This document shows positions 1-41,984 of a DNA stretch of 41,984 nt, piece after piece. Location of the stretch: positions 1-41,984 of the forward strand of contig JAYTSD010000009.1 in assembly GCA_043745805.1 (NCBI GenBank). The letters are read 5' to 3'. The position numbers were made by a program, and so were the translations under genes. Positions within the stretch are counted from its first letter, which is position 1. Each line of letters opens with the position of its first letter. This DNA is from Fibrobacteria bacterium (GTDB lineage Bacteria > Fibrobacterota > Fibrobacteria > UBA11236). Below the pieces are notes generated by a model that made no database searches, was not told the origin of the DNA, and saw nothing but the letters and a program-made list of their open reading frames with translations.

Positions 1-59
1 GATACCACAAACCGTTTGAATTCTTCGGTAAAATTTCGCTGATTGACCAGTTCTTTCAT
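1..59 (-). CDS. 5' end of a hypothetical protein (MKELVNQRNFTEEFKRFVV...), first gene of putative cassette C; runs off the window
   Basis: Minus-strand ATG at 59 with GGAG (68-65) upstream. An in-frame alternative ATG lies at 83. It starts just after the minus-strand core GTTGTCC (96-90). Confidence 0.55.
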   Translation of the reverse strand, partial: MKELVNQRNFTEEFKRFVV

Positions 60-89
60 TATGTCTCCGAATTTTGTAAACATAATTCC

Positions 90-338
90 GGACAACACCG
101 TTGGCCCGATTTGCGAGGACGAGAACAAAGTGGGGCGCAAGCCCCCGGAGTGAATGTCCGCAGCAAGCAATGAAGATGGGGTGAGGCAAACTGACGTAGA
201 CCACAGGAGAAGACTTCAGAGAAAGTCAGTGCAGCCCGAACCCCAATCTGAATTGCCGGGCCAGCCCCAAAACCAATTTGGGCGAAGCCCCGGAGCGCGG
301 GTGGAAACCCGCGTGGAGCACCCTGGGCTGTGTTATAC
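90..338 (-). mobile_element. Long structured attC-like recombination site 1 (249 bp)
   Basis: Bounded by GGACAAC (90-96) and GTTATAC (332-338). Nested stems: TGGCCCG/CGGGCCA, ATGGGG/CCCC(A)AT, ACTGAC/GTCAGT, GGGC-GCAA-GCCC, GCGGGT-GGAA-ACCCGC. Shares GCAATGAAG, GACGTAGACC and CTGAATTGCCG with the site at 3676-3935. Confidence 0.75.
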
Positions 339-372
339 GCTGGTTTACCTCCCAGTTTTCTTGGGGGGTGGG
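332..372. repeat. Left terminal inverted-repeat arms of cassette B
   Basis: 332-351 GTTATACGCTGGTTTACCTC is the reverse complement of 3663-3682 at 18/20. 361-372 TTGGGGGGTGGG is the perfect reverse complement of 3594-3605. Confidence 0.9.
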
Positions 373-585
373 CTTGTCTTCTCTTCGCGCACCGGTTTTT
401 CCTGTTTTTGCATTACGGGGTTGGGTCCCCACTCTTACGAAATTGAAGTAATTACTTTCTTAAGGCATGGCGAAGGGCCGTAAGCATTTTGCCATGCGCA
501 CGTTTGTACCGCTTTTCTTTTCTTGTTGGCATAAGCAAAGAATGGTTATTTTTCTATAATTTAGGCCTTTTGAAGGCCATGGTAA

Positions 586-1695
586 ATGTTTCTTGATAAG
601 AACTGGTTGTCCAAGAAAACCAAACCCCAGGAAAAACAGGCTGGGAAAATAATTGGTATTGCAGATATTTTTTCTGGTTGCGGTGGGATGTCGCTTGGAG
701 CGATAGAGGCGTCAATGCTTCACAATCTTCGACCAAAGATTAAATTAGCCGTGGAAACAAACACCTACGCAAGTACGGTTTATAAAAACAACTTTTCTGA
801 TAAAATAAAAGCCTTATTAAATTCTAAAATTGAAACGATTATCGATTCCGATCCAGGCGAGCCGATTTCCAAAAAAGAAAAGCTCCTTAAAGCGAAAATC
901 GGAAAAATCCACATACTTCTTGCTGGCCCTCCTTGTCAGGGGCATTCACGTTTAAATAATTATACAAGATCTAATGACCCGCGAAACTCTTTGTATCTAA
1001 AAGCTGTGCGAATGGCAGAGATATTTAAGCCTGGTCTTGTAGTTATCGAAAATGTCGTTAATATTATTAAAGATAAAGATCGAGTAATTAACCAAAGTTC
1101 TTTGGCGCTTGAAAAAATTGGATACGAAGTAGAAAACTTAACTGTGCACCTTTCTAATTACGGAGTTGCCCAAAATCGAAAACGGCATATTCAAATTGCT
1201 ACTCTTAAAAGATTCAAAATTGACTTCTCTAACTATAAAGTAAAGTATGTTCTTTCTGATGTGATTTCGGATATTTTGGACGAATCTGTTCTTAAGGAGG
1301 GATTGTTTTTCTCTCCATCAAAAACCAAGCACCAAAACCGCATTGATTTTCTTTTCGAAAAAAATCTTTATGATTTACCAAACAGATTAAGACCCGATTG
1401 TCACAAAGATAAACATACCTACCCATCATGCTATGGCCGGTTAAATTGGAATAAACCATCTTCTACAATAACAAGAGGGTTTAGCACCATGGGACAAGGC
1501 AGGTTTTTACATCCCCTACGAAGAAGAACCTTAACTCCACATGAAGCGTGTAGAATTCAAGGCATACCAGATTATTTTGATTTTTCTAGTGTAGAAAAAA
1601 GAGGAGAGCTGCATCTGATGATCGCAAATGCGGTTCCACCAAGAATTATTGCCTGCATCATTGACCAATACATCAAAAATATTTTCAATAAATAA
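586..1695 (+). CDS. dcm: DNA (cytosine-5)-methyltransferase
   Basis: C5-MTase motifs in order: DIFSGCGG (I), GPPCQGHS (IV, catalytic PC), ENV (VI), QNRKR (VIII), RTLTPHEACRIQG (IX), IANAVPP (X). Confidence 0.95.
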   Translation: MFLDKNWLSKKTKPQEKQAGKIIGIADIFSGCGGMSLGAIEASMLHNLRPKIKLAVETNTYASTVYKNNFSDKIKALLNSKIETIIDSDPGEPISKKEKLLKAKIGKIHILLAGPPCQGHSRLNNYTRSNDPRNSLYLKAVRMAEIFKPGLVVIENVVNIIKDKDRVINQSSLALEKIGYEVENLTVHLSNYGVAQNRKRHIQIATLKRFKIDFSNYKVKYVLSDVISDILDESVLKEGLFFSPSKTKHQNRIDFLFEKNLYDLPNRLRPDCHKDKHTYPSCYGRLNWNKPSSTITRGFSTMGQGRFLHPLRRRTLTPHEACRIQGIPDYFDFSSVEKRGELHLMIANAVPPRIIACIIDQYIKNIFNK

Positions 1696-1705
1696 AGAGG
1701 TATAA

Positions 1706-2770
1706 ATGGCATCTGGAAAAAATATTTCCGCCGTCAGAAAAAAAGCCGCCGAAAAGCAGATCGTTGATAACATCAAGGTGTTTGACTACGATACTATTGA
1801 GTATCCGATCGAAGTAATTGTTGAAAAATATTCGACAGATTTAGAAGAAGAAGAGAATGACATTTATATCCCTGATTATCAAAGAGAATTTATTTGGAGC
1901 GAAAAACGCCGCTCCAAGTTTATCGAATCAATTTTGCTTGGCGTCCCCATTCCATATATATTTTTGGCCGACGTGGAAGGCCGCAAAGAAGTTGTCGACG
2001 GCTCACAACGAATTCGCACCTTAGATGTTTTTGTTAAGGACCAACACACAATTGAAAATTTAGATCGACTAACTGAGTTAAATGGATTCAAGTTTTCAGA
2101 CTTCGACCCTGTCAGGCAAAAAAGATTTCTTAATAAGAGCTTGAAAATGATTTTCTTATCGGAAAAAACAGATAGCATCGCTCGGCAAGATTTATTTGAA
2201 AGGATAAACACTGGTAGCGACGAGCTAAAACCGATGGAAGTCTTGAAAGGTAGTCAGGGAGGTAAATTTTACAGCTATCTTGAAGAGTGTAGTAAAAAGC
2301 CTTTGTTCAAAAAACTTTGTCCTATTAGCGACAAAACAAGTATTAGAGAAGAAGGTACTGAAAGAGCTTTAAGGTTTTTTGCATATTCAGAATCCTTGGA
2401 AGGCTATTCCGGAGTAGTAAGTGCTTTTATGGAAAAGTATATGAAAAAACGCTCAAGTAATTTTTCCACAACTGAGCGAAACAAGCTTGAGAAAAAATTC
2501 AACGATATGTTGGCCTTTGTAGATAGTCATTTTCCAAATGGTTTTAAGAAAAATAACAAAACTAAGTCAACTCCTAGGGTTCGTTTTGAGGCTATTTCAA
2601 TTGGTGTTTCCAAGGCATTGGAAAAAAAACCAAATTTGACTGTAACAAATGTTGATTGGCTTGAATCGGAGGAGTTTAAACATCACACTCGCTCAGATGC
2701 AGCTAATAATAAATCTAAACTTGAAGGACGAATTAATTTCGTAATGAACAAACTTTTGGGAAAAGTTTGA
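1706..2770 (+). CDS. DUF262 (GmrS/ParB-like) domain protein
   Basis: IPDYQREFIW, FIESILLGVPIP, VVDGSQR and FERIN motifs typical of DUF262. RBS AGAGG upstream. Confidence 0.9.
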   Translation: MASGKNISAVRKKAAEKQIVDNIKVFDYDTIEYPIEVIVEKYSTDLEEEENDIYIPDYQREFIWSEKRRSKFIESILLGVPIPYIFLADVEGRKEVVDGSQRIRTLDVFVKDQHTIENLDRLTELNGFKFSDFDPVRQKRFLNKSLKMIFLSEKTDSIARQDLFERINTGSDELKPMEVLKGSQGGKFYSYLEECSKKPLFKKLCPISDKTSIREEGTERALRFFAYSESLEGYSGVVSAFMEKYMKKRSSNFSTTERNKLEKKFNDMLAFVDSHFPNGFKKNNKTKSTPRVRFEAISIGVSKALEKKPNLTVTNVDWLESEEFKHHTRSDAANNKSKLEGRINFVMNKLLGKV

Positions 2771-3489
2771 TGAAATCAGTAATAGACGATTTTAATTTGA
2801 GAGCTAAGGAAATTGATATTTATTTTCAGTTCCTAAAAGATGTTGTTGACAAAGATTCGAAACTCAGAATATCGGACGGAAAAAAATGGCGCAAACAAAA
2901 ATTTCCGGACTCGGTTCAAAAAATTCTTAAGGCGAATTTATTTTTGCTCCTTTATAATTTGATTGAATCTTCTTTTACAAAATCTTTGGAGCATATTTGT
3001 AAAACTATCAATGATCACAATCTGATTTACCCTAAAACAATTCCCGAAATAAAAAAAATTTGGGTTAAAAAACAAGCGAAATATTTTGATCCGCCCAACA
3101 AGGGAGCTTCCCTCAGGAAAGAAGACCACTTTTTGGAGATGATTGATTCGATTTCAACTCAGGTTATTTCCATTCCATCTAGTCTGGATGATTCTGGTTA
3201 TGCTGGAAATATTGATGCAAAGAAAATACGTGAAATCGGAATGCTATATGGACTTTTCGTGACCAAGGAAGTGTTTCCTGTAAAAGGAAAGGAGCTTTTG
3301 TTGGTTAAAAACCGAAGAAATGCTTTAGCTCACGGAAATCAATCTTTTTCAGAATGCGGCAGAGACTATTCCATTAATCGTCTGGAAGAAATAAAAATTG
3401 ATTCGATTTCATATATGAAATTTATCCTAAACTCGTTTAAATTAAAGGTAAACAAGAAATATTTTCAGTCAAAAAGAGTTAAAAAGTGA
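2767..3489 (+). CDS. HEPN-domain protein (MAE_28990/MAE_18760-like), putative RNase effector
   Basis: LLLYNLIES N-terminal helix, GNID, and RNALAH (Rx4H) HEPN motif. Start overlaps the DUF262 stop. Confidence 0.85.
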   Translation: MMKSVIDDFNLRAKEIDIYFQFLKDVVDKDSKLRISDGKKWRKQKFPDSVQKILKANLFLLLYNLIESSFTKSLEHICKTINDHNLIYPKTIPEIKKIWVKKQAKYFDPPNKGASLRKEDHFLEMIDSISTQVISIPSSLDDSGYAGNIDAKKIREIGMLYGLFVTKEVFPVKGKELLLVKNRRNALAHGNQSFSECGRDYSINRLEEIKIDSISYMKFILNSFKLKVNKKYFQSKRVKK

Positions 3490-3593
3490 GATGAAAACCA
3501 ATTGGATTTCGAAAATGAATTACTTCATATGAATTCGAATTGATTCTTTCCGGTGAGCGTTTTTTCTTTCTTTTGGAATTCGCAATTCTCTTC

Positions 3594-3682
3594 CCCACCC
3601 CCCAACAAAATTCAGCTTTATAAAATTGTCGGGCAAACTGATAAGTTTGACCGGCAACATTTGAGGTAAACTTGCGTATAAC
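3594..3682. repeat. Right terminal inverted-repeat arms of cassette B with intervening hairpin
   Basis: CCCACCCCCCAA (3594-3605), hairpin TTGTCGGGCAAACT-GATA-AGTTTGACCGGCAA (3626-3657), CAACATTT (3655-3662), GAGGTAAACTTGCGTATAAC (3663-3682). Confidence 0.85.
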
Positions 3683-3935
3683 GTTCGCGCCAGTAGGAAG
3701 TGGGCTGCAAGGCCATTCTCGAAAGGTGAGGATGCGAATGAAGTGGTGCGCTATCGCACCCGAAATGAGCACCCGCAGCCTGCAATGAAGCTAACCTGAG
3801 AGCAAGCGGACGTAGACCTTTGTGAAGTTCGCGCCGCTCGAAGGTTAAGCTGAATTGCCGAGAAGGCCTTGCAGCCCATTTGCGAACCCGCAATGCGAAG
3901 CATGCCCGTGGGTTCCCTACTGGCGCTTGTTGCAC
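3676..3935 (-). mobile_element. Long structured attC-like recombination site 2 (260 bp)
   Basis: Bounded by GTATAAC (3676-3682) and GTTGCAC (3929-3935). Perfect stems GCGCCAGTAGG/CCTACTGGCGC (3687-3697/3916-3926) and TGGGCTGCAAGGCC/GGCCTTGCAGCCCA (3701-3714/3865-3878). Inner branched core is homologous to site 1. Confidence 0.85.
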
Positions 3936-3968
3936 GATCGTTTCGCATTTGCATTTATTTTAGGGGGG
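3929..3968. repeat. Left terminal inverted-repeat arms of cassette A
   Basis: GTTGCAC (3929-3935) vs GTGCAAC (5114-5120). TTTCGCATTT (3941-3950) vs AAATGCGAAA (5100-5109). ATTTATTTTAGGGGGG (3953-3968) vs CCCCCCTAAAATAAAT (5035-5050). All are perfect reverse complements. Confidence 0.9.
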
Positions 3969-3977
3969 TCTTCGAAT

Positions 3978-4976
3978 TTAATTGAAATCACCGGCAATTT
4001 CGACCTCGATGCGAGATAAGCTTCCTCTGATTCTCGGGCAAGGAAGGGACATTAAAATAGAGTCGATCATTAAGAATTTTTCTTTCGCGCCCGCAAACCT
4101 GACACAGTTCATTTTTTCCGAAAATAGTTTTAGTTTATTTGTTGGGAAAATGGAAAGCAAATTATTGGCGGTAAGAATTTCTATACCTTTTCCAAACTTT
4201 ATTTTTTGTGTGTTTCCAAATAAAATGATTTTTTCTTTCTCGGTTTTCAAGTATTGGATCATTGATTCATTCCGGATTAAATGGTACGAATCGGGATCAA
4301 CTGGAGATTTTCTACTCCAGTGCCCATCATTGTTATCACGGATATCCATCTGTTTCTCGCAGAGATTTAGTGCGTCATTTTCCCCCCAAGTTATAACCTC
4401 CATGTTTTTTAAGGAATAACCTTTTTCGTTGTCAATACGGTTTACACTGGGGATTTCCTTTTCTTGTCTTCCATTTTTATCCCACTCCGCAAATAAAATT
4501 TCAAATGGCGTACTTTTTATAATCCATTCAAAAAATGTTTCGAAAGAGAGTTTCGGAAGATCGTGTCCTCTTCTTTTGCTTCGCTCAATTATTTTTTGAA
4601 ACATTTTTTTGGCTTGAATTTGGAGTGGCTTCTCTCCGATTTTAGCAGCGTTTGCCTTGTTTTTTCGCTGTAGGGTCTTTTTCCGAATTGGGAGTGATTC
4701 AACGATAACCTTGATAATGCTTTCTTTTTCAAAGAAGTATGTAGGATCACGTGGGTCAAATTTGGTTTTAGTGATTTTGCAATATGCTGAACCCAGTGTT
4801 TCTACGTTTATCACTCTTAAAAATTTAACGAAATTGACCTCATCGTTGAAGTAGTCCATGTAATCGGATTTCGATTTTAAGAGGAGCGTGGAATTCTGTA
4901 TGCATCTTCCGTAGGTGATTTTTAACTCATCATTTTTCAGATCCTTGAATAATTGGTAGCATGAATATTGATTCAT
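3978..4976 (-). CDS. Hypothetical protein with central HNH-like (beta-beta-alpha) segment; cassette A gene
   Basis: PSVNRIDNEKGYSLKNMEVITWGEN resembles the SxDRID..GY...N....T..EN motif of phage HNH-type proteins. Start placed at MNQYSC (ATG 4976, AAGGA upstream) rather than the track's TTG at 5027. Confidence 0.6.
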   Translation of the reverse strand: MNQYSCYQLFKDLKNDELKITYGRCIQNSTLLLKSKSDYMDYFNDEVNFVKFLRVINVETLGSAYCKITKTKFDPRDPTYFFEKESIIKVIVESLPIRKKTLQRKNKANAAKIGEKPLQIQAKKMFQKIIERSKRRGHDLPKLSFETFFEWIIKSTPFEILFAEWDKNGRQEKEIPSVNRIDNEKGYSLKNMEVITWGENDALNLCEKQMDIRDNNDGHWSRKSPVDPDSYHLIRNESMIQYLKTEKEKIILFGNTQKIKFGKGIEILTANNLLSIFPTNKLKLFSEKMNCVRFAGAKEKFLMIDSILMSLPCPRIRGSLSRIEVEIAGDFN

Positions 4977-5034
4977 ATTCTTTTCCTTGCTTGAATTTTG
5001 TTTTAAAGTAGAAAAGGTAAGAATCAACTTTCTT

Positions 5035-5120
5035 CCCCCCTAAAATAAATCCAAACTCAACCTTGGCTTTTCGGCTGAAAGTCGGAAAGCCAACATTTTA
5101 AATGCGAAATGTTGTGCAAC
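5035..5120. repeat. Right terminal inverted-repeat arms of cassette A with intervening hairpin
   Basis: CCCCCCTAAAATAAAT (5035-5050), hairpin TTGGCTTTTCGGC-TGAAA-GTCGGAAAGCCAA (5063-5093), CAACATTT (5091-5098), AAATGCGAAA (5100-5109), GTGCAAC (5114-5120). Confidence 0.85.
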
Positions 5121-5132
5121 TCCTGCTTACGC
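5114..5132 (-). mobile_element. attI-like primary recombination site
   Basis: Minus strand reads GCGTAAG-CAGGA-GTTGCAC, a 7-5-7 layout like attI1 CCCTAAA-ACAAA-GTTRRRY. It lies immediately upstream of the divergent recombinase, and no long hairpin follows on the integrase side. Confidence 0.6.
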
Positions 5133-5140
5133 GCACCATA

Positions 5141-5169
5141 TTTACCAATAACATAAAAACAAGTATCTT
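5141..5169 (+). promoter_or_regulatory. Putative sigma70 promoter of the integrase (possibly leaderless mRNA)
   Basis: TTTACC (5141-5146), 17 nt spacer, TATCTT (5164-5169), then 7 nt to ATG 5177. No SD visible. Confidence 0.45.
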
Positions 5170-5176
5170 ACCCGTC

Positions 5177-6022
5177 ATGAAAGAAGACTTAATCCTATCC
5201 CTGACCCGCGAATTAAAGCGCCGAAATTACAGCCCACAAACCATAAAATCATATACTTCCGCTTTAAAGGACTATCAATCCTTTTACTTAGGCAATCCAT
5301 TAAATTATAGCGAAAAAGCAGTTCGCACTTTTTTGGAAAAACAACTCGAAAAAGGATTAGCGGCTACTACTGTCAACTTGCAAATGAACGCTTTAAAATT
5401 TTTCTATCGGGAAATCGCTCAAAATATCACAGCGATGGATAATATTAAATCGGCCAAGGAAGAGAAATCATTACCCGTCATTCTTTCCCAAAACGAAGTG
5501 CAAAAAATTTTAGAAGTTACCCTTAACCGAAAACATTATTTATTACTTGCTATTGCCTACGGAGCGGGTTTACGCGTTTCCGAAGTGGTAGCGTTAAAAG
5601 TGGGAGACATTGATTTTGAACGGAACTTAATAACGGTACGTCAAGGCAAAGGGATGAAGGATAGACAAACCTTATTGCCGTCTAATATTGTACCTGAGCT
5701 CACTCGGTTTTCACTAGGACGTAACACGCAAGAACCTTTATTCGAAAGTGAGCGCGGCGGGGCATTAAGTTTAAGGACTGCGCAAAAGGTTTTTGAGCAG
5801 GCTTGTGATAAAGCCAAAATCAAAAAACAAGCGAGCTTTCATACATTGCGTCACAGCTTTGCTACCCACCTTTTAGAGCAGGGAATCGACACCCGTTATG
5901 TGCAAGAATTATTAGGCCATGAAAACATCCGCACCACGCAATTGTACTTACATGTTACTAAGCATCACCTAAGCAAAATCGCTAGCCCTTTGAATTTTAT
6001 CGGATCAAAAAGCTTTGGCTAA
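5177..6022 (+). CDS. Tyrosine recombinase, integron-integrase-like, lacking the IntI-specific insertion
   Basis: N-terminal SAM-like domain (RRNYSPQTIKSY), LPVILS, and catalytic R (GLRVSE), K (GKGMKDR), HTLRH, LGH, Y (TTQLY). Start placed at MKEDL (281 aa). Confidence 0.92.
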   Translation: MKEDLILSLTRELKRRNYSPQTIKSYTSALKDYQSFYLGNPLNYSEKAVRTFLEKQLEKGLAATTVNLQMNALKFFYREIAQNITAMDNIKSAKEEKSLPVILSQNEVQKILEVTLNRKHYLLLAIAYGAGLRVSEVVALKVGDIDFERNLITVRQGKGMKDRQTLLPSNIVPELTRFSLGRNTQEPLFESERGGALSLRTAQKVFEQACDKAKIKKQASFHTLRHSFATHLLEQGIDTRYVQELLGHENIRTTQLYLHVTKHHLSKIASPLNFIGSKSFG

Positions 6023-6142
6023 TGGTGTCGGAGTTGGTTTCGCTAAAAAATCACTTTGATTGCCTTAAGAATTTTATTACATCCCTATAATATGAGCGCT
6101 TAAAAATCATGTTTTAGAGCGTTTAAAAAAGGAATAAATATT

Positions 6143-6589
6143 ATGCGCAATTTATTAGACTCAAAAGATAGAGAAGCCTTCATCCAACGTATTAAAAATT
6201 TAACCGCAGATCATCCCAGACAATGGGGTAAAATGACCATTGATCAAATGTTACATCATTTGAGTATGCCCATTAAAGTGGCCTTGGGTGAAATGACTAT
6301 GCCTGCCGATGGAAATGTTTTTCCACGATCTTTAATCAAGTGGATTATTTTAAGACTAAAAACATTTCCTCGTGGTAAAGCTCCAACGTCACCTGGAATG
6401 AAGGCGGAAGGCATTTTTGATTTTGAAATGAAGAAAGCAGAGTTAATTCGCTTAGTGGAAGACTTAGGAAAAAAAACGCAGTCTTCAAAATGGGGCAGTC
6501 ATCCCTTTTTCGGAAAAATGTCAGCGAAGCAATGGGGCCGATTATCCCATACTCATCTCAATCATCATCTCATGCAATTTAAAGCCTGA
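6143..6589 (+). CDS. DinB-like / DUF1569 family protein
   Basis: WGKMTIDQMLHHL, HPFFGKM and HLNHHLMQF motifs. AAGGA RBS. Confidence 0.85.
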   Translation: MRNLLDSKDREAFIQRIKNLTADHPRQWGKMTIDQMLHHLSMPIKVALGEMTMPADGNVFPRSLIKWIILRLKTFPRGKAPTSPGMKAEGIFDFEMKKAELIRLVEDLGKKTQSSKWGSHPFFGKMSAKQWGRLSHTHLNHHLMQFKA

Positions 6590-6630
6590 AAAACTAAGTA
6601 ACCTAAGTAATATTTGGAAAAGAGGACTTT

Positions 6631-6966
6631 ATGAATTTTCAGGACTTAGCTAAAAAAGACTGTAGCGCCTGCAAGATAGCTGTTTACCCATTAGAAGGAA
6701 ATGAGCTTAAAGAACTTTTGCTTACTTTGGAACATGGATGGTCGGTAATCAGCGAGCATCATTTAGAAAAATCATTCGCTTTTAAAAACTTTGCCGAAGC
6801 TTTGGATTTCACCAATAAAATGGGTGCTGTGGCAGAGGCGCAAGATCATCACCCCGATATTTATTTGGCTTGGGGAAAAGTAAGGGTAACCTTGTGGTCA
6901 CATAAAATTGACGGCCTTTCCGAAAGTGATTTCGTATTGGCCGCCAAGATTGAAGAATTATTGTAA
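6631..6966 (+). CDS. phhB: Pterin-4-alpha-carbinolamine dehydratase
   Basis: FKNF..A..F, DHHPDI, WSHKIDGLSESDFVLAAKI. Confidence 0.92.
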   Translation: MNFQDLAKKDCSACKIAVYPLEGNELKELLLTLEHGWSVISEHHLEKSFAFKNFAEALDFTNKMGAVAEAQDHHPDIYLAWGKVRVTLWSHKIDGLSESDFVLAAKIEELL

Positions 6967-7236
6967 AAGATTAGTAGTAGAATTTTAAGACCATTCTTAG
7001 CAAGGATGGATTTATTTTCAGCGCTTTTGTGGACATTTGTATCCAGATTTTTTAATCCCCTAGCCAACTCTTATCAGCTATAAATCAAAAGCACAATTAT
7101 ATTGGCATAGGGTTACAAATATCCATTTATGGTTTTGCAATAATTTATTGTGCAATTCATGAATTACACTTACACGTTAATTGAAACGATGACTGAATAT
7201 TAAACTTTATTCTCAATTCAGTCGGAGGAGGCAGTT

Positions 7237-9129
7237 GTGAAAAATGTCTTAACCATAAACAAGACGCTATTTGTTTACACCTTGGCCGCAGCCATAACCA
7301 TGGCCGGCAAAGCCCAGGCGGCTTCCTACTATGTTAATTCGACGGGCGGCAACGATTCCAATGCAGGAACCAGCAGCGCTGCCTCTTGGATGAGTATCAC
7401 TAAGCTCAACAATGTTACCTTCAAGGCAGGTGACAAAATCCTGTTGAAGTCCGGTTCTGCTTGGACCATGGCTTCCGGCACGGAAGTGCATCCTTTGGGT
7501 TCCGGTGCCTCGGGTAACCCAATTGTGATTGATATGTATGAAGGAACTGTCAAGCCCATCATTAACGGCAACGGAGCGGTGACTTCTAATGCTTTCCACC
7601 TTGCCAACCAGCAGTACTGGGAAATCAACAATCTCGAGATCACTAACAAGGGTAACATTTCGGATAACAATGGATCCGATGCAAATCACAAAATCGGTGT
7701 CTATATTGAAGCATCTTCTGGTATTATCAACCACGTTTATTTAAAGAACCTGAACGTCCACGATGTTTACGGTGCACTGGGTAAGGACGCGGGTGGTAAG
7801 TTCGACGGCGGCATTATCATGGAGAGCACAAGCTCATCTAGTCACTTTAATGACATTCTCATCGATGGTTGCACGGTCATGAATGCGGACCGCCAGGGTA
7901 TCACCGTGGGGGACATCGCGGGCAACACTGGTAGGAGCCTCACGGGCATTAATTATTCTACGAATGTGATCATCCAGAATTGCGTGGTGGACCATCCCGG
8001 TGGCGACGGTATCTTAATGTTCACATGCCAGGGTGCAATCGTTCAACACAATCTCGCTATCCACACAAACAACAAAAGCGACTATGCTTGCTCGATGTGG
8101 CCTTGGCAAAGCAATGAAACACACTTTCAGTATAATGAAGGATATGACGCCCAAGGGATAAAGAGTGGTGCGCAAGACGACGGCACCTTCGGGGATGCCG
8201 ACGGGGACAATGGTACCTCATACTACGATTGGAACTACACCCACGACAATGCAGGTGGTGGATACATGATTTGCAACAGCACAGGTGTGGGCACCAGTCC
8301 TCCCCAGGCCACCTACATCCGCTACAATGTCAGCCACAACGAAATGGCCTATGCCATTTACTTCAGTTCGGCCAAAGCCGCCACCAACATCTTTATCTAC
8401 AACAACACCTTCTACCAGCCCAGTGGCTGTAAGGGCGCCATCTTTCACTCTGATGATGGCGGCGGCACTTTCACCGCCAAGAACAATATCTTCGTGAACC
8501 TAGGTTCGGGCAATGGTTTCGACAATCTTGTTTCCGGCACTCGCAACTTGGACTATAACGTTTTCTATGGCAGTAACTTCAGCGTAACGGAAACCGACAA
8601 AGACATTCATAAGTTGATGACGGATCCCAAACTCAATGGCGCAAGCACAGCTACGATCAACACTCGCTACACCGATGTGATCAACAATCATCTATTCCAG
8701 TTGCAAGCGGGTTCTCCAGCCATCGCTTCCGGCGTTGTGATCAGTAGTGGAAATCTCAGCAAGGATTTTTGGGGTAACACTATCTCCACCACAGCTCCTA
8801 GCCGCGGCGCGCATGAACATAGCGCAACTACTCGCGTGATTCCGCACAATGCCTTAGTCGAAACGGATCGCGATTTCACTTTTGATGCCTCCGTGAGTAG
8901 AGCCTTGATCACCGTTACATATTCTCAGAAAAAATCGGGCTATGTTTCATTTTGGCTGGTGAATTCGGAAGGCAAGAAAATTGCGACATTGGCCAACGGT
9001 TATTTGGGTGCTGGGGTCGTGATGCAGAAGAGTGTGTCTACTTCCGCTTTAACATCCGGACCTTACTTCATTCAAGGTAACGTTCAAGGAACGCCTTTGC
9101 GAAAACAAATCTCACTCGTCAACTTATAA
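7237..9129 (+). CDS. Secreted right-handed parallel beta-helix protein (pectin-lyase-like fold) with T9SS-like C-terminal domain
   Basis: Signal peptide (AQA), YYVNSTGGNDSNAGTS..W N-terminal motif, Asn/Gly-rich helix repeats, LQAGSPAI..G..DFWGN, C-terminal NSEGKKIATL...SGPYFI. GGAGG RBS before GTG. Confidence 0.8.
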   Translation: MKNVLTINKTLFVYTLAAAITMAGKAQAASYYVNSTGGNDSNAGTSSAASWMSITKLNNVTFKAGDKILLKSGSAWTMASGTEVHPLGSGASGNPIVIDMYEGTVKPIINGNGAVTSNAFHLANQQYWEINNLEITNKGNISDNNGSDANHKIGVYIEASSGIINHVYLKNLNVHDVYGALGKDAGGKFDGGIIMESTSSSSHFNDILIDGCTVMNADRQGITVGDIAGNTGRSLTGINYSTNVIIQNCVVDHPGGDGILMFTCQGAIVQHNLAIHTNNKSDYACSMWPWQSNETHFQYNEGYDAQGIKSGAQDDGTFGDADGDNGTSYYDWNYTHDNAGGGYMICNSTGVGTSPPQATYIRYNVSHNEMAYAIYFSSAKAATNIFIYNNTFYQPSGCKGAIFHSDDGGGTFTAKNNIFVNLGSGNGFDNLVSGTRNLDYNVFYGSNFSVTETDKDIHKLMTDPKLNGASTATINTRYTDVINNHLFQLQAGSPAIASGVVISSGNLSKDFWGNTISTTAPSRGAHEHSATTRVIPHNALVETDRDFTFDASVSRALITVTYSQKKSGYVSFWLVNSEGKKIATLANGYLGAGVVMQKSVSTSALTSGPYFIQGNVQGTPLRKQISLVNL

Positions 9130-9159
9130 AGAGGACTCCCGCCATCCGCGGGGTCTTTT
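9128..9159 (+). terminator. Possible intrinsic terminator or attenuator hairpin
   Basis: GACTCCCGC-CATCC-GCGGGGTC followed by a short T run. Confidence 0.4.
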
Positions 9160-9166
9160 GATAACC

Positions 9167-10213
9167 ATGCGAAAAAATCTCTGTATCTTCTGGCTTGCCG
9201 CGGTCTGCGCCACTGAAATGATTTTATTTTCCCCGCTATTATCGCGGGCATATGATATTCAGACCGCGGCTGTCGCATTTGTTAATGAAGAGCCTATTGC
9301 AGTGGGTTTCTTTGCTTTCAAACTCGGCCAGAATCGTTCGGACATATTCAATTACTTTGCAAATAAATACCAAGCCCAAGCCGATTCAGCGTTCTGGAGG
9401 AAATCATTCCATGGCGAAGTCCCGCTCGTCATGTTGAAGAAACAAACGATCGAAGAATGTGCTAAAATCAAAATTCAAGAAATCCTCGCAAAGCGCTATG
9501 GAGTTATTCAAGATATTTCTTGGGATGCTTTTATAAAAGAATTCACTTTGGAAAATCTGCGACGGCAAAATGCCGTAAAAAAACATAGGGTTATTTACGG
9601 TCCCTTGCAATACAACACCGCGACTTATTTCTCCTATCGTTTTGATAATTTGGTGAGAAAGCTGAAAGAGGCCCTTTTAAAAAAGGAATTACATGTTTCT
9701 GGCGAGGAACTCCGAGCCTATTTCGAAACACTCCGCGAGGGTTATTCGCATTCCAGCAAGGCAACCATTCATCGGATTTTTATTCCTTACCGCCGACCCA
9801 ATGCCAGGGCAATGATTGACGTGATCTACGAACGATTGACTAAACATATGGATGATTTCGATTCCCTGGCAACTGCGTGGAACGCTAAGCGGGATATTCT
9901 TGAGCAGAGGTTTAGTGGCAGAAATTATGCGTATTGCGAAAAAAAATCGCCGGAATTAGTCGCGCAGATTAGAAAAACTGATCAAGGTCGCGTGAGCGAT
10001 GTTTTCGAATCGGACGGTGGGTTCAATATTATCAAGTGCATGGAGAAAGGTTGCAAGCCGGATTTCGAGCGCATTCAAGGTCTGCTTAAGCTGCAAATGC
10101 TCGATAAAAAATATGCCCGCTATATTGATTCGCTTATAATCAAAGCAACCCTCACGATTAATCATTCTGTTTACGATACCATTTTTGCTGAAGGTGAAGC
10201 CCCTTCTTTTTAA
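9167..10213 (+). CDS. SurA/PrsA-like parvulin-type foldase (peptidyl-prolyl isomerase family)
   Basis: Signal peptide, VAFVNEEPI, VIYGP, HRIFI, GRVSDVFESDGGFNIIK. The parvulin domain looks divergent. Confidence 0.7.
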   Translation: MRKNLCIFWLAAVCATEMILFSPLLSRAYDIQTAAVAFVNEEPIAVGFFAFKLGQNRSDIFNYFANKYQAQADSAFWRKSFHGEVPLVMLKKQTIEECAKIKIQEILAKRYGVIQDISWDAFIKEFTLENLRRQNAVKKHRVIYGPLQYNTATYFSYRFDNLVRKLKEALLKKELHVSGEELRAYFETLREGYSHSSKATIHRIFIPYRRPNARAMIDVIYERLTKHMDDFDSLATAWNAKRDILEQRFSGRNYAYCEKKSPELVAQIRKTDQGRVSDVFESDGGFNIIKCMEKGCKPDFERIQGLLKLQMLDKKYARYIDSLIIKATLTINHSVYDTIFAEGEAPSF

Positions 10214-10575
10214 TGGACTATTAAACTTTTCTATTTATTTCCCTTTTCAGGTTTATCTGTTAAGTAATAACGGCTTGAAAAAGGTATAGCTCCTAGAATC
10301 CCTGCTATGAATGGGTCGGTGGTATTCGGTGAGGTATTCGCTTGAGAAAAACCCAGACATAGACTTACCATTAAAAAAAATATTTTCCTATTTAACCGTA
10401 TTTTTTTGAGTTCGCTTCTTTAAATTCGCTTATACAAGTAAGACGCAGGGAAATAAAAAAAGGTTCCAGGTTTTTTTTGAGCTCAATAAAAGCAAAAATT
10501 CGGAAAAGAAATTTTACCTTAGATTTTAAAGAAAAACTTTGCGGTTACGGGGTAAAAAAATAAAAGCGGGGAATT

Positions 10576-10624
10576 AAAAAAGTTCACTGCCTTTAGAATT
10601 ATCGCTAACCCTAAAAGCAGTGGA
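10576..10624 (-). terminator. Probable terminator after gyrB
   Basis: CACTGCCTTTAG...CTAAAAGCAGTG inverted repeat followed on the minus strand by a T run. Confidence 0.5.
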
Positions 10625-10641
10625 GGAAACCTCGAATAAAT

Positions 10642-12853
<2,212 letters not shown>

Positions 12854-12854
<1 letters not shown>

Positions 12855-13945
12855 TAAAGCTTAACCTGTCCATTGTGAACGGTGATAATTTGTTGTACGT
12901 CAAAAGGCAAGTCGGCGATGCGAGGATTGGCAATAAAAACCTGAGCTTTACTCTGCACGATTTGACCTATTTTCAATCTTCTGTTTTCATCTAACTCGGA
13001 AAAAACATCGTCCAAAAGTAAGATGGGCGGTTTGCCGATTTTCTGTTCGAGCAAGGCCGCGGCGGCTAATTTTAGACTCAATGAAATGGACCTTTTTTGT
13101 CCTTGAGATCCAAAATCCCGCACTAATTTTCCGCTCAGGAAAAATAGTAAATCCTCGCGGTGAGGTCCAATTAAACTATTGCGTTGTTCGAGTTCTACAT
13201 GCCGTAAAGCAGCCATTTTTTGGGCCATATCGGCCTGAATATTTTCGAGGTCCAAAGCGGCCGAAACTTCGGTGGAGATTTCCATTTGCAAGCTCTCCGG
13301 CCCACTCACAATTTCATCATTAAATTGAACCGCTAAAGGCGCTAACTGTTCTATGAAAAGCTTGCGTTCATAGGTGATTTTTGATCCCGTTTGCAATAGT
13401 TCTTGGCTATAGGCGGCAAACACTTCGGAATCGAAGCGCGGCATTTGTTTAAGTAGGCTATTACGCTGCTTTAAGGTTTGGTTATAGCGTCGCAAGAGGG
13501 ATAAATATTCCGGTGAATATTGGCAAAGTAAGCTATCTAAAAAACGCCGCCGTAGAGCCGGCGCGCCTTTAAGCAAATCAATGTCTTCAGGTCCAAAAGA
13601 AATGAGGTGAAAATTCCCAATTAAATCGGACAATTTTTTGCTTTCCGTGCCATCTACTTTAACCCGTTTTTCGCCCGTTTCTGAAAACTCCACCGATTGA
13701 ATATGCTCAGTAACGCCTAAGTGACCCTGGGCGCGTAAGGTGAATTTTTTTTCACTCCAGCGAATGAGGTCTTTATCTTTACGCGTGCGCTGTGAATGCG
13801 CCAAACACACATAATGCAAGGCTTCTAATAAATTGGTTTTGCCATGCCCATTGGGGCCAGAAATGAGATTGACCCCAGGCGTGAAATCAACGGCTTGCTC
13901 TGCATAATTGCGAAAATGATGGAGGGTTATTTTATCGAGGATCAA
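12854..13945 (-). CDS. recF: DNA replication/repair protein RecF
   Basis: FRNY, GPNGHGKTNLLEA, GPHREDL, GSQGQKR, LLLDDVFSELD. Likely TTG start at 13945. Confidence 0.96.
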
Positions 13946-14307
13946 AACTGTTTTTCTGCGTCCTTCCCGAAGGGTGCAAAAGTAGCAATTAGGACTCAAA
14001 AACAAGGCCCTTAGCCTGAAGAATTTAGAGTTAGATCTATTTAAAAAAGATTAGAAATAAGCCTTTTGGGTTGTTAAGGGCGGGCTTGTACTTATAAGGT
14101 ACGGCATTAAAAAACTGCTTTTTTAAATGACACAAAGTCCAAGCCTTGCACATCAAACCTATGCGGGGGCTTAAAAGCAAATGTTCAATTGGCATTTATT
14201 TATAAATTTTAGAATTTCCAATCTGTTATTTAATTCAGGAAATTGGGTGTTCTCCCTAGTAGTAACTATTTTTCCATTCGCTTTTTCATAATCCTTAAGG
14301 AAAACCT

Positions 14308-17300
14308 ATGAAAGTTTCATTCAAAAAAATATTATCGATTTTACTCCCTCTGGTTATGCTTTGCTTTTGGGCTTGCACAACCAATGAAACGGGTGGCGAT
14401 CAGTATTTGGCGTTTAAGTTAAGCGAAACCTTAAAAGGCTACGATCGGGTTTTAATTCGCCTGATAAACACTAATGATACCGGTACCGCTTATGACACGG
14501 TATGGAATGCAAAATTACCGGATCCTAGTTCTATAACTCGCTACAAATTAAAACAAGCAAAGGGAAAAAATTTTACCATTCAAATTCGCGGCTTCAACAA
14601 TGATCAATTACTATGGTCTAAAGATGTAGTCGTTAAAGAGGGTAAACCAGAATCACCGACGGTGCCTGTATCCGATTTAAGGCTTTTCGATTTAAAAGTT
14701 TCGCAAGGAGATTTGACTCCTAAATTTGATTTTAACACAGCTAGTTATACCGTTGCGGTCGAGGAATCCATTGATAATATTGTTTTAACACTTGATCCTA
14801 TGGATACCACTAATGTTTTAAAAATAAATGAAAAGGCTTTGCATTGGGGTGCTACCGCTACACAACCTTTGGCAATAGGGGATAATACTTTTAACATTTC
14901 CGTGCAAACCAAATTCGATAATAATTCTAAAAATTATAAATTGACTGTGACACGTGGAGCAAGGCCTTTTGTTGTGGATACCACGCATGTGACCTCACTT
15001 AAAATTTCCAAAGACAGCCTAGTGATTTATAAGGGCGAAACTGCTCCCACATTGACCGCTACGGTTTCTCCAGTAGGAACGGTATTACATTGGATTAGCT
15101 TAAATGATGCGGTCGTTAGTGTGGATCAACAAGGTAAACTTACTGCCGTTGATTCTGGCACTACTAAAATTATTGTCAAAGCAGGCAAGGACAGTGCCGA
15201 TACGGCGGTGGTGAAAGTTATTAAAGATGTACCCTTGCTTAATGTTGGAAATAATATTGGTGTCAAGCCGAATGTAGAAGTCACTTTTAACATATCGGTT
15301 ACCCAAAATCATGGGACTTATGCAGTTTTCAAATATGATTTAGAAGGCGATGGAAACTGGGATAATGCGGATTCGTTGTCGGGCACGCCTCCTACAATTC
15401 TAAAGCACAGTTATACAATAGCAAAAACTTATACGGCTTTATTTTATGTTCGTGATAGCGAAGGAAATTCTGCAACGGCTACGCGCACTATTAATGTAAC
15501 TAACTCTTCGGTTTCAGTTACCATTATTCATCCTAAGACAGATACCATGGTGAATAAATCAACTATTAATTTACAGTACACTGTGAACGGTCAATTATTT
15601 ACTAAACAGGCTAAATTAAAAGATGGCTTAAACATTGTAAGAGTGGATACTACGATTGGTACAGATAAAGGATCGGATTCAATAAAGGTGACTTTGGATA
15701 CCATTCCACCGGTGATAAAAATCGCTTCTCCAACTGATAGCAGCTTTACTAAGGCAAGTAACATTTCTGTTACATGGACGGTAGATGATCAAGCACAATC
15801 CCTGCAATTAACGGAAGATTTAGGTACTACGGATGGTCTTAAAATCATTACTCGCAATGCCACGGATGCTGCAGGAAATGTAGGAGCTAAAAGTATTCGC
15901 GTGTATCGCCTAACGAAGGGGCCAATCGTTAAAATCAATAGTCCAGCGGAGGGATTTATATCCAGCCAGAATCAAGCCAAAGTTACTTGGTCAGTCAATG
16001 GAGCTGATCAAAAAAGCGATACGCTTGCGACCTTGAAAAACGGATCAAACACAATTACTCGTGCCGCGACGGATGGAGCAGGTAATACCTCTATAGATAG
16101 CGTACATGTTACCTATAATGCTTTGGCTCCGAAGGTATTGATTACTTCTCCCAAAACAAGTTCTTACACGAATCAAACAGCCATTGCCGTGGTTTGGACG
16201 GTGGATGGCAAAGTGCAAGATTCGGCCAAAACAGAAAATCTTTCTATTGAAGGCAACAATACAATTACTCGCTCATTTAAAAATGCTGATGGTGTAGTGG
16301 GCAATGATGTTATCACGGTGATTCGCGATACCCAAAAACCAGTGGTGAAAATACTTACTACTCCCAACACTTTAACCAATCAAAATTCCATGCATGTGGA
16401 CTGGCAAGTGGATAATCAAGCGCAAACATTAGACACTACCGAGCCTTTACCCGTTGACGGTTTCCGCACCATCACTCGTAAATCCACCGATGCGGCGGGT
16501 AATACGGATTCCAATTCCATCACGGTTCGCAGGGATGCCACCAAGCCGCTGGCGCCGTCCGTAACTATAGCTGCTGCGTTAACCAACGCTAGCGCTACTT
16601 GGAATTGGACTTCAAATGGTGATAATTTCGGAGGCGCTGGATTGGTTACGCCTACTGCGGCTTACCGTTATTCTTTAAACGGATCGGCCTTTGCGCCGAT
16701 TGCTGGCAATACGCTTACCTTGGCTAATTTACCGGAAGGACAAAATAAATTCGTAGTGCAAGAAAAAGATTTGGCGGGCAATTGGTCCGACAGCTCGAAT
16801 GTAGGAGTTGTTACCGTCGATAGAACACCGAAAAAAATCGCCTTGGTTTATCCATCGGCAACGGGGTTTATCACTAGCCGGACTAGCTTTGTTGTGAGAT
16901 TTACAGAACAGGATGGTGCTAATGCTCCAGTAGCAAGGACGCAGGATGTGCCTACCTTGGTTACTGGCCCCAACTCTGTTAAACTTATGACCACAGCAGA
17001 TGCAGCTGGTAATAAAGACTCTCTCACCATTTCTATTTATAGCCAACCGCCCGCTATATTTGTTCGGGCAACTGCACCTGCCGGTGGGAATGGCACTTCC
17101 TGGGACTCCGCCTTTACGACAATAGATGCAGCTATGAATGTGGCTAAAGCAACAGAACAAATATGGGTGTCTGCAGCAGCTTATACTATTTCCGCAGCTG
17201 GGGTTAACAGTGGAATGGATGTAAAGACCGGCGTATCATTGTATGGTGGATTTGCAGCAACAGGTTATCCAAATACACTAGCAGGGCGTAACCCAACAGC

Positions 17301-17871
17301 AAATGTTACTTCGGTACAAGCAAATGCAGCTACAAGTAACACTTATATTTTTAATCTTGAATACGCCAGTAATAATGTAACAATCGATGGCTTTAAATTT
17401 ATTGGGAAGAATAATATGAGTGCGATTGCTTCCAATGCCACCACTAGCTTGTCATTAACTCAATGTAAGTTCACAGGTTTTACTAATACAGATTATATTA
17501 TTCATCTCAGTGGTGGCTCGGTTACATTAACCAATGATACAATCTCAGGAAATAATGGATCAATTGGAATTATAGTGTGCCGCAATTCAGTCACCTTTAA
17601 AATGAAAAATAGTGCAGTGATTAATAACACCGTGCCTGTATCCACTACTTACTCTGCCTTGAGTATTTGGGAAGTGACATTTGCCACTATTGATTTTTGT
17701 ACTTTTAGTGGAAATAAGTCGGGGTCAAAAGCTCAGCAAATAAGCTACCTAGATGCTAGCATGTCCTTCGGACCTATGGATATATCTAATAGCATAATTG
17801 AAGGTGGTGCGGCAGCAATACCTAATTTTGGCTGGCTTACCTATGAATCAAACAATACCCCACCTCAATAA
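14308..17871 (+). CDS. Large surface lipoprotein with cadherin-like, BIg2, PKD and tandem Ig-like repeats and a C-terminal beta-helix
   Basis: Lipobox CFWAC, LTPKFD...YT cadherin-like motif, YDLEGDG PKD motif, repeated 'I.SP...V.W.VDG...ITR..TD.AGN' units, GNGTSWDSAF..I..A and LYGGF beta-helix start. Confidence 0.8.
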   Translation: MKVSFKKILSILLPLVMLCFWACTTNETGGDQYLAFKLSETLKGYDRVLIRLINTNDTGTAYDTVWNAKLPDPSSITRYKLKQAKGKNFTIQIRGFNNDQLLWSKDVVVKEGKPESPTVPVSDLRLFDLKVSQGDLTPKFDFNTASYTVAVEESIDNIVLTLDPMDTTNVLKINEKALHWGATATQPLAIGDNTFNISVQTKFDNNSKNYKLTVTRGARPFVVDTTHVTSLKISKDSLVIYKGETAPTLTATVSPVGTVLHWISLNDAVVSVDQQGKLTAVDSGTTKIIVKAGKDSADTAVVKVIKDVPLLNVGNNIGVKPNVEVTFNISVTQNHGTYAVFKYDLEGDGNWDNADSLSGTPPTILKHSYTIAKTYTALFYVRDSEGNSATATRTINVTNSSVSVTIIHPKTDTMVNKSTINLQYTVNGQLFTKQAKLKDGLNIVRVDTTIGTDKGSDSIKVTLDTIPPVIKIASPTDSSFTKASNISVTWTVDDQAQSLQLTEDLGTTDGLKIITRNATDAAGNVGAKSIRVYRLTKGPIVKINSPAEGFISSQNQAKVTWSVNGADQKSDTLATLKNGSNTITRAATDGAGNTSIDSVHVTYNALAPKVLITSPKTSSYTNQTAIAVVWTVDGKVQDSAKTENLSIEGNNTITRSFKNADGVVGNDVITVIRDTQKPVVKILTTPNTLTNQNSMHVDWQVDNQAQTLDTTEPLPVDGFRTITRKSTDAAGNTDSNSITVRRDATKPLAPSVTIAAALTNASATWNWTSNGDNFGGAGLVTPTAAYRYSLNGSAFAPIAGNTLTLANLPEGQNKFVVQEKDLAGNWSDSSNVGVVTVDRTPKKIALVYPSATGFITSRTSFVVRFTEQDGANAPVARTQDVPTLVTGPNSVKLMTTADAAGNKDSLTISIYSQPPAIFVRATAPAGGNGTSWDSAFTTIDAAMNVAKATEQIWVSAAAYTISAAGVNSGMDVKTGVSLYGGFAATGYPNTLAGRNPTANVTSVQANAATSNTYIFNLEYASNNVTIDGFKFIGKNNMSAIASNATTSLSLTQCKFTGFTNTDYIIHLSGGSVTLTNDTISGNNGSIGIIVCRNSVTFKMKNSAVINNTVPVSTTYSALSIWEVTFATIDFCTFSGNKSGSKAQQISYLDASMSFGPMDISNSIIEGGAAAIPNFGWLTYESNNTPPQ

Positions 17872-17895
17872 ACTAGGGGTTTTGAGAGGTATTCC

Positions 17896-18402
17896 TTATG
17901 CCCTCAACTGCTCCCCATGATGCGCCACATGTACCGCGCAAAATTGCAGCCCCATCAAGGGGCTTAGTTTCCCCGCATAAGGATGAGTAATTCCAAAGTC
18001 TTTTTGCTCGAGTCTATGCTTAAGCAAGGACTCCACCTCATCCCCTAGCCTTTTTAATTTCAGTAAAGTTTCCACCTGAGGTAACAATTCCTTTTCGGGT
18101 CTTGATTCTCTTGGCGCAGGCACGCCTTCGGGAATTTTTCCCGTTCTTAACATACGCGGTACAATAAAATAACGGATAAGCAAACGCTTTAAACCCTTGG
18201 TGCGCACCTTAATACTAGGTCCACCCAGCAATTCCGTCGTAAAAATTTCATAAGCGAGAATAAGATGTTGCGTGATTTGTGCGGGCGACCATTTGCCTTC
18301 GGCAATAGGTTTATCCCATGCCTCGGTGGATAAAGCCGAAGCCTTATCTACAAAAGCCTGCAAGGCCTGGGAATGTTGGTTTTTAATCTTATCCCAAGCC
18401 AT
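17896..18402 (-). CDS. DinB family protein
   Basis: WSPAQITQHL, HPYAGKL, HVAHHGEQL. Confidence 0.85.
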   Translation of the reverse strand: MAWDKIKNQHSQALQAFVDKASALSTEAWDKPIAEGKWSPAQITQHLILAYEIFTTELLGGPSIKVRTKGLKRLLIRYFIVPRMLRTGKIPEGVPAPRESRPEKELLPQVETLLKLKRLGDEVESLLKHRLEQKDFGITHPYAGKLSPLMGLQFCAVHVAHHGEQLRA

Positions 18403-18419
18403 AACAAACCTCTTGAAAT

Positions 18420-20399
<1,980 letters not shown>

Positions 20400-20475
20400 C
20401 TATCGGATTTTTACCCGATTTGCCCAAAGTTATTTTGGGTCATCCAATGATTTTCCACTTTTTAGGGAGGTTTTA

Positions 20476-20964
20476 ATGCTTCGGTATATTTCATTAATCA
20501 CCATTTTTTGTGTTGCTTTGGGATTTTCGGCTAGCAGCTCTTTTAGGGTTGGCGGAAGTATTCCTGTGATTCAATCCGTAAATTGCATACCCAATGCAAA
20601 CATAAATTTTACGGAAGGCGCAAAAGATATCACTTTTGCAACTTGCACAATTAATAATAATACTGAAAATTATGAGGTAACCTTCAAGTTCGATTTTTTG
20701 TTTGGCGAAAAAAAATCGTGCGGGCCTTTTACATCGCTTAAACTTAAAGAAGTGAGTGGAACAAGAGGCGAAGGTATTAGCAATCCTACCGGTACAAGTG
20801 TGTTACCTAGCCTGCAACAAGGTCAATTTATTTGGAAACCGGAAACCCAAACCACTTCGACTATTGACTATGTGGTAGAAATCAAAGCCAGTTGGGTAAA
20901 GCCGCAAAGAACGGCTGTGCAGCATGAATTGGTGATGACCAATGTGCTAGTGGCGGAACTTTAA
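20476..20964 (+). CDS. Hypothetical secreted beta-rich protein
   Basis: GGAGG RBS, signal peptide, Cys residues. No family recognised. Confidence 0.6.
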   Translation: MLRYISLITIFCVALGFSASSSFRVGGSIPVIQSVNCIPNANINFTEGAKDITFATCTINNNTENYEVTFKFDFLFGEKKSCGPFTSLKLKEVSGTRGEGISNPTGTSVLPSLQQGQFIWKPETQTTSTIDYVVEIKASWVKPQRTAVQHELVMTNVLVAEL

Positions 20965-20968
20965 TGTT

Positions 20969-21886
20969 TTATCGGCGACGCGCCCATTTTTGATCTCGAT
21001 GGGAATCATCCACCGGATCTAAATGCACATTAATCACCCAAGGGCAATTTTCTAAGGCGCGAATTTTGGCTTCAATTTCATCGCCAATATGATGCGCTTC
21101 CAAAAGAGTAATAGATTCATCAAACACTAAATGGAATTCTACAAAATTAGTATTTCCCGAATGACGGGTTTTTAATTCATGGAAACCATTAATTTTGTCG
21201 CTGGAATTCTCGGCTATACTTTTAATTTTATCGACCAAGGAGCTTTCCAAAGCCCTATCCAAAAGCATTTGCCAGCCACGTGTGACTAGAGGTAATGCCG
21301 AGGAGGTGATGTATAATGCCATAGCGGTTGCGATAAAAGGATCGAGCCATTGATAACCCGTTAAACGAATTAAAAACAAAACCAATAATACGCCCGCATT
21401 AGTGATTAAATCAGTTTTATAATGCAAGGCATCAGCCTGCACCACCAAACTTTTGGAACCTTTCATGAGTCTCTTTAAGGTGAGGACTAAGACTAAAGTA
21501 ATCATCATGGAAAATGCCATCACCGCCATGGCAATGAGTAAATCTTTTTTAGGAATGATTTCGGGATTCATCCATTTTAAAATGGATTGCTCAATAATGA
21601 ACAAGGCCGAAATGATAATGAATAAGCCTTCTAAGGCAGAGGCAATGCCTTCAATTTTTCCGCGGCCATAATTATAAGCCTCATCATTTGGCTTTTCAGT
21701 ATTATGCACGGCGAATACATTGAAAGTAGAGATTAAAAAATCGAGTAAGGAATCTACTGCGGAAGCTAATACTGAAACTGTGCCGGTTAAAATCCCTACC
21801 GTGAATTTTACGATAATCAATAATAAGGCGGTACCCGAAGTGAGTAAAGTGGCTTTTTTAGAGGGGCTCATGCCAGTTGATTTCAT
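20969..21886 (-). CDS. Cation diffusion facilitator (FieF-like)
   Basis: ASAVDSLLD, YGRGKIE, ADALHYKTD, AHHIGDEIE, VHLDP. Confidence 0.92.
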   Translation of the reverse strand: MKSTGMSPSKKATLLTSGTALLLIIVKFTVGILTGTVSVLASAVDSLLDFLISTFNVFAVHNTEKPNDEAYNYGRGKIEGIASALEGLFIIISALFIIEQSILKWMNPEIIPKKDLLIAMAVMAFSMMITLVLVLTLKRLMKGSKSLVVQADALHYKTDLITNAGVLLVLFLIRLTGYQWLDPFIATAMALYITSSALPLVTRGWQMLLDRALESSLVDKIKSIAENSSDKINGFHELKTRHSGNTNFVEFHLVFDESITLLEAHHIGDEIEAKIRALENCPWVINVHLDPVDDSHRDQKWARRR

Positions 21887-21932
21887 AAAGTTTTTTTTTC
21901 GAATCGATGGGTGTTAGTGATTTATTAAGCGA

Positions 21933-22841
21933 TTAATTTGCAAAAGTTAAATTTAAATCCGCAGCAGTAGCATTCAGGGTTACTTGTGATTTATCTTTTC
22001 CACCAGGTATCACGGATGTTACTTCGGGGCGGCGTAGGCACCAAGCCAAAGCCCATTGCGCCATATTGATGCCTTCGGGAACTTCATGCCTTTTGATTTC
22101 AGCAACACTTTGTAAACGCGCAATGGTTTTTTCTTTATCATGAGAGGAGCGTACATCATCATTTCCAAACTGTGCGCCGGGCGCATATTTGCCGCTTAAA
22201 TATCCACTGGCCAAAGGCACACGCGCTAATACACCCAATTGAGATTTTATACAAGCGGGCAAAATATGACTCTCCGGTAATTGATCTAATCGATTATAAA
22301 CTACTTGAATAGCTTGAATTCCGTATTGCGAAGCGGCCTCTACCTGTTTGATGGGATCTTCTAGTCGACTCACCGAAGCACCGAGATGGCGGATTTTTCC
22401 GGCCTGCACTTGCTGATTTAAATAAGCCCATAAATCCTCTTGGAAAAAGAATTCATCACCAGAAGAATGAAATTGATACAGGTCGATATAATCCGTTTGT
22501 AAAGCTCTTAAAGAGTCGTCTAATTGTTTGGCTACTTCATTTTTGGCGAAGGCGAATTTTCGATCATTATGTTTTTCAAAATGATGGCCAAATTTTGTGG
22601 CAATAATCCACTTTTCTCTTTCGCCTTTAATGGCCTGTCCAATTAAGCGTTCGGAAAGATGATCAGGTCCATAGCATTCCGCCGTGTCTAGTAGATTGAT
22701 ACCTAAATTTTGGGCATGTTTTAAAATGCTTTCAGTTTCGGATGGCGAAAAGGATTTCCCCCATTCACCACCAAACTGCCAAGTTCCCAGACCAATAACT
22801 GAAACCTTGAGGCCAGTTTTGCCAAGCACTCGATACTTCAT
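21933..22841 (-). CDS. Aldo/keto reductase
   Basis: LGKTGLKVS.IGLGTW, DTAECYG, IATKFG, DYIDLYQFH, PLASGYL. Confidence 0.93.
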   Translation of the reverse strand: MKYRVLGKTGLKVSVIGLGTWQFGGEWGKSFSPSETESILKHAQNLGINLLDTAECYGPDHLSERLIGQAIKGEREKWIIATKFGHHFEKHNDRKFAFAKNEVAKQLDDSLRALQTDYIDLYQFHSSGDEFFFQEDLWAYLNQQVQAGKIRHLGASVSRLEDPIKQVEAASQYGIQAIQVVYNRLDQLPESHILPACIKSQLGVLARVPLASGYLSGKYAPGAQFGNDDVRSSHDKEKTIARLQSVAEIKRHEVPEGINMAQWALAWCLRRPEVTSVIPGGKDKSQVTLNATAADLNLTFAN

Positions 22842-23016
22842 GCCTTCCTTCCCTCATCACTCACCTTTTTAAGGGTGTAAAGCAAATCTATCTCAAAATC
22901 AATCGGCATCTATCAGCTAATATTGCCGCAAAAAAACTTTGAACAAATTAAAATTTAAATTCATAGATACAAACCAAAAACGGCTTTATCAGTGGTTTAA
23001 TGATTTGGAAGAAAAT

Positions 23017-24480
23017 ATGAATGAAATCCTACTTATTCGGGTGAAAGCCCTAACTCCCACGAAATGGGTTTTAGTTTTGGCACTATTGTGTTTATTTGGG
23101 TGCAAACAGGATTTAGAAGAGCGTAAAACGACTGGTTTTCAACAAATTTTTGCGGATGTTGCCGAAAAAACCGTTCCGGCAGTGGTGAGTATTTATAGTG
23201 AAAAAAATCTCAGCACTTTTGCAGGAGAAGAGGGACGCGCCTCGGAAGAAAATAATTATGCAAACCCTTACGATTACTTTTTTGGAGGTAAAAAAGTAAA
23301 TCCTAAATTGCCTCGCCAAAAGCAAACCGGTATGGGGTCGGGTGTTATTATCAATCCTAATGGAACCATATTGACTAATAATCATGTGATAGAAGATGCC
23401 GATTTAATCAAAGTTAGGCTCGCTAATGACAAAGAGTATATTGCCAAAATTGTGGGAACCGATAAGCTTGCCGATGTAGCGGTGATTAAACTAATGGATG
23501 CGCAAAGTAATTTGCCGATTATCCCTTTGGGAAATTCGGATTTGTTACGCATTGGGGAATGGGTGGTTGCCGTAGGAAACCCGTATGGATTATCTCAAAC
23601 GGTGACTACCGGAATTATTTCTGCCAAAGGTCGCAAGAATACAGGGATTAATAGCTATGAAAATTTTTTACAAACAGATGCCGCCATAAATCCGGGAAAT
23701 TCCGGCGGAGCCTTGGTGAATTTGCAGGGAGAATTAATTGGCATTAATACCGCCATTTATTCTCGTAGCGGAGGCTATCAAGGGATTGGGTTTGCAATAC
23801 CCATTAATATGGCAAAAAAAATTATGGAGGATTTAATTCGTGATGGTGAGGTAACACGGGGGTGGCTGGGTGTTTCTATTCAATCGGTGGAGAAAGAATT
23901 AGCCGAAGCGCTTAATTTGCAAGAACATAATGGCGCCTTAGTCAATGGCGTAGTTGCTAATGGCCCGGCTGCTAATGCGGGTATTAAATCGGGAGATGTG
24001 ATTGTAAAAATTGATAACGAAGTGATTGACGATGCTAGTGATTTATTAAATCGAGTGGCGTTATTGAATCCAAATTCCTATGCGGCTATTCTGGTAAATC
24101 GCGAAGGCAAAAAAATAAATTTCAAAATCAAAATCGCCAAACGCGATGATAAAAAAATACAAGTGGCCGCGCGGGATGAACAAGAGCAAGCTGTACAATT
24201 AAATAAGGTGGGCTTACATGTGAAACCACTCTCCTCGGAAATACGCAATCAGTATAGTTTGGAAAAAAGTGTGACCGTCGGTGTAGCTATTTTGTCAGTA
24301 GATGCAGGTAGTCGGGCTGCAGAAGCAGGATTGCAAGAAGGGGACGTGGTACAAGAAATTAATCGGGTTAAAATCTATTCGCTTACTGATTTTAATTCGG
24401 CCTTATCCTCCACACGCAAAGGCAATAAAATCCTTCTCCTCATTTACCGCGCCAAGCGGACATTTTATACGACACTGTAA
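23017..24480 (+). CDS. degP: DegP/HtrA (Do) serine protease with two PDZ domains
   Basis: GSGVI, TNNHVI, QTDAAINPGNSGG, RGWLGV. Lipobox-like LFGC. Start uncertain (23017 or slightly downstream). Confidence 0.93.
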   Translation: MNEILLIRVKALTPTKWVLVLALLCLFGCKQDLEERKTTGFQQIFADVAEKTVPAVVSIYSEKNLSTFAGEEGRASEENNYANPYDYFFGGKKVNPKLPRQKQTGMGSGVIINPNGTILTNNHVIEDADLIKVRLANDKEYIAKIVGTDKLADVAVIKLMDAQSNLPIIPLGNSDLLRIGEWVVAVGNPYGLSQTVTTGIISAKGRKNTGINSYENFLQTDAAINPGNSGGALVNLQGELIGINTAIYSRSGGYQGIGFAIPINMAKKIMEDLIRDGEVTRGWLGVSIQSVEKELAEALNLQEHNGALVNGVVANGPAANAGIKSGDVIVKIDNEVIDDASDLLNRVALLNPNSYAAILVNREGKKINFKIKIAKRDDKKIQVAARDEQEQAVQLNKVGLHVKPLSSEIRNQYSLEKSVTVGVAILSVDAGSRAAEAGLQEGDVVQEINRVKIYSLTDFNSALSSTRKGNKILLLIYRAKRTFYTTL

Positions 24481-24580
24481 GTGCCATAAGCCCATACGAT
24501 GATTAGCACCAAGGTTGAAATACAAATTATTTTTTATTCATTGCTGGTAATTTTGGTTTTGTTTAAAGTAGAATATCGGA

Positions 24581-24994
24581 ATGAGCAGTAACCAAGGCGT
24601 TTCCTGGACCGAGGATCAAATTATTTCCTTTCCCAATGGCTTGCCTGGCTTTGAGGAATACAAACGCTTTATCATAAGTTCTTTACCCGAGCATCAGCCT
24701 TTTCACTGGATGGAATGTGTCGATCATAAAGCGCGATTTGCTATTATTAATCCTTTGCTTTTTAAGGCAGATTATCAACCCAAACTGAAAAAAGAAGATT
24801 TAACGAGTTTAAATATTCAAGATCCAAAAGAACTTTTACTGTATGTGATTGTGACCATGCGCGATCCTTTACCCAGTAGCACTGCTAATTTATTAGGACC
24901 CTTATTCATAAATATTCGCGAGCGCATTGGAAAACAAATTTTACTGGATGATGCACAATACACTCATCGTGAACGGATTATTGCGGAATGTTAA
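24581..24994 (+). CDS. fliW: FliW (CsrA antagonist)
   Basis: FPNGLPGFE, PF.WM, TANLLGPL.IN...GKQ. Overlaps csrA. Confidence 0.92.
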   Translation: MSSNQGVSWTEDQIISFPNGLPGFEEYKRFIISSLPEHQPFHWMECVDHKARFAIINPLLFKADYQPKLKKEDLTSLNIQDPKELLLYVIVTMRDPLPSSTANLLGPLFINIRERIGKQILLDDAQYTHRERIIAEC

Positions 24995-25236
24995 TCCTGA
25001 CCCGTAAAATAGGTGAAAGCATTCGGATTAATGAAAATATCAGTATTTGCATTATGGATATTGACGGACGTAACATTAAAATCGGCATTGATGCTCCGAA
25101 GCAAGTTTCAATTTACCGCGAAGAAATTTATTTGAAAATTAAAGAAGAAAATCAGAATGCCGCGCAAGCCATGGAAAATCGTGCAAAGGATTTGGGATCT
25201 ATCGCGAATATGTTTAACAAAAAAGATCCAGAATAA
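24988..25236 (+). CDS. csrA: Carbon storage regulator CsrA
   Basis: MLILTRKIGESIRI...IGIDAPKQVSIYREEIY with the C-terminal extension seen in FliW-regulated CsrA. Confidence 0.96.
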   Translation: MLILTRKIGESIRINENISICIMDIDGRNIKIGIDAPKQVSIYREEIYLKIKEENQNAAQAMENRAKDLGSIANMFNKKDPE

Positions 25237-25307
25237 AAAAACCAAGCTTTTGCTTGGCCGCCTCTCAAAAAATCGTTAATTATTCTTTGGGTAAATTGCT
25301 ACGAAAA

Positions 25308-25748
25308 TTATTTTCCGGTATATACTAGTTTTTTCGTGAATTCTTCTTTACCTACGCGTAAAGACAGATAAATAAAACCGGGTTGTAAGCCTTGTAGCGG
25401 AAGTATTTCGATTTGACGCTGTGATTCCATATGGTAAATTATTTGGCCGCGAGCATTATACAGTGTAATGTTCGCAGGCTTTTGCAAATAAATACGAATA
25501 AAGCTTTGCGAAATGGATACTTCACCGATAGGATTGGCAATCTTTGGAGATTCACTCGCATCCGTTTTTTGCATCACAATAGAGTGAGCTTCTGAAACGG
25601 CTTCCATTTTTTCCACTTTAATATGTGGCGCATTGTTTATGCTAATATTTTTTGTTCCGGCTTTAATTGAGTCCGCAGAAATGGCACAAACTTGGGAAAA
25701 ACCCAAGAGCCCTGCAAAACCCAAAATGTAAAAATCAGAACGTTTCAT
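25308..25748 (-). CDS. Small secreted protein consisting mostly of a T9SS-like C-terminal domain
   Basis: Signal peptide; ITLYNARGQII...LQPGFIYL...TKKLV. Confidence 0.6.
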   Translation of the reverse strand: MKRSDFYILGFAGLLGFSQVCAISADSIKAGTKNISINNAPHIKVEKMEAVSEAHSIVMQKTDASESPKIANPIGEVSISQSFIRIYLQKPANITLYNARGQIIYHMESQRQIEILPLQGLQPGFIYLSLRVGKEEFTKKLVYTGK

Positions 25749-25849
25749 ATTCTAATTATGCATTATTTTTTTCGAAAAACCTAGACTTTTATCCAATGCC
25801 TTTGTAGGAAATTTGGGCGGAATAGCTTTTTAGCGCTAAAAAAAGGGAT

Positions 25850-26593
25850 TTAGGGGGTGGAAAATATTTTAGTAATCTCCGCGACACAATTTTGAGCAAA
25901 AAATGAAAAATCATGTTCGCCTTCTGGATAATAAAACAATTTCATTTGAGGATTCGTTTGCTCCCATTTTTTTAGCAATGGCACAACTTCTTGTGCTGGA
26001 AAAAGTCGATCTTTTCCGCCTTGAAAAAAATACCATTTTCCTTTGGCAAACATTTTTTGTTCGGGCTGATTTAAACCCTCGAGAGCGATTTGAGGGTAAC
26101 TGGAAAAAAGTACTAAGCGCGAGGGGGAATATTTTCCGAAGAGACTATAACGAATAACGCCTAAACTTCCATCGGATACGCCTACCAAATTCACATTATG
26201 CGCATCGATGGGATATTTTTTAAGCATATATGTAATGCATTGATCAATATGTTGTAGGCTTTGCTCGGTAAGCCAATCTACTCCAGCAAAAGCGGAAGGG
26301 CTGGCCAAATAAAAATTGGCTTTAGGTAAAAAACCAATCAGTGCCTTATGGGCCTCTAGGCCTTTGTCTTGGCGCTTGCTACGCATGCCTCCATGTAACC
26401 AAATGATAAGACCATATTTTTTTTTTGTAACATTTCTAGGAATACTTATTCCGCAAAGATTACTGTCGGGCCCTAATCGAATTGAGGAGGGTGTGTATTT
26501 GGGTGTTACCTCATTATTTCCATCCAAAACCTTTGCAGAAAATACTTGGGCTACTATTAATGCATAAAGCAAACATATTTTTAACATAGGCAA
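25850..26593 (-). CDS. Secreted alpha/beta hydrolase (esterase-like)
   Basis: WLHGG, GVSDG nucleophile elbow, GGKD, GEH. Confidence 0.82.
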   Translation of the reverse strand: MPMLKICLLYALIVAQVFSAKVLDGNNEVTPKYTPSSIRLGPDSNLCGISIPRNVTKKKYGLIIWLHGGMRSKRQDKGLEAHKALIGFLPKANFYLASPSAFAGVDWLTEQSLQHIDQCITYMLKKYPIDAHNVNLVGVSDGSLGVIRYSLFGKYSPSRLVLFSSYPQIALEGLNQPEQKMFAKGKWYFFQGGKDRLFPAQEVVPLLKKWEQTNPQMKLFYYPEGEHDFSFFAQNCVAEITKIFSTP

Positions 26594-26788
26594 AAAGTAA
26601 TTTTTTTAGGGAGGGTAATTTGTGATTTTCATGGCACTGGCGAAAAAGTGATTTTTCGCGCAAAGAAAAATTTAAATACCCTAGCTTGGTTAAAAAATAT
26701 GTTGGAAAATAAACAAAAGATTCTCCAATAATGGGCAATGATTTTTAGACATTTGGTTTAGATTGACTAGAGTTTCGAATCGGGGGTT

Positions 26789-28444
26789 ATGATGGTGGCG
26801 ACTAAATTTGCAAAACAATCGACGAATGCAGCTGCAAATCAAGTTTTGCCTAAGCGTGCGGCTATCAGTGCAGGACTTGAGTCTTACACGGGCGCTTGGG
26901 GAGCGGATCAGGCTTCACATTTATTGCGACGTGCTTTATTTGGTTTTAAAAAAACAGATTTAACCAATGCTTTAAATCAAAATATTGGTAATTGTGTGGA
27001 TGCCTTATTGACCTTTACCGATGTGCCACCAACGCCTCCTTTAGCGACCGATATAAAAGAAACCCAGGTAGCCATAGGCCAAACTTGGGTAACGGCACCC
27101 TATGATGGAGCAATAAATTTTTTACGCACGCAATCCTTACGATCTTGGTGGCTGGGATTGTTACTAAATCAAGATTTTTCGCTTCGAGAAAAAATGACTT
27201 TATTTTGGCATAATCATTTCCCTTCGGATGGTGGCACCGTAACCGATGCGCGTTACCTTTATAAACAAAATGCTTTGTTCCGCAAAAATGCCGTAGGTAA
27301 CTTTAAAAACCTAGTTAAGGAAATCACTTTAGATCCTGCTATGTTGGTCTATTTGAATGGAAATCGGAATACAAAATCAAGTCCCAATGAAAATTTAGGC
27401 CGAGAGATACAAGAGCTTTTCACTATTGGAAAAGGACTAGAAGTTGAAGCGGGCAATTACACAACTTATACCGAAGCCGACGTAAAGGCTGCCGCCCGAG
27501 TGTTAACCGGATACAAAGATGATAGGGTCACGATATCCTATACCTTTACAGATAAAAATCATGATCAAACCGCAAAAGTTTTTTCTGCTGCCTATGGGGA
27601 TGCAGTTGTGGCTGGTCGCCTTGCAACGGATGGCATTAACGAAATAGATGATTTATTGAATATTATTTTTGCCCAAAAAGCTACCGCGAAATATATTTGC
27701 CGAAAAATCTATCGCTATTTCGTCTATTATGTAATTGATGCCACAACTGAAAATAATGTTATTTCTCCCATGGCTGATTTGCTCATAGCAAATCAATTTG
27801 AAATTAAACCGGTGCTTGCAGTCTTGTTCAAGAGCGCCCATTTTTATGATAGTTTAAATATGGGTTGTTTTATTAAAACCCCACTCGACATTGTCATTGG
27901 ATCACTACGTAGCTTTAATGTTACCTTGCCCGGAACAGCTGTGTTGGCGACGGAATATGGTGTTTATAATTCCGTATCTAATTTAAGCACGGCTATGCAG
28001 CAAGAATTATTTGAACCGCCTAATGTGGCTGGTTGGCCAGCTTATTATCAAGATCCAGTATTTTACGAAGCATGGTTGAATGCCGATACTTTACCCAAGC
28101 GTATGCAATATACCGACACTTTAGCGAAAGCGACGGGCTATAAGTTTTCTAATTTTGTGCTAAGTATTGACCCATTTGCCCTAGCTTTAAGCACATCCAA
28201 GCCGAGTGATATAAACATTTTATTGCAAGAATTAATGACTAAACTTTATCCCATTGCTTTAGGGGATGTACAAAAAGCCTCCTTAAAAGAAAGTCTATCG
28301 CAAGGCCTTCCTGATTATACTTGGGCGCAACAATGGCAAGCTTATATAGACAGTCCAATTGCCGCCAATAAAACCCCAGTAGAAACGCGTTTGCGGACTT
28401 TACTGAAAGCGATGATGAATATGGCGGAGTATCAACTATGTTAA
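26789..28444 (+). CDS. DUF1800 family protein
   Basis: HLLRRALFG, LREKMTLFWHNHF, PNENLGREIQELFTIG, PPNVAGW. Confidence 0.92.
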   Translation: MMVATKFAKQSTNAAANQVLPKRAAISAGLESYTGAWGADQASHLLRRALFGFKKTDLTNALNQNIGNCVDALLTFTDVPPTPPLATDIKETQVAIGQTWVTAPYDGAINFLRTQSLRSWWLGLLLNQDFSLREKMTLFWHNHFPSDGGTVTDARYLYKQNALFRKNAVGNFKNLVKEITLDPAMLVYLNGNRNTKSSPNENLGREIQELFTIGKGLEVEAGNYTTYTEADVKAAARVLTGYKDDRVTISYTFTDKNHDQTAKVFSAAYGDAVVAGRLATDGINEIDDLLNIIFAQKATAKYICRKIYRYFVYYVIDATTENNVISPMADLLIANQFEIKPVLAVLFKSAHFYDSLNMGCFIKTPLDIVIGSLRSFNVTLPGTAVLATEYGVYNSVSNLSTAMQQELFEPPNVAGWPAYYQDPVFYEAWLNADTLPKRMQYTDTLAKATGYKFSNFVLSIDPFALALSTSKPSDINILLQELMTKLYPIALGDVQKASLKESLSQGLPDYTWAQQWQAYIDSPIAANKTPVETRLRTLLKAMMNMAEYQLC

Positions 28445-28489
28445 TTCGAACAAAGTCTAGTTTAGAATTTGCAAAGCTAGGAGTGCATC

Positions 28490-30058
28490 ATGGATAGAAG
28501 ACGATTTTTAAAATCAGGACTACCCATGGCGGCTTTTCCGCTCTTGTCCCATAAATTAAATGCAGCCACGCTATCCGCTCTGTCGCCTTTTGGAGGTTTG
28601 GAAGCTACGGCTCAGAGTGATAATATTGTAGTTATCATTCGCCTTGATGGAGGTAATGATGGGTTAAATACCGTTATTCCTTTGGATCAATATGATAACT
28701 TGGCTAAGGCCCGTGCCAATATTTTAATTCCCGGCGCTAAGGTTTTAAAGTTGAATGATAAAACCGGCTTGCACCCTGCCATGACAGGAATGCAGAATTT
28801 ATTCAAAGATGGGAAGTTATCGATTATTCAAAATGTGGGTTACCCCAGTCATAATCAAAGTCATTTTCGCTCTACCGATATTTGGTTTACAGGATCTGAT
28901 TATAATCAAATTTTAAATACCGGATGGCTAGGCCGTTATTTAGATCAAAAGTATCCAGGTTACCCTAACGGTTACCCCAATGCTAATTTTCCGGATCCAC
29001 CTTCCATTCAAATTGGCTCGGTATTATCAACTTTATTACAAGGCTCGGTGGCACCAAATGGAATGACCATCACCAATCCTAATTCTTTCTACACCTTAGT
29101 AAGTGGCAATGTGGATGCTGCGCCAGCAACTCCAGCTGGACATGAATTAACCTTTGTGCGTCGCATGATAGATCAAACACAACAGTATGCCACCACCATT
29201 AAAACGGCTGCAGGGAAAGTGGTAAACAAAAGTACCCTATACGATGACAAAAATTCTTTATCTAAACAGTTAAAAATCGTCGCCAATTTAATTGGGGGCG
29301 GATTAAAAACTAAAGTGTATGTGGTGTCTATGGGTGGCTTTGATACGCATTCCGCTCAAGTGGATGAAGCCGATATTACTCTTGGCAAACATGCTCAACT
29401 TTTAGGTTATTTGTCGTCAGCTATTGAAGCTTTTATGGATGATCTCAAGTTACTGGGTGTTAATGATAGAGTCTTGGGTTTAACGATTTCAGAATTTGGA
29501 CGCCGCATTCAAAGCAATGCTTCTTTTGGAACCGATCATGGCACTTCGGCCCCGCATTTTGTTTTTGGAAACAATGCTATAGGGGGTATTATTGGCAGTA
29601 GCCCAGTGATTAAACCTACCATAACCGTAAACGACAATGTGGCCATGCAAAATGATTATCGCTCCATTTATTCCACCATATTAAAGGATTGGTTAGGCGC
29701 CGATACTGCTTTACTGCAACAAACTTTACTTAAAGACTTCCCAACCCTTCCCATTATTGGGCCAGCAGGCATTCATAAAGCGGATAAAGGTTTGCCGGAT
29801 TTTACTTTGGAGCAAAATTTCCCCAATCCAGCGCGTGGTTACACCTCCATTCGCTATGCGGTACCTCATAACTCGCAAGTTACTTTACAAATTTTTGATT
29901 TGCGCGGCCAACTCATACAAACCTTATTTCAAGGTCCACAGGAGGCAGGGATTAAAACCTATAGTTTAGATGTCACTAAATTTAATCCTGGAAGGTATGT
30001 ATATCGTTTGCAGCTGAATGACAAAGTCATGCAGCGTAGTATGGATATTGTAAACTAA
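28490..30058 (+). CDS. DUF1501 family protein with Tat signal and T9SS-like C-terminal domain
   Basis: MDRRRFLK, GGNDGLNT, SHFRS, GWLGR, GGFDTH, SEFGRR, GTDHG; C-terminal QNFPNP...IFDLRGQLI...GRYVYRL. Confidence 0.92.
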   Translation: MDRRRFLKSGLPMAAFPLLSHKLNAATLSALSPFGGLEATAQSDNIVVIIRLDGGNDGLNTVIPLDQYDNLAKARANILIPGAKVLKLNDKTGLHPAMTGMQNLFKDGKLSIIQNVGYPSHNQSHFRSTDIWFTGSDYNQILNTGWLGRYLDQKYPGYPNGYPNANFPDPPSIQIGSVLSTLLQGSVAPNGMTITNPNSFYTLVSGNVDAAPATPAGHELTFVRRMIDQTQQYATTIKTAAGKVVNKSTLYDDKNSLSKQLKIVANLIGGGLKTKVYVVSMGGFDTHSAQVDEADITLGKHAQLLGYLSSAIEAFMDDLKLLGVNDRVLGLTISEFGRRIQSNASFGTDHGTSAPHFVFGNNAIGGIIGSSPVIKPTITVNDNVAMQNDYRSIYSTILKDWLGADTALLQQTLLKDFPTLPIIGPAGIHKADKGLPDFTLEQNFPNPARGYTSIRYAVPHNSQVTLQIFDLRGQLIQTLFQGPQEAGIKTYSLDVTKFNPGRYVYRLQLNDKVMQRSMDIVN

Positions 30059-30076
30059 ATGTTTTTTTGTATTGCA

Positions 30077-30110
30077 TAAAAAAAGGGGAGCTAATGGCCC
30101 CCCTTTTTTA
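30077..30110. terminator. Bidirectional intrinsic terminator
   Basis: TAAAAAAAGGGGAGC-TAATG-GCCCCCCTTTTTTA between convergent genes. Confidence 0.8.
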
Positions 30111-30130
30111 TTTACAAGCTTTGAAGGTGT

Positions 30131-31423
30131 TTAAAACCGCATGCGCCACATGGCTTCTAATTGATGATTTAAGTCGTCATTCGCTGTGATTTTGGTAACG
30201 GGTTGTGTAAGGGAATAATCACATTGCACGCTGACATATTTATTAAAGAAATAATTCACCCCTAAGGTGTACATCATAAGGCCATCATTAGGAGAACCCT
30301 TGTCACCGAGTAATTCGCCATCCGGATCCAGTCCTTGCCATTTTAAAATCAGTTCACTGGCTCGACCTTGACTATAGTCCTCATGCCAAACTGAAGTTAA
30401 ATAGAAAGTAAAAAAGAGCGTGCTGCCACCGAGAATTTTGGAATCTTTACCTTGATGATTGTCTCCCCAAGCTAATTCGCCTAGTAGGCGTAGCTGATTG
30501 CAGAGATAATTAAAACCTAATTCATAGGCTCGATTGGAATGAAAAATAAATTGATTGGGATTAGTAGTGTCTTCTGCTGCTTTAGTGGAAAGTGAAGCTT
30601 CTAAATTTAAGTTAGTCACAGGAGACGCTGTGATGCGAATCACAATATCCTTGGCTTTAAATCCCTTATCTGTTTTTTCATAATGTTGGTCCACATAATT
30701 TTTTTCGCTTTGCTTACCATTAAAAATACCAAATTCATATCCTAGTGTATGGCCCTCTTCCATAAAGCCACCATAAACGATTAAACCCACATCTAAATAG
30801 GCGTAACCTGTAGTGTTGGCTAAGAAATTGTGATATAACTCCCCGCGTTCAATGGTGTAAAATTCTTTGGAGGATTGCAACGCTTCTTGGGAAATGGGGC
30901 GACGTAATTTACCGCCTTTAAAGCCAGCGAAGTCATTGTATTTATAAAACAAATAGGCGTCATCAATACCGGCATTGCCGCCATTAGTTTCTAAGCGTAA
31001 GGTAGTTTTAAAACCAAAATGATCATCAAACATACCGTCTAAATCAATTGCTAAGCGACGCAAGGTCAAGCTTAATTTTTTATCGGCATCGCGATCCGCA
31101 AGTATATTATGGTAGAAGCCTTTGAGTTGAAACGCGCCACCGAGATTCAATTTTTTTAAAACTTTATTGGTTACGAAAATACCTTCTGGTTTGGGCGCAG
31201 TAGTAGAATCCAGTTTTTTCATTGCCACAGAATCCATGGGAGGAGGCGTGACCCCAGTTTTGTTAGTAGTGTCGATTAGTGATTTAACCGTATCGGCTTT
31301 GGCATTGTTATCGATATTAACGCTAGGTCCTTCATGTTGAGCGCATATTCCTTGGGCCGCAATAAGGCTGGTAATTGCTAATCGTTTAGCAAAATATTTT
31401 AGATTATTTTTTAACTCAAACAT
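30131..31423 (-). CDS. Outer-membrane porin (OprO/OprP-like beta-barrel)
   Basis: Signal peptide, LRRL, IDDAYL, GIFNG, TLGVNYFF, C-terminal Phe. Confidence 0.75.
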   Translation of the reverse strand: MFELKNNLKYFAKRLAITSLIAAQGICAQHEGPSVNIDNNAKADTVKSLIDTTNKTGVTPPPMDSVAMKKLDSTTAPKPEGIFVTNKVLKKLNLGGAFQLKGFYHNILADRDADKKLSLTLRRLAIDLDGMFDDHFGFKTTLRLETNGGNAGIDDAYLFYKYNDFAGFKGGKLRRPISQEALQSSKEFYTIERGELYHNFLANTTGYAYLDVGLIVYGGFMEEGHTLGYEFGIFNGKQSEKNYVDQHYEKTDKGFKAKDIVIRITASPVTNLNLEASLSTKAAEDTTNPNQFIFHSNRAYELGFNYLCNQLRLLGELAWGDNHQGKDSKILGGSTLFFTFYLTSVWHEDYSQGRASELILKWQGLDPDGELLGDKGSPNDGLMMYTLGVNYFFNKYVSVQCDYSLTQPVTKITANDDLNHQLEAMWRMRF

Positions 31424-31448
31424 GGCGTCTCCTCTAGTTTGGAAATAA

Positions 31449-32030
31449 TTATAGCAAAGCAGAAATTTCTTTGTGATCTAATTCTCGCCATTGGCCACAA
31501 GCAAGATTTTCTAAAGTGAATGAGCCAATAGAGTAACGGATCAAACGTAAGGTGGGAAATTTCACGGCGGCTGTCATTTTACGAACCTGTCTATTGCGGC
31601 CCTCATGAATTTGCATTTCTAGCCAGGAAGTAGGAATATTTTTTCTTTGACGAATGGGAGGTTCGCGATCAGGGAGGTTAAGGTTTTTTAAAAGCTTTGC
31701 TTGGGCAGGCAAAGTTTTTTTTTCTTCAATAACGACGCCGTTTTGTAAAGCTTGCAAAGCCTTATCGTCGGGAATACCTTCGACTTGCACCCAATAGGTT
31801 TTCCATAATTTTTTTTGCGGAGTAGTAATGCGATTTTGCAAAACACCATCATTGCTTAAAAGCAACAGTCCCTCGCTATCGAGATCTAAGCGGCCACTGA
31901 CATACATTTCGGGAATAGGAAAATAGTCTTTTAGGCAAGGTCGATTTTGTGCATCGGTAAATTGGCAAAGAACGCCATAAGGTTTATGCAAAAGGAAGTA
32001 GCGGAATCTTTGCATGTCCTTGATTAACAT
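31449..32030 (-). CDS. rluE: rRNA pseudouridine synthase (RluE-like, RsuA family)
   Basis: KPYGVLCQF, GRLDLDSEGLL, KTYWVQVEG, EGRNRQVRKMTAAV.FPTLRLIR. Start may be 32015. Confidence 0.9.
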   Translation of the reverse strand: MLIKDMQRFRYFLLHKPYGVLCQFTDAQNRPCLKDYFPIPEMYVSGRLDLDSEGLLLLSNDGVLQNRITTPQKKLWKTYWVQVEGIPDDKALQALQNGVVIEEKKTLPAQAKLLKNLNLPDREPPIRQRKNIPTSWLEMQIHEGRNRQVRKMTAAVKFPTLRLIRYSIGSFTLENLACGQWRELDHKEISALL

Positions 32031-32167
32031 CCTTTTAGTCGATATTTACTCGATAAACTCCCGTCACAAAGTAGTTTTTTACGAAGACTTTTATATCCTT
32101 TTTATGCCCCTTTTATGTGAATCCGCAAGTCATAATAAAGAATAATTCGCGGGCAAATTAGGGCCAA

Positions 32168-33451
32168 ATGACCTTAGAAAAATTACCTTTGCCAAGCATG
32201 ATTATACCTTCTCAGTTTCCGGATTCTTGGGGCCGTTTTGGGCCTTATGGCGGCAAATATGCGCCCGAAGTTTTAATGCCCGCTCTCGAAGAGTTAGAGC
32301 GCTTTTATCATCAAGTCAAAGACGATGTCGGGTTCTGTCAAGAGCTCAATGGATTACTTAAAGATTTTGTGGGTCGTCCTTCGCCGCTTTATTTTGCGGA
32401 ACGCTTAACGGAAAAATGCCAAGGCGCAAAAATTTACTTGAAGCGCGAAGATTTGAATCATACCGGTGCGCATAAAATCAATAATGCCATGGGGCAAATT
32501 TTGATTGCGCGTCGCATGGGCAAAAAACGTATTATCGCGGAAACGGGTGCGGGTCAACATGGAGTGGCCACAGCGACTGCTGCGGCGCGTTTCGGTATGG
32601 AATGTGTGATTTATATGGGTCGCGTGGATATGGAAAGACAAGCGCCGAATGTTTTTCGCATGCGCTTATTGGGTGCGGAAGTTGTACCGGTGGATAGTGG
32701 TAGCATGACTTTAAAAGATGCTATTAATGAAGCCATTCGCGATTGGGTTACGCATATCGATCATACGCATTATATTTTCGGTTCTGCTTTAGGGCCGCAT
32801 CCTTATCCTATGATAGTGCGCGACTTTCAAAAAATTATTGGCGAAGAAGTCGCCGTACAAATGCAAGAAAAAGAAAATCGTTTGCCCGATTGGTTAATCG
32901 CTTGCGTAGGCGGCGGCAGTAATGCCATTGGTTTATTTTATCACTTTCTCGATAAGCCTTCGGTACAAATGATCGGTGTCGAGGCCGGCGGTGAAGGCAT
33001 AGCCAGTGGTAAACATGCTGCGCGTTTTGAAGGCGGCGTATTGGGTGTTTTACATGGTGCTAAGAGTTATGTACTGCAAACCGATAAAGGACAAATCGCC
33101 GAAACGCATAGTATCTCGGCAGGTTTGGATTATGCTTCCGTAGGTCCTGAGCATGCTTATTATCGCGACCAAATGCGTATAAGTTACTCATCGGTTACGG
33201 ATATTGAAGCGCTAGAAGGCTTTCATACCTTATGTCGTTTGGAAGGCATTATTCCAGCTTTAGAAAGCGCTCATGCCATTGCTTATGCTTTAAAATTCGC
33301 ACCCACTTTAACGAAGGATAAATTGTTAGTGGTAAATCTTTCGGGCCGTGGCGACAAGGATATTCAAACCGTGATGTCAGCTATGGAAAATGATTCTCCT
33401 ATTGGGGTAACTTCAGCGGTACCGCATAAAAATACGGGGGCGCATAAATGA
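32168..33451 (+). CDS. trpB: Tryptophan synthase beta chain
   Basis: [44 protein letters not shown]. Confidence 0.98.
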
Positions 33452-34269
33452 GTGATCGGCCAATGAATCGCATCGATGCTGCTTTTGCACGTTTAAAAGC
33501 CCAAAAACAAAAAGCCTTTATTCCTTATTTGGCTGCTGGCGTGCCGGGTAAAGACGAAACCGTGGAGCTGGTTTTAGAGCTGGAAAAAATGGGCGCGGAT
33601 ATTGTTGAACTCGGTTACCCCTTTTCCGATCCCATGGCCGATGGGGCCGTCAATCAAGCGGCAGCCAATCGCGCATTGGAAAATAATATTGATGATGTCG
33701 CTTATTTTGAGATGATCAAAGGAATTCGAAAGCACTCGCAAATTCCTTTGGTGGTATTTTCTTATCTCAATCCCATTTTTCGTTTGGGACTCAAAGACTT
33801 TGCCGAACGTGCAAAAGCCGCAGGTGTAGACGGATTTTTACTGGTTGATATGCCAGCGGAAGAATCTGAAGAAATGGTGAGTATCTGTAAATCCCTTAAT
33901 TTGAGTTTTATTTTCTTGGCAGCACCAACCACCACTCCACAACGCTTGCAAACCATTATCCAAGCGAGTAGTGGATTTCTCTACTATATCTCGCGCACTG
34001 GCATTACCGGAGAACAAGATGATTTCCAAGCCGATTTCGAAAGCAAATTGAAAGCGATTAAGTCCGCGTCACCGATTCCGGTAGTGGTGGGTTTTGGCAT
34101 ATCAACTCCGGCGCACGTACGTACAGTTTGTAGTCTCTGTGATGGTGCCGTAGTGGGTAGTGCTATAGTACGCCGCACTTTAGATCGCAAACCCTTTGCC
34201 GAAGTTTTGCAGGACATCAAAAAATTAACCCAACCTTTAATTGCCCCTACAAAGGAAATATGGAATTAG
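33448..34269 (+). CDS. trpA: Tryptophan synthase alpha chain
   Basis: [38 protein letters not shown]. Confidence 0.97.
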
Positions 34270-34529
34270 CGGATTGGCGCGGCCAAATTGATGCCTTAAA
34301 TATCAAGATCTTAGAGGCTTTAAATGAACGCGCAACATGCGCTTTAGCTATAGGGGAGCTTAAGAAACAAAAAATGTTGCCCATATACGATCCGCTTCGA
34401 GAAAAACAAATTTTTGAAACTTTATTTAAAAGCAATCATGGTCCTTTATCCGATGAAGCGGTACAAAGAATTTTTGAATGCATAATTACCGAGCATCGTC
34501 TGCTTGAAGCCAATGGTCCCAAGGAATGA
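34260..34529 (+). CDS. Chorismate mutase (AroQ/type II)
   Basis: L..WR..ID....IL..LNER......IG..K......YDP.RE pattern. Confidence 0.9.
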   Translation: MELADWRGQIDALNIKILEALNERATCALAIGELKKQKMLPIYDPLREKQIFETLFKSNHGPLSDEAVQRIFECIITEHRLLEANGPKE

Positions 34530-34539
34530 AATAGACCTT

Positions 34540-35676
34540 ATGAATACCGCTCCTATTCAAACTCCTTTCTCTACCATTACTTTGGTAGGTTTAGGCCTAT
34601 TAGGAGCTTCTTTAGCCGAAGTCATTCGCAAGCGCTTTCCCACTACCCGTATCTTAGGTGTTTCCTCGTCCACTACTTTAGTTAAAGCGCAAGAGTTTGA
34701 TTTAGCTGATGAAATTTTCACTTATGAAGATATAGACCTAGCGGTAAGTCGAGCAAACTTAATCCTATTATGCACGCCGATTGCGCATATTCAAGAAACC
34801 TTAAAACGCTGGGCCATAACTAAGCCGAATTTTTTGGACCATGCAATTGTTACCGATGTGGGTAGTACTAAAGGTGAAATTTGCGCTTTAGCGGAAACTG
34901 TTTTTCCTGCCTCTTCTTCCCAAGAAGCCTGTTTTATTGGGTCGCATCCTATGGCGGGCAGTGAAAAAACGGGTATCGAAGCGCGTGATGCGCATTTATT
35001 TGAAAATGCCTCATGGGTCATTTGTCCCCATCCCAGTACCCATAAAGATACCGTATCGCGTTTGTTACATTTTGTGGAAATATTAGGCGCACGTCCTTCC
35101 ATCATGCAAGCGAATGAGCATGATCGCATAGCTGCGCATGTTTCGCATTTGCCGCAAATTATTTCTACCGCTTTAGCCAGCTTTATCGGCGAACAAAATA
35201 CCGTAGTAGAAAACTGTTTACAAATTGCAGGCGGCGGTTTTCGCGATATGACTCGTATTGCGGCCTCATCTTATGCCATGTGGGAACCCATATTGGCTAC
35301 CAATCAAAAAGAAATATTATCCGTACTCAGAAAATATCGTGAGCATTTAGGTCAACTGGAAACAGCGATGGGCCAACCGCAATTCAAAACTTATTTTCAA
35401 GCAGGCAATGCTTTGCGTAGTCGTTTAACCGTGCAGAAAAAAGGTTTCAGTACTACCCTTACGGAAATTTTGGTTGACCTACAAGATGCGCCGGGTATGC
35501 TTTTGCGCATCTTAAAACCTTTAGCAGAACAGGGTTTAAATGTTCTTGATGTGGAAATTTTAAAAGTGCGCGAAGGGGAAGAGGGAACTTTAATGTTAGC
35601 CTTTAAAACCTTAGAGCAAGCCAAACAAGCTATAGCAAGCCTAAACCAAAATAGTTTTCTCGCCCGATTGCGGTAA
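34540..35676 (+). CDS. tyrA: Prephenate/arogenate dehydrogenase with C-terminal ACT domain
   Basis: GLGLLGAS, TDVGSTK, GSHPMAGSE, HD...A.VSHLP, GGGFRDMTRIA, ACT (DAPG.L). Start uncertain (34504-34540). Confidence 0.93.
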   Translation: MNTAPIQTPFSTITLVGLGLLGASLAEVIRKRFPTTRILGVSSSTTLVKAQEFDLADEIFTYEDIDLAVSRANLILLCTPIAHIQETLKRWAITKPNFLDHAIVTDVGSTKGEICALAETVFPASSSQEACFIGSHPMAGSEKTGIEARDAHLFENASWVICPHPSTHKDTVSRLLHFVEILGARPSIMQANEHDRIAAHVSHLPQIISTALASFIGEQNTVVENCLQIAGGGFRDMTRIAASSYAMWEPILATNQKEILSVLRKYREHLGQLETAMGQPQFKTYFQAGNALRSRLTVQKKGFSTTLTEILVDLQDAPGMLLRILKPLAEQGLNVLDVEILKVREGEEGTLMLAFKTLEQAKQAIASLNQNSFLARLR

Positions 35677-35689
35677 GTAGGATAAAAGA

Positions 35690-37105
35690 ATGGAAACTTT
35701 ATTGACATCAGTCCTTGAAATTCGCCGCAGCAAGCGTCTCAAAGGTTCGCCCGTTTTACAAGGCGATTTCACCTTGAGTTTACAAGCATTATTTTTAGCA
35801 CTTTTGGCCGATGGCCAAACCCGTTTGGAAAATGTGCCTACTAGTGAAGATGTAAAAGACTTATTACAACGCCTAGGGACTTTAGGTTTTACGCATGAAA
35901 ATTTAGACGGTCATTTGTTGCTACAAGGCCAAATTGAAAAGCAAACAGAAACTACCGAGCCCGTTGCTTTAAAACATGAATTGGAAATGTTGATTTTTGC
36001 CGCTTGGGCCGCTGCACTTGGGTCTGCACAAATTTGGCAATGGAACGCTTTGACCATAGCACAAGATATTTTTGCGGTGATCTCAAAGCTTTTTCACATC
36101 GAAGAAGTTCAACTCGATCATGCCCCGCCGGATTTATCCGATTTAGAGCTAGCGAATTTACGCGCCTTCCGCGTAAAAGGTTTAAAGGTTAATCCTGCGG
36201 ATCCCTGTAAGGTTTCGGTATATAAATTGGAGGAGTATCCAATTAAAATTGCTTTATTGTTTTATCATATTGCCGCAGGAAAAAACATTAATTTGCTCTT
36301 GTCCAAAAGTGGTCCCGATATTTTAGAACATCTGATTCAACTTTTTGATGGTGATTTACAAATTCAAAAAGGTGCTGTTGAAGAAGGCGATGAATTAGCA
36401 AGGCGTATTGCCCGCCAAATGAAAGCGCAAGGCAAACAAGAGGTCATGGAAACGCTGAAGCTTAAGGGAACACAAAAGTTACAGCCCACATTTATTCGTA
36501 TACCCAATGATGTTTCCGAAGCCTCTGCTTTTGCTTTAGCCGCCACCTTAATTAAAGGTTCGGATATCTTTTTAGAAAATGTTTTACTCAATCCAACTAG
36601 GGCTTTGTTCTTTCAAGCTTTACGTCGCATGGGTGCCGATATTGAAATTTTGCAAAGGCGTGAAAAATTCGGGGAAACTTTTGCTAATGTGCGGGTACGA
36701 ACAGCGGAGCTGATAGGCAAACGCTTTAGTACCGAAAATTTATTGGGCATGCGCGAAGAAATTTTCTTGTTGATGATCGCGGCAGCTTATGCTGAAGGCG
36801 AATCGGTTATCCGCGATATTGCTTATTTGCATGCTTTTCCCGAAGATTTATTAAAACATATGGCGAATACGCTTAAAAATATCGGCGTCGAAGTCGGTGA
36901 ATTTGAAGATGGTTTGGTTATAAGGGGAAGAGCAGAAACTGATGGCACCACTACGAATGCTTTGGGACAAACTCCAGTTGCTTTGGCCTTAGTCGTACTT
37001 GCTTTAAAATCGCATGGTCAAAGCGTGATTGAAAATGCAGAATGTTTGGAACACCGTTATCCAGGCTTATTGGAACAATTCCAGCAATTAGGAAATAATC
37101 CATGA
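35690..37105 (+). CDS. EPSP-synthase (AroA)-fold protein with degenerate active site
   Basis: Scaffold motifs IPND.S.A..F, LNPTR, MGADI, AEGESVI, DGLVIRG and YPG are retained. The substrate-binding motifs are replaced. Confidence 0.8.
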   Translation: METLLTSVLEIRRSKRLKGSPVLQGDFTLSLQALFLALLADGQTRLENVPTSEDVKDLLQRLGTLGFTHENLDGHLLLQGQIEKQTETTEPVALKHELEMLIFAAWAAALGSAQIWQWNALTIAQDIFAVISKLFHIEEVQLDHAPPDLSDLELANLRAFRVKGLKVNPADPCKVSVYKLEEYPIKIALLFYHIAAGKNINLLLSKSGPDILEHLIQLFDGDLQIQKGAVEEGDELARRIARQMKAQGKQEVMETLKLKGTQKLQPTFIRIPNDVSEASAFALAATLIKGSDIFLENVLLNPTRALFFQALRRMGADIEILQRREKFGETFANVRVRTAELIGKRFSTENLLGMREEIFLLMIAAAYAEGESVIRDIAYLHAFPEDLLKHMANTLKNIGVEVGEFEDGLVIRGRAETDGTTTNALGQTPVALALVVLALKSHGQSVIENAECLEHRYPGLLEQFQQLGNNP

Positions 37106-38100
37106 AGCCAAAAATAAAATCCCAAGTCATTACAAAAAGTGAGGCAAAATCGGCAGCGAGTAAAACCGAAATTTTCGCTGAAGATCCTTCGGTATTTGCA
37201 CCCACAGGTGACATTAAAAGTATTGGTGTTGTAGCCTATAAGGGGCAAATGGATGCGGCTATGCGCGTATTGGCTTTATTTGCGGAGCGTCATCCTAAAG
37301 TAAAAATTTTTGTGAATACACTTTTAAAAAAATATGCAACGCTAAAAATGAAAAGCGTAAGCGATAATTTTTTACAAAAGCGTGTGGATCTTTTATTGTC
37401 TTTGGGTGGTGACGGCACATTTTTATCAGTGGCACGTTTGGTGGGTGGCGCAGGCACGCCTATTTTAGGGGTTAATTTAGGACGCGTGGGTTTTTTAGCC
37501 GATGTCGCTTTGGAAAATCTCGATCGTATTTTAGAAGAAATTTTGCAAAAAGATTATTCTATTCGGCGGCGGATGTTACTGGAAGTAACAGTGATTTCGG
37601 GCAAAAAAAAACGCTTGGTGGACTTGGCTTTGAATGATGTCACCTTTACTGGCAAAATGGGTTTTCAAATGATTAACCTTCGGGTTACGGCACAGGGACG
37701 TTTCCTCACGGATTATCGTGTCGATGGACTTTTGGTTTCCACGCCTACAGGCTCCACGGCTTATGCCTTATCGGCGGGTGGCCCCATTATTCATCCCGCG
37801 GCGGATTGTTTATTACTCACGCCGCTTAATCCCACTTCCTTATCCGTGCGACCATTAGTCTTACCGCCTTATCAGACCATTACTGTGCAAAGTGCTATGG
37901 AAAAAGGTCAGGAAGTGAACATGTTTGTGGATGGCCGGAATCAATTGCATTTAAAGCCCGAGGATGTGGTGATATTGCGCAAAAGCAAGCATTGCTTACA
38001 TATTGCAAGACCCCAAAATACGTCGTATTTTGAATCCTTAAGAAATAAATTGGGTTGGACTGGATCAAATGCATTGAGGCATCATGCTCAAGGAACTTAA
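37102..38100 (+). CDS. nadK: NAD kinase
   Basis: LGGDGT, GVNLGRVGFL, ALND, STPTGSTAYALSAGGP. Confidence 0.96.
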   Translation: MKPKIKSQVITKSEAKSAASKTEIFAEDPSVFAPTGDIKSIGVVAYKGQMDAAMRVLALFAERHPKVKIFVNTLLKKYATLKMKSVSDNFLQKRVDLLLSLGGDGTFLSVARLVGGAGTPILGVNLGRVGFLADVALENLDRILEEILQKDYSIRRRMLLEVTVISGKKKRLVDLALNDVTFTGKMGFQMINLRVTAQGRFLTDYRVDGLLVSTPTGSTAYALSAGGPIIHPAADCLLLTPLNPTSLSVRPLVLPPYQTITVQSAMEKGQEVNMFVDGRNQLHLKPEDVVILRKSKHCLHIARPQNTSYFESLRNKLGWTGSNALRHHAQGT

Positions 38101-39781
38101 AATTGAAAATCTCGCAGTCATTGAATCTGCGAAAATAAGTTGGGACAAAGGCTTTACCGCGATTACTGGCGAAACCGGAGCGGGAAAAAGCATTTTTATG
38201 AATGCTTTAAAATTACTCGTGGGCGCTAAAAGCAAAGCGGATCTCATTCGCCAGGGTGCCGATCGATTAAAAGTTGAAGGCATTTTTACTTTAGCTAAAA
38301 CCAAAGCTTCCAAAGAAGTTCAGAATTTACTGCAAAGCTGGGAAGTGGATAGTGACAGCGATGAAGTGATCATCGAACGGGAAATTTTTGCCACGGGAAA
38401 AAGTCGTTGTCGTCTTAATGGCTCCGTAGTGGCTATTTCCCAATTAGAAGAATTGGGTATGCATTTACTTGACTTGCATGGACAACATCAACAGCAGTCC
38501 TTGTTGGAAGCAAAAACCCATATTGATTATCTCGATGCTTTCGCACGCTTGGCGGATAAAAACACTAGTTATGCACAAGCTTATCAAAATTGGCGTGCCG
38601 AATTAGCCATTCTTTCTCAAAAAGAAGCCGAAACCCAGCGGTTACGCGAACAATTTGATTTTTTCAGTTTTCAATTTAAAGAATTAGATAAAGCCAAATT
38701 GGTTTTGGGTGAAGAAGAACAAATCGATGCCGAATTAAAGGTGCAAAATAGCCTCGGAAAAATCCGCGCCTTAAAAGACGGAGCCGCATCCATTTTGGAA
38801 GGCGATGAAAACAATGCCATTGCGCTCTTGCAACGTTTACAGCGAGAGCTTTTGAATTTAGAAAAACATGCTGGCACAGGTCGTTTCACTGCCTTGCAAG
38901 GCAAGCTGGATGGGGCTTGTGAGCTACTCGAAGAAGTGCGTCAAGGGCTTGGGGATTATGTTTTGCCACAAAATTTGGATGCGGGACAACTCGACATACT
39001 AAATAGCCGTCTTGCTTTATTACAAAAGCTTAAAGCCAAATATCATTTGGATTTACCCGGACTCATTGCCTTATATGAACAACGCGGTAAAGCCTTAAAT
39101 GATTTTGACAATTCGGATTCCAATTTATTAGGATTGCGAAATAATTTGCAAGAAGGTTTTAAAAATCTTTTAAAATTAGCCAGTGAATTGAGCAAGTCTC
39201 GGCAAAAAGCCGCCCAAGAATTTTCTGCACAAGTCAATCGACGCTTGGCGGATTTAGGTATGCCCGAAAGCCGTTTTTCCGTACATTTGGAAGCGGTAAT
39301 TCCCATATGGGAAAATGCCTCTAGTCTTGGAGCTAAGGGTTTTGATAAAGTGGAGTTTTATTTTGCGGCCAATCCTGGAGAAGCCCCCAAGCCTTTAAAA
39401 AATACCGCCTCAGGCGGAGAAGTGTCACGCATCATGTTGGCCTTAAAAACCGGTTTGGCAGAAAGTGATCCTCGCCCCTTATTGGTTTTCGATGAATTAG
39501 ATACCGGTATCGGTGGTGTTACGGCTCATCAAGTGGGTCAGGCTTTAAAAGAATTAGCCAAACATCATCAACTTATTGTCATTACCCATTTGCATCAGGT
39601 GGCGGCACAAGCCGAACATCAATGTAAAGTGGAAAAAGGCATTGAAGCTGGACGAACCTTCACACGCGTGATTCGTCTCAAAGGTAAAGAGCGCGTACAA
39701 GAACTGGCGCGTATGATGGGCGATGAAACTTCGCAAGCCACACTCAAGCATGCCCGTGAATTATTAGCGCATAATGAGTAA
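38084..39781 (+). CDS. recN: DNA repair protein RecN
   Basis: TGETGAGKS, HGQH, ANPGE, ASGGEVSR, FDELDTG, ITHLHQVAA. Confidence 0.96.
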   Translation: MLKELKIENLAVIESAKISWDKGFTAITGETGAGKSIFMNALKLLVGAKSKADLIRQGADRLKVEGIFTLAKTKASKEVQNLLQSWEVDSDSDEVIIEREIFATGKSRCRLNGSVVAISQLEELGMHLLDLHGQHQQQSLLEAKTHIDYLDAFARLADKNTSYAQAYQNWRAELAILSQKEAETQRLREQFDFFSFQFKELDKAKLVLGEEEQIDAELKVQNSLGKIRALKDGAASILEGDENNAIALLQRLQRELLNLEKHAGTGRFTALQGKLDGACELLEEVRQGLGDYVLPQNLDAGQLDILNSRLALLQKLKAKYHLDLPGLIALYEQRGKALNDFDNSDSNLLGLRNNLQEGFKNLLKLASELSKSRQKAAQEFSAQVNRRLADLGMPESRFSVHLEAVIPIWENASSLGAKGFDKVEFYFAANPGEAPKPLKNTASGGEVSRIMLALKTGLAESDPRPLLVFDELDTGIGGVTAHQVGQALKELAKHHQLIVITHLHQVAAQAEHQCKVEKGIEAGRTFTRVIRLKGKERVQELARMMGDETSQATLKHARELLAHNE

Positions 39782-39855
39782 AAACCACTAAAACATCTCT
39801 TCCTATTTGCAGTCGCCACGGCGAGAAGATATCTTTGGGGTTTGAGTAAATAATT

Positions 39856-41796
39856 ATGACTCCAACTAAATCCATCAAAGACACCCGAAATATTGCGATT
39901 TTAGCACATGTGGATGCAGGTAAAACCACCGTTTCGGAACGTTTATTGTATTTCAGTGATGTGATTCCCGGCATGGGCGAGGTGGATGAAGGCCTCGCCA
40001 CCATGGATTATTTAGAGGAAGAGCGTAAGCGCGGCATTACTATTGAAGCCGGTATAGCGGCCTATACTTGGAAAAATTCGGTGGTAACTTTTGTGGATAC
40101 GCCGGGTCATGTAGATTTTGGCGTAGAAGTCGATTTTGCTTTACAAGCGGTGGAAGGCGTGGTATTAGTGCTTTCGGGTGTGAGCGGAATTGAATCTCAA
40201 AGTTTAGAAGCTTGGCAAAAAATTCGCAGCAATAAAAATCGCGCCATGATTTTTATTAATAAACTCGATTTATCATCCTCGCATTATCAAAATGTACTGG
40301 ACCAAATACAACTTCTATTCAATGTAAAACCTTTTGCTTTAACCTTACCTATTTATTTGGATGGAAAAATTGATGGCGTACTTGACATTATAAATCAACT
40401 CGCACTATATCGATCCGTTGAAAATCCGCGTAAAATTATTAAAGGCTCTATTCCCACTTTTTTAGAAAAAGAATATAAAGAAGCAAGGAAAGCATTAATT
40501 GATGTGGCGTCACAATTTAATGATGAAGTGATGAATGCTTATTTAGCGGGTGAAGAAATCGCCTCAGAAGCCCTTTGGGCTGGTATTCGCGCTGCGATGC
40601 TAGCCGAACAACATATTCCCGTATATATGGGATCCGCTTTGAAGAATGTAGGTATTCGCCAATTAATGAATGGTATAAAATTTAGTATCGATGCACCCAC
40701 AACAAATTTGGAGTTACAAGCCTGTGGTGGGTTAGTAATCAAAATCCGTTACTATCGCGATTTAGGTAAAATTTTTTTAGTAAAATTATATAATCCACTA
40801 GAAACATTGATGTTACCCGATGCTAAATACTATCGCGTATTTGCCGAAAGCTTAGAGGAAATCCAACACGCTCCAGCCGGTGATATCATTGCCTTGCAGA
40901 CCCCTAAAAATTATCGCGTGGGGGAATTTCTTTTGACCTCTAATGAATCGCACCCTTCTGCTACTAAGAAGTATAGACCCTTGTTACAAGCGCGCATTGA
41001 ACTCATGCAAGCTGAAGATTATGATCATGTGCAAGAAGTTTTAAAGCATTTAGCTGATGCAGAACCTTCGATACAAATAGCTCCTGATTTAGAAACGGGC
41101 GGTTGGTTAATTCGTACCGTAGGCGAATTGCAATTAGAAGTGTTTGGACAAAAACTAAAACGGGATCATGCTTGCAATATTCGCATTGGCACTCCCACGG
41201 TACAGTACCTCGAAAAAATTAAAGCACCACTTTTAGATGTTTCCAATGAAACGACTTCGACTCAAGGTCAGGTGAACTTGAAGTTCGCAATAATGCCTCA
41301 TGTCGAAAATGATCAAAATATTTTGCATTGCGATTTATCTTTAGAAAATTCGTATAGGGAAGTTTTAGTCGCCACTTTTGAAATGTTCTGCAATTTGGGG
41401 CGTTGTGGTTATGGCCCTATTGCCGGCCTTAAATGTGAAATTCAAGAATTAACTTCGACAATAAAACCCATTCCTTTGCCACAATTGGCAAAATGTTTTG
41501 CGGATGCTTTGGAATTAAATCTCAATTGTGCCCATTTTGATAAATATGAGCCCCTCATGAATTTGGAAATTATCGTTCCTGATGAGTTTTGTGGGGCCGT
41601 TTTAGCTGATTTGGCGGCTCGTGGTAGTAATGTGCGAAAATTGGACTCCGACGGATATAACTCGATAATTTTATTAGAGATACCCTTGGCAAATACTTTC
41701 GGCTATACTACTTTGTTGCGCTCCTTATCAAAAGGATTGGGAGTATACGTTTTGACGTATGAAAAACATGGTTTACGAAAAAAAAGTAAACCGTAA
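39856..41796 (+). CDS. Divergent elongation factor G-like translational GTPase
   Basis: AHVDAGKTT, RGITI, DTPGHVDF, NKLD, GSAL; GELQLE (domain III) and EPLM....VP...G.V..DL..RG (domain V). Domains II and IV are divergent. Confidence 0.88.
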   Translation: MTPTKSIKDTRNIAILAHVDAGKTTVSERLLYFSDVIPGMGEVDEGLATMDYLEEERKRGITIEAGIAAYTWKNSVVTFVDTPGHVDFGVEVDFALQAVEGVVLVLSGVSGIESQSLEAWQKIRSNKNRAMIFINKLDLSSSHYQNVLDQIQLLFNVKPFALTLPIYLDGKIDGVLDIINQLALYRSVENPRKIIKGSIPTFLEKEYKEARKALIDVASQFNDEVMNAYLAGEEIASEALWAGIRAAMLAEQHIPVYMGSALKNVGIRQLMNGIKFSIDAPTTNLELQACGGLVIKIRYYRDLGKIFLVKLYNPLETLMLPDAKYYRVFAESLEEIQHAPAGDIIALQTPKNYRVGEFLLTSNESHPSATKKYRPLLQARIELMQAEDYDHVQEVLKHLADAEPSIQIAPDLETGGWLIRTVGELQLEVFGQKLKRDHACNIRIGTPTVQYLEKIKAPLLDVSNETTSTQGQVNLKFAIMPHVENDQNILHCDLSLENSYREVLVATFEMFCNLGRCGYGPIAGLKCEIQELTSTIKPIPLPQLAKCFADALELNLNCAHFDKYEPLMNLEIIVPDEFCGAVLADLAARGSNVRKLDSDGYNSIILLEIPLANTFGYTTLLRSLSKGLGVYVLTYEKHGLRKKSKP

Positions 41797-41886
41797 GAAC
41801 TGAGAAAATAAGTCTTCTCAGAGTACGAGTCTCAAAAGAGGCTTAGCTCTTTGACAAGTTCAAGTTTAGAGGGAATGGAAATTAGC

Positions 41887-41984
41887 ATGGCTAAAGCGAA
41901 ATTTGAGCGGAAGAAACCGCATGTAAACATTGGAACCATTGGTCACGTGGATCATGGTAAGACAAGCTTAACAGCAGCTATCAC
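41887..41984 (+). CDS. tuf: Elongation factor Tu (5' part, truncated by window end)
   Basis: [32 protein letters not shown]. Confidence 0.97.

What the first reader, a model, noticed from the sequence alone, without database searches (positions are those of the whole stretch)
1..6022. Non-canonical integron-like system: short tyrosine recombinase, attI-like site and a cassette array delimited by ~250-bp structured sites
Seen: reading the minus strand away from the divergent recombinase gives G|TTGCAC (5120), an HNH-like ORF, a structured site (3935-3676), G|TTATAC, a three-gene operon, a structured site (338-90), G|TTGTCC, then a new ORF. In both complete units the opening 7-mer is the exact reverse complement of the 7-mer starting its own downstream structured site (GTTGCAC/GTGCAAC; GTTATAC/GTATAAC). 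The two ends of each assembled site mismatch. Established: this is the footprint left by integron cassettes inserted by G|TT crossover, and intI divergent from attI plus cassettes is the classic layout. Inference: this is a working cassette-capture system whose integrase, site length and core (GTTRY[A/C]C rather than GTTRRRY) all fall outside the canonical definition, so standard integron tools may miss it. I cannot tell from sequence alone whether this family is already described.
Basis: partly seen in the sequence, partly recalled or inferred. Interest (0 to 1): 0.93.

Follow-up and report, generated by a model that had tools for sequence, protein, structure and literature searches.

The report
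Integron-like cassette array, giant folded sites
This stretch of a sediment bacterium's chromosome is a gene-capture platform built like an integron, but its recombinase lacks the hallmark integron domain and its recombination sites are about 260 bases long and branched, so standard definitions and tools would miss it.

Summary
The core observation holds and extends to related genomes. Window 100-6022 holds a 281-aa tyrosine recombinase, a junction core 56 nt upstream of it, and two cassettes that each end in a ~260-nt GC-rich folded site.

The site family has 5 copies in this genome. It occurs in 21 of 60 relatives, in same-strand tandem arrays of up to 10 or more sites. Its fold is backed by strong covariation (50 of 61 pairs compensated).

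The integron footprint holds: the end of site n matches the start of site n+1 in 23 of 33 cassettes, against 6 of 45 within a site and 5.7% at random. One 4.7-kb cassette is 4676/4679 identical in two genomes behind different sites, and the identity begins at CAACGTT.

Both recombinases of this genome skip the IntI-specific insert.

Activity, the use of single-stranded folded DNA, and the exact cut are inferred, not shown.

This scan has noted similar non-IntI integron-like arrays on other DNA. The nearest published analogue I found is rAID-1 of gut Bacteroidales.

The parts
1..99 (-). Terminus of a multicopy insertion sequence. It starts GGTGTTGTCCGG, and its first ORF begins at 62 (MKELVNQRNFTEEFK...). 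It is not part of the cassette system and it truncates site A.
   Evidence: The same sequence lies at 6 contig ends with unrelated flanks. HTH_Tnp_1 scores E 0.12 on 28 aa. Loose ends at position 99 in contigs of public runs.
100..338 (-). Site A: folded recombination site of cassette 2. Its R'' box GTATAAC lies at 338->332. The 3' ~35-40 nt, including the R' box, are lost to the insertion sequence.
   Evidence: Hits to covariance models of the site: R2 (5' half) 102.1 bits at 248-338 and R1 (3' half) 77.7 bits at 90-178. Alignments A2.
100..3681 (-). Cassette 2, read 3681->100 and truncated at its site. It starts TTATAC-GCAA-GTTTACCTC, which is complementary to GAGGTAAAC-CAGC-GTATAA before and in site A.
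586..1695 (+). C5 cytosine DNA methyltransferase. It is cargo of cassette 2 and is reversed relative to the array.
   Evidence: PF00145 8.6e-46; TIGR00675 125.8 bits against a cut-off of 100.65.
1706..2770 (+). Protein with a GmrSD_N (DUF262-type) domain; cargo of cassette 2.
   Evidence: PF03235 2.1e-25.
2767..3489 (+). HEPN protein of the MAE_28990 type; cargo of cassette 2.
   Evidence: PF18737 9.9e-20.
3676..3935 (-). Site B: complete 260-nt branched recombination site. R'' GTGCAAC lies at 3935->3929 and the conserved AACGTT plus R' GTTATAC at 3685->3676. The inferred crossover is G(3682)|TT.
   Evidence: DNA fold -72.8 kcal/mol, z -8.6. R1 108.4 bits and R2 57.6 bits. Covariation in A5.
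3682..5119 (-). Cassette 1, read 5119->3682 (1438 bp): TTGCAC, a 5' leader, the ORF and site B up to its G.
   Evidence: Exact 7-mer and extended arm complementarity. The reconstituted circular junction folds at -114.2 kcal/mol, against -96.4 in the array context.
3978..5027 (-). Cargo ORF of cassette 1, co-oriented with the array (349 aa; a 332-aa form is also on record). It resembles HNH endonucleases only weakly.
   Evidence: No Pfam or NCBIfam hit. PHROG endonuclease/HNH hits at E 2e-4 and 3e-4. Length variants.
5063..5093 (+). 14-bp hairpin that looks like a terminator, inside the 5' leader of cassette 1. The first cassette on contig C4 has an analogous hairpin.
5114..5120 (-). Junction core between attI and cassette 1: G|TTGCAC.
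   Evidence: In the 63%-identical orthologue G033:C127 a GTTGTAC junction followed by a cassette-type arm lies 57 nt upstream of the ATG.
5121..5176 (.). attI-side spacer (56 nt) between the junction and the recombinase start codon.
   Evidence: Inference from position. There is little sequence conservation with G033, and no sigma-70-like promoter was found.
5177..6022 (+). Tyrosine recombinase of 281 aa. It is IntI/XerA-like, lacks the IntI-specific insert, and its catalytic motifs are aligned.
   Evidence: NF040815 220.4 against a cut-off of 220. TIGR02249 215.5 against 265, in two stretches. VchIntIA (2a3v) aligns 4-202 with 4-205 and 199-273 with 244-318. The 281-aa start is on record.

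Best explanation
This is a chromosomal, integron-like gene-cassette platform.

Parts. A small tyrosine recombinase (IntI/XerA-like, without the IntI insert) sits next to an insertion point (attI). Circular cassettes have been inserted there one after another. Each cassette carries one to several genes, often defence genes, and ends in a 240-290-nt branched, folded recombination site. That site is bounded by integron-type inverse cores: NNNNAAC at its start and (A)ACGTTNNNN at its end.

Crossover. It falls within the conserved ACG|TT. The last bases of each site in the array therefore belong to the next cassette and pair with the start of that cassette's own site.

Circular form. In the excised circle the site is longer. 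Cassette-specific arms of 9-10 nt, plus generic CCCCC(T/A)AAAA / TTTT(T/A)GGGGG arms, close a stem outside the crossover point.

This window. There are two cassettes: an orphan ORF, and a reversed Dcm-GmrSD_N-HEPN operon. The second site has been cut by an insertion sequence.

Shown: the site family and its fold, the arrays, the link to recombinases, the junction footprints, and one cassette shared between genomes with its breakpoint at the core.

Inferred: that the neighbouring recombinase catalyses the reaction, that the substrate is folded single-stranded DNA as in integrons, the exact cut position, and present-day activity.
For: Site family and fold.
- This genome has 5 copies: 2 in the window and 3 on contig C4. 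Nothing else scores below E 0.2.
- In an alignment of 38 sites, 61 pairs are predicted and 50 of them show compensatory changes.
- 93.8% of cells are paired, against 70.4% in shuffles and 35-46% when the partners are slid. 570 cells changed on both sides, against 176 in shuffles. 0 of 500 shuffles reach any measure.
- Wobble pairs show no strand bias: G-T 98 against A-C 74, beside 2660 Watson-Crick cells. This fits DNA better than RNA.

Arrays and link to recombinases.
- The 3'-half model R1 hits 21 of 60 relatives (family f1 20/31, f2 1/6, three other families 0/23), in same-strand tandem runs.
- Recombinase homologues (E <= 1e-35) occur in 20 of 60 relatives. 17 genomes have both, 4 have sites only, 3 have the recombinase only and 36 have neither.
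- In 7 relatives' loci and on contig C4 of this genome, the recombinase lies within 4 kb upstream of the first site on the same strand.

Footprint.
- The R' 7-mer of site n equals the reverse complement of the R'' 7-mer of site n+1 in 23 of 33 cassettes. Within one site the figure is 6 of 45, and across loci 174 of 3063.
- In 6 of 8 loci where the recombinase points into the array, the 7-mer predicted from the first site occurs exactly once between the recombinase stop codon and that site, with arm complementarity. On contig C4 it lies 39 nt after the stop.

Mobility.
- The cassette in G030:C145 and G006:C76 is 4676/4679 identical downstream of CAACGTT. The sites upstream are only 80/115 identical.

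Cargo.
- In 33 cassettes, 68 ORFs are co-oriented with the array and 16 are reversed.
- Cargo includes a XamI restriction enzyme, Dcm, a retron reverse transcriptase with PRTase, RES, HEPN and PD-Lambda-3.

Recombinase.
- The best solved relative is VchIntIA, with about 38 residues skipped.
- Two better Xer candidates exist elsewhere in the genome.
Against: - No direct evidence of excision or insertion exists for this genome. The 4 public runs that hold it are contigs only and show no alternative joints.
- The window's array is short and damaged: two cassettes, an insertion sequence in site A, then the contig end.
- The recombinase lacks the insert that the literature calls essential for integron function (passages in PMC8138268; abstract of PMC7790495 in the listing).
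- The window's recombinase is only 40-46% identical to those found beside arrays in relatives. Its closest homologues (50-57%) are Patescibacteria proteins. Among the 60 relatives, only G033 has an orthologue, and no site was detected there (77% complete).
- 10 of 33 cassettes fail the exact 7-mer test. Some of these are boundary-refinement errors of my script, and some are probably missed or decayed sites.
- The internal domain is decoupled from the R'' box. Of 13 site pairs with >= 90% identical interiors, only 4 share the R'' 4-mer. Classical integron logic does not predict this.
Confidence: 0.72

Rival explanations
1. The same cassette system, but it recombines as ordinary double-stranded sites, Xer/dif-like or phage-att-like. 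On this view the long structure serves another purpose (cruciform, accessory-protein binding, transcription termination) and is not a single-stranded substrate.
For: - The recombinase is Xer/XerA-sized and lacks the I2-containing insert that integron integrases use for folded attC (abstract of PMC7790495 in the listing).
- The conserved palindromic AACGTT sits at the crossover.
- Duplex arms lie on both sides of the crossover in the circular form.
- Decoupling of the interior from the R'' box would follow from two-strand exchange within the stem.
Against: - Sequence is conserved mainly in loops, while stems covary freely. Selection therefore acts on pairing, which a purely duplex site does not need.
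- The variable R-box bases and arms differ between cassettes but always pair with their own partner.
Confidence: 0.15
2. The window's recombinase is a bystander. The array is, or was, served in trans by the C4-type recombinase, and the gene at 5177-6022 belongs to another element or has another role.
For: - All recombinases found directly beside arrays in relatives are C4-type and point into the array.
- The window type is closest to Patescibacteria proteins.
- Only the window shows the divergent layout.
Against: - The junction core lies 56 nt upstream of the window recombinase's start codon. Its 63%-identical orthologue in G033 has a GTTGTAC junction followed by a cassette-type arm 57 nt upstream of its ATG.
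- A Cytophagales MAG (metagenome-assembled genome) locus with a 38%-identical recombinase carries ~125-nt sites that obey the same footprint rule.
Confidence: 0.15
3. A fossil: the platform was assembled by site-specific recombination but is no longer active in this genome.
For: - An insertion sequence sits inside site A.
- Only two cassettes remain.
- No variant joints appear in 4 runs of one study.
Against: - Both recombinase genes of this genome are intact, with aligned catalytic motifs.
- Site B and the three C4 sites are complete.
- A cassette 99.9% identical in two species points to recent mobility in the lineage.
Confidence: 0.25
4. The repeats are genes for a structured non-coding RNA, or a dispersed MITE/REP-like element, unrelated to the recombinases.
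For: - The elements are large, GC-rich and branched, with conserved loop motifs and tetraloop-like hairpins, which looks RNA-like.
- 4 of 60 relatives have sites but no recombinase hit.
Against: - No Rfam family matches at gathering score or at E <= 10.
- G-T and A-C counts are near parity.
- Copies form same-strand tandem arrays beside recombinases.
- The flanks of one site do not match each other (6/45), but flanks a whole cassette apart do (23/33). This rules out insertion of a small element into a local palindrome.
Confidence: 0.04

Closest known systems
Classical integrons, especially sedentary chromosomal integrons (IntI, attI, attC cassette arrays; CALIN clusters)
   Same: - A recombinase sits next to attI, followed by same-strand arrays of cassettes.
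- Sites are bounded by inverse cores ...AAC / GTT..., often the canonical GCCCAAC / GTTGGGC.
- The G|TT-type footprint links the end of one site to the next cassette.
- Site structure is conserved by covariation.
- Cargo ORFs mostly point towards their site, cargo is rich in defence genes, and arrays also occur without a recombinase nearby.
   Different: - The recombinase lacks the IntI-specific insert. [quoted passage not shown]
- Sites are 241-293 nt in 43 of 45 cases and branched into several helices with conserved loop motifs. Recalled from memory: attC sites are simple hairpins of about 55-140 nt.
- Complementary arms extend beyond the crossover.
- Many cassettes hold several genes.
- In most loci the recombinase points into the array.
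- The interior of the site is decoupled from the R'' box.
rAID-1 clusters of Bacteroidales (Ross et al. 2019; preprint 10.1101/471110, passages read)
   Same: [quoted passage not shown] This is the layout seen on contig C4 and in the relatives.
   Different: - I had no rAID-1 sequence to compare, so homology is untested.
- rAID-1 cargo is interbacterial-immunity genes.
- In the passages I read, the repeats are described only by motif enrichment, with no structure, crossover point or cassette footprint. Figure S4 and the supplementary tables could not be seen.
'Cand' subgroup of Xer-related tyrosine recombinases and NCBIfam NF040815 (archaeal XerA / 'integron integrase')
   Same: - The window recombinase scores 220.4 bits on NF040815 (cut-off 220).
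- It aligns end to end with Pyrococcus XerA, 4a8e.
- Its closest homologues are ~270-aa Patescibacteria proteins, 50-57% identical.
   Different: - These proteins are treated as Xer substitutes for chromosome dimer resolution (passage in PMC8138268).
- Here two better Xer candidates exist elsewhere in the genome, and the protein sits at a cassette junction.
Non-IntI integron-like arrays noted earlier by this scan (CPR bacteria, flavobacteria, phages, archaea; AI notes)
   Same: The general logic is the same: a small Xer-like recombinase without the IntI insert beside cassettes separated by folded sites. One note describes cloverleaf sites of 205-245 nt.
   Different: - No stretch resembling site B is on record in the scan.
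- R1 hits only one order in the samples searched.
- Those notes are unchecked leads.

Membership tests
Integron (IntI + attI + attC) | An integrase that carries the IntI-specific additional domain (intI_Cterm / I2 region) | tested here: not met
   TIGR02249 scores 215.5 against a cut-off of 265 and matches in two stretches. Both recombinases of this genome match profile positions 2-176/178 and 237/240-314 only. About 38 residues of VchIntIA (206-243) have no counterpart.
Integron (IntI + attI + attC) | Sites bounded by inverse cores R'' RYYYAAC and R' GTTRRRY | tested here: met
   AAC is invariant across the 38 aligned sites; 37 of the 38 read GTT at the R' end and one reads GCT. The variable bases are often canonical (GCCCAAC, GCCTAAC, GTTGGGC, GTTAGGC), but ATGCAAC, GTATAAC, GTTGCAT and GTTATAC are also common. 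The consensus definitions are recalled, not taken from a call.
Integron (IntI + attI + attC) | Cassette footprint: the distal part of R' belongs to the next cassette | tested here: met
   23/33 for cognate pairs, 6/45 within one site and 174/3063 at random. Both window cassettes match exactly. The attI test is met in 6/8 loci.
Integron (IntI + attI + attC) | attC detected by the IntegronFinder covariance model and within its length range | not testable with these tools
   IntegronFinder and its attC model are not available here. Site lengths are 192-293 nt. That the tool's upper length limit is about 200 nt is recalled, not checked.
Integron (IntI + attI + attC) | [quoted passage not shown] | tested here: met
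   Site B and site A are 3.3 kb apart, both on the minus strand, and the recombinase is 1.2 kb from site B. The 4-kb rule comes from a passage in PMC4889954.
Integron (IntI + attI + attC) | Integrase-dependent recombination of folded single-stranded attC | not testable with these tools
   This needs a bench assay.
XerC/XerD chromosome dimer resolvases | Score above the curated cut-off, and the genome's only or best candidates | tested here: not met
   XerC 193.3 against 335 and XerD 186.7 against 330. C45 and C46 of this genome score higher: 302.8 and 289.3, and 229.7 and 279.7.
NF040815 (recomb_XerA_Arch, 'site-specific tyrosine recombinase/integron integrase') | Score at or above the curated cut-off | tested here: met
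   220.4 against 220, so borderline.
rAID-1 (Ross et al.) | Recombinase more than 44% identical to BF9343_RS08045 | not tested
   The criterion was read. No reference sequence was available from any tool.
rAID-1 (Ross et al.) | Two or more co-directional downstream genes behind a 5' recombinase | tested here: inconclusive
   Met on contig C4 and in relatives. Not met in the window, where the recombinase is divergent.
Any Rfam RNA family | Covariance-model match | tested here: not met
   0 matches at gathering score over the whole window. Over 3600-4000 the only hit is a chance-level one at E 8.8.

The most novel reading that the evidence does not exclude
Integron-type gene capture does not need the IntI insert. 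A broad, undescribed superfamily of platforms may be run by Xer/'Cand'-type recombinases, spanning CPR bacteria, Bacteroidota and this lineage.

In this order the site has grown into a ~260-nt branched DNA structure, and the crossover sits inside a long stem. That geometry would allow two reactions. Single-strand exchange would excise and insert cassettes. Two-strand exchange would swap the hairpin tip between sites, which would explain why near-identical interiors carry unrelated R'' boxes.
Probability: 0.35. Interest if true: 0.9.

Novelty: new variant of a known kind. Interest (0 to 1): 0.8.

Why it matters
Integrons are defined, and searched for, by the IntI insert and by short attC hairpins. 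The acquisition of that insert is presented as the step that made single-stranded recombination possible (abstract of PMC7790495, seen in the listing).

Here a natural system shows the full comparative signature of integron-style cassette capture, but with a recombinase that lacks the insert and with sites about twice the usual maximum length. If it is active:
- the requirement for the I2 region becomes directly testable;
- current surveys undercount gene-capture platforms, which here carry restriction-modification, retron, HEPN and toxin genes;
- it offers a new structure-specific recombination site for engineering.

Tried and rejected
- Rfam, at gathering score on the whole window and in E-value mode on site B: nothing usable.
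I used two half-site models instead: R1 for the 3' half and R2 for the 5' half.
- The search for related loci with the recombinase in genome contigs gave 25 loci, the best 43% identical. None has an R1 hit.
- Public reads: 4 runs of one sediment study hold the stretch, two of them possibly the source. All are contigs. There are no joints, and the loose ends only reflect the insertion-sequence copies and the C4 sites that share site A's 5' half. This says nothing either way about excision.
- A search for the missing 3' end of site A elsewhere in the assembly found nothing. The interior of the insertion sequence is not assembled.
- ESM Atlas and exact cluster look-up gave only generic integrase clusters and no names.
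- The promoter scan found no sigma-70-like site in the attI region, which is not informative for an organism whose promoter type is unknown.
- All-against-all comparison of 33 cassettes found only one shared pair, and none involving the window's cassettes.
- I did not build a tree of the recombinases with true IntI, because no IntI sequence was available from the tools; the 14 control genomes have none above cut-off.
- I considered a small element inserting into local palindromes and rejected it on the footprint statistics.
- Literature searches found no description of this site or system. rAID-1 came up through. Supplements are closed, so Fig. S4 and the tables of Ross et al. and the datasets of Smyshlyaev et al. 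were not seen.

Full report
**1. What is in the window**

Reading the minus strand leftwards from the recombinase gene gives this order:
- the recombinase gene (5177-6022, + strand; the 281-aa form is on record);
- a 56-nt spacer;
- G|TTGCAC (5120->5114);
- a 90-nt leader with a 14-bp hairpin (5063-5093);
- an ORF with no family assignment (5027->3978);
- site B (3935->3676);
- G|TTATAC;
- a three-gene operon that lies on the + strand, so it is reversed relative to the array: Dcm methyltransferase (586-1695), GmrSD_N/DUF262 (1706-2770) and a MAE_28990-type HEPN protein (2767-3489);
- site A (338->100).

The window is the first 42 kb of contig C9 of a 3.95-Mb, 50-contig assembly. recF and gyrB lie 4.6-8 kb to the right, so the locus is chromosomal.

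**2. Correction of the third unit**

Window 99->1 recurs at six contig ends. It always starts GGTGTTGTCCGG, and the DNA in front of it is unrelated in each copy.
- It is the terminus of a multicopy insertion sequence.
- Its first ORF gives a weak HTH_Tnp_1 hit (E 0.12 on the 28 aa available).
- Compared with complete relatives, site A has lost roughly its last 35-40 nt.
- The missing piece is not in the assembly.

**3. The sites are one structured family**

Sites A and B align with 75% column identity. Site B folds as DNA at -72.8 kcal/mol, z -8.6.

This genome holds three more copies on contig C4 (250, 250 and 202 nt). The 3'-half model R1 finds only these five in the genome, plus one hit at E 0.2.

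I aligned 38 complete sites from 24 sources: the window, contig C4 of this genome and 22 stretches of relatives' contigs.
- RNAalifold predicts 61 pairs, of which 50 have compensatory changes.
- Pair counting gives 93.8% paired cells, against 70.4% in shuffles and 35-46% when the 3' partners are slid by 1-3 columns.
- 570 cells changed on both sides, against 176 in shuffles. 0 of 500 shuffles reach any of the five measures.

The fold has these parts:
- an outer stem next to the cores;
- a 5' hairpin;
- a long stem;
- two arms, one of which is missing in the two short variants.

Sequence conservation is concentrated in unpaired stretches: AACA, CAAATGG, GGCAATTCA, TTCATTGC, GCTGCGGG, CCCCACT, GTCCTCGC, CCACTTC and AACGTT.

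In my own 79-pair consensus on 39 sites there are 98 G-T cells and 74 A-C cells beside 2660 Watson-Crick cells. A functional RNA usually tolerates G-U far more than A-C (established knowledge). Near parity fits pairing at the DNA level, or on both strands.

No Rfam family matches.

**4. Arrays and recombinases in relatives**

R1 hits 21 of 60 relatives at E <= 0.01. By family the counts are f1 20/31, f2 1/6 and three other families 0/23.

Hits form same-strand tandem runs:
- G013:C85 has at least 10 sites between 46.5 and 66.8 kb;
- G013:C59 has 4, G009:C18 has 4, G008:C168 has 4 and G027:C32 has 5.

Wider samples give no further families:
- class sample: f1 19/31, f2 1/6, six other families 0/113;
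- phylum sample: f1 6/11, f2 1/2, sixteen other families 0/137.

So in the genomes searched this site type is confined to one order. These tallies include G021, an unpublished genome, and no other claim rests on it.

Homologues of the window recombinase (E <= 1e-35) occur in 20 of 60 relatives. 17 genomes have both sites and recombinase, 4 have sites only (one of them a weak hit), 3 have the recombinase only and 36 have neither.

One search lists 28 recombinase matches.
- 7 loci in relatives, plus contig C4 of this genome, have a site within 4 kb downstream on the same strand.
- 9 more lie within 3 kb of the contig end on their downstream side and cannot be judged.

This genome's second recombinase (C4:268663-269598, 41% identical to the window's) belongs to this co-directional type. 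Only the window, and by junction position its 63%-identical orthologue in G033, shows the divergent layout.

**5. The integron footprint**

Using R1 and R2 hits on 28 sources (70 and 53 hits) I read the end boxes.

How often the R' 7-mer of a site equals the reverse complement of an R'' 7-mer:

| Comparison | Exact matches |
|---|---|
| site n against site n+1 (same cassette) | 23 of 33 |
| within one site | 6 of 45 |
| all cross-locus pairs | 174 of 3063 (5.7%) |

A few of the 10 misses are boundary errors of my script, where a second GTT follows in GTTGTGTTCAAT. Others span more than 4 kb and may hide undetected sites.

Complementarity continues beyond the 7-mer for another 8-12 nt after a short mismatch.

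The same rule predicts attI.
- In 6 of 8 co-directional loci, the 7-mer predicted from the first site occurs exactly once between the recombinase stop codon and that site, with arm complementarity.
- One locus has none, and one is ambiguous.
- On contig C4 of this genome it is G|TTATGC-AACA-TATTGCGTTT, 39 nt after the stop codon.
- The flank CACACAAGTGGTA|GTT is shared by C4 and G002:C53.

In the window the junction is 56 nt upstream of the ATG. In G033 a GTTGTAC junction followed by a cassette-type arm lies 57 nt upstream.

**6. Mobility**

Among 33 cassettes, one pair is shared between genomes.
- G030:C145 and G006:C76 are 4676/4679 identical from CAACGTT onward.
- The sites just upstream are only 80/115 identical.
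- The same cassette therefore sits behind two different sites in two species, and the breakpoint falls inside the conserved core.

I found no such comparison for the window's own cassettes.

**7. Cargo**

In the 33 cassettes, 68 ORFs point towards their site and 16 are reversed. Cassettes range from 0.2 to 11.6 kb and often hold several genes.

I scanned 54 cargo proteins: 53 ORFs of at least 110 aa and the window's cassette-1 ORF. The duplicate cassette in L080 was left out.
- Only 22 Pfam families were hit at E <= 1e-5.
- Hits include a XamI restriction enzyme, Dcm, GmrSD_N, HEPN, RES, DUF4145 and a reverse transcriptase with PRTase.
- PADLOC adds retron type III-A, PDC-M49A and PD-Lambda-3.

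This resembles what is reported for chromosomal integrons (abstract of 10.1101/2024.07.02.601686, in the listings).

**8. The recombinase**

Family scores:

| Model | Score (bits) | Cut-off (bits) | Note |
|---|---|---|---|
| NF040815 (XerA / 'integron integrase') | 220.4 | 220 | borderline |
| TIGR02249 (integron integrase) | 215.5 | 265 | two stretches |
| XerC | 193.3 | 335 | |
| XerD | 186.7 | 330 | |

- The best solved relative is VchIntIA (2a3v). It aligns as 4-202 with 4-205 and 199-273 with 244-318, so about 38 IntI residues have no counterpart.
- Pyrococcus XerA (4a8e) aligns in one piece.
- The GLRVSE, GKGMKDR, HTLRHSFATHLL and LGH...LYLH motifs align with their IntI counterparts.
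- Both recombinases of this genome skip profile positions of about 177-239 of TIGR02249.
- Two better Xer candidates lie on C45 and C46.
- The closest homologues in the large protein collection are ~270-aa Patescibacteria proteins, 50-57% identical. 7474 of the 8000 scored candidates reach E <= 1e-30.

**9. Beyond this order**

A Cytophagales MAG (metagenome-assembled genome) locus has a recombinase 38% identical to the window's. It carries two ~125-nt sites downstream: ACACAAC...GTTATGT, then ACATAAC...GTTGTGC. The footprint rule holds there too. I followed this only that far.

Earlier AI notes of this scan describe similar non-IntI arrays in CPR bacteria, flavobacteria, phages and archaea, and they point to rAID-1. 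Nothing resembling site B is on record in the scan.

**10. An unexplained feature**

The interior of the site is decoupled from its R'' box.
- Of 13 site pairs whose interiors are at least 90% identical, only 4 share the R'' 4-mer, and 9 share two or fewer of the four bases.
- C4 s1 and s2 of this genome are 97.4% identical inside and share 0 of 4.

The unit that travels with the genes is therefore the variable R-box bases plus the arms, not the whole site. Three explanations are possible, and I cannot tell them apart:
- homogenisation of the interior by gene conversion;
- two-strand exchange within the R-box stem, which would swap hairpin tips;
- templated creation of cassettes.

The predicted circular junctions fold better than the same sites in their array context:

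| Cassette | Circular junction (kcal/mol) | Array context (kcal/mol) |
|---|---|---|
| window cassette 1 | -114.2 | -96.4 |
| C4 cassette 1 | -102.2 | -85.5 |

**11. Literature**

Six searches found no description of this site or of an integron-like system with such sites.

Passages read:
- Ross et al. [quoted passage not shown]
- Smyshlyaev et al. (PMC8138268) define a 'Cand' subgroup of Xer-related recombinases. [quoted passage not shown]

**12. Verdict**

The interpretation as a non-canonical integron-like cassette platform is supported by independent comparative tests.

Membership in integrons proper fails on the defining integrase domain. The system works like an integron but should not be filed as one.

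Recombinase dependence, single-stranded substrates and current activity remain inferences.

Noticed in passing
window 1-99; also the ends of contigs C5, C10, C15, C17 and C48 of the same genome: A multicopy insertion sequence breaks the assembly at six or more places. Its interior is not assembled. Its target here is the 3' part of a recombination site.
   Followed up: partly
own genome C29:~930-1040 (locus L019) and the tail of C4 (~276,950-277,060; locus L018): C29 carries a roughly 100-nt fragment of the 5' half of a site. It is followed by a sequence (GAAGAAATTACGAATTACG...) that also occurs near the end of contig C4. This may be a decayed array or a shared cassette leader.
   Followed up: no
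L041:13470-13620 and 19670-19810 (Cytophagales MAG, contig JAVJQT010000010.1): Two ~125-nt folded sites lie downstream of a recombinase that is 38% identical to the window's. The R' of the first (GTTATGT) is the reverse complement of the R'' of the second (ACATAAC).
   Followed up: partly
A5 alignment; for example L018:13950-14199 against L018:18312-18561: Sites with near-identical interiors carry unrelated R'' boxes (97.4% identity against 0 of 4 bases shared). Classical integron logic does not predict this.
   Followed up: partly
window 5063-5093, and own C4 about 269,660-269,690: Both recombinase-proximal cassettes of this genome start with a strong hairpin that looks like a terminator, between the junction core and the generic TTTTAGGGGG arm.
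   Followed up: no
L079 (G004:C23), downstream of the recombinase stop at about 3226: No predicted attI core is present. Instead an ORF follows directly. By eye and from memory its start resembles an IS91-type zinc-binding N-terminus. I did not check this.
   Followed up: no
window 7237-10213: A secreted beta-helix protein with weak similarity to lacto-N-biosidase LnbX lies next to a gene similar to the LnbY chaperone.
   Followed up: no
L043:17068-17605 (Alphaproteobacteria MAG): A perfect tandem duplication of 269 nt.
   Followed up: no

Follow-up and report, generated by a model that had tools for sequence, protein, structure and literature searches.

The window, that is, the whole stretch of 41,984 nucleotides analysed, belongs to a contig of a Fibrobacterota genome and carries near its left end an integron-like array of gene cassettes. 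The polarity of the array is that of the minus strand, starting from a tyrosine recombinase gene at 5177–6022; cassette A is the first cassette and cassette B follows it. The features are listed below, with the 5' and 3' sides of arms given in array direction.

1–92, minus strand: end of an insertion sequence at the contig end, which removes the left part of the first long site
93–331, plus strand: module el1, the long GC-rich attC-like site centre of cassette B, truncated by the insertion sequence
332–351, plus strand: outer arm of cassette B, 3' side (box 1 332–340, mismatch 341–342, box 2 343–351)
361–372, plus strand: inner arm of cassette B with G-run, pairing with 3594–3605
586–3489, plus strand: cargo of cassette B, three genes, antisense to the array (Pfam, PADLOC, ORF list)
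3594–3605, plus strand: inner arm of cassette B with C-run, pairing with 361–372
3626–3657, plus strand: side hairpin of cassette B, between inner and outer arm (fold of the B arms)
3663–3682, plus strand: outer arm of cassette B, 5' side, ending in an RYYYAAC-type box, with the presumed crossover between AA and C
3680–3931, plus strand: module el2, the complete long attC-like site centre of cassette A (GC-rich block 3683–3928)
3929–3968, plus strand: arms of cassette A, 3' side (outer 3929–3950, mismatch at about 3936–3940; inner with G6 3953–3968)
3978–5027, minus strand: cargo ORF of cassette A, sense to the array (ORF list)
5035–5120, plus strand: arms of cassette A, 5' side (inner with C6 5035–5050, side hairpin 5063–5093, outer 5100–5120 ending GTGCAAC)
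5121–5176, no strand assigned: attI-like junction region from the first cassette to the recombinase gene, after the last AAC at 5120 and without a hairpin centre
5177–6022, plus strand: IntI-like tyrosine recombinase without the I2 insertion (Pfam, profile scores, PDB 2a3v match, alignment and tree)

The insertion sequence, which by eye we take to be IS3-like, contains an ORF that starts at 58 and runs leftward; the identical sequence opens contig C17, and word depth over this end is 60.7, compared with 15 further on. The two modules are homologous to each other, with compensatory pairs. In nhmmer searches el2 matched the profile over its full length (positions 1–265), and el1 matched at 101–334, corresponding to model positions 34–265. 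Module el2 opens with AAC and a 4-nt loop, after which the two strands of an 11-bp L stem enclose a multi-helix core of about 200 nt; a 2-nt loop and GTT complete it. Cassette B encodes a C5 cytosine methyltransferase, a GmrSD_N/NsnA-like protein and a HEPN_MAE_28990 protein (Pfam, PADLOC); the cargo of cassette A had no family match in Pfam, NCBIfam or PADLOC.

A first-pass annotation of this DNA had proposed that both cassettes are bounded by extended terminal inverted repeats, and the five arm pairs that it named proved to be complementary exactly as claimed. In cassette B the outer pair (332–351/3663–3682) is complementary at 18 of 20 positions (20 nt at 90% in a repeat search) and the inner pair (361–372/3594–3605) at 12 of 12. 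In cassette A the outer arm forms two pairs, 3929–3935/5114–5120 (7 of 7) and 3941–3950/5100–5109 (10 of 10), followed by an inner pair, 3953–3968/5035–5050, with 16 of 16 (21 nt at 95% in the repeat search). Random controls almost never gave comparable values: among 1,000,000 random pairs of 20-mers from the window none reached 16 of 20, the best being 15, and an exact complementary run of at least 12, as against the observed 12 (B) and 16 (A), arose in 2 of 2000 trials with random pieces of 50 and 120 nt. The proposed common layout, in which the outer arm is succeeded by an inner arm bearing a run of G or C, is likewise present in both window cassettes.

The wider family was surveyed in 39 cassettes lying between consecutive sites in 12 genomes, which are relatives and not independent samples. 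Had other cassettes of the family lacked arms, the proposal would have fallen; arms are present, and the pairing of own ends exceeded that in every permutation. The summed own-end score was 493, against 304 ± 11.7 for permuted partners, with none of 10,000 permutations equalling it. Own ends ranked first by alignment score in 16 of the 39 cassettes and among the top three in 24. In 24 of 39 cassettes at least 17 of the 24 outer-arm positions matched; the other 15 fell short of this. For some of these 15, the 'short' sites were called doubtfully or sites were missed. Two parts of the annotation had to be narrowed. The G6/C6 clamp is common but not universal, with G/C runs of at least 5 in 11 of 39 cassettes, plus three with swapped polarity, and runs of at least 4 in 19 of 39. 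The arms had also been described as cassette-specific, which overstates the case: different cargos and genomes have arm families in common, the arms of cassette B, for example, recurring nearly unchanged in genomes G023 and G012. Cassette content, for its part, differs between genomes that have the same site and arm families.

The arms have a regular build of 9 paired bases, a 2-base mismatch at positions 10–11, a variable box 2, a side hairpin and often a clamp of G/C runs. Among the type-1 cassettes (n = 19), each of positions 1–9 is paired in 16–19 cassettes, a mismatch stands at position 10 in 15 and at position 11 in 18, and pairing is back at position 12 or 13; box 2 is variable between these cassettes and matched within each of them. 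A compensatory change from G-C to T-A at position 12 distinguishes two otherwise near-identical arm variants. The side hairpin is found on one arm only, with equivalents in most of the surveyed cassettes, and in cassette B the stem is asymmetric because this hairpin belongs to the 5' arm alone.

The site centres range from 24 nt to about 285 nt, the long ones sharing the conserved multi-helix core. The consensus fold of the long modules (37 sequences) comprises 60 pairs, 49 of them with compensatory changes, and AACG and TGTT are invariant or nearly so. AAC/GTT borders and covarying L stems were present in all 14 modules examined, some L stems being bulged and others perfect (9 of 9 in el2), and the loop between R and L stems is asymmetric, with 3–5 nt against 0–3 nt. 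The plus strand reads 5'-RYYYAAC...GTTRRRY-3', which is the integron bottom-strand reading (PMC5027507). Among 75 mismatch columns, the plus strand has 29 G.T wobbles and the minus strand 8. The asymmetry in free energy is modest, the plus-strand fold being the more stable one for 25 of the 37 modules and 14 of the 19 arm pairs. In 33 of 39 cassettes the longest ORF is a minus-strand one, and in 5 it is read from the plus strand; cassette B is among these five, so that its cargo is antisense to the array, as the annotation had noted.

The recombinase at 5177–6022 gave a contiguous match to NF040815 with a score of 220.4 (cut-off 220) and a match to TIGR02249 in two stretches with 215.5 (cut-off 265); its alignment to PDB 2a3v leaves chain residues 206–243 uncovered, and its second-best PDB match is a XerC-like/XerA protein. 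TIGR02249 had no match above its cut-off anywhere in the same genome, whose completeness is 99%. All six I2-less recombinases tested fell below that cut-off, their best stretch stopping at about model position 176–181 of 315, and in both enzymes of genome G000 the match picks up again at about position 237–240. Of the alignment columns, 43 are occupied in 80% or more of the 18 canonical IntI from relatives but in no more than 20% of the 20 I2-less enzymes, and the window enzyme is without them. Scores against NF040815 were 190–206 for the paralogue on contig C4 and for four array-linked enzymes of relatives, and 216.4 for G007's closest relative, all below the cut-off of 220. In a tree with midpoint root only, the I2-less enzymes group with the canonical IntI of the lineage, apart from host Xer-like genes (99/89), and the host has further, more distant Xer-like genes.

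Two paralogous recombinases of this kind exist in one genome, each heading a cassette array. On contig C4 an analogous junction directly follows the second recombinase gene, the first cassette beginning about 40 nt past it, and at three I2-less recombinases (cassette A of the window, C4 and genome G014) the matched arms of the first cassette begin exactly at the junction. A cassette beside a canonical IntI (G023, contig C7, L161) shares this type of site and has a typical arm on its 3' side, with no matching arm on the 5' side. Long modules occur within the examined flanks of 8 of 20 I2-less recombinase loci of relatives. They also lie close to a canonical IntI at 3 of 19 canonical loci, and therefore the I2-less enzyme is not the sole candidate actor. 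The link between the arms and the missing I2 is correlative and comes from a single lineage.

Taken together, we consider it rather probable that the lower stem of an attC-type hairpin of unusual length is split by strand exchange in the middle of the palindrome, and that the arms are its two halves. The GC-rich blocks at 93–331 and 3683–3928 would be the centres of such hairpins. Measured against the 95th percentile for random pairs, own ends score higher in 18 of 26 long-long cassettes, and the arms flanking the same module in only 6 of 36; pairing thus runs across the cargo and not around the site, which would place the exchange point between arm and centre. The crossover is accordingly envisaged at the border of AAC and GTT (between AA and C, on the plus strand of the window, equivalent to the bottom strand), that is, in the middle of a large imperfect palindrome and not near its end. 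The 5' end of a cassette would then carry an outer arm of about 20 nt, the side hairpin and the inner arm, and its 3' end the matching half together with the hairpin centre. These halves, 1–3 kb apart in the array, would re-pair in an excised single-stranded circle to give a stem that, outward from the crossover, may comprise 9 bp, the fixed 2-nt mismatch, a variable box of 8–12 bp, a three-way junction and often the G/C clamp.

That the arms would extend the recombination hairpin in the excised circle had been suggested in the first-pass annotation, and an in-silico fold of the circularized junction of cassette A lends support to it: 37 pairs form between left and right arms at -110.9 kcal/mol, compared with -87.5 ± 2.2 kcal/mol when the right arm is shuffled and -92.6 kcal/mol in the array context. 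The re-paired stem would offer a duplex-like arm beside the crossover. Since the enzyme lacks I2, the insertion in the catalytic domain with which canonical IntI holds extrahelical bases, it may need, or prefer, a long stem with a fixed mismatch for binding and strand choice. Circle, excision or inversion junctions did not occur in the contigs of the four runs, all from one study, that contain this DNA, and no identical cargo was found in two contexts. Classical-type sites lie inside two arm-to-arm units, and the simple model has no explanation for them.

The arms might instead be a neutral relic of the way cassettes are made, a long palindrome beside a gene having been cut in its middle, with the halves kept by descent or by mismatch correction in occasional hairpins and with no role in recombination. 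Arm families that stay near-unchanged across genomes and cargos are what descent from common palindromes would produce, and a long palindrome can indeed stand intact around a single site (C17, 2413–2445). A relic, however, should decay, yet box 2 is widely variable and still matched within cassettes; the mismatch at positions 10 and 11 has been neither repaired nor has it spread, and the wobbles are biased to one strand. As an origin of the arms the relic would leave the retention of a mismatch at a fixed place without explanation, and we regard this account as unlikely. Lower still is the probability that we give to a role in RNA, whereby the 5' and 3' ends of a transcript would pair, like the processing stems of rRNA, to cut or stabilize cassette-sized RNAs or to insulate cassettes. 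The arms do bracket the coding part of each cassette, and the plus-strand score of the side hairpin at 5063–5093, with the T-rich tail that follows it, is terminator-like; terminator-like elements in the region, though, number 7 against 5.6 ± 2.7 in shuffles, with no excess. It is the plus strand that pairs better, yet the minus strand carries 33 of the 39 cargos, and therefore the mRNA would carry the version with A.A and C.A mismatches. Pairing, moreover, begins exactly at the GTT/AAC recombination boxes.

It had also been suggested that the arms allow inversion of the cargo, serving as inverted recombination sites, and for this no support was found. In its favour, inverted repeats flank each cargo, a tyrosine recombinase gene adjoins and cassette B carries its cargo against the direction of the array. 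Orientation is, however, strongly biased (33 minus and 5 plus of 39) and not mixed, one arm by itself does not form a two-box palindromic core, and no strand-changing joints were seen (contigs only). In cassette B the position of the side hairpin on the 5' arm, the polarity of the mismatch and the side of the G-run are all the usual ones despite the reversed cargo, and therefore the orientation of this cargo was not produced by inversion at the outer arms. Flipping of cargos at the arms is thus highly improbable.

Among known systems, an invertible segment or shufflon shares with this locus the inverted repeats that flank a gene-carrying segment beside a tyrosine recombinase gene. The repeats here, in contrast, vary by cassette, cargo orientation is 33 to 5 and the polarity of the asymmetric arm parts is independent of that orientation; this class was rejected on the biased orientation, the unchanged arm polarity in B and the lack of strand-changing joints in contigs. 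Xer/dif systems, including archaeal XerA (NF040815; PDB 4a8e, 5hxy), resemble the window enzyme in protein length, domain layout and the match, in one contiguous stretch, to the XerA-type model (score 220.4, cut-off 220). Xer acts at a single duplex dif site that is not known to be linked to cassettes, dif being a 28-bp duplex with two arms around a spacer of 6–8 bp. Here, each of two paralogues heads an array of cassettes, the hairpin sites vary in size, and the tree, with its midpoint root only, places the enzymes with canonical IntI and not with host Xer-like genes. CALIN, an attC cluster without an integrase, was also rejected, recombinase genes heading both arrays of the genome; array fragments on contigs C17, C29 and C39 are broken off by insertion sequences or contig ends.

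Weinberg et al. (2017, PMC5737381) raised the possibility that the DUF1874 motif is an attC of unusual complexity. As in the window, it has a conserved multi-stem structure in consecutive intergenic regions, one per gene, and it is discussed as a possible single-stranded DNA recombination site beyond the simple hairpin; that paper found no recombinase genes, whereas in the present arrays they stand at the head. No Rfam family matched within 1–5300, even at E values up to 10 on the modules, and the motif described here is therefore distinct from the DUF1874 motif.

The classical integron consists of IntI, attI and cassettes whose terminal attC hairpins recombine in the form of folded bottom strands, the unpaired central spacer of attC being 5–6 nt. 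In common with it, a recombinase gene heads a one-directional array whose first cassette abuts the gene (array end at 5120, gene start at 5177), the sites are hairpins whose stems covary without conservation of sequence, an internal loop separates R-type from L-type stems, and each cassette begins with a sequence complementary to its own terminal inverse box. The reading of the plus strand is also like that of the attC bottom strand, and attC features include extrahelical bases at the L box (both PMC5027507). Canonical integrons with I2-bearing IntI coexist in the relatives and have a different, uniform site type; five cassettes were measurable in these arrays, in which no pairing extended beyond the shared core of about 10 nt (median 10.0 for own and 9.8 for non-own ends). 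The present arrays differ from the classical integron in that end complementarity of about 7 nt there is about 20 nt here, resuming in the inner arm; a fixed 2-nt mismatch lies outside the R box, the R–L loop has 3–5 nt on one side and 0–3 nt on the other, and the centres extend from 24 to about 285 nt, with a conserved multi-helix core in the long ones. Because its recombinase is without the IntI insertion, the platform is not an ordinary integron.

The two cassettes at the start of the window, A (3929-5120) and B (332-3682), carry complementary pieces at their ends, here called arms, and counting in the sequence of 1-6000 found every pair named by the first-pass annotation to be as claimed. 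In cassette B, 332-351 is complementary to 3663-3682 at 18 of 20 positions and 361-372 to 3594-3605 at all 12; in cassette A the pairs 3929-3935/5114-5120, 3941-3950/5100-5109 and 3953-3968/5035-5050 match throughout (7/7, 10/10 and 16/16). The two longest pairs were also listed by an independent inverted-repeat search, as I17 (20 nt, 90%) and I8 (21 nt, 95%). None of 1,000,000 random 20-mer pairs drawn from the window reached at least 16/20, and of 2000 trials that compared a random 50-nt piece with a random 120-nt piece, 2 gave an exact complementary run of at least 12.

The GC-rich modules 93-331 and 3683-3928 are homologues of one another (76% column identity, 15 compensatory pairs). Rfam gave nothing at gathering thresholds in the whole window, and the modules in 1-5300 stayed unmatched even at E up to 10. 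A second array, on contig C4 of the same genome, starts about 40 nt past another recombinase gene like that of the window and contains the same kind of long block as well as short versions of 24 and 48 nt, all bordered alike: AAC and a short loop, a G+C-rich stem that returns after a further loop, one to three bases and GTT. Since these borders are shared from the shortest versions to the long ones, the blocks are read as attC-like hairpin centres whose size varies greatly. Folding the 37 long centres of alignment A2 to a consensus gives 60 pairs, of which 49 show compensatory changes; a single G.T pair is the same in all 37 copies, and there are conserved single-stranded motifs. Because the strand that folds in this way is opposite to most cargos, the fold may be a complex structure of single-stranded DNA, of a rare kind. 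For another motif, a complex attC with several stems was suggested in a passage of Weinberg et al. 2017 (PMC5737381). With one module as query, BLAST found matches in 18 of the 39 genomes of the order (including G015, flagged as unpublished, on which no other result depends), all in the window's own family, and none in the 12-genome small-genome genus of that family; a profile search found one module also in a second family (locus L078). As a site detector, a generic scan of the genome for AAC...GTT hairpins was rejected, its 111 matches being mostly noise; a regex-based finder missed known sites and gave false ones, and an nhmmer profile was used in its place.

The window begins contig C9 of its genome (3.95 Mb, 99% complete), which has a gyrB 79-82% identical to those of Fibrobacteres/Fibrobacteria MAGs. 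On the plus strand of the window the sites read 5'-RYYYAAC...GTTRRRY-3', as the bottom strand of classical attC does in a passage of PMC5027507. All cassette genes of the C4 array lie on the strand opposite to this one, as does the longest ORF (minus strand) in 33 of the 39 cassettes of the wider set described below, and the array is therefore read on the minus strand of the window, from the recombinase gene. The cargo of cassette A (3978-5027) is sense to the array. That of cassette B had been described as antisense, and its three genes (586-3489) do run opposite to the reading direction; in this 3.3-kb cassette they encode a type II C5 methyltransferase, a GmrSD_N/NsnA/PD-T4-2_A-like protein and a HEPN_MAE_28990 protein, a cargo that is defence-like. 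An ORF-less cassette of about 180 nt between two long sites (L008, on contig C4, 18739-18557, minus strand) has 21-nt terminal arms and an internal hairpin. The first long site is interrupted by a multi-copy insertion sequence, IS3-like by eye, which also accounts for breaks in the assembly at three fragments of arrays; word depth at window 1-92 is 60.7, against 15 further on. Its copies at these fragments are:

Window 1-92: insertion sequence
Own genome (G000), contig C17, 1-95: insertion sequence
End of contig C4 (L008 19870-20000): insertion sequence

For the wider set, the nhmmer profile of the long centre was built from 30 sequences and searched against the own genome and, in relatives, against loci surrounding recombinase genes or module matches, giving about 60 matches. 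Consecutive sites, long ones with short ones added, define 39 cassettes in 12 genomes, the duplicate locus L170 being left out; the counts overstate independence, the relatives being kin. Several of the 12 calls of the short-site finder are apparently false (L160, L161, L171, L174) and were kept, which lowers the signal. Ends were scored by local alignment of a cassette's first 70 nt with the reverse complement of its last 140 nt. By this score a cassette's own end ranked first among 39 partners in 16 cassettes and among the top three in 24, and the own scores summed to 493, against 304 +/- 11.7 for permuted partners. The first-pass annotation had made its claim depend on other cassettes having arms, and they do: own-end pairing beat 10,000 of 10,000 permutations. 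Own ends exceeded the 95th percentile of random pairs in 18 of the 26 cassettes bounded by two long sites, whereas the two arms flanking one same site did so in only 6/36; it is thus the two sides of the cargo that pair, rather than the two sides of the site, as is predicted by a crossover between arm and centre.

An outer arm matched at 17 or more of 24 positions is present in 24 of the 39 cassettes, the other 15 having no clear one. Five of the 24 (rows 14, 22, 23, 28 and 37) were set aside for a gapped alignment or a second architecture. Among the remaining 19, positions 1-9 from GTT (box 1) are complementary in 16-19 cassettes, a mismatch follows at position 10 (15 cassettes) and position 11 (18 cassettes), and pairing starts again (box 2) at position 12 or, in 7 cassettes with a bulge of one base, at position 13. 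The mismatch reads, on the plus strand, T opposite T or G, then G or C opposite T. Between cassettes box 1 is fairly conserved and box 2 widely different, while box 2 is matched within each; a compensatory change from G-C to T-A at position 12 separates two otherwise near-identical arm variants. Box 2 is followed by a side hairpin, beyond which both arms pair again as an inner arm:

3626-3657: side hairpin of cassette B, on the 5'-side arm (array direction), after box 2
5063-5093: side hairpin of cassette A, on the 5'-side arm (array direction), after box 2

The clamp of G and C runs that the annotation had seen in the inner arms is frequent but not universal, with runs of at least 5 in 11/39 cassettes, the swapped polarity in 3 more and runs of at least 4 in 19/39. 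Its description of the arms as cassette-specific is too strong, the arms not being strictly private; those of cassette B are nearly identical to arms around other cargos in two relatives (G023 and G012). A second arm architecture has a GC-rich hairpin of about 40 nt exactly where the common type has its 2-nt mismatch, and the G-run and C-run sides are swapped:

L008 18316-16845, minus strand: second arm architecture; cassette rows 0, 16, 17, 22 and 30 (row 30 being the C4 cassette)

The swapped polarity and the second architecture argue that the pairing of the arms matters rather than their sequence. Three unrelated cassettes have, directly inside the inner arm, a conserved segment rich in T and C, about 55 nt long, which would be a shared 5' leader when read in the array direction:

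Window 3541-3593: T/C-rich segment
L008, about 19830-19770, minus strand: T/C-rich segment
Own genome (G000), contig C29, about 1090-1020, minus strand: T/C-rich segment

With CATTTTAAAT after it, the side hairpin of cassette A has a terminator-like score on the plus strand, opposite to the array direction; the terminator-like count of the region was not above that of shuffles. A sigma-70 promoter scan gave 8 sites, fewer than shuffles (12.3 +/- 3.4), in a host that may use other promoter types.

The ORF at 5102/5177-6022 encodes a tyrosine recombinase (Pfam Phage_integrase plus SAM_4) scoring 220.4 with the XerA/"integron integrase" model NF040815 (cut-off 220) and 215.5, in two stretches and under the cut-off of 265, with the integron-integrase model TIGR02249. 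Its best solved relative is the integron integrase of Vibrio cholerae (2a3v), matched in two stretches with chain residues 206-243 unmatched. When aligned, it and 19 similar enzymes lack 43 columns filled by at least 80% of 18 canonical integron integrases (IntI), among them a stretch with a W-rich motif; such enzymes, without the IntI insertion helix I2, are here called I2-less. In a tree, canonical IntI form one clade (100/99) with 19 of the 20 I2-less enzymes on the other side, and both groups split from two host Xer-like proteins (99/89), under a midpoint root only and with long Xer branches. Canonical IntI is absent from the own genome, at 99% completeness, and present in 19/39 genomes of the order. 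Long modules lie within the fetched flanks of 8/20 relatives' I2-less recombinase loci and at both own-genome loci, and near 3/19 canonical IntI loci. Where an I2-less recombinase gene has the same orientation as its array, the site nearest to it is a short perfect hairpin between AAC and GTT, which may be a hairpin-type attI:

L063 10660-10720: short perfect hairpin
L066, about 11385-11427: short perfect hairpin
L156, about 4375-4417: short perfect hairpin

Beside a canonical IntI in a relative (L176, genome G012) lies an array with a different, uniform site type: CCGTATAAC, then about 160-190 nt, then GTTATRCGG. The ends of the five cassettes measurable between sites of this type have only a core of about 10 nt in common (own median 10.0 vs 9.8 non-own; 3969 of 5000 permutations reach the own sum), in a small control in which one cassette spans several. 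Classical-looking sites of this type, which forms the arrays beside canonical IntI genes in relatives, also lie inside two long-arm, arm-to-arm units; the type was seen, in one setting or the other, at:

Own genome (G000), contig C4, 271503-271571: classical-looking site
L063, two places: classical-looking sites
L176 1-3800: classical-looking sites

Their presence both beside IntI and inside long-arm units indicates that two integron-type systems coexist and sometimes interleave. At L161 (3146-4720; G023 C7), the first cassette beside a canonical IntI has a long site with a typical 3' arm, and no matching 5' arm was found at the attI junction ...GTCCGTCTAAC|AATATT.

In an extended hairpin of the attC type, the arms are probably the two parts of the lower stem, which the crossover divides at AA|C. 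This stem would be whole only in the excised circle, or where neighbouring cassettes share an arm family, and it would offer the I2-less, Xer-like recombinase both a duplex-like arm and a structural mark that is fixed. The expectation that arms enlarge the recombination hairpin in the circle held in silico: the junction of circularized cassette A (left arm, the module at 3683-3928, right arm) folds at -110.9 kcal/mol with 37 arm-to-arm pairs, against -87.5 +/- 2.2 kcal/mol with the right arm shuffled (100 shuffles); in its present array context the value is -92.6 kcal/mol with 21 pairs, mostly of the generic G/C clamp. Against a stem split in this way stand the 15/39 cassettes with no clear outer arm, the missing 5' arm at L161 and the classical-type sites inside two arm-to-arm units. 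A double-stranded core site (a spacer of 6-8 bp between two inverted boxes, in a single arm or at the arm-centre junction) was considered and rejected, box 1 and box 2 not being inverted copies; a quasi-palindrome at AAC|GTT is found only in the consensus arm type.

G.T wobbles in the outer-arm mismatch columns (n=75) number 29 on the plus strand vs 8 on the minus strand, and with DNA parameters the plus strand is the more stable in 25/37 centres and 14/19 arm pairs, a modest bias. The better-folding strand is opposite to that of most cargos. A role of the arms at the level of DNA therefore fits better than one in mRNA, and an RNA-level stem is quite improbable. That the arms are a neutral relic of cassette birth is unlikely, and that they serve as an inversion switch very improbable. 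Contigs of four sequencing runs of one study, two of which may be the source, showed no joints, inversions, deletions or circle junctions, a contig-level view not counted against excision or inversion; loose ends at 334 and 336 are the paralogous modules of contig C4, and the lower word shares of runs X3 and X4 reflect low depth. By tblastx of all cassette bodies no identical cargo was found in two contexts or orientations, and one weak pair has a doubtful boundary.

The split lower stem can be placed in a wider and rather improbable proposal, that beside the canonical integron a second kind exists in Fibrobacterota and perhaps in other phyla. The recombinase of this second kind would never have had, or would have lost, the I2 helix, and in place of extrahelical bases would read a lower stem that is long and duplex-like and has a 2-nt mismatch at a fixed place. 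Split by the crossover, the stem would have in its variable box 2 an address, which in single-stranded DNA would pair both ends of one cassette, bring the flanking crossover points together and so pre-form the excision synapse; the same pairing would make the site of the circle far better than any site of the array.

PMC7790495 proposes that integron integrases shifted from double- to single-stranded substrates by gaining the I2 helix, and a passage of Smyshlyaev et al. 2021 (PMC8138268) calls the insertion "not fully conserved" in an integron-like subgroup. Full-text literature searches yielded no description of split long stems or such arms, nor of integron-like arrays in Fibrobacterota. Here, hairpin-bounded cassette arrays, with defence-like cargo in cassette B, adjoin enzymes without the I2 helix, and one clear difference of their sites from classical attC can be tested: the lower stem is long, is divided by the crossover and bears a fixed mismatch. 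If the arms replace I2-dependent recognition, they would show how structure-specific recombination can work without I2 and provide, within a single lineage, a canonical and an I2-less system that coexist as a natural pair for comparison; they would also account for why these arrays would escape standard integron finders, which reportedly, in the work of Cury and colleagues in 2016, require the insertion and a bounded attC size. The system in the window works like an integron and differs in that the IntI insertion, one defining feature, is missing, and so it is not filed as a canonical integron.

Follow-up and report, generated by a model that had tools for sequence, protein, structure and literature searches.

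Probable giant branched attC-type sites beside a tyrosine recombinase gene lacking the IntI-specific insertion in a Fibrobacterota genome

The window analysed here is the whole 41,984-nt stretch of contig JAYTSD010000009.1 (positions 1 to 41,984, forward strand, called C9 below) of the Fibrobacteria bacterium assembly GCA_043745805.1 (UBA11236), a genome of 3.95 Mb in 50 contigs. Its first six kilobases contain the end of an insertion sequence, two long GC-rich elements (site 1 and site 2), two blocks of cargo genes, conserved non-coding modules at the cassette ends, and a gene for an IntI/Xer-like tyrosine recombinase (Table 1). The methylase, GmrSD_N/NsnA-like and HEPN genes were assigned using Pfam and PADLOC. 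The 349-aa ORF gave only weak HNH-endonuclease-like matches (PHROGs, E = 2e-4) and no Pfam, NCBIfam or PADLOC family. The module following site 1 is 79-83% identical to array DNA of 3 other genomes, while the module preceding site 2 is 80-85% identical to array DNA of other genomes and is homologous to the sequence after the attC-like sites on contig C4, which carries the second array of this genome.

Table 1. Coordinates of the features in the window (+, forward strand; -, reverse strand).
Position	Strand	Feature
1-99	-	End of a multi-copy insertion sequence interrupting site 1; a transposase-like ORF starts near 62 and reads leftwards
100-338	+	Site 1, attC-type, with the 5' outer half (AAC box, L-stem 5' arm, P2 5' arm) cut off; core, 3' hairpins and GTTATAC box remain
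332-338		Site 1, GTTATAC box
346-510	+	Conserved non-coding cassette-end module
about 355-372		T-run/G-run motif of this module
465-499		Short hairpin of this module
586-3489	+	Cargo of cassette 2, in reverse orientation relative to the array
586-1695		C5 cytosine methylase
1706-2770		GmrSD_N/NsnA-like protein
2767-3489		HEPN protein
3545-3675	+	Conserved non-coding module at the start of cassette 2, with a hairpin and a G-run/T-run motif
3676-3935	+	Site 2, complete attC-type site; the + strand is the folding (bottom) strand
3676-3682 / 3929-3935		Site 2, R box (GTATAAC / GTTGCAC)
3683-3686 / 3927-3928		Site 2, unpaired spacer (GTTC / TT)
3687-3697 / 3916-3926		Site 2, L stem
3698-3714 / 3865-3881		Site 2, P2
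3716-3721 / 3859-3864		Site 2, P3
3726-3781		Site 2, left arm
3782-3858		Site 2, right arm
3882-3915		Site 2, 3' hairpin
3978-5027	-	Cargo of cassette 1: 349-aa ORF in canonical orientation, reading towards site 2
5030-5115	-	attI-like region (function inferred): inverted repeat GCAACAT...ATGTTGC, hairpin and T-run/G-run, between the recombinase gene and the first cassette
5102-6022	+	IntI/Xer-like tyrosine recombinase, divergent from the array; longest ORF 306 aa, the database gene call of 281 aa starts later

A preliminary description made from the sequence alone had placed the two elements at 90-338 and 3676-3935, and had claimed that they share four motifs in the same order and that their stems are fully compensatory. 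This observation was confirmed. The four motifs, CCGCAGC among them, are at the positions claimed: GCAATGAAG is found at 167-175 and 3782-3790, GACGTAGACC ends at 202 and 3818, and CTGAATTGCCG is found at 248-258 and 3850-3860; the combined pattern matches 2 times in the window against 0 in 100 shuffles. The two elements align at 75% column identity. When folded as RNA, site 2 gave z = -9.99 on the + strand and -8.49 on the - strand, while site 1 gave -5.05 on the + strand. Across the 45 modelled core pairs (the core model is described below) the two sites share 23 identical pairs, 4 differ on one side, 15 differ on both sides with pairing kept, and 3 are not paired in this alignment because of a register shift in one helix, so "fully compensatory" is nearly right. 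The unpaired columns (45 of 60 identical) are more conserved than the paired ones (52 of 90).

The limits of site 2 are exactly its two inverted core boxes, but the start of site 1 had to be corrected from 90 to 100. Bases 1-99 are 99-100% identical at 6 contig ends of the genome (this one and five others), each followed by different DNA, and the contig depth in the source runs is about 4x higher over 1-300 than over the rest. They are therefore the end of a multi-copy insertion sequence (the start of its ORF is IS3-like, an assignment that was not tested), and the AAC at 94-96 belongs to it and not to the site. The insertion explains the absence of the outer stems, which the preliminary description had noticed; their 5' halves are missing, while the 3' halves are still present and match those of two copies on C4. 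A pattern search for the severed 5' half at another junction of the insertion sequence did not find it. The arrays on C4 and C9 could not be joined through one copy of the insertion sequence either, because the flanks do not fit and the arrays would converge.

In order to find further copies, the genome was searched by BLAST, which revealed two more long copies and one shortened copy at the end of C4. The five copies gave a consensus fold in which 41 of 89 predicted pairs keep pairing through changes on both sides. A covariance model was then built from the 152-position core and not from the full length of 269 positions, thus the outer stems were analysed only by pattern and by eye. The model found 5 hits in this genome, all in the two cassette arrays next to tyrosine recombinase genes (C9:101-3867 and C4:271172-276048), with 151 bits for site 1 (101-265) and 150 bits for site 2 (3713-3867). 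Hits were obtained in 19 of 31 other genomes of the same family (by genus: g3 15 of 15, g5 2 of 2, g2 and g6 1 of 1 each, g4 0 of 12) and in 1 of 6 genomes of a sister family, while there were none in the 1 genome of a third family of the order and none in 22 genomes of two other families of the class. In a phylum-wide sample 8 of 151 genomes were hit, this one included, again only in the first two families; nothing was found in the other 16 Fibrobacterota families sampled.

A pattern scan of a wider genome collection returned 60 stretches. Public records carrying the same element are almost all labelled Fibrobacteria/Fibrobacterota MAGs, and the model confirmed only the stretches labelled Fibrobacter-type plus three MAGs labelled Bdellovibrionaceae, Bifidobacteriales and Paludibacter, whereas the beta-proteobacterial, Clostridia, Acidobacteria and other stretches were chance pattern matches. 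The "Bifidobacteriales" MAG gave model hits at the same contig positions as one genome of the family (G008), and the Paludibacter hit is a single 1.8-kb contig.

In 39 aligned copies from 30 sources, 95.4% of 1701 cells pair and 38 of 45 pairs show double changes; 0 of 500 shuffles reached the observed values and slid controls gave 30-42.5% pairing. This alignment was fitted to the model, which favours the structure somewhat, but the margin is large. The conserved unpaired stretches include GCGAGGAYG, AGTGG, CCGCAGC, TGAG.GCAA, ACGTAGAC and TGAA..GCCG.

The preliminary description had named beforehand three outcomes that would count against its reading, and none of them occurred. A match to a known RNA family was sought in Rfam: there were 0 matches at gathering score over the whole window, and at E up to 10 over 1-4200 the only match overlapping either element was a 12-bit chance match (RF00260, E = 8.9) at 235-398. 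Dispersal of the REP/MITE type without cassette context was not observed, since the 5 copies in 3.95 Mb all lie in the two arrays, and the covariation was not lost but grew stronger when more homologues were aligned.

The ends of the elements are of the attC type. The reverse complement of site 2 reads GTGCAAC-AA-GCGCCAGTAGG...CCTACTGGCGC-GAAC-GTTATAC, and short (40-70 nt) attC-like hairpin sites lying beside the long ones in the C4 array have the same frame, YAAC-AT-GCGCCATAGC...GCTATGGCGC-GAAC-GTTR. The - strand of the window is therefore the "top" and the + strand the "bottom" strand. The exact 12-mer GGCGCGAACGTT occurs 5 times in the genome, 4 of them in these arrays. Of 75 distinct long elements taken from the loci, 64 showed both a YAAC-type left end and a GTTR right end by a simple pattern, and the 11 without were mostly at locus edges or missed by the crude pattern; the median length is 257 nt (range 233-330). 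The 10-11 bp L stem inside the boxes covaries freely across copies, for example GCGCCAGTAGG / GGCCCAGCCAG / CGCGGCATTAC with matching partners. The R box, the unpaired spacer and the L stem of an attC site are thus all present in site 2. The two or three extrahelical bases that attC sites carry in the L stem of the recombined strand are, however, absent: the L stem of site 2 is a perfect 11 bp, some copies (c4a and c4b on C4, and site 1) carry a GGG bulge on the 3' arm instead, and no conserved G/T extrahelical pattern was seen. The size also falls outside the usual attC range of about 57-141 nt with a small or modest terminal structure; about 200 nt form a conserved three-way junction and a 3' hairpin. 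Moreover, inverted repeats extend beyond the AAC/GTT boxes into both flanks, which classical attC sites do not show.

The copies lie in same-strand arrays. One contig (C85) of a relative, G013, carries 10 same-strand copies over about 20 kb, starting 1.3 kb after a recombinase gene, another (C59) carries 4, and the C4 array of the present genome mixes long and short sites. The cargo is variable: none of the cargo DNA of either array in this genome (the methylase, GmrSD-like and HEPN genes, the 349-aa ORF, SieB and RES-domain genes, a weak SIR2-like ORF and several unknown ORFs) has a match in the 31 other family genomes, while the sites and about 130-165 nt of non-coding cassette ends do match. 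One cassette is shared by two loci of different genomes, L055 and L107. Identity along it is 33% to the left of the AAC of the first site, 81% through that site, 90% over the shared 732-bp block of the cargo by BLAST (72% over the whole cargo span including indels), 90% in the last 60 nt before the AAC of the next site, 63% just after it, which is ordinary family-level likeness, and 34% beyond that site. This boundary rests on a single case, and L055 equals a contig of G021, a genome flagged as unpublished. The unit of site plus cargo bounded at the AAC boxes is what an integron cassette should look like on the bottom strand.

Both arrays of this genome adjoin a gene for a tyrosine recombinase with Phage_int_SAM_4 and Phage_integrase domains (Pfam). 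The window and C4 proteins score 215.5 and 193.8 bits against the integron-integrase model TIGR02249, below its curated cut-off of 265, and their best model is NF040815 (XerA/"integron integrase"), with 220.4 bits (cut-off 220) and 198.9 bits. When aligned to the solved V. cholerae integrase VchIntIA/IntI4 (2A3V), each protein breaks into two stretches which skip chain residues about 206-243 (window protein) and about 180-241 (C4 protein), that is, the IntI-specific additional domain near patch III. Thus the recombinases fail two defining tests of integron integrases. Since relatives of the window's enzyme at 50-57% identity are abundant ~270-aa proteins, many from Patescibacteria, named Xer or "recombinase/integron integrase", its role here is not proven.

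The C4-type recombinase is found in 16 of 31 other family genomes; all 16 are among the 19 that have the element and none is among the 12 genomes of the genus without it. These genomes are kin, so this is in effect one or two independent contrasts. Eight of 20 recombinase genes have an element within about 4 kb on the same contig, seven of these sharing the layout gene(+) then elements(-), and most of the other genes lie near contig ends on the array side. The window is the exception, its gene being divergent from the array as in the classical integron layout, while the gene is co-directional at the 7 other loci. At both loci of this genome a similar inverted repeat (GCAACAT...ATGTTGC) with a hairpin and a T-run/G-run lies between the gene and the first cassette, on C4 directly after the recombinase gene (about 12480-12560 of locus L012). 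We read this as an attI candidate, but its function was not examined, and the observations do not settle whether a complete integron platform stands at the head of the array.

Since covariation cannot distinguish RNA from single-stranded DNA folds, other features of the two strands were compared. The modelled strand carries 60 G.T pairs against 22 A.C pairs, and it folds better in 55 of 72 cores with RNA parameters and in 51 of 72 with DNA parameters. This bias is moderate, the alignment was fitted to a model that rewards G.U pairs, and with DNA parameters the two strands of site 2 fold equally well (-72.4 against -72.8 kcal/mol). The modelled strand is the bottom strand both by the end-box frame and by the cassette boundary. 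The orientation of the ORFs was only weakly informative: in 13 inter-site intervals the longest ORF lies opposite the folding strand in 7 and on the same strand in 4, while 2 have none.

Taken together, both elements are best explained, with fairly high confidence, as recombination sites of the attC kind, each closing one gene cassette of an integron-like array in a Fibrobacterota chromosome, site 1 being a copy damaged by an insertion sequence. In the proposed mechanism one DNA strand (the + strand of the window) would fold on itself when single-stranded, the two end boxes (...YAAC and GTTR...) would pair, and a small asymmetric unpaired spacer would be followed by a 10-11 bp covarying stem. 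Where ordinary attC sites have a small tip, this site would have a ~200-nt branched body: a long stem, a three-way junction with two arms, and a 3' hairpin. The neighbouring tyrosine recombinase would bind the folded strand and cut at the AAC box (G|TT on the other strand), inserting or excising the unit of cargo plus site. What our data demonstrate is the fold and its covariation, the array arrangement, the link with the recombinase gene, the absence of the IntI insertion, and cassette-sized homology that stops at the AAC boxes. It is only inferred that the recombinase acts on these sites, that recombination uses single-stranded DNA, and that the conserved loops of the branched body are determinants of protein contact or strand choice, which may stand in for the extrahelical bases read by classical integrases with the insertion that these enzymes lack. 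Recombination of the folded bottom strand was not assayed, and none was seen in the four public DNA runs (all from one study, two of them possibly the source sample), which consist of contigs only and gave no joints but loose ends at the repeat borders 99 and 334/336. The interpretation offered in the preliminary description, attC-like elements under selection for a complex single-stranded fold, is therefore supported; its suggestion of an integrase or accessory-protein scaffold remains inference, and its alternative of a structured ncRNA is not favoured.

According to this alternative, which we regard as unlikely, the branched core would be a structured RNA, either a cis-acting element of cassette transcripts or a small RNA, embedded between repeats and selected at the RNA level. 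The covariation and the conserved loops are typical of functional RNAs, and the methylase-GmrSD-HEPN operon runs on the same strand as the better-folding strand of site 2, so read-through would make that RNA; Weinberg et al. 2017 (PMC5737381) also note that the two kinds of fold cannot be told apart by covariation. No RNA data were examined. However, no Rfam family matches, the fold always includes recombination-type end boxes and sits once per cassette, cassette homology ends at those boxes, the favoured strand is more often antisense to the cargo, which is the strand that integrons recombine, and consensus promoter and terminator scans were at chance level. It is about equally unlikely that the elements are non-recombining palindromic repeats (REP/MITE-like, or bidirectional terminator or insulator units) accumulated between genes beside an unrelated recombinase. 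The palindromic symmetry extending into the flanks with outward-facing T-run/G-run motifs on both sides, the short hairpins and 75-nt indels in the spacers and the missing IntI insertion would agree with it, but the elements are not dispersed, they share one strand within each array, they co-occur with the recombinase (16 of 19 genomes with the element against 0 of 12 without) and lie adjacent to it in 8 cases, the cargo is unique while the ends are conserved, homology breaks at AAC, and terminator-like sites are at chance level. The least likely view, that a separate small mobile or structured element inserted at the tip of ordinary attC sites as a passenger, can draw on the short sites coexisting with long ones in one array and on the right arm being missing in some copies (c4c on C4, and L037) and variable in length, but the body is conserved with covariation across at least 5 genera of the family and one genus of a sister family, always at the same position and in the same orientation inside the site, and its own ends show no terminal repeats or target duplications in the alignments.

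A further reading is tentative, though not excluded by the data: these arrays may belong to a separate, so far undescribed branch of gene-cassette systems, in which a Xer-like tyrosine recombinase without the integron-integrase insertion recognises a ~250-nt branched single-stranded DNA and the conserved junction loops take over strand choice and positioning from the extrahelical bases. Such systems may be widespread in the Fibrobacterota-Bacteroidota-Ignavibacteriota group and invisible to standard integron finders. Integron biology rests on a short hairpin site read through its extrahelical bases and on an integrase with a special insertion said to be necessary for activity, and here a well-conserved cassette system appears to lack both. 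If the recombinase is active on these sites, the rules for finding integrons, an intI_Cterm profile and an attC length limit of about 200 nt, would miss a whole class of gene-capture platforms. The sites would be a rare natural example of a large, specifically folded single-stranded DNA with conserved loops, and the arrays, carrying defence genes (a methylase with GmrSD-like and HEPN proteins, SieB, and RES), are also a source of new defence cassettes in an under-studied phylum.

We found no description of integrons in Fibrobacterota: the papers listed for Fibrobacter and attC do not concern integrons of this phylum, those for Fibrobacterota are resistome surveys by their titles, and none was found for integron integrases in Fibrobacteres, although the supplements of Weinberg et al. 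2017 and Cury et al. 2016, which were not covered, could hold a motif drawing or a taxon table that bears on novelty. The DUF1874 motif of Weinberg et al. 2017 (PMC5737381) is a multistem motif with conserved internal-loop nucleotides that recurs in consecutive intergenic regions, and its authors suggested that it may be an unusual, complex attC site acting as single-stranded DNA. They saw no integrase at the array ends; here a recombinase gene is adjacent. Our elements matched no Rfam family in sequence or structure, though the presence of the DUF1874 motif in the library was not confirmed. Tyrosine recombinases without intI_Cterm next to attC sites, and CALIN arrays, were surveyed by Cury et al. 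2016 (PMC4889954). As in that survey, a Xer/IntI-intermediate recombinase without the IntI-specific region lies here beside attC-like sites, but there such enzymes co-localized with fewer than three attC sites and were judged not to be IntI, while here the same gene-then-array layout recurs in 7 loci from 7 genomes (this one included), with up to 10 long sites on a contig, the window's own locus having the gene inverted.

The attC sites of sedentary chromosomal integrons, such as the Vibrio cholerae repeats (VCR), share with the present elements the inverted AAC/GTT core boxes, the unpaired spacer, the L stem and a variable terminal structure that can be branched, as Bouvier et al. 2009 describe for the 65-bp branched VTS in VCR. 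They also share the occurrence of one site per cassette in same-strand arrays next to a tyrosine recombinase, family-specific sequence conservation within a lineage, and defence-gene cargo, described for chromosomal integrons in bioRxiv 10.1101/2024.07.02.601686. VCR sites are about 125 nt long. The sites found here, with a median of 257 nt, are about twice as long, their terminal structure is a conserved three-way junction plus a 3' hairpin with loops more conserved than stems, site 2 has no extrahelical bases, palindromic modules extend outside the core boxes, and the recombinase lacks the IntI-specific domain, which in the solved complex reads the extrahelical bases.

Both arrays of the genome border on repeated DNA. 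The first 99 bases of the window, which recur at the ends of contigs C10, C48, C5, C17 and C15 of the same genome, represent one end of a multi-copy insertion sequence that breaks the assembly, and an ORF starting near position 62 on the - strand looks like a transposase start. A comparable situation was observed at contig C4, which carries the second array (its analysed stretch is designated L012). The last ~98 bases of this contig, just after the array, recur at 96-100% identity at or near the ends of six other contigs (C8, C45, C28, C24, C16 and C47). This is probably another insertion-sequence end, so both arrays are truncated by repeats in the assembly. Further exact or near-exact GGCGCGAACGTT end motifs were detected near the starts of contigs C29, C39 and C6, and these are probably more array fragments of the same genome. 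An isolated sequence on contig C37 resembles the first ~45 nt of a long site (CCAACGTTGTCGAGGATGACTTGGGTTTTGGAGTAGGGCC) and then breaks off; it may be a remnant outside the arrays.

Every cassette starts and ends with conserved non-coding modules, which carry outward-facing T-run/G-run motifs of the TTTTTGGGGGCG type and small hairpins. Thus the palindrome extends well beyond the AAC/GTT boxes, although no function is known for these modules. In addition, a short hairpin (GCATGGCGAAG...TTTTGCCATGC) sits next to a CAAACGTT box 120-200 nt from some of the long sites. In L107, one of the two loci that share a cassette, this hairpin lies within a clean 75-nt indel relative to the other locus, L055. 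It could be a half-site or an optional module.

Positions of the features observed
Location	Feature
window 1-99; ends of C10, C48, C5, C17 and C15	end of a multi-copy insertion sequence
L012 19902-20000 (C4:277052-277149)	repeated end of contig C4, probable insertion-sequence end
window 346-510 and 3545-3675; L012 14205-14260, 15505-15570, 19700-19800	conserved non-coding modules of the cassette ends
window 465-499; L012 18150-18200; L107 about 2100-2175	short hairpin next to a CAAACGTT box
window 5102-6022	array-linked recombinase
L012 11514-12449	array-linked recombinase, paralogue
window 586-3489	three-gene unit in reverse orientation inside one cassette
L012 12633-19600	cargo of the C4 array
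C37, about 22947-22965 (+ coordinates)	isolated sequence resembling the start of a long site
C29:2297; C39:1121; C6:8810	exact or near-exact GGCGCGAACGTT end motifs

True copies of the element were also carried by records labelled Bdellovibrionaceae (L056), Bifidobacteriales (L067/L100) and Paludibacter (L098). The labels or bins are probably wrong; the 'Bifidobacteriales' MAG gave model hits at the same contig positions as G008, a genome of the family examined.

The genome has two paralogous array-linked recombinases, which are 41% identical. One of them is divergent from its array and the other is co-directional with it, while similar attI-like repeats lie at both. The cargo of the C4 array includes a SieB-family protein, a RES-domain protein, a 387-aa ORF with weak SIR2 matches and several ORFs with no family. 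In the window, the three-gene unit consists of a C5 methylase, a GmrSD_N protein and a MAE_28990-type HEPN protein. It is probably a self-expressed defence system, in which the GmrSD_N protein matches NsnA of PADLOC (E = 7e-50).

Follow-up and report, generated by a model that had tools for sequence, protein, structure and literature searches.

The IntI-specific insertion, a segment of ~35-40 aa near patch III, is regarded as the defining and indispensable trait of integron integrases. An attC site forms a simple, imperfect hairpin ~55-140 nt long; it has extrahelical bases, and its sequence is poorly conserved. MacDonald et al. reportedly found in 2006 that the insertion of IntI reads these extrahelical bases. 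Passages of Cury et al. 2016 (PMC4889954) report that 50 of 18,808 recombinases lay near attC without intI_Cterm; these proteins 'are not IntI', and at most two attC sites occurred nearby. The same passages mention integrons with the integrase in the direction of the cassettes (PMC4889954). In the part of their work that concerns the DUF1874 motif, Weinberg et al. 2017 (PMC5737381) described a multi-stem structure with conserved internal-loop bases, which occurs in consecutive intergenic regions and is possibly an unusual, complex attC site; at the probable 5′ end of the DUF1874 arrays, they saw no integrase. Sections of Smyshlyaev et al. 2021 (PMC8138268) call the insertion 'not fully conserved' in the integron-like subgroup and define a Xer-related subgroup, 'Cand'. 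Among the works that our literature search listed, we found no account of a platform like the one described here; the supplements of the above papers may include relatives of this clade.

The DNA analyzed here is a stretch of 41,984 nt (hereafter, the window) from a Fibrobacteria bacterium. It is contig C9 of a genome of 3.95 Mb, whose GyrB shares 77-83% identity with proteins assigned by name to Fibrobacteria MAGs. The initial annotation had noticed an integrase gene, int1, at the head of an 'apparent cassette array'. Closer inspection bore this out, revealing two structured sites and two cassettes with complementary ends upstream of Int1 and antisense to it. The features are as follows, with positions in the window.

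1-100, strand not applicable: end of an IS-like repeat, which truncates site e1 and cuts away the remainder of the array.
101-338, minus strand: site e1, truncated and attC-like, with its R'' box at 332-338 (nhmmer match 357-101 on the minus strand, model positions 4-247 of 296, 196 bits).
339-3675, minus strand: cassette 2, with complementary end flanks at 339-372 and 3594-3675.
586-1695, plus strand: Dcm methylase of cassette 2 (Pfam DNA_methylase, 157 bits).
1706-2770, plus strand: GmrSD_N protein of cassette 2 (Pfam GmrSD_N, 90.5 bits).
2767-3489, plus strand: HEPN protein of cassette 2 (Pfam HEPN_MAE_28990, 72 bits).
3676-3935, minus strand: site e2, complete, 260 nt, reading R'' box (3929-3935), multi-helix core, NAAC, and then R' box (3676-3682).
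3936-5120, minus strand: cassette 1, composed of a 3′ flank (3936-3968), a 349-aa ORF, and a 5′ flank (5035-5120).
3978-5027, minus strand: the 349-aa ORF of cassette 1, which gave no match in the Pfam search.
5035-5120: 5′ flank of cassette 1, with a hairpin and a dif-like palindrome at 5091-5114.
5114-5120, minus strand: predicted attI-type crossover box, GTTGCAC, 57 nt upstream of the Int1 start codon.
5177-6022, plus strand: Int1, a 281-aa IntI-like tyrosine recombinase without the IntI insertion.

We think it likely that the window contains a chromosomal integron-like cassette platform with Int1 as its site-specific recombinase, and we read this platform as a new form of integron. The evidence comprises the missing insertion and the intact catalytic residues of Int1, the anatomy of the array, the conserved structure of the sites, the complementarity of the cassette ends, and the recurrence of the arrangement beside two lineages of insertion-less integrases. 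As in integrons, a tyrosine recombinase stands at one end of a co-oriented array, and the sites carry RYYYAAC and GTTRRRY boxes, with the putative crossover at a conserved GTT. The cassette-specific complementarity is likewise shifted by one site, the sites are homogeneous within a lineage, and the cargo is made up of defense and toxin-type genes. Genes of the type of Int2, the Int1 paralogue on contig C4 (41% identity), are co-directional with their cassettes, like those of the 'inverted integrase' group of integrons. Unlike integron integrases, Int1 has no IntI block and failed the TIGR02249 model. The sites also differ from those of integrons. In Fibrobacteria they span 260-330 nt (~70-200 nt in metagenomes) and are built on a branched conserved core with unpaired motifs instead of a variable hairpin; they show no conserved single-base bulge at the R box, and the complementarity of the cassette ends extends 20-60 nt past the boxes.

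The cases in the cited passages of Cury et al. 2016 (PMC4889954) are similar, in that recombinases without the IntI region adjoin attC-like sites. However, the present arrays are long (at least 10 sites in 20 kb in genome G013) and recur across a family. With the DUF1874 motif, as described in the cited part of Weinberg et al. (PMC5737381), the sites share a multi-stem structure with conserved loop bases, repeated between genes. They differ from it in having an adjacent integrase and in matching no Rfam family, DUF1874 included if that motif is in release 15.

The Int1 translation (281 aa) contains all the stretches that the initial annotation had quoted: LPVILS, KGMKDR, QTLLPSNIVPELTRFSLGRNTQEPLFESERGGALSLRTAQKVF, and HTLRHSFATHLLE. 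Its Pfam domains are Phage_integrase (143 bits) and Phage_int_SAM_4 (52 bits). Alignment A3 had 14 rows, namely Int1, Int2, 7 further insertion-less rows, and 5 canonical Fibrobacterota IntI. The catalytic residues R133, K158/K161, H222, R225, H248, and Y257 are intact, as first noted, and are invariant in 14/14 rows. In all 5 canonical IntI there is a block of 41-43 residues that includes the motifs ALxxKYP and WxWQxVFP, while Int1, Int2, and the 7 other rows are gapped at this block. The top PDB sequence match of Int1 was V. cholerae IntI4 (VchIntIA, 2a3v; 153.6 bits), followed by archaeal XerA (4a8e; 148 bits). The alignment with 2a3v was split: residues 4-202 of Int1 matched chain residues 4-205, and residues 199-273 matched 244-318, and therefore ~38 chain residues (206-243) have no counterpart in Int1. 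Both the gaps at the block and the skipped 2a3v residues confirm that the IntI-specific insertion is missing. The AlphaFold2 model (pLDDT 92.4) had only short strands at residues 180-198, and its best solved fold was again 2a3v (TM 0.81, E 2.9e-17).

Scoring with profile models, which had been proposed as a check, gave matches to the two domain models and a score below cut-off for the integron integrase model. TIGR02249 reached 216 bits in two stretches (cut-off 265), as compared with 377 bits for the canonical IntI of a relative. NF011946 gave 140 bits (cut-off 435), and the XerC and XerD models fell far short, with 194 and 187 bits against cut-offs of 335 and 330. With 220.8 bits, Int1 just exceeded the cut-off (220) of NF040815 (recomb_XerA_Arch, 'site-specific tyrosine recombinase/integron integrase'), and Int2 stayed under it with 199. 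The name of this model says nothing decisive on function.

The genome has its own XerC-like (C46, 279 bits) and XerD-like (C45, 303 bits) genes. A search of 151 Fibrobacterota genomes at the curated cut-off found canonical IntI in 29 of them, 6 of the 29 belonging to the same family, and none in this genome. In a quick maximum-likelihood tree of 73 rows, the XerC/D-like genes of the genome fell outside the group of Int1, Int2, and IntI, and the possibility that Int1 belongs with the housekeeping XerC/D, raised at the outset, is thus not what the tree indicates. Within the group, Int1, Int2, and IntI formed a three-way split (support 83). The Int2 side was a Fibrobacteria clade of 15 rows (support 94), and Int1 fell into a Patescibacteria-type clade (support 97) together with a relative from G026 (63% identity). 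The canonical IntI (25 rows) formed one clade (SH-aLRT 99) with Int1 and Int2 outside and two insertion-less proteins beside it. Although Int1 and Int2 occupied separate sub-clades in the quick tree, an AU test did not reject joining Int1 with the Int2 clade (p = 0.46). As to the 'sister clade' of the initial annotation, the tree and the AU test go no further than a three-way split with IntI.

The proteins nearest to Int1 (50-57% identity) are ~270-aa recombinases, whose names are mostly those of Patescibacteria. Among 41 relatives, Int homologues (E <= 1e-30) were distributed patchily and found in 18. The two insertion-less proteins near IntI in the tree were inspected as array candidates and set aside. 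At L044, from a Gammaproteobacteria MAG, only low-complexity repeats and a stretch of N followed the gene, and L045 (Cytophagales) showed a single 33-nt repeat; no array was recognised at either. A first scan of contigs with Int1 as the query had returned 25 loci, mostly distant, with little information on arrays.

In the window, the three genes of cassette 2 run antisense to the direction of the array. The array is interrupted by the IS-like repeat; contigs C48, C10, C15, C17, and C5 end in copies of window bases 60-99 with 92-100% identity. At position 99, contigs assembled from sequencing runs showed several differing continuations, which correspond to other copies of the IS-like end. The sequencing runs listed with the stretch were four sediment DNA runs of one study, and no RNA run was among them. 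The contigs of these four runs contained no recombination joints on positions 1-7200, a result with no bearing on excision or expression either way. Loose contig ends at 334 and 336 were considered as joints and rejected, since they are explained by the paralogous cores of contig C4. Inverted repeats mark the ends of the cassettes: I4 (3948-3968/5035-5055; 21 nt, 95%), I9 (332-351/3663-3682; 90%), and I11 (356-372/3594-3610; 94%) flank cassettes, not sites. From the 5114-5120 box onward, the minus strand complements the 3′ terminus of cassette 1 (3929-3949), and the layout of this box recurs after Int2, at ~9644 of locus L012.

Site e2 with its flanks (3585-3975), folded as single-stranded DNA, had a free energy of -92.6 kcal/mol, as compared with -56.8 +/- 4.1 for shuffles (z = -8.7). 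The ~290-nt core was represented by an nhmmer profile of 296 model positions and by a covariance model of the 3′ half of the site only; e2 scored 105 bits with nhmmer and 104 bits with covariance model R1. It contributed one row to alignments A1 and A4, which were used for covariation. Sites measure 260-330 nt in Fibrobacteria, and those of the C4 array 120-375 nt. Each begins with the R'' box (RYYYAAC), followed by 1-3 unpaired bases, a 10-13-bp helix, the multi-helix core, the return strand, an unpaired NAAC, and the R' box (GTTRRRY). The two boxes were found in 41 aligned copies as well as in the folds. At its base, the structure has the YAAC/GTTR box; the loop that comes next is asymmetric, the 5′ strand contributing 1-3 nt and the 3′ strand NAAC. 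At the first junction of the core, the unpaired motifs CCCAAAT and ACTTC are conserved.

The covariation set consisted of 40 full copies from 9 genomes, and it yielded a consensus structure of 56 pairs in 10 helices. Of the 2221 cells, 93.4% were consistent with pairing; the figure dropped to 70.4% for shuffles and to 36-45% after sliding of the partners. Compensatory changes occurred in 48/56 pairs, and 0/500 shuffles matched any of the five pairing measures. A single-base bulge beside the R box was sought in the 40 folds, where the helix is 10-13 bp long, and no conserved one was found. This agrees with the missing insertion, which in IntI reads extrahelical bases, although the link is unproven. 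Rfam gave 0 matches at the gathering score in the whole window, one chance-level sRNA match only on the C4 array (L012 11000-17150) with E-value thresholds, and tRNAs alone on five metagenome loci. A loose genome-wide scan for end motifs (a T-run and then a G-run, or a C-run and then an A-run) was discarded, because its 753 matches were not discriminating.

The two ends of each cassette complement one another, and not the ends of the intervening site. In pairs of adjacent sites, the 11 nt that precede the AAC of the R'' box in site n+1 were checked for complementarity to the 11 nt that follow the GTT in site n. Adjacent sites were complementary at a mean of 7.0/11 positions (n = 17), with 13/17 pairs reaching at least 6. 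The controls gave means of 4.2/11 for the R' flank of the same site (n = 37) and 3.8/11 across unrelated loci (n = 1319). The four low-scoring pairs lay 311, 2339, 4125, and 6242 nt apart, with short sites in between in the case of the 4125-nt pair (L012). A shift of the complementarity by one site is what circular cassettes inserted at AAC|GTT would produce, and it is also seen in integrons. The half-sites beside Int1 and Int2 consist of a GTT box without a core; from this box on, the sequence complements the 3′ terminus of the first cassette, which points to a crossover located 3′ of the core. Cassettes common to several genomes were essentially absent, with one gene shared between G013 and G043 at ~73%. 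Therefore, the boundaries could not be mapped by finding the same cassette in different contexts.

The second array of the genome supports this anatomy. On contig C4, at least 5 cassettes come after Int2 and share its strand. The sites between them are of the same kind as in the window and carry the same boxes. The cassettes encode, in turn, a 211-aa ORF with SieB, a 241-aa ORF, a 90-aa ORF with RES, a 387-aa ORF, and a 197-aa ORF. A dif-like palindrome also lies 3′ of Int2. Beyond this genome, the core profile matched beside Int homologues in G002, G004, G013, and G027, in addition to both arrays described above. With the 3′-half covariance model, the core was detected in 21/32 genomes of the family, this one included, or in 20/31 without the unpublished G021. 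By genus, the counts were 15/15, 2/2, 1/1, and 1/1, and genus g4, which has small genomes, gave 1 weak match in 12. The genomes contain 2-19 cores each, co-oriented on every contig. G013 has at least 10 sites over the 20 kb past its integrase. In G009, the 12 kb inspected contain an array of four sites and no integrase. Cores were located downstream of the Int2-type genes and co-directional with them at 8 of the 13 loci with ~1 kb or more past the gene. No core was found downstream at the other five, namely L036, with 6.9 kb past the gene, and four loci with only 1.0-1.7 kb. G004 and G008 share 8 kb of synteny, which breaks ~100 nt after the integrase. The canonical IntI of the six same-family genomes was never encoded on a core-bearing contig; it may act as a helper in these relatives.

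For the wider family of Int1, we aligned the proteins nearest to it and used this alignment to collect 80 metagenome loci. The Fibrobacteria core HMM found nothing in the 80 loci, and sites were located there through cassette-end repeats and a motif regular expression. The closest relatives (44-53% identity) have upstream antisense arrays with sites of ~70-200 nt, which follow the order R'' box, A, helix, CCCAAAT, ACTTC, return strand, NAAC, and GTTRRRY. The cassette ends are complementary in these arrays as well. The regular expression gave 25 matches in 17/80 loci, as compared with 0.35 in shuffles, and 23/25 were upstream and antisense. In 12 of the 19 best-matching loci among the 80, the sequence extends 1.8 kb or more upstream of the integrase; 11/12 were positive for the shorter sites. 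An inverted repeat adjoined the 5′ end of the integrase in 7/37 loci. The initial annotation would have lost its ground with homologues devoid of structured repeats and variable cargo; such an association was found in the same genome, in the relatives, and in 17/80 metagenome loci.

With the above results in hand, we weighed other explanations. The platform could be real, with Int1 performing a Xer-like exchange on duplex sites via a Holliday junction; in that case, the structures would have an accessory role, for instance in binding architectural proteins. Int1 does resemble XerC/XerD, archaeal XerA, and the 'Cand' subgroup, as outlined in the cited sections of Smyshlyaev et al. (PMC8138268), in its length (~270-280 aa), two-domain fold, lack of the insertion, score at the NF040815 cut-off (220.8 vs 220), and nearby dif-like palindrome. 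Those sections also class its nearest relatives, the ~270-aa recombinases of Patescibacteria, as 'Xer-related' (PMC8138268), and dif-like palindromes lie just inside cassette 1 (5091-5114) and after Int2. In addition, the pairs of the 40-row alignment are nearly all Watson-Crick, and thus a strand preference is not visible. Int1 differs from the Xer enzymes in that the genome has separate XerC/D-like genes and in its patchy occurrence among relatives (18/41) and its location at a synteny break beside variable cargo. Classical tyrosine recombinase exchange requires an identical overlap of 6-8 bp in both partners. Here, the attI-type box agrees with the sites in GTT and a purine-rich tail alone, and AACGTT is all that the sites have in common among themselves. 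Moreover, the selection for intrastrand pairing, evident from the compensatory changes in 48/56 pairs, has no obvious reason in a pure duplex site. We consider a duplex mechanism improbable.

The repeats might instead be structured noncoding RNAs, such as 3′-UTR stabilizers, terminators, or regulatory RNAs of accessory genes, with Int1 as an unrelated island or Xer-like neighbor. With 260-330 nt, the core is long; it is also G+C-rich and multi-helix, and it conserves unpaired stretches as large noncoding RNAs do. Its consensus pairs include 170 G-T cells on the ORF-sense strand against 89 A-C cells. As an indicator of the folding strand, these counts conflict with the DNA minimum free energy, which prefers the strand opposite to the ORF sense in 28/41 copies. 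As there is no Rfam match, the core could be an undescribed RNA. However, an RNA role leaves unexplained why the ends of each cassette, rather than those of each repeat, are complementary, and why the repeats end in RYYYAAC and GTTRRRY boxes and a core-less half-site lies beside each integrase. It also does not account for the co-occurrence with insertion-less integrases in two lineages and on metagenome contigs, where the sites vary in length. We regard it as a rather unlikely replacement for recombination; an RNA function may exist on top of it. Finally, MITE-like non-autonomous elements, or products of homologous recombination between cores, unlinked to Int1, are very hard to accept: identity among the copies of one genome reaches 97%, core fragments also occur on contigs C17, C29, C39, and C6, and contigs often break at cores, but all copies on a contig are co-oriented and lie only between the cassettes of integrase-headed arrays, the insertion of a hairpin would make the element's own ends complementary, which is the opposite of what is observed, and homologous exchange between cores would not yield complementary gene flanks.

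The integron-like platform suggests the following mechanism. Int1 would be the catalyst of exchange at AAC|GTT. An attI-type site is predicted 57 nt upstream of its start codon, and from there the array runs away on the opposite strand. Recombination between two sites would excise cassettes as circles. These would then be inserted at attI or at another site, with strand exchange at the invariant AAC|GTT. As in integrons, the sites would be recognised as folded structures rather than by their sequence, and the substrate would be a folded single strand. The conserved junction of the site may replace the extrahelical bases that are read by the insertion of IntI.

A wider reading, to which we give even chances, is that a second, old, and widespread integron lineage exists in Fibrobacteria and in the small-genome bacteria that hold the ~270-aa relatives of Int1. 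This lineage would never have had the insertion, or would not have needed it, and the three-way junction with its unpaired CCCAAAT and ACTTC would be read in place of the extrahelical bases. If this is true, the platform is older than the insertion, and a large share of the cassette arrays in nature escapes standard integron finders.

A recurrent platform with a full integron anatomy but without the IntI segment suggests that the capture of cassettes is independent of this segment, and it points to another mode of reading folded DNA. The finding also exposes arrays of defense and toxin-type genes, which current surveys miss in phyla where this type of platform escapes detection. The platform would constitute a new structure-specific recombination system, and it bears on the origin of integrons from Xer-like enzymes.

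A second array, headed by Int2 (the paralogue of the insertion-less recombinase Int1), occupies positions 8664–17150 of locus L012 on contig C4 of the same genome (G000). Its cargo includes one SieB-like and one RES-domain protein, alongside several ORFs without an assigned family. The sites of this array range in length from 123 nt (12590–12712) up to about 375 nt, and this range implies that a short hairpin can stand in for the core, the conserved multi-helix part of the structured sites.

Among the relatives, genome G009 carries four co-oriented cores at 4602–8325 of locus L078 (G009:C18:38000–50000). No integrase homologue was found near them in the 12 kb examined, and the canonical IntI of G009 lies on a different contig. 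The four cores appear to form an integrase-less array. Canonical IntI is encoded in six genomes of the same family (L102, L103, L104, L107, L109 and L110; 365–377 bits), in no case on a contig that contains the large core. In the relative G012, canonical IntI is present in two adjacent copies.

Repeats also occur near further Int homologues in genome G027. These repeats of ~270–310 nt are 86–87% identical, being arranged in tandem in L039 (C28, 11278–11875) and about 1 kb apart in L036 (C21, 924–2225). The core profile gave no match to the repeats of either locus, which may represent another site type. Metagenome contig L143 contains a 1.2-kb direct duplication (1598–2783 and 5579–6764, 90% identity) that takes in most of the integrase gene.

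At the left end of the window, the first ~100 bases (1–100) are probably the terminus of an insertion sequence; further copies of them stand at the ends of contigs C48, C10, C15, C17 and C5. This repeat cuts structured site e1 short and hides the remainder of the array. Inside cassette 2, beside its 3′ flank, positions 359–509 share 83% identity with a core-adjacent stretch in genome G045 (L081, 2371–2521); the match suggests that, beyond the core, the sites may include an additional conserved module. The 5′ flank of each window cassette contains a 45–55-nt hairpin (3611–3662 and 5056–5099), followed in the direction of the array by a T-rich stretch and a run of G. At the point where each cassette begins, such a hairpin might have a terminator or insulator role.
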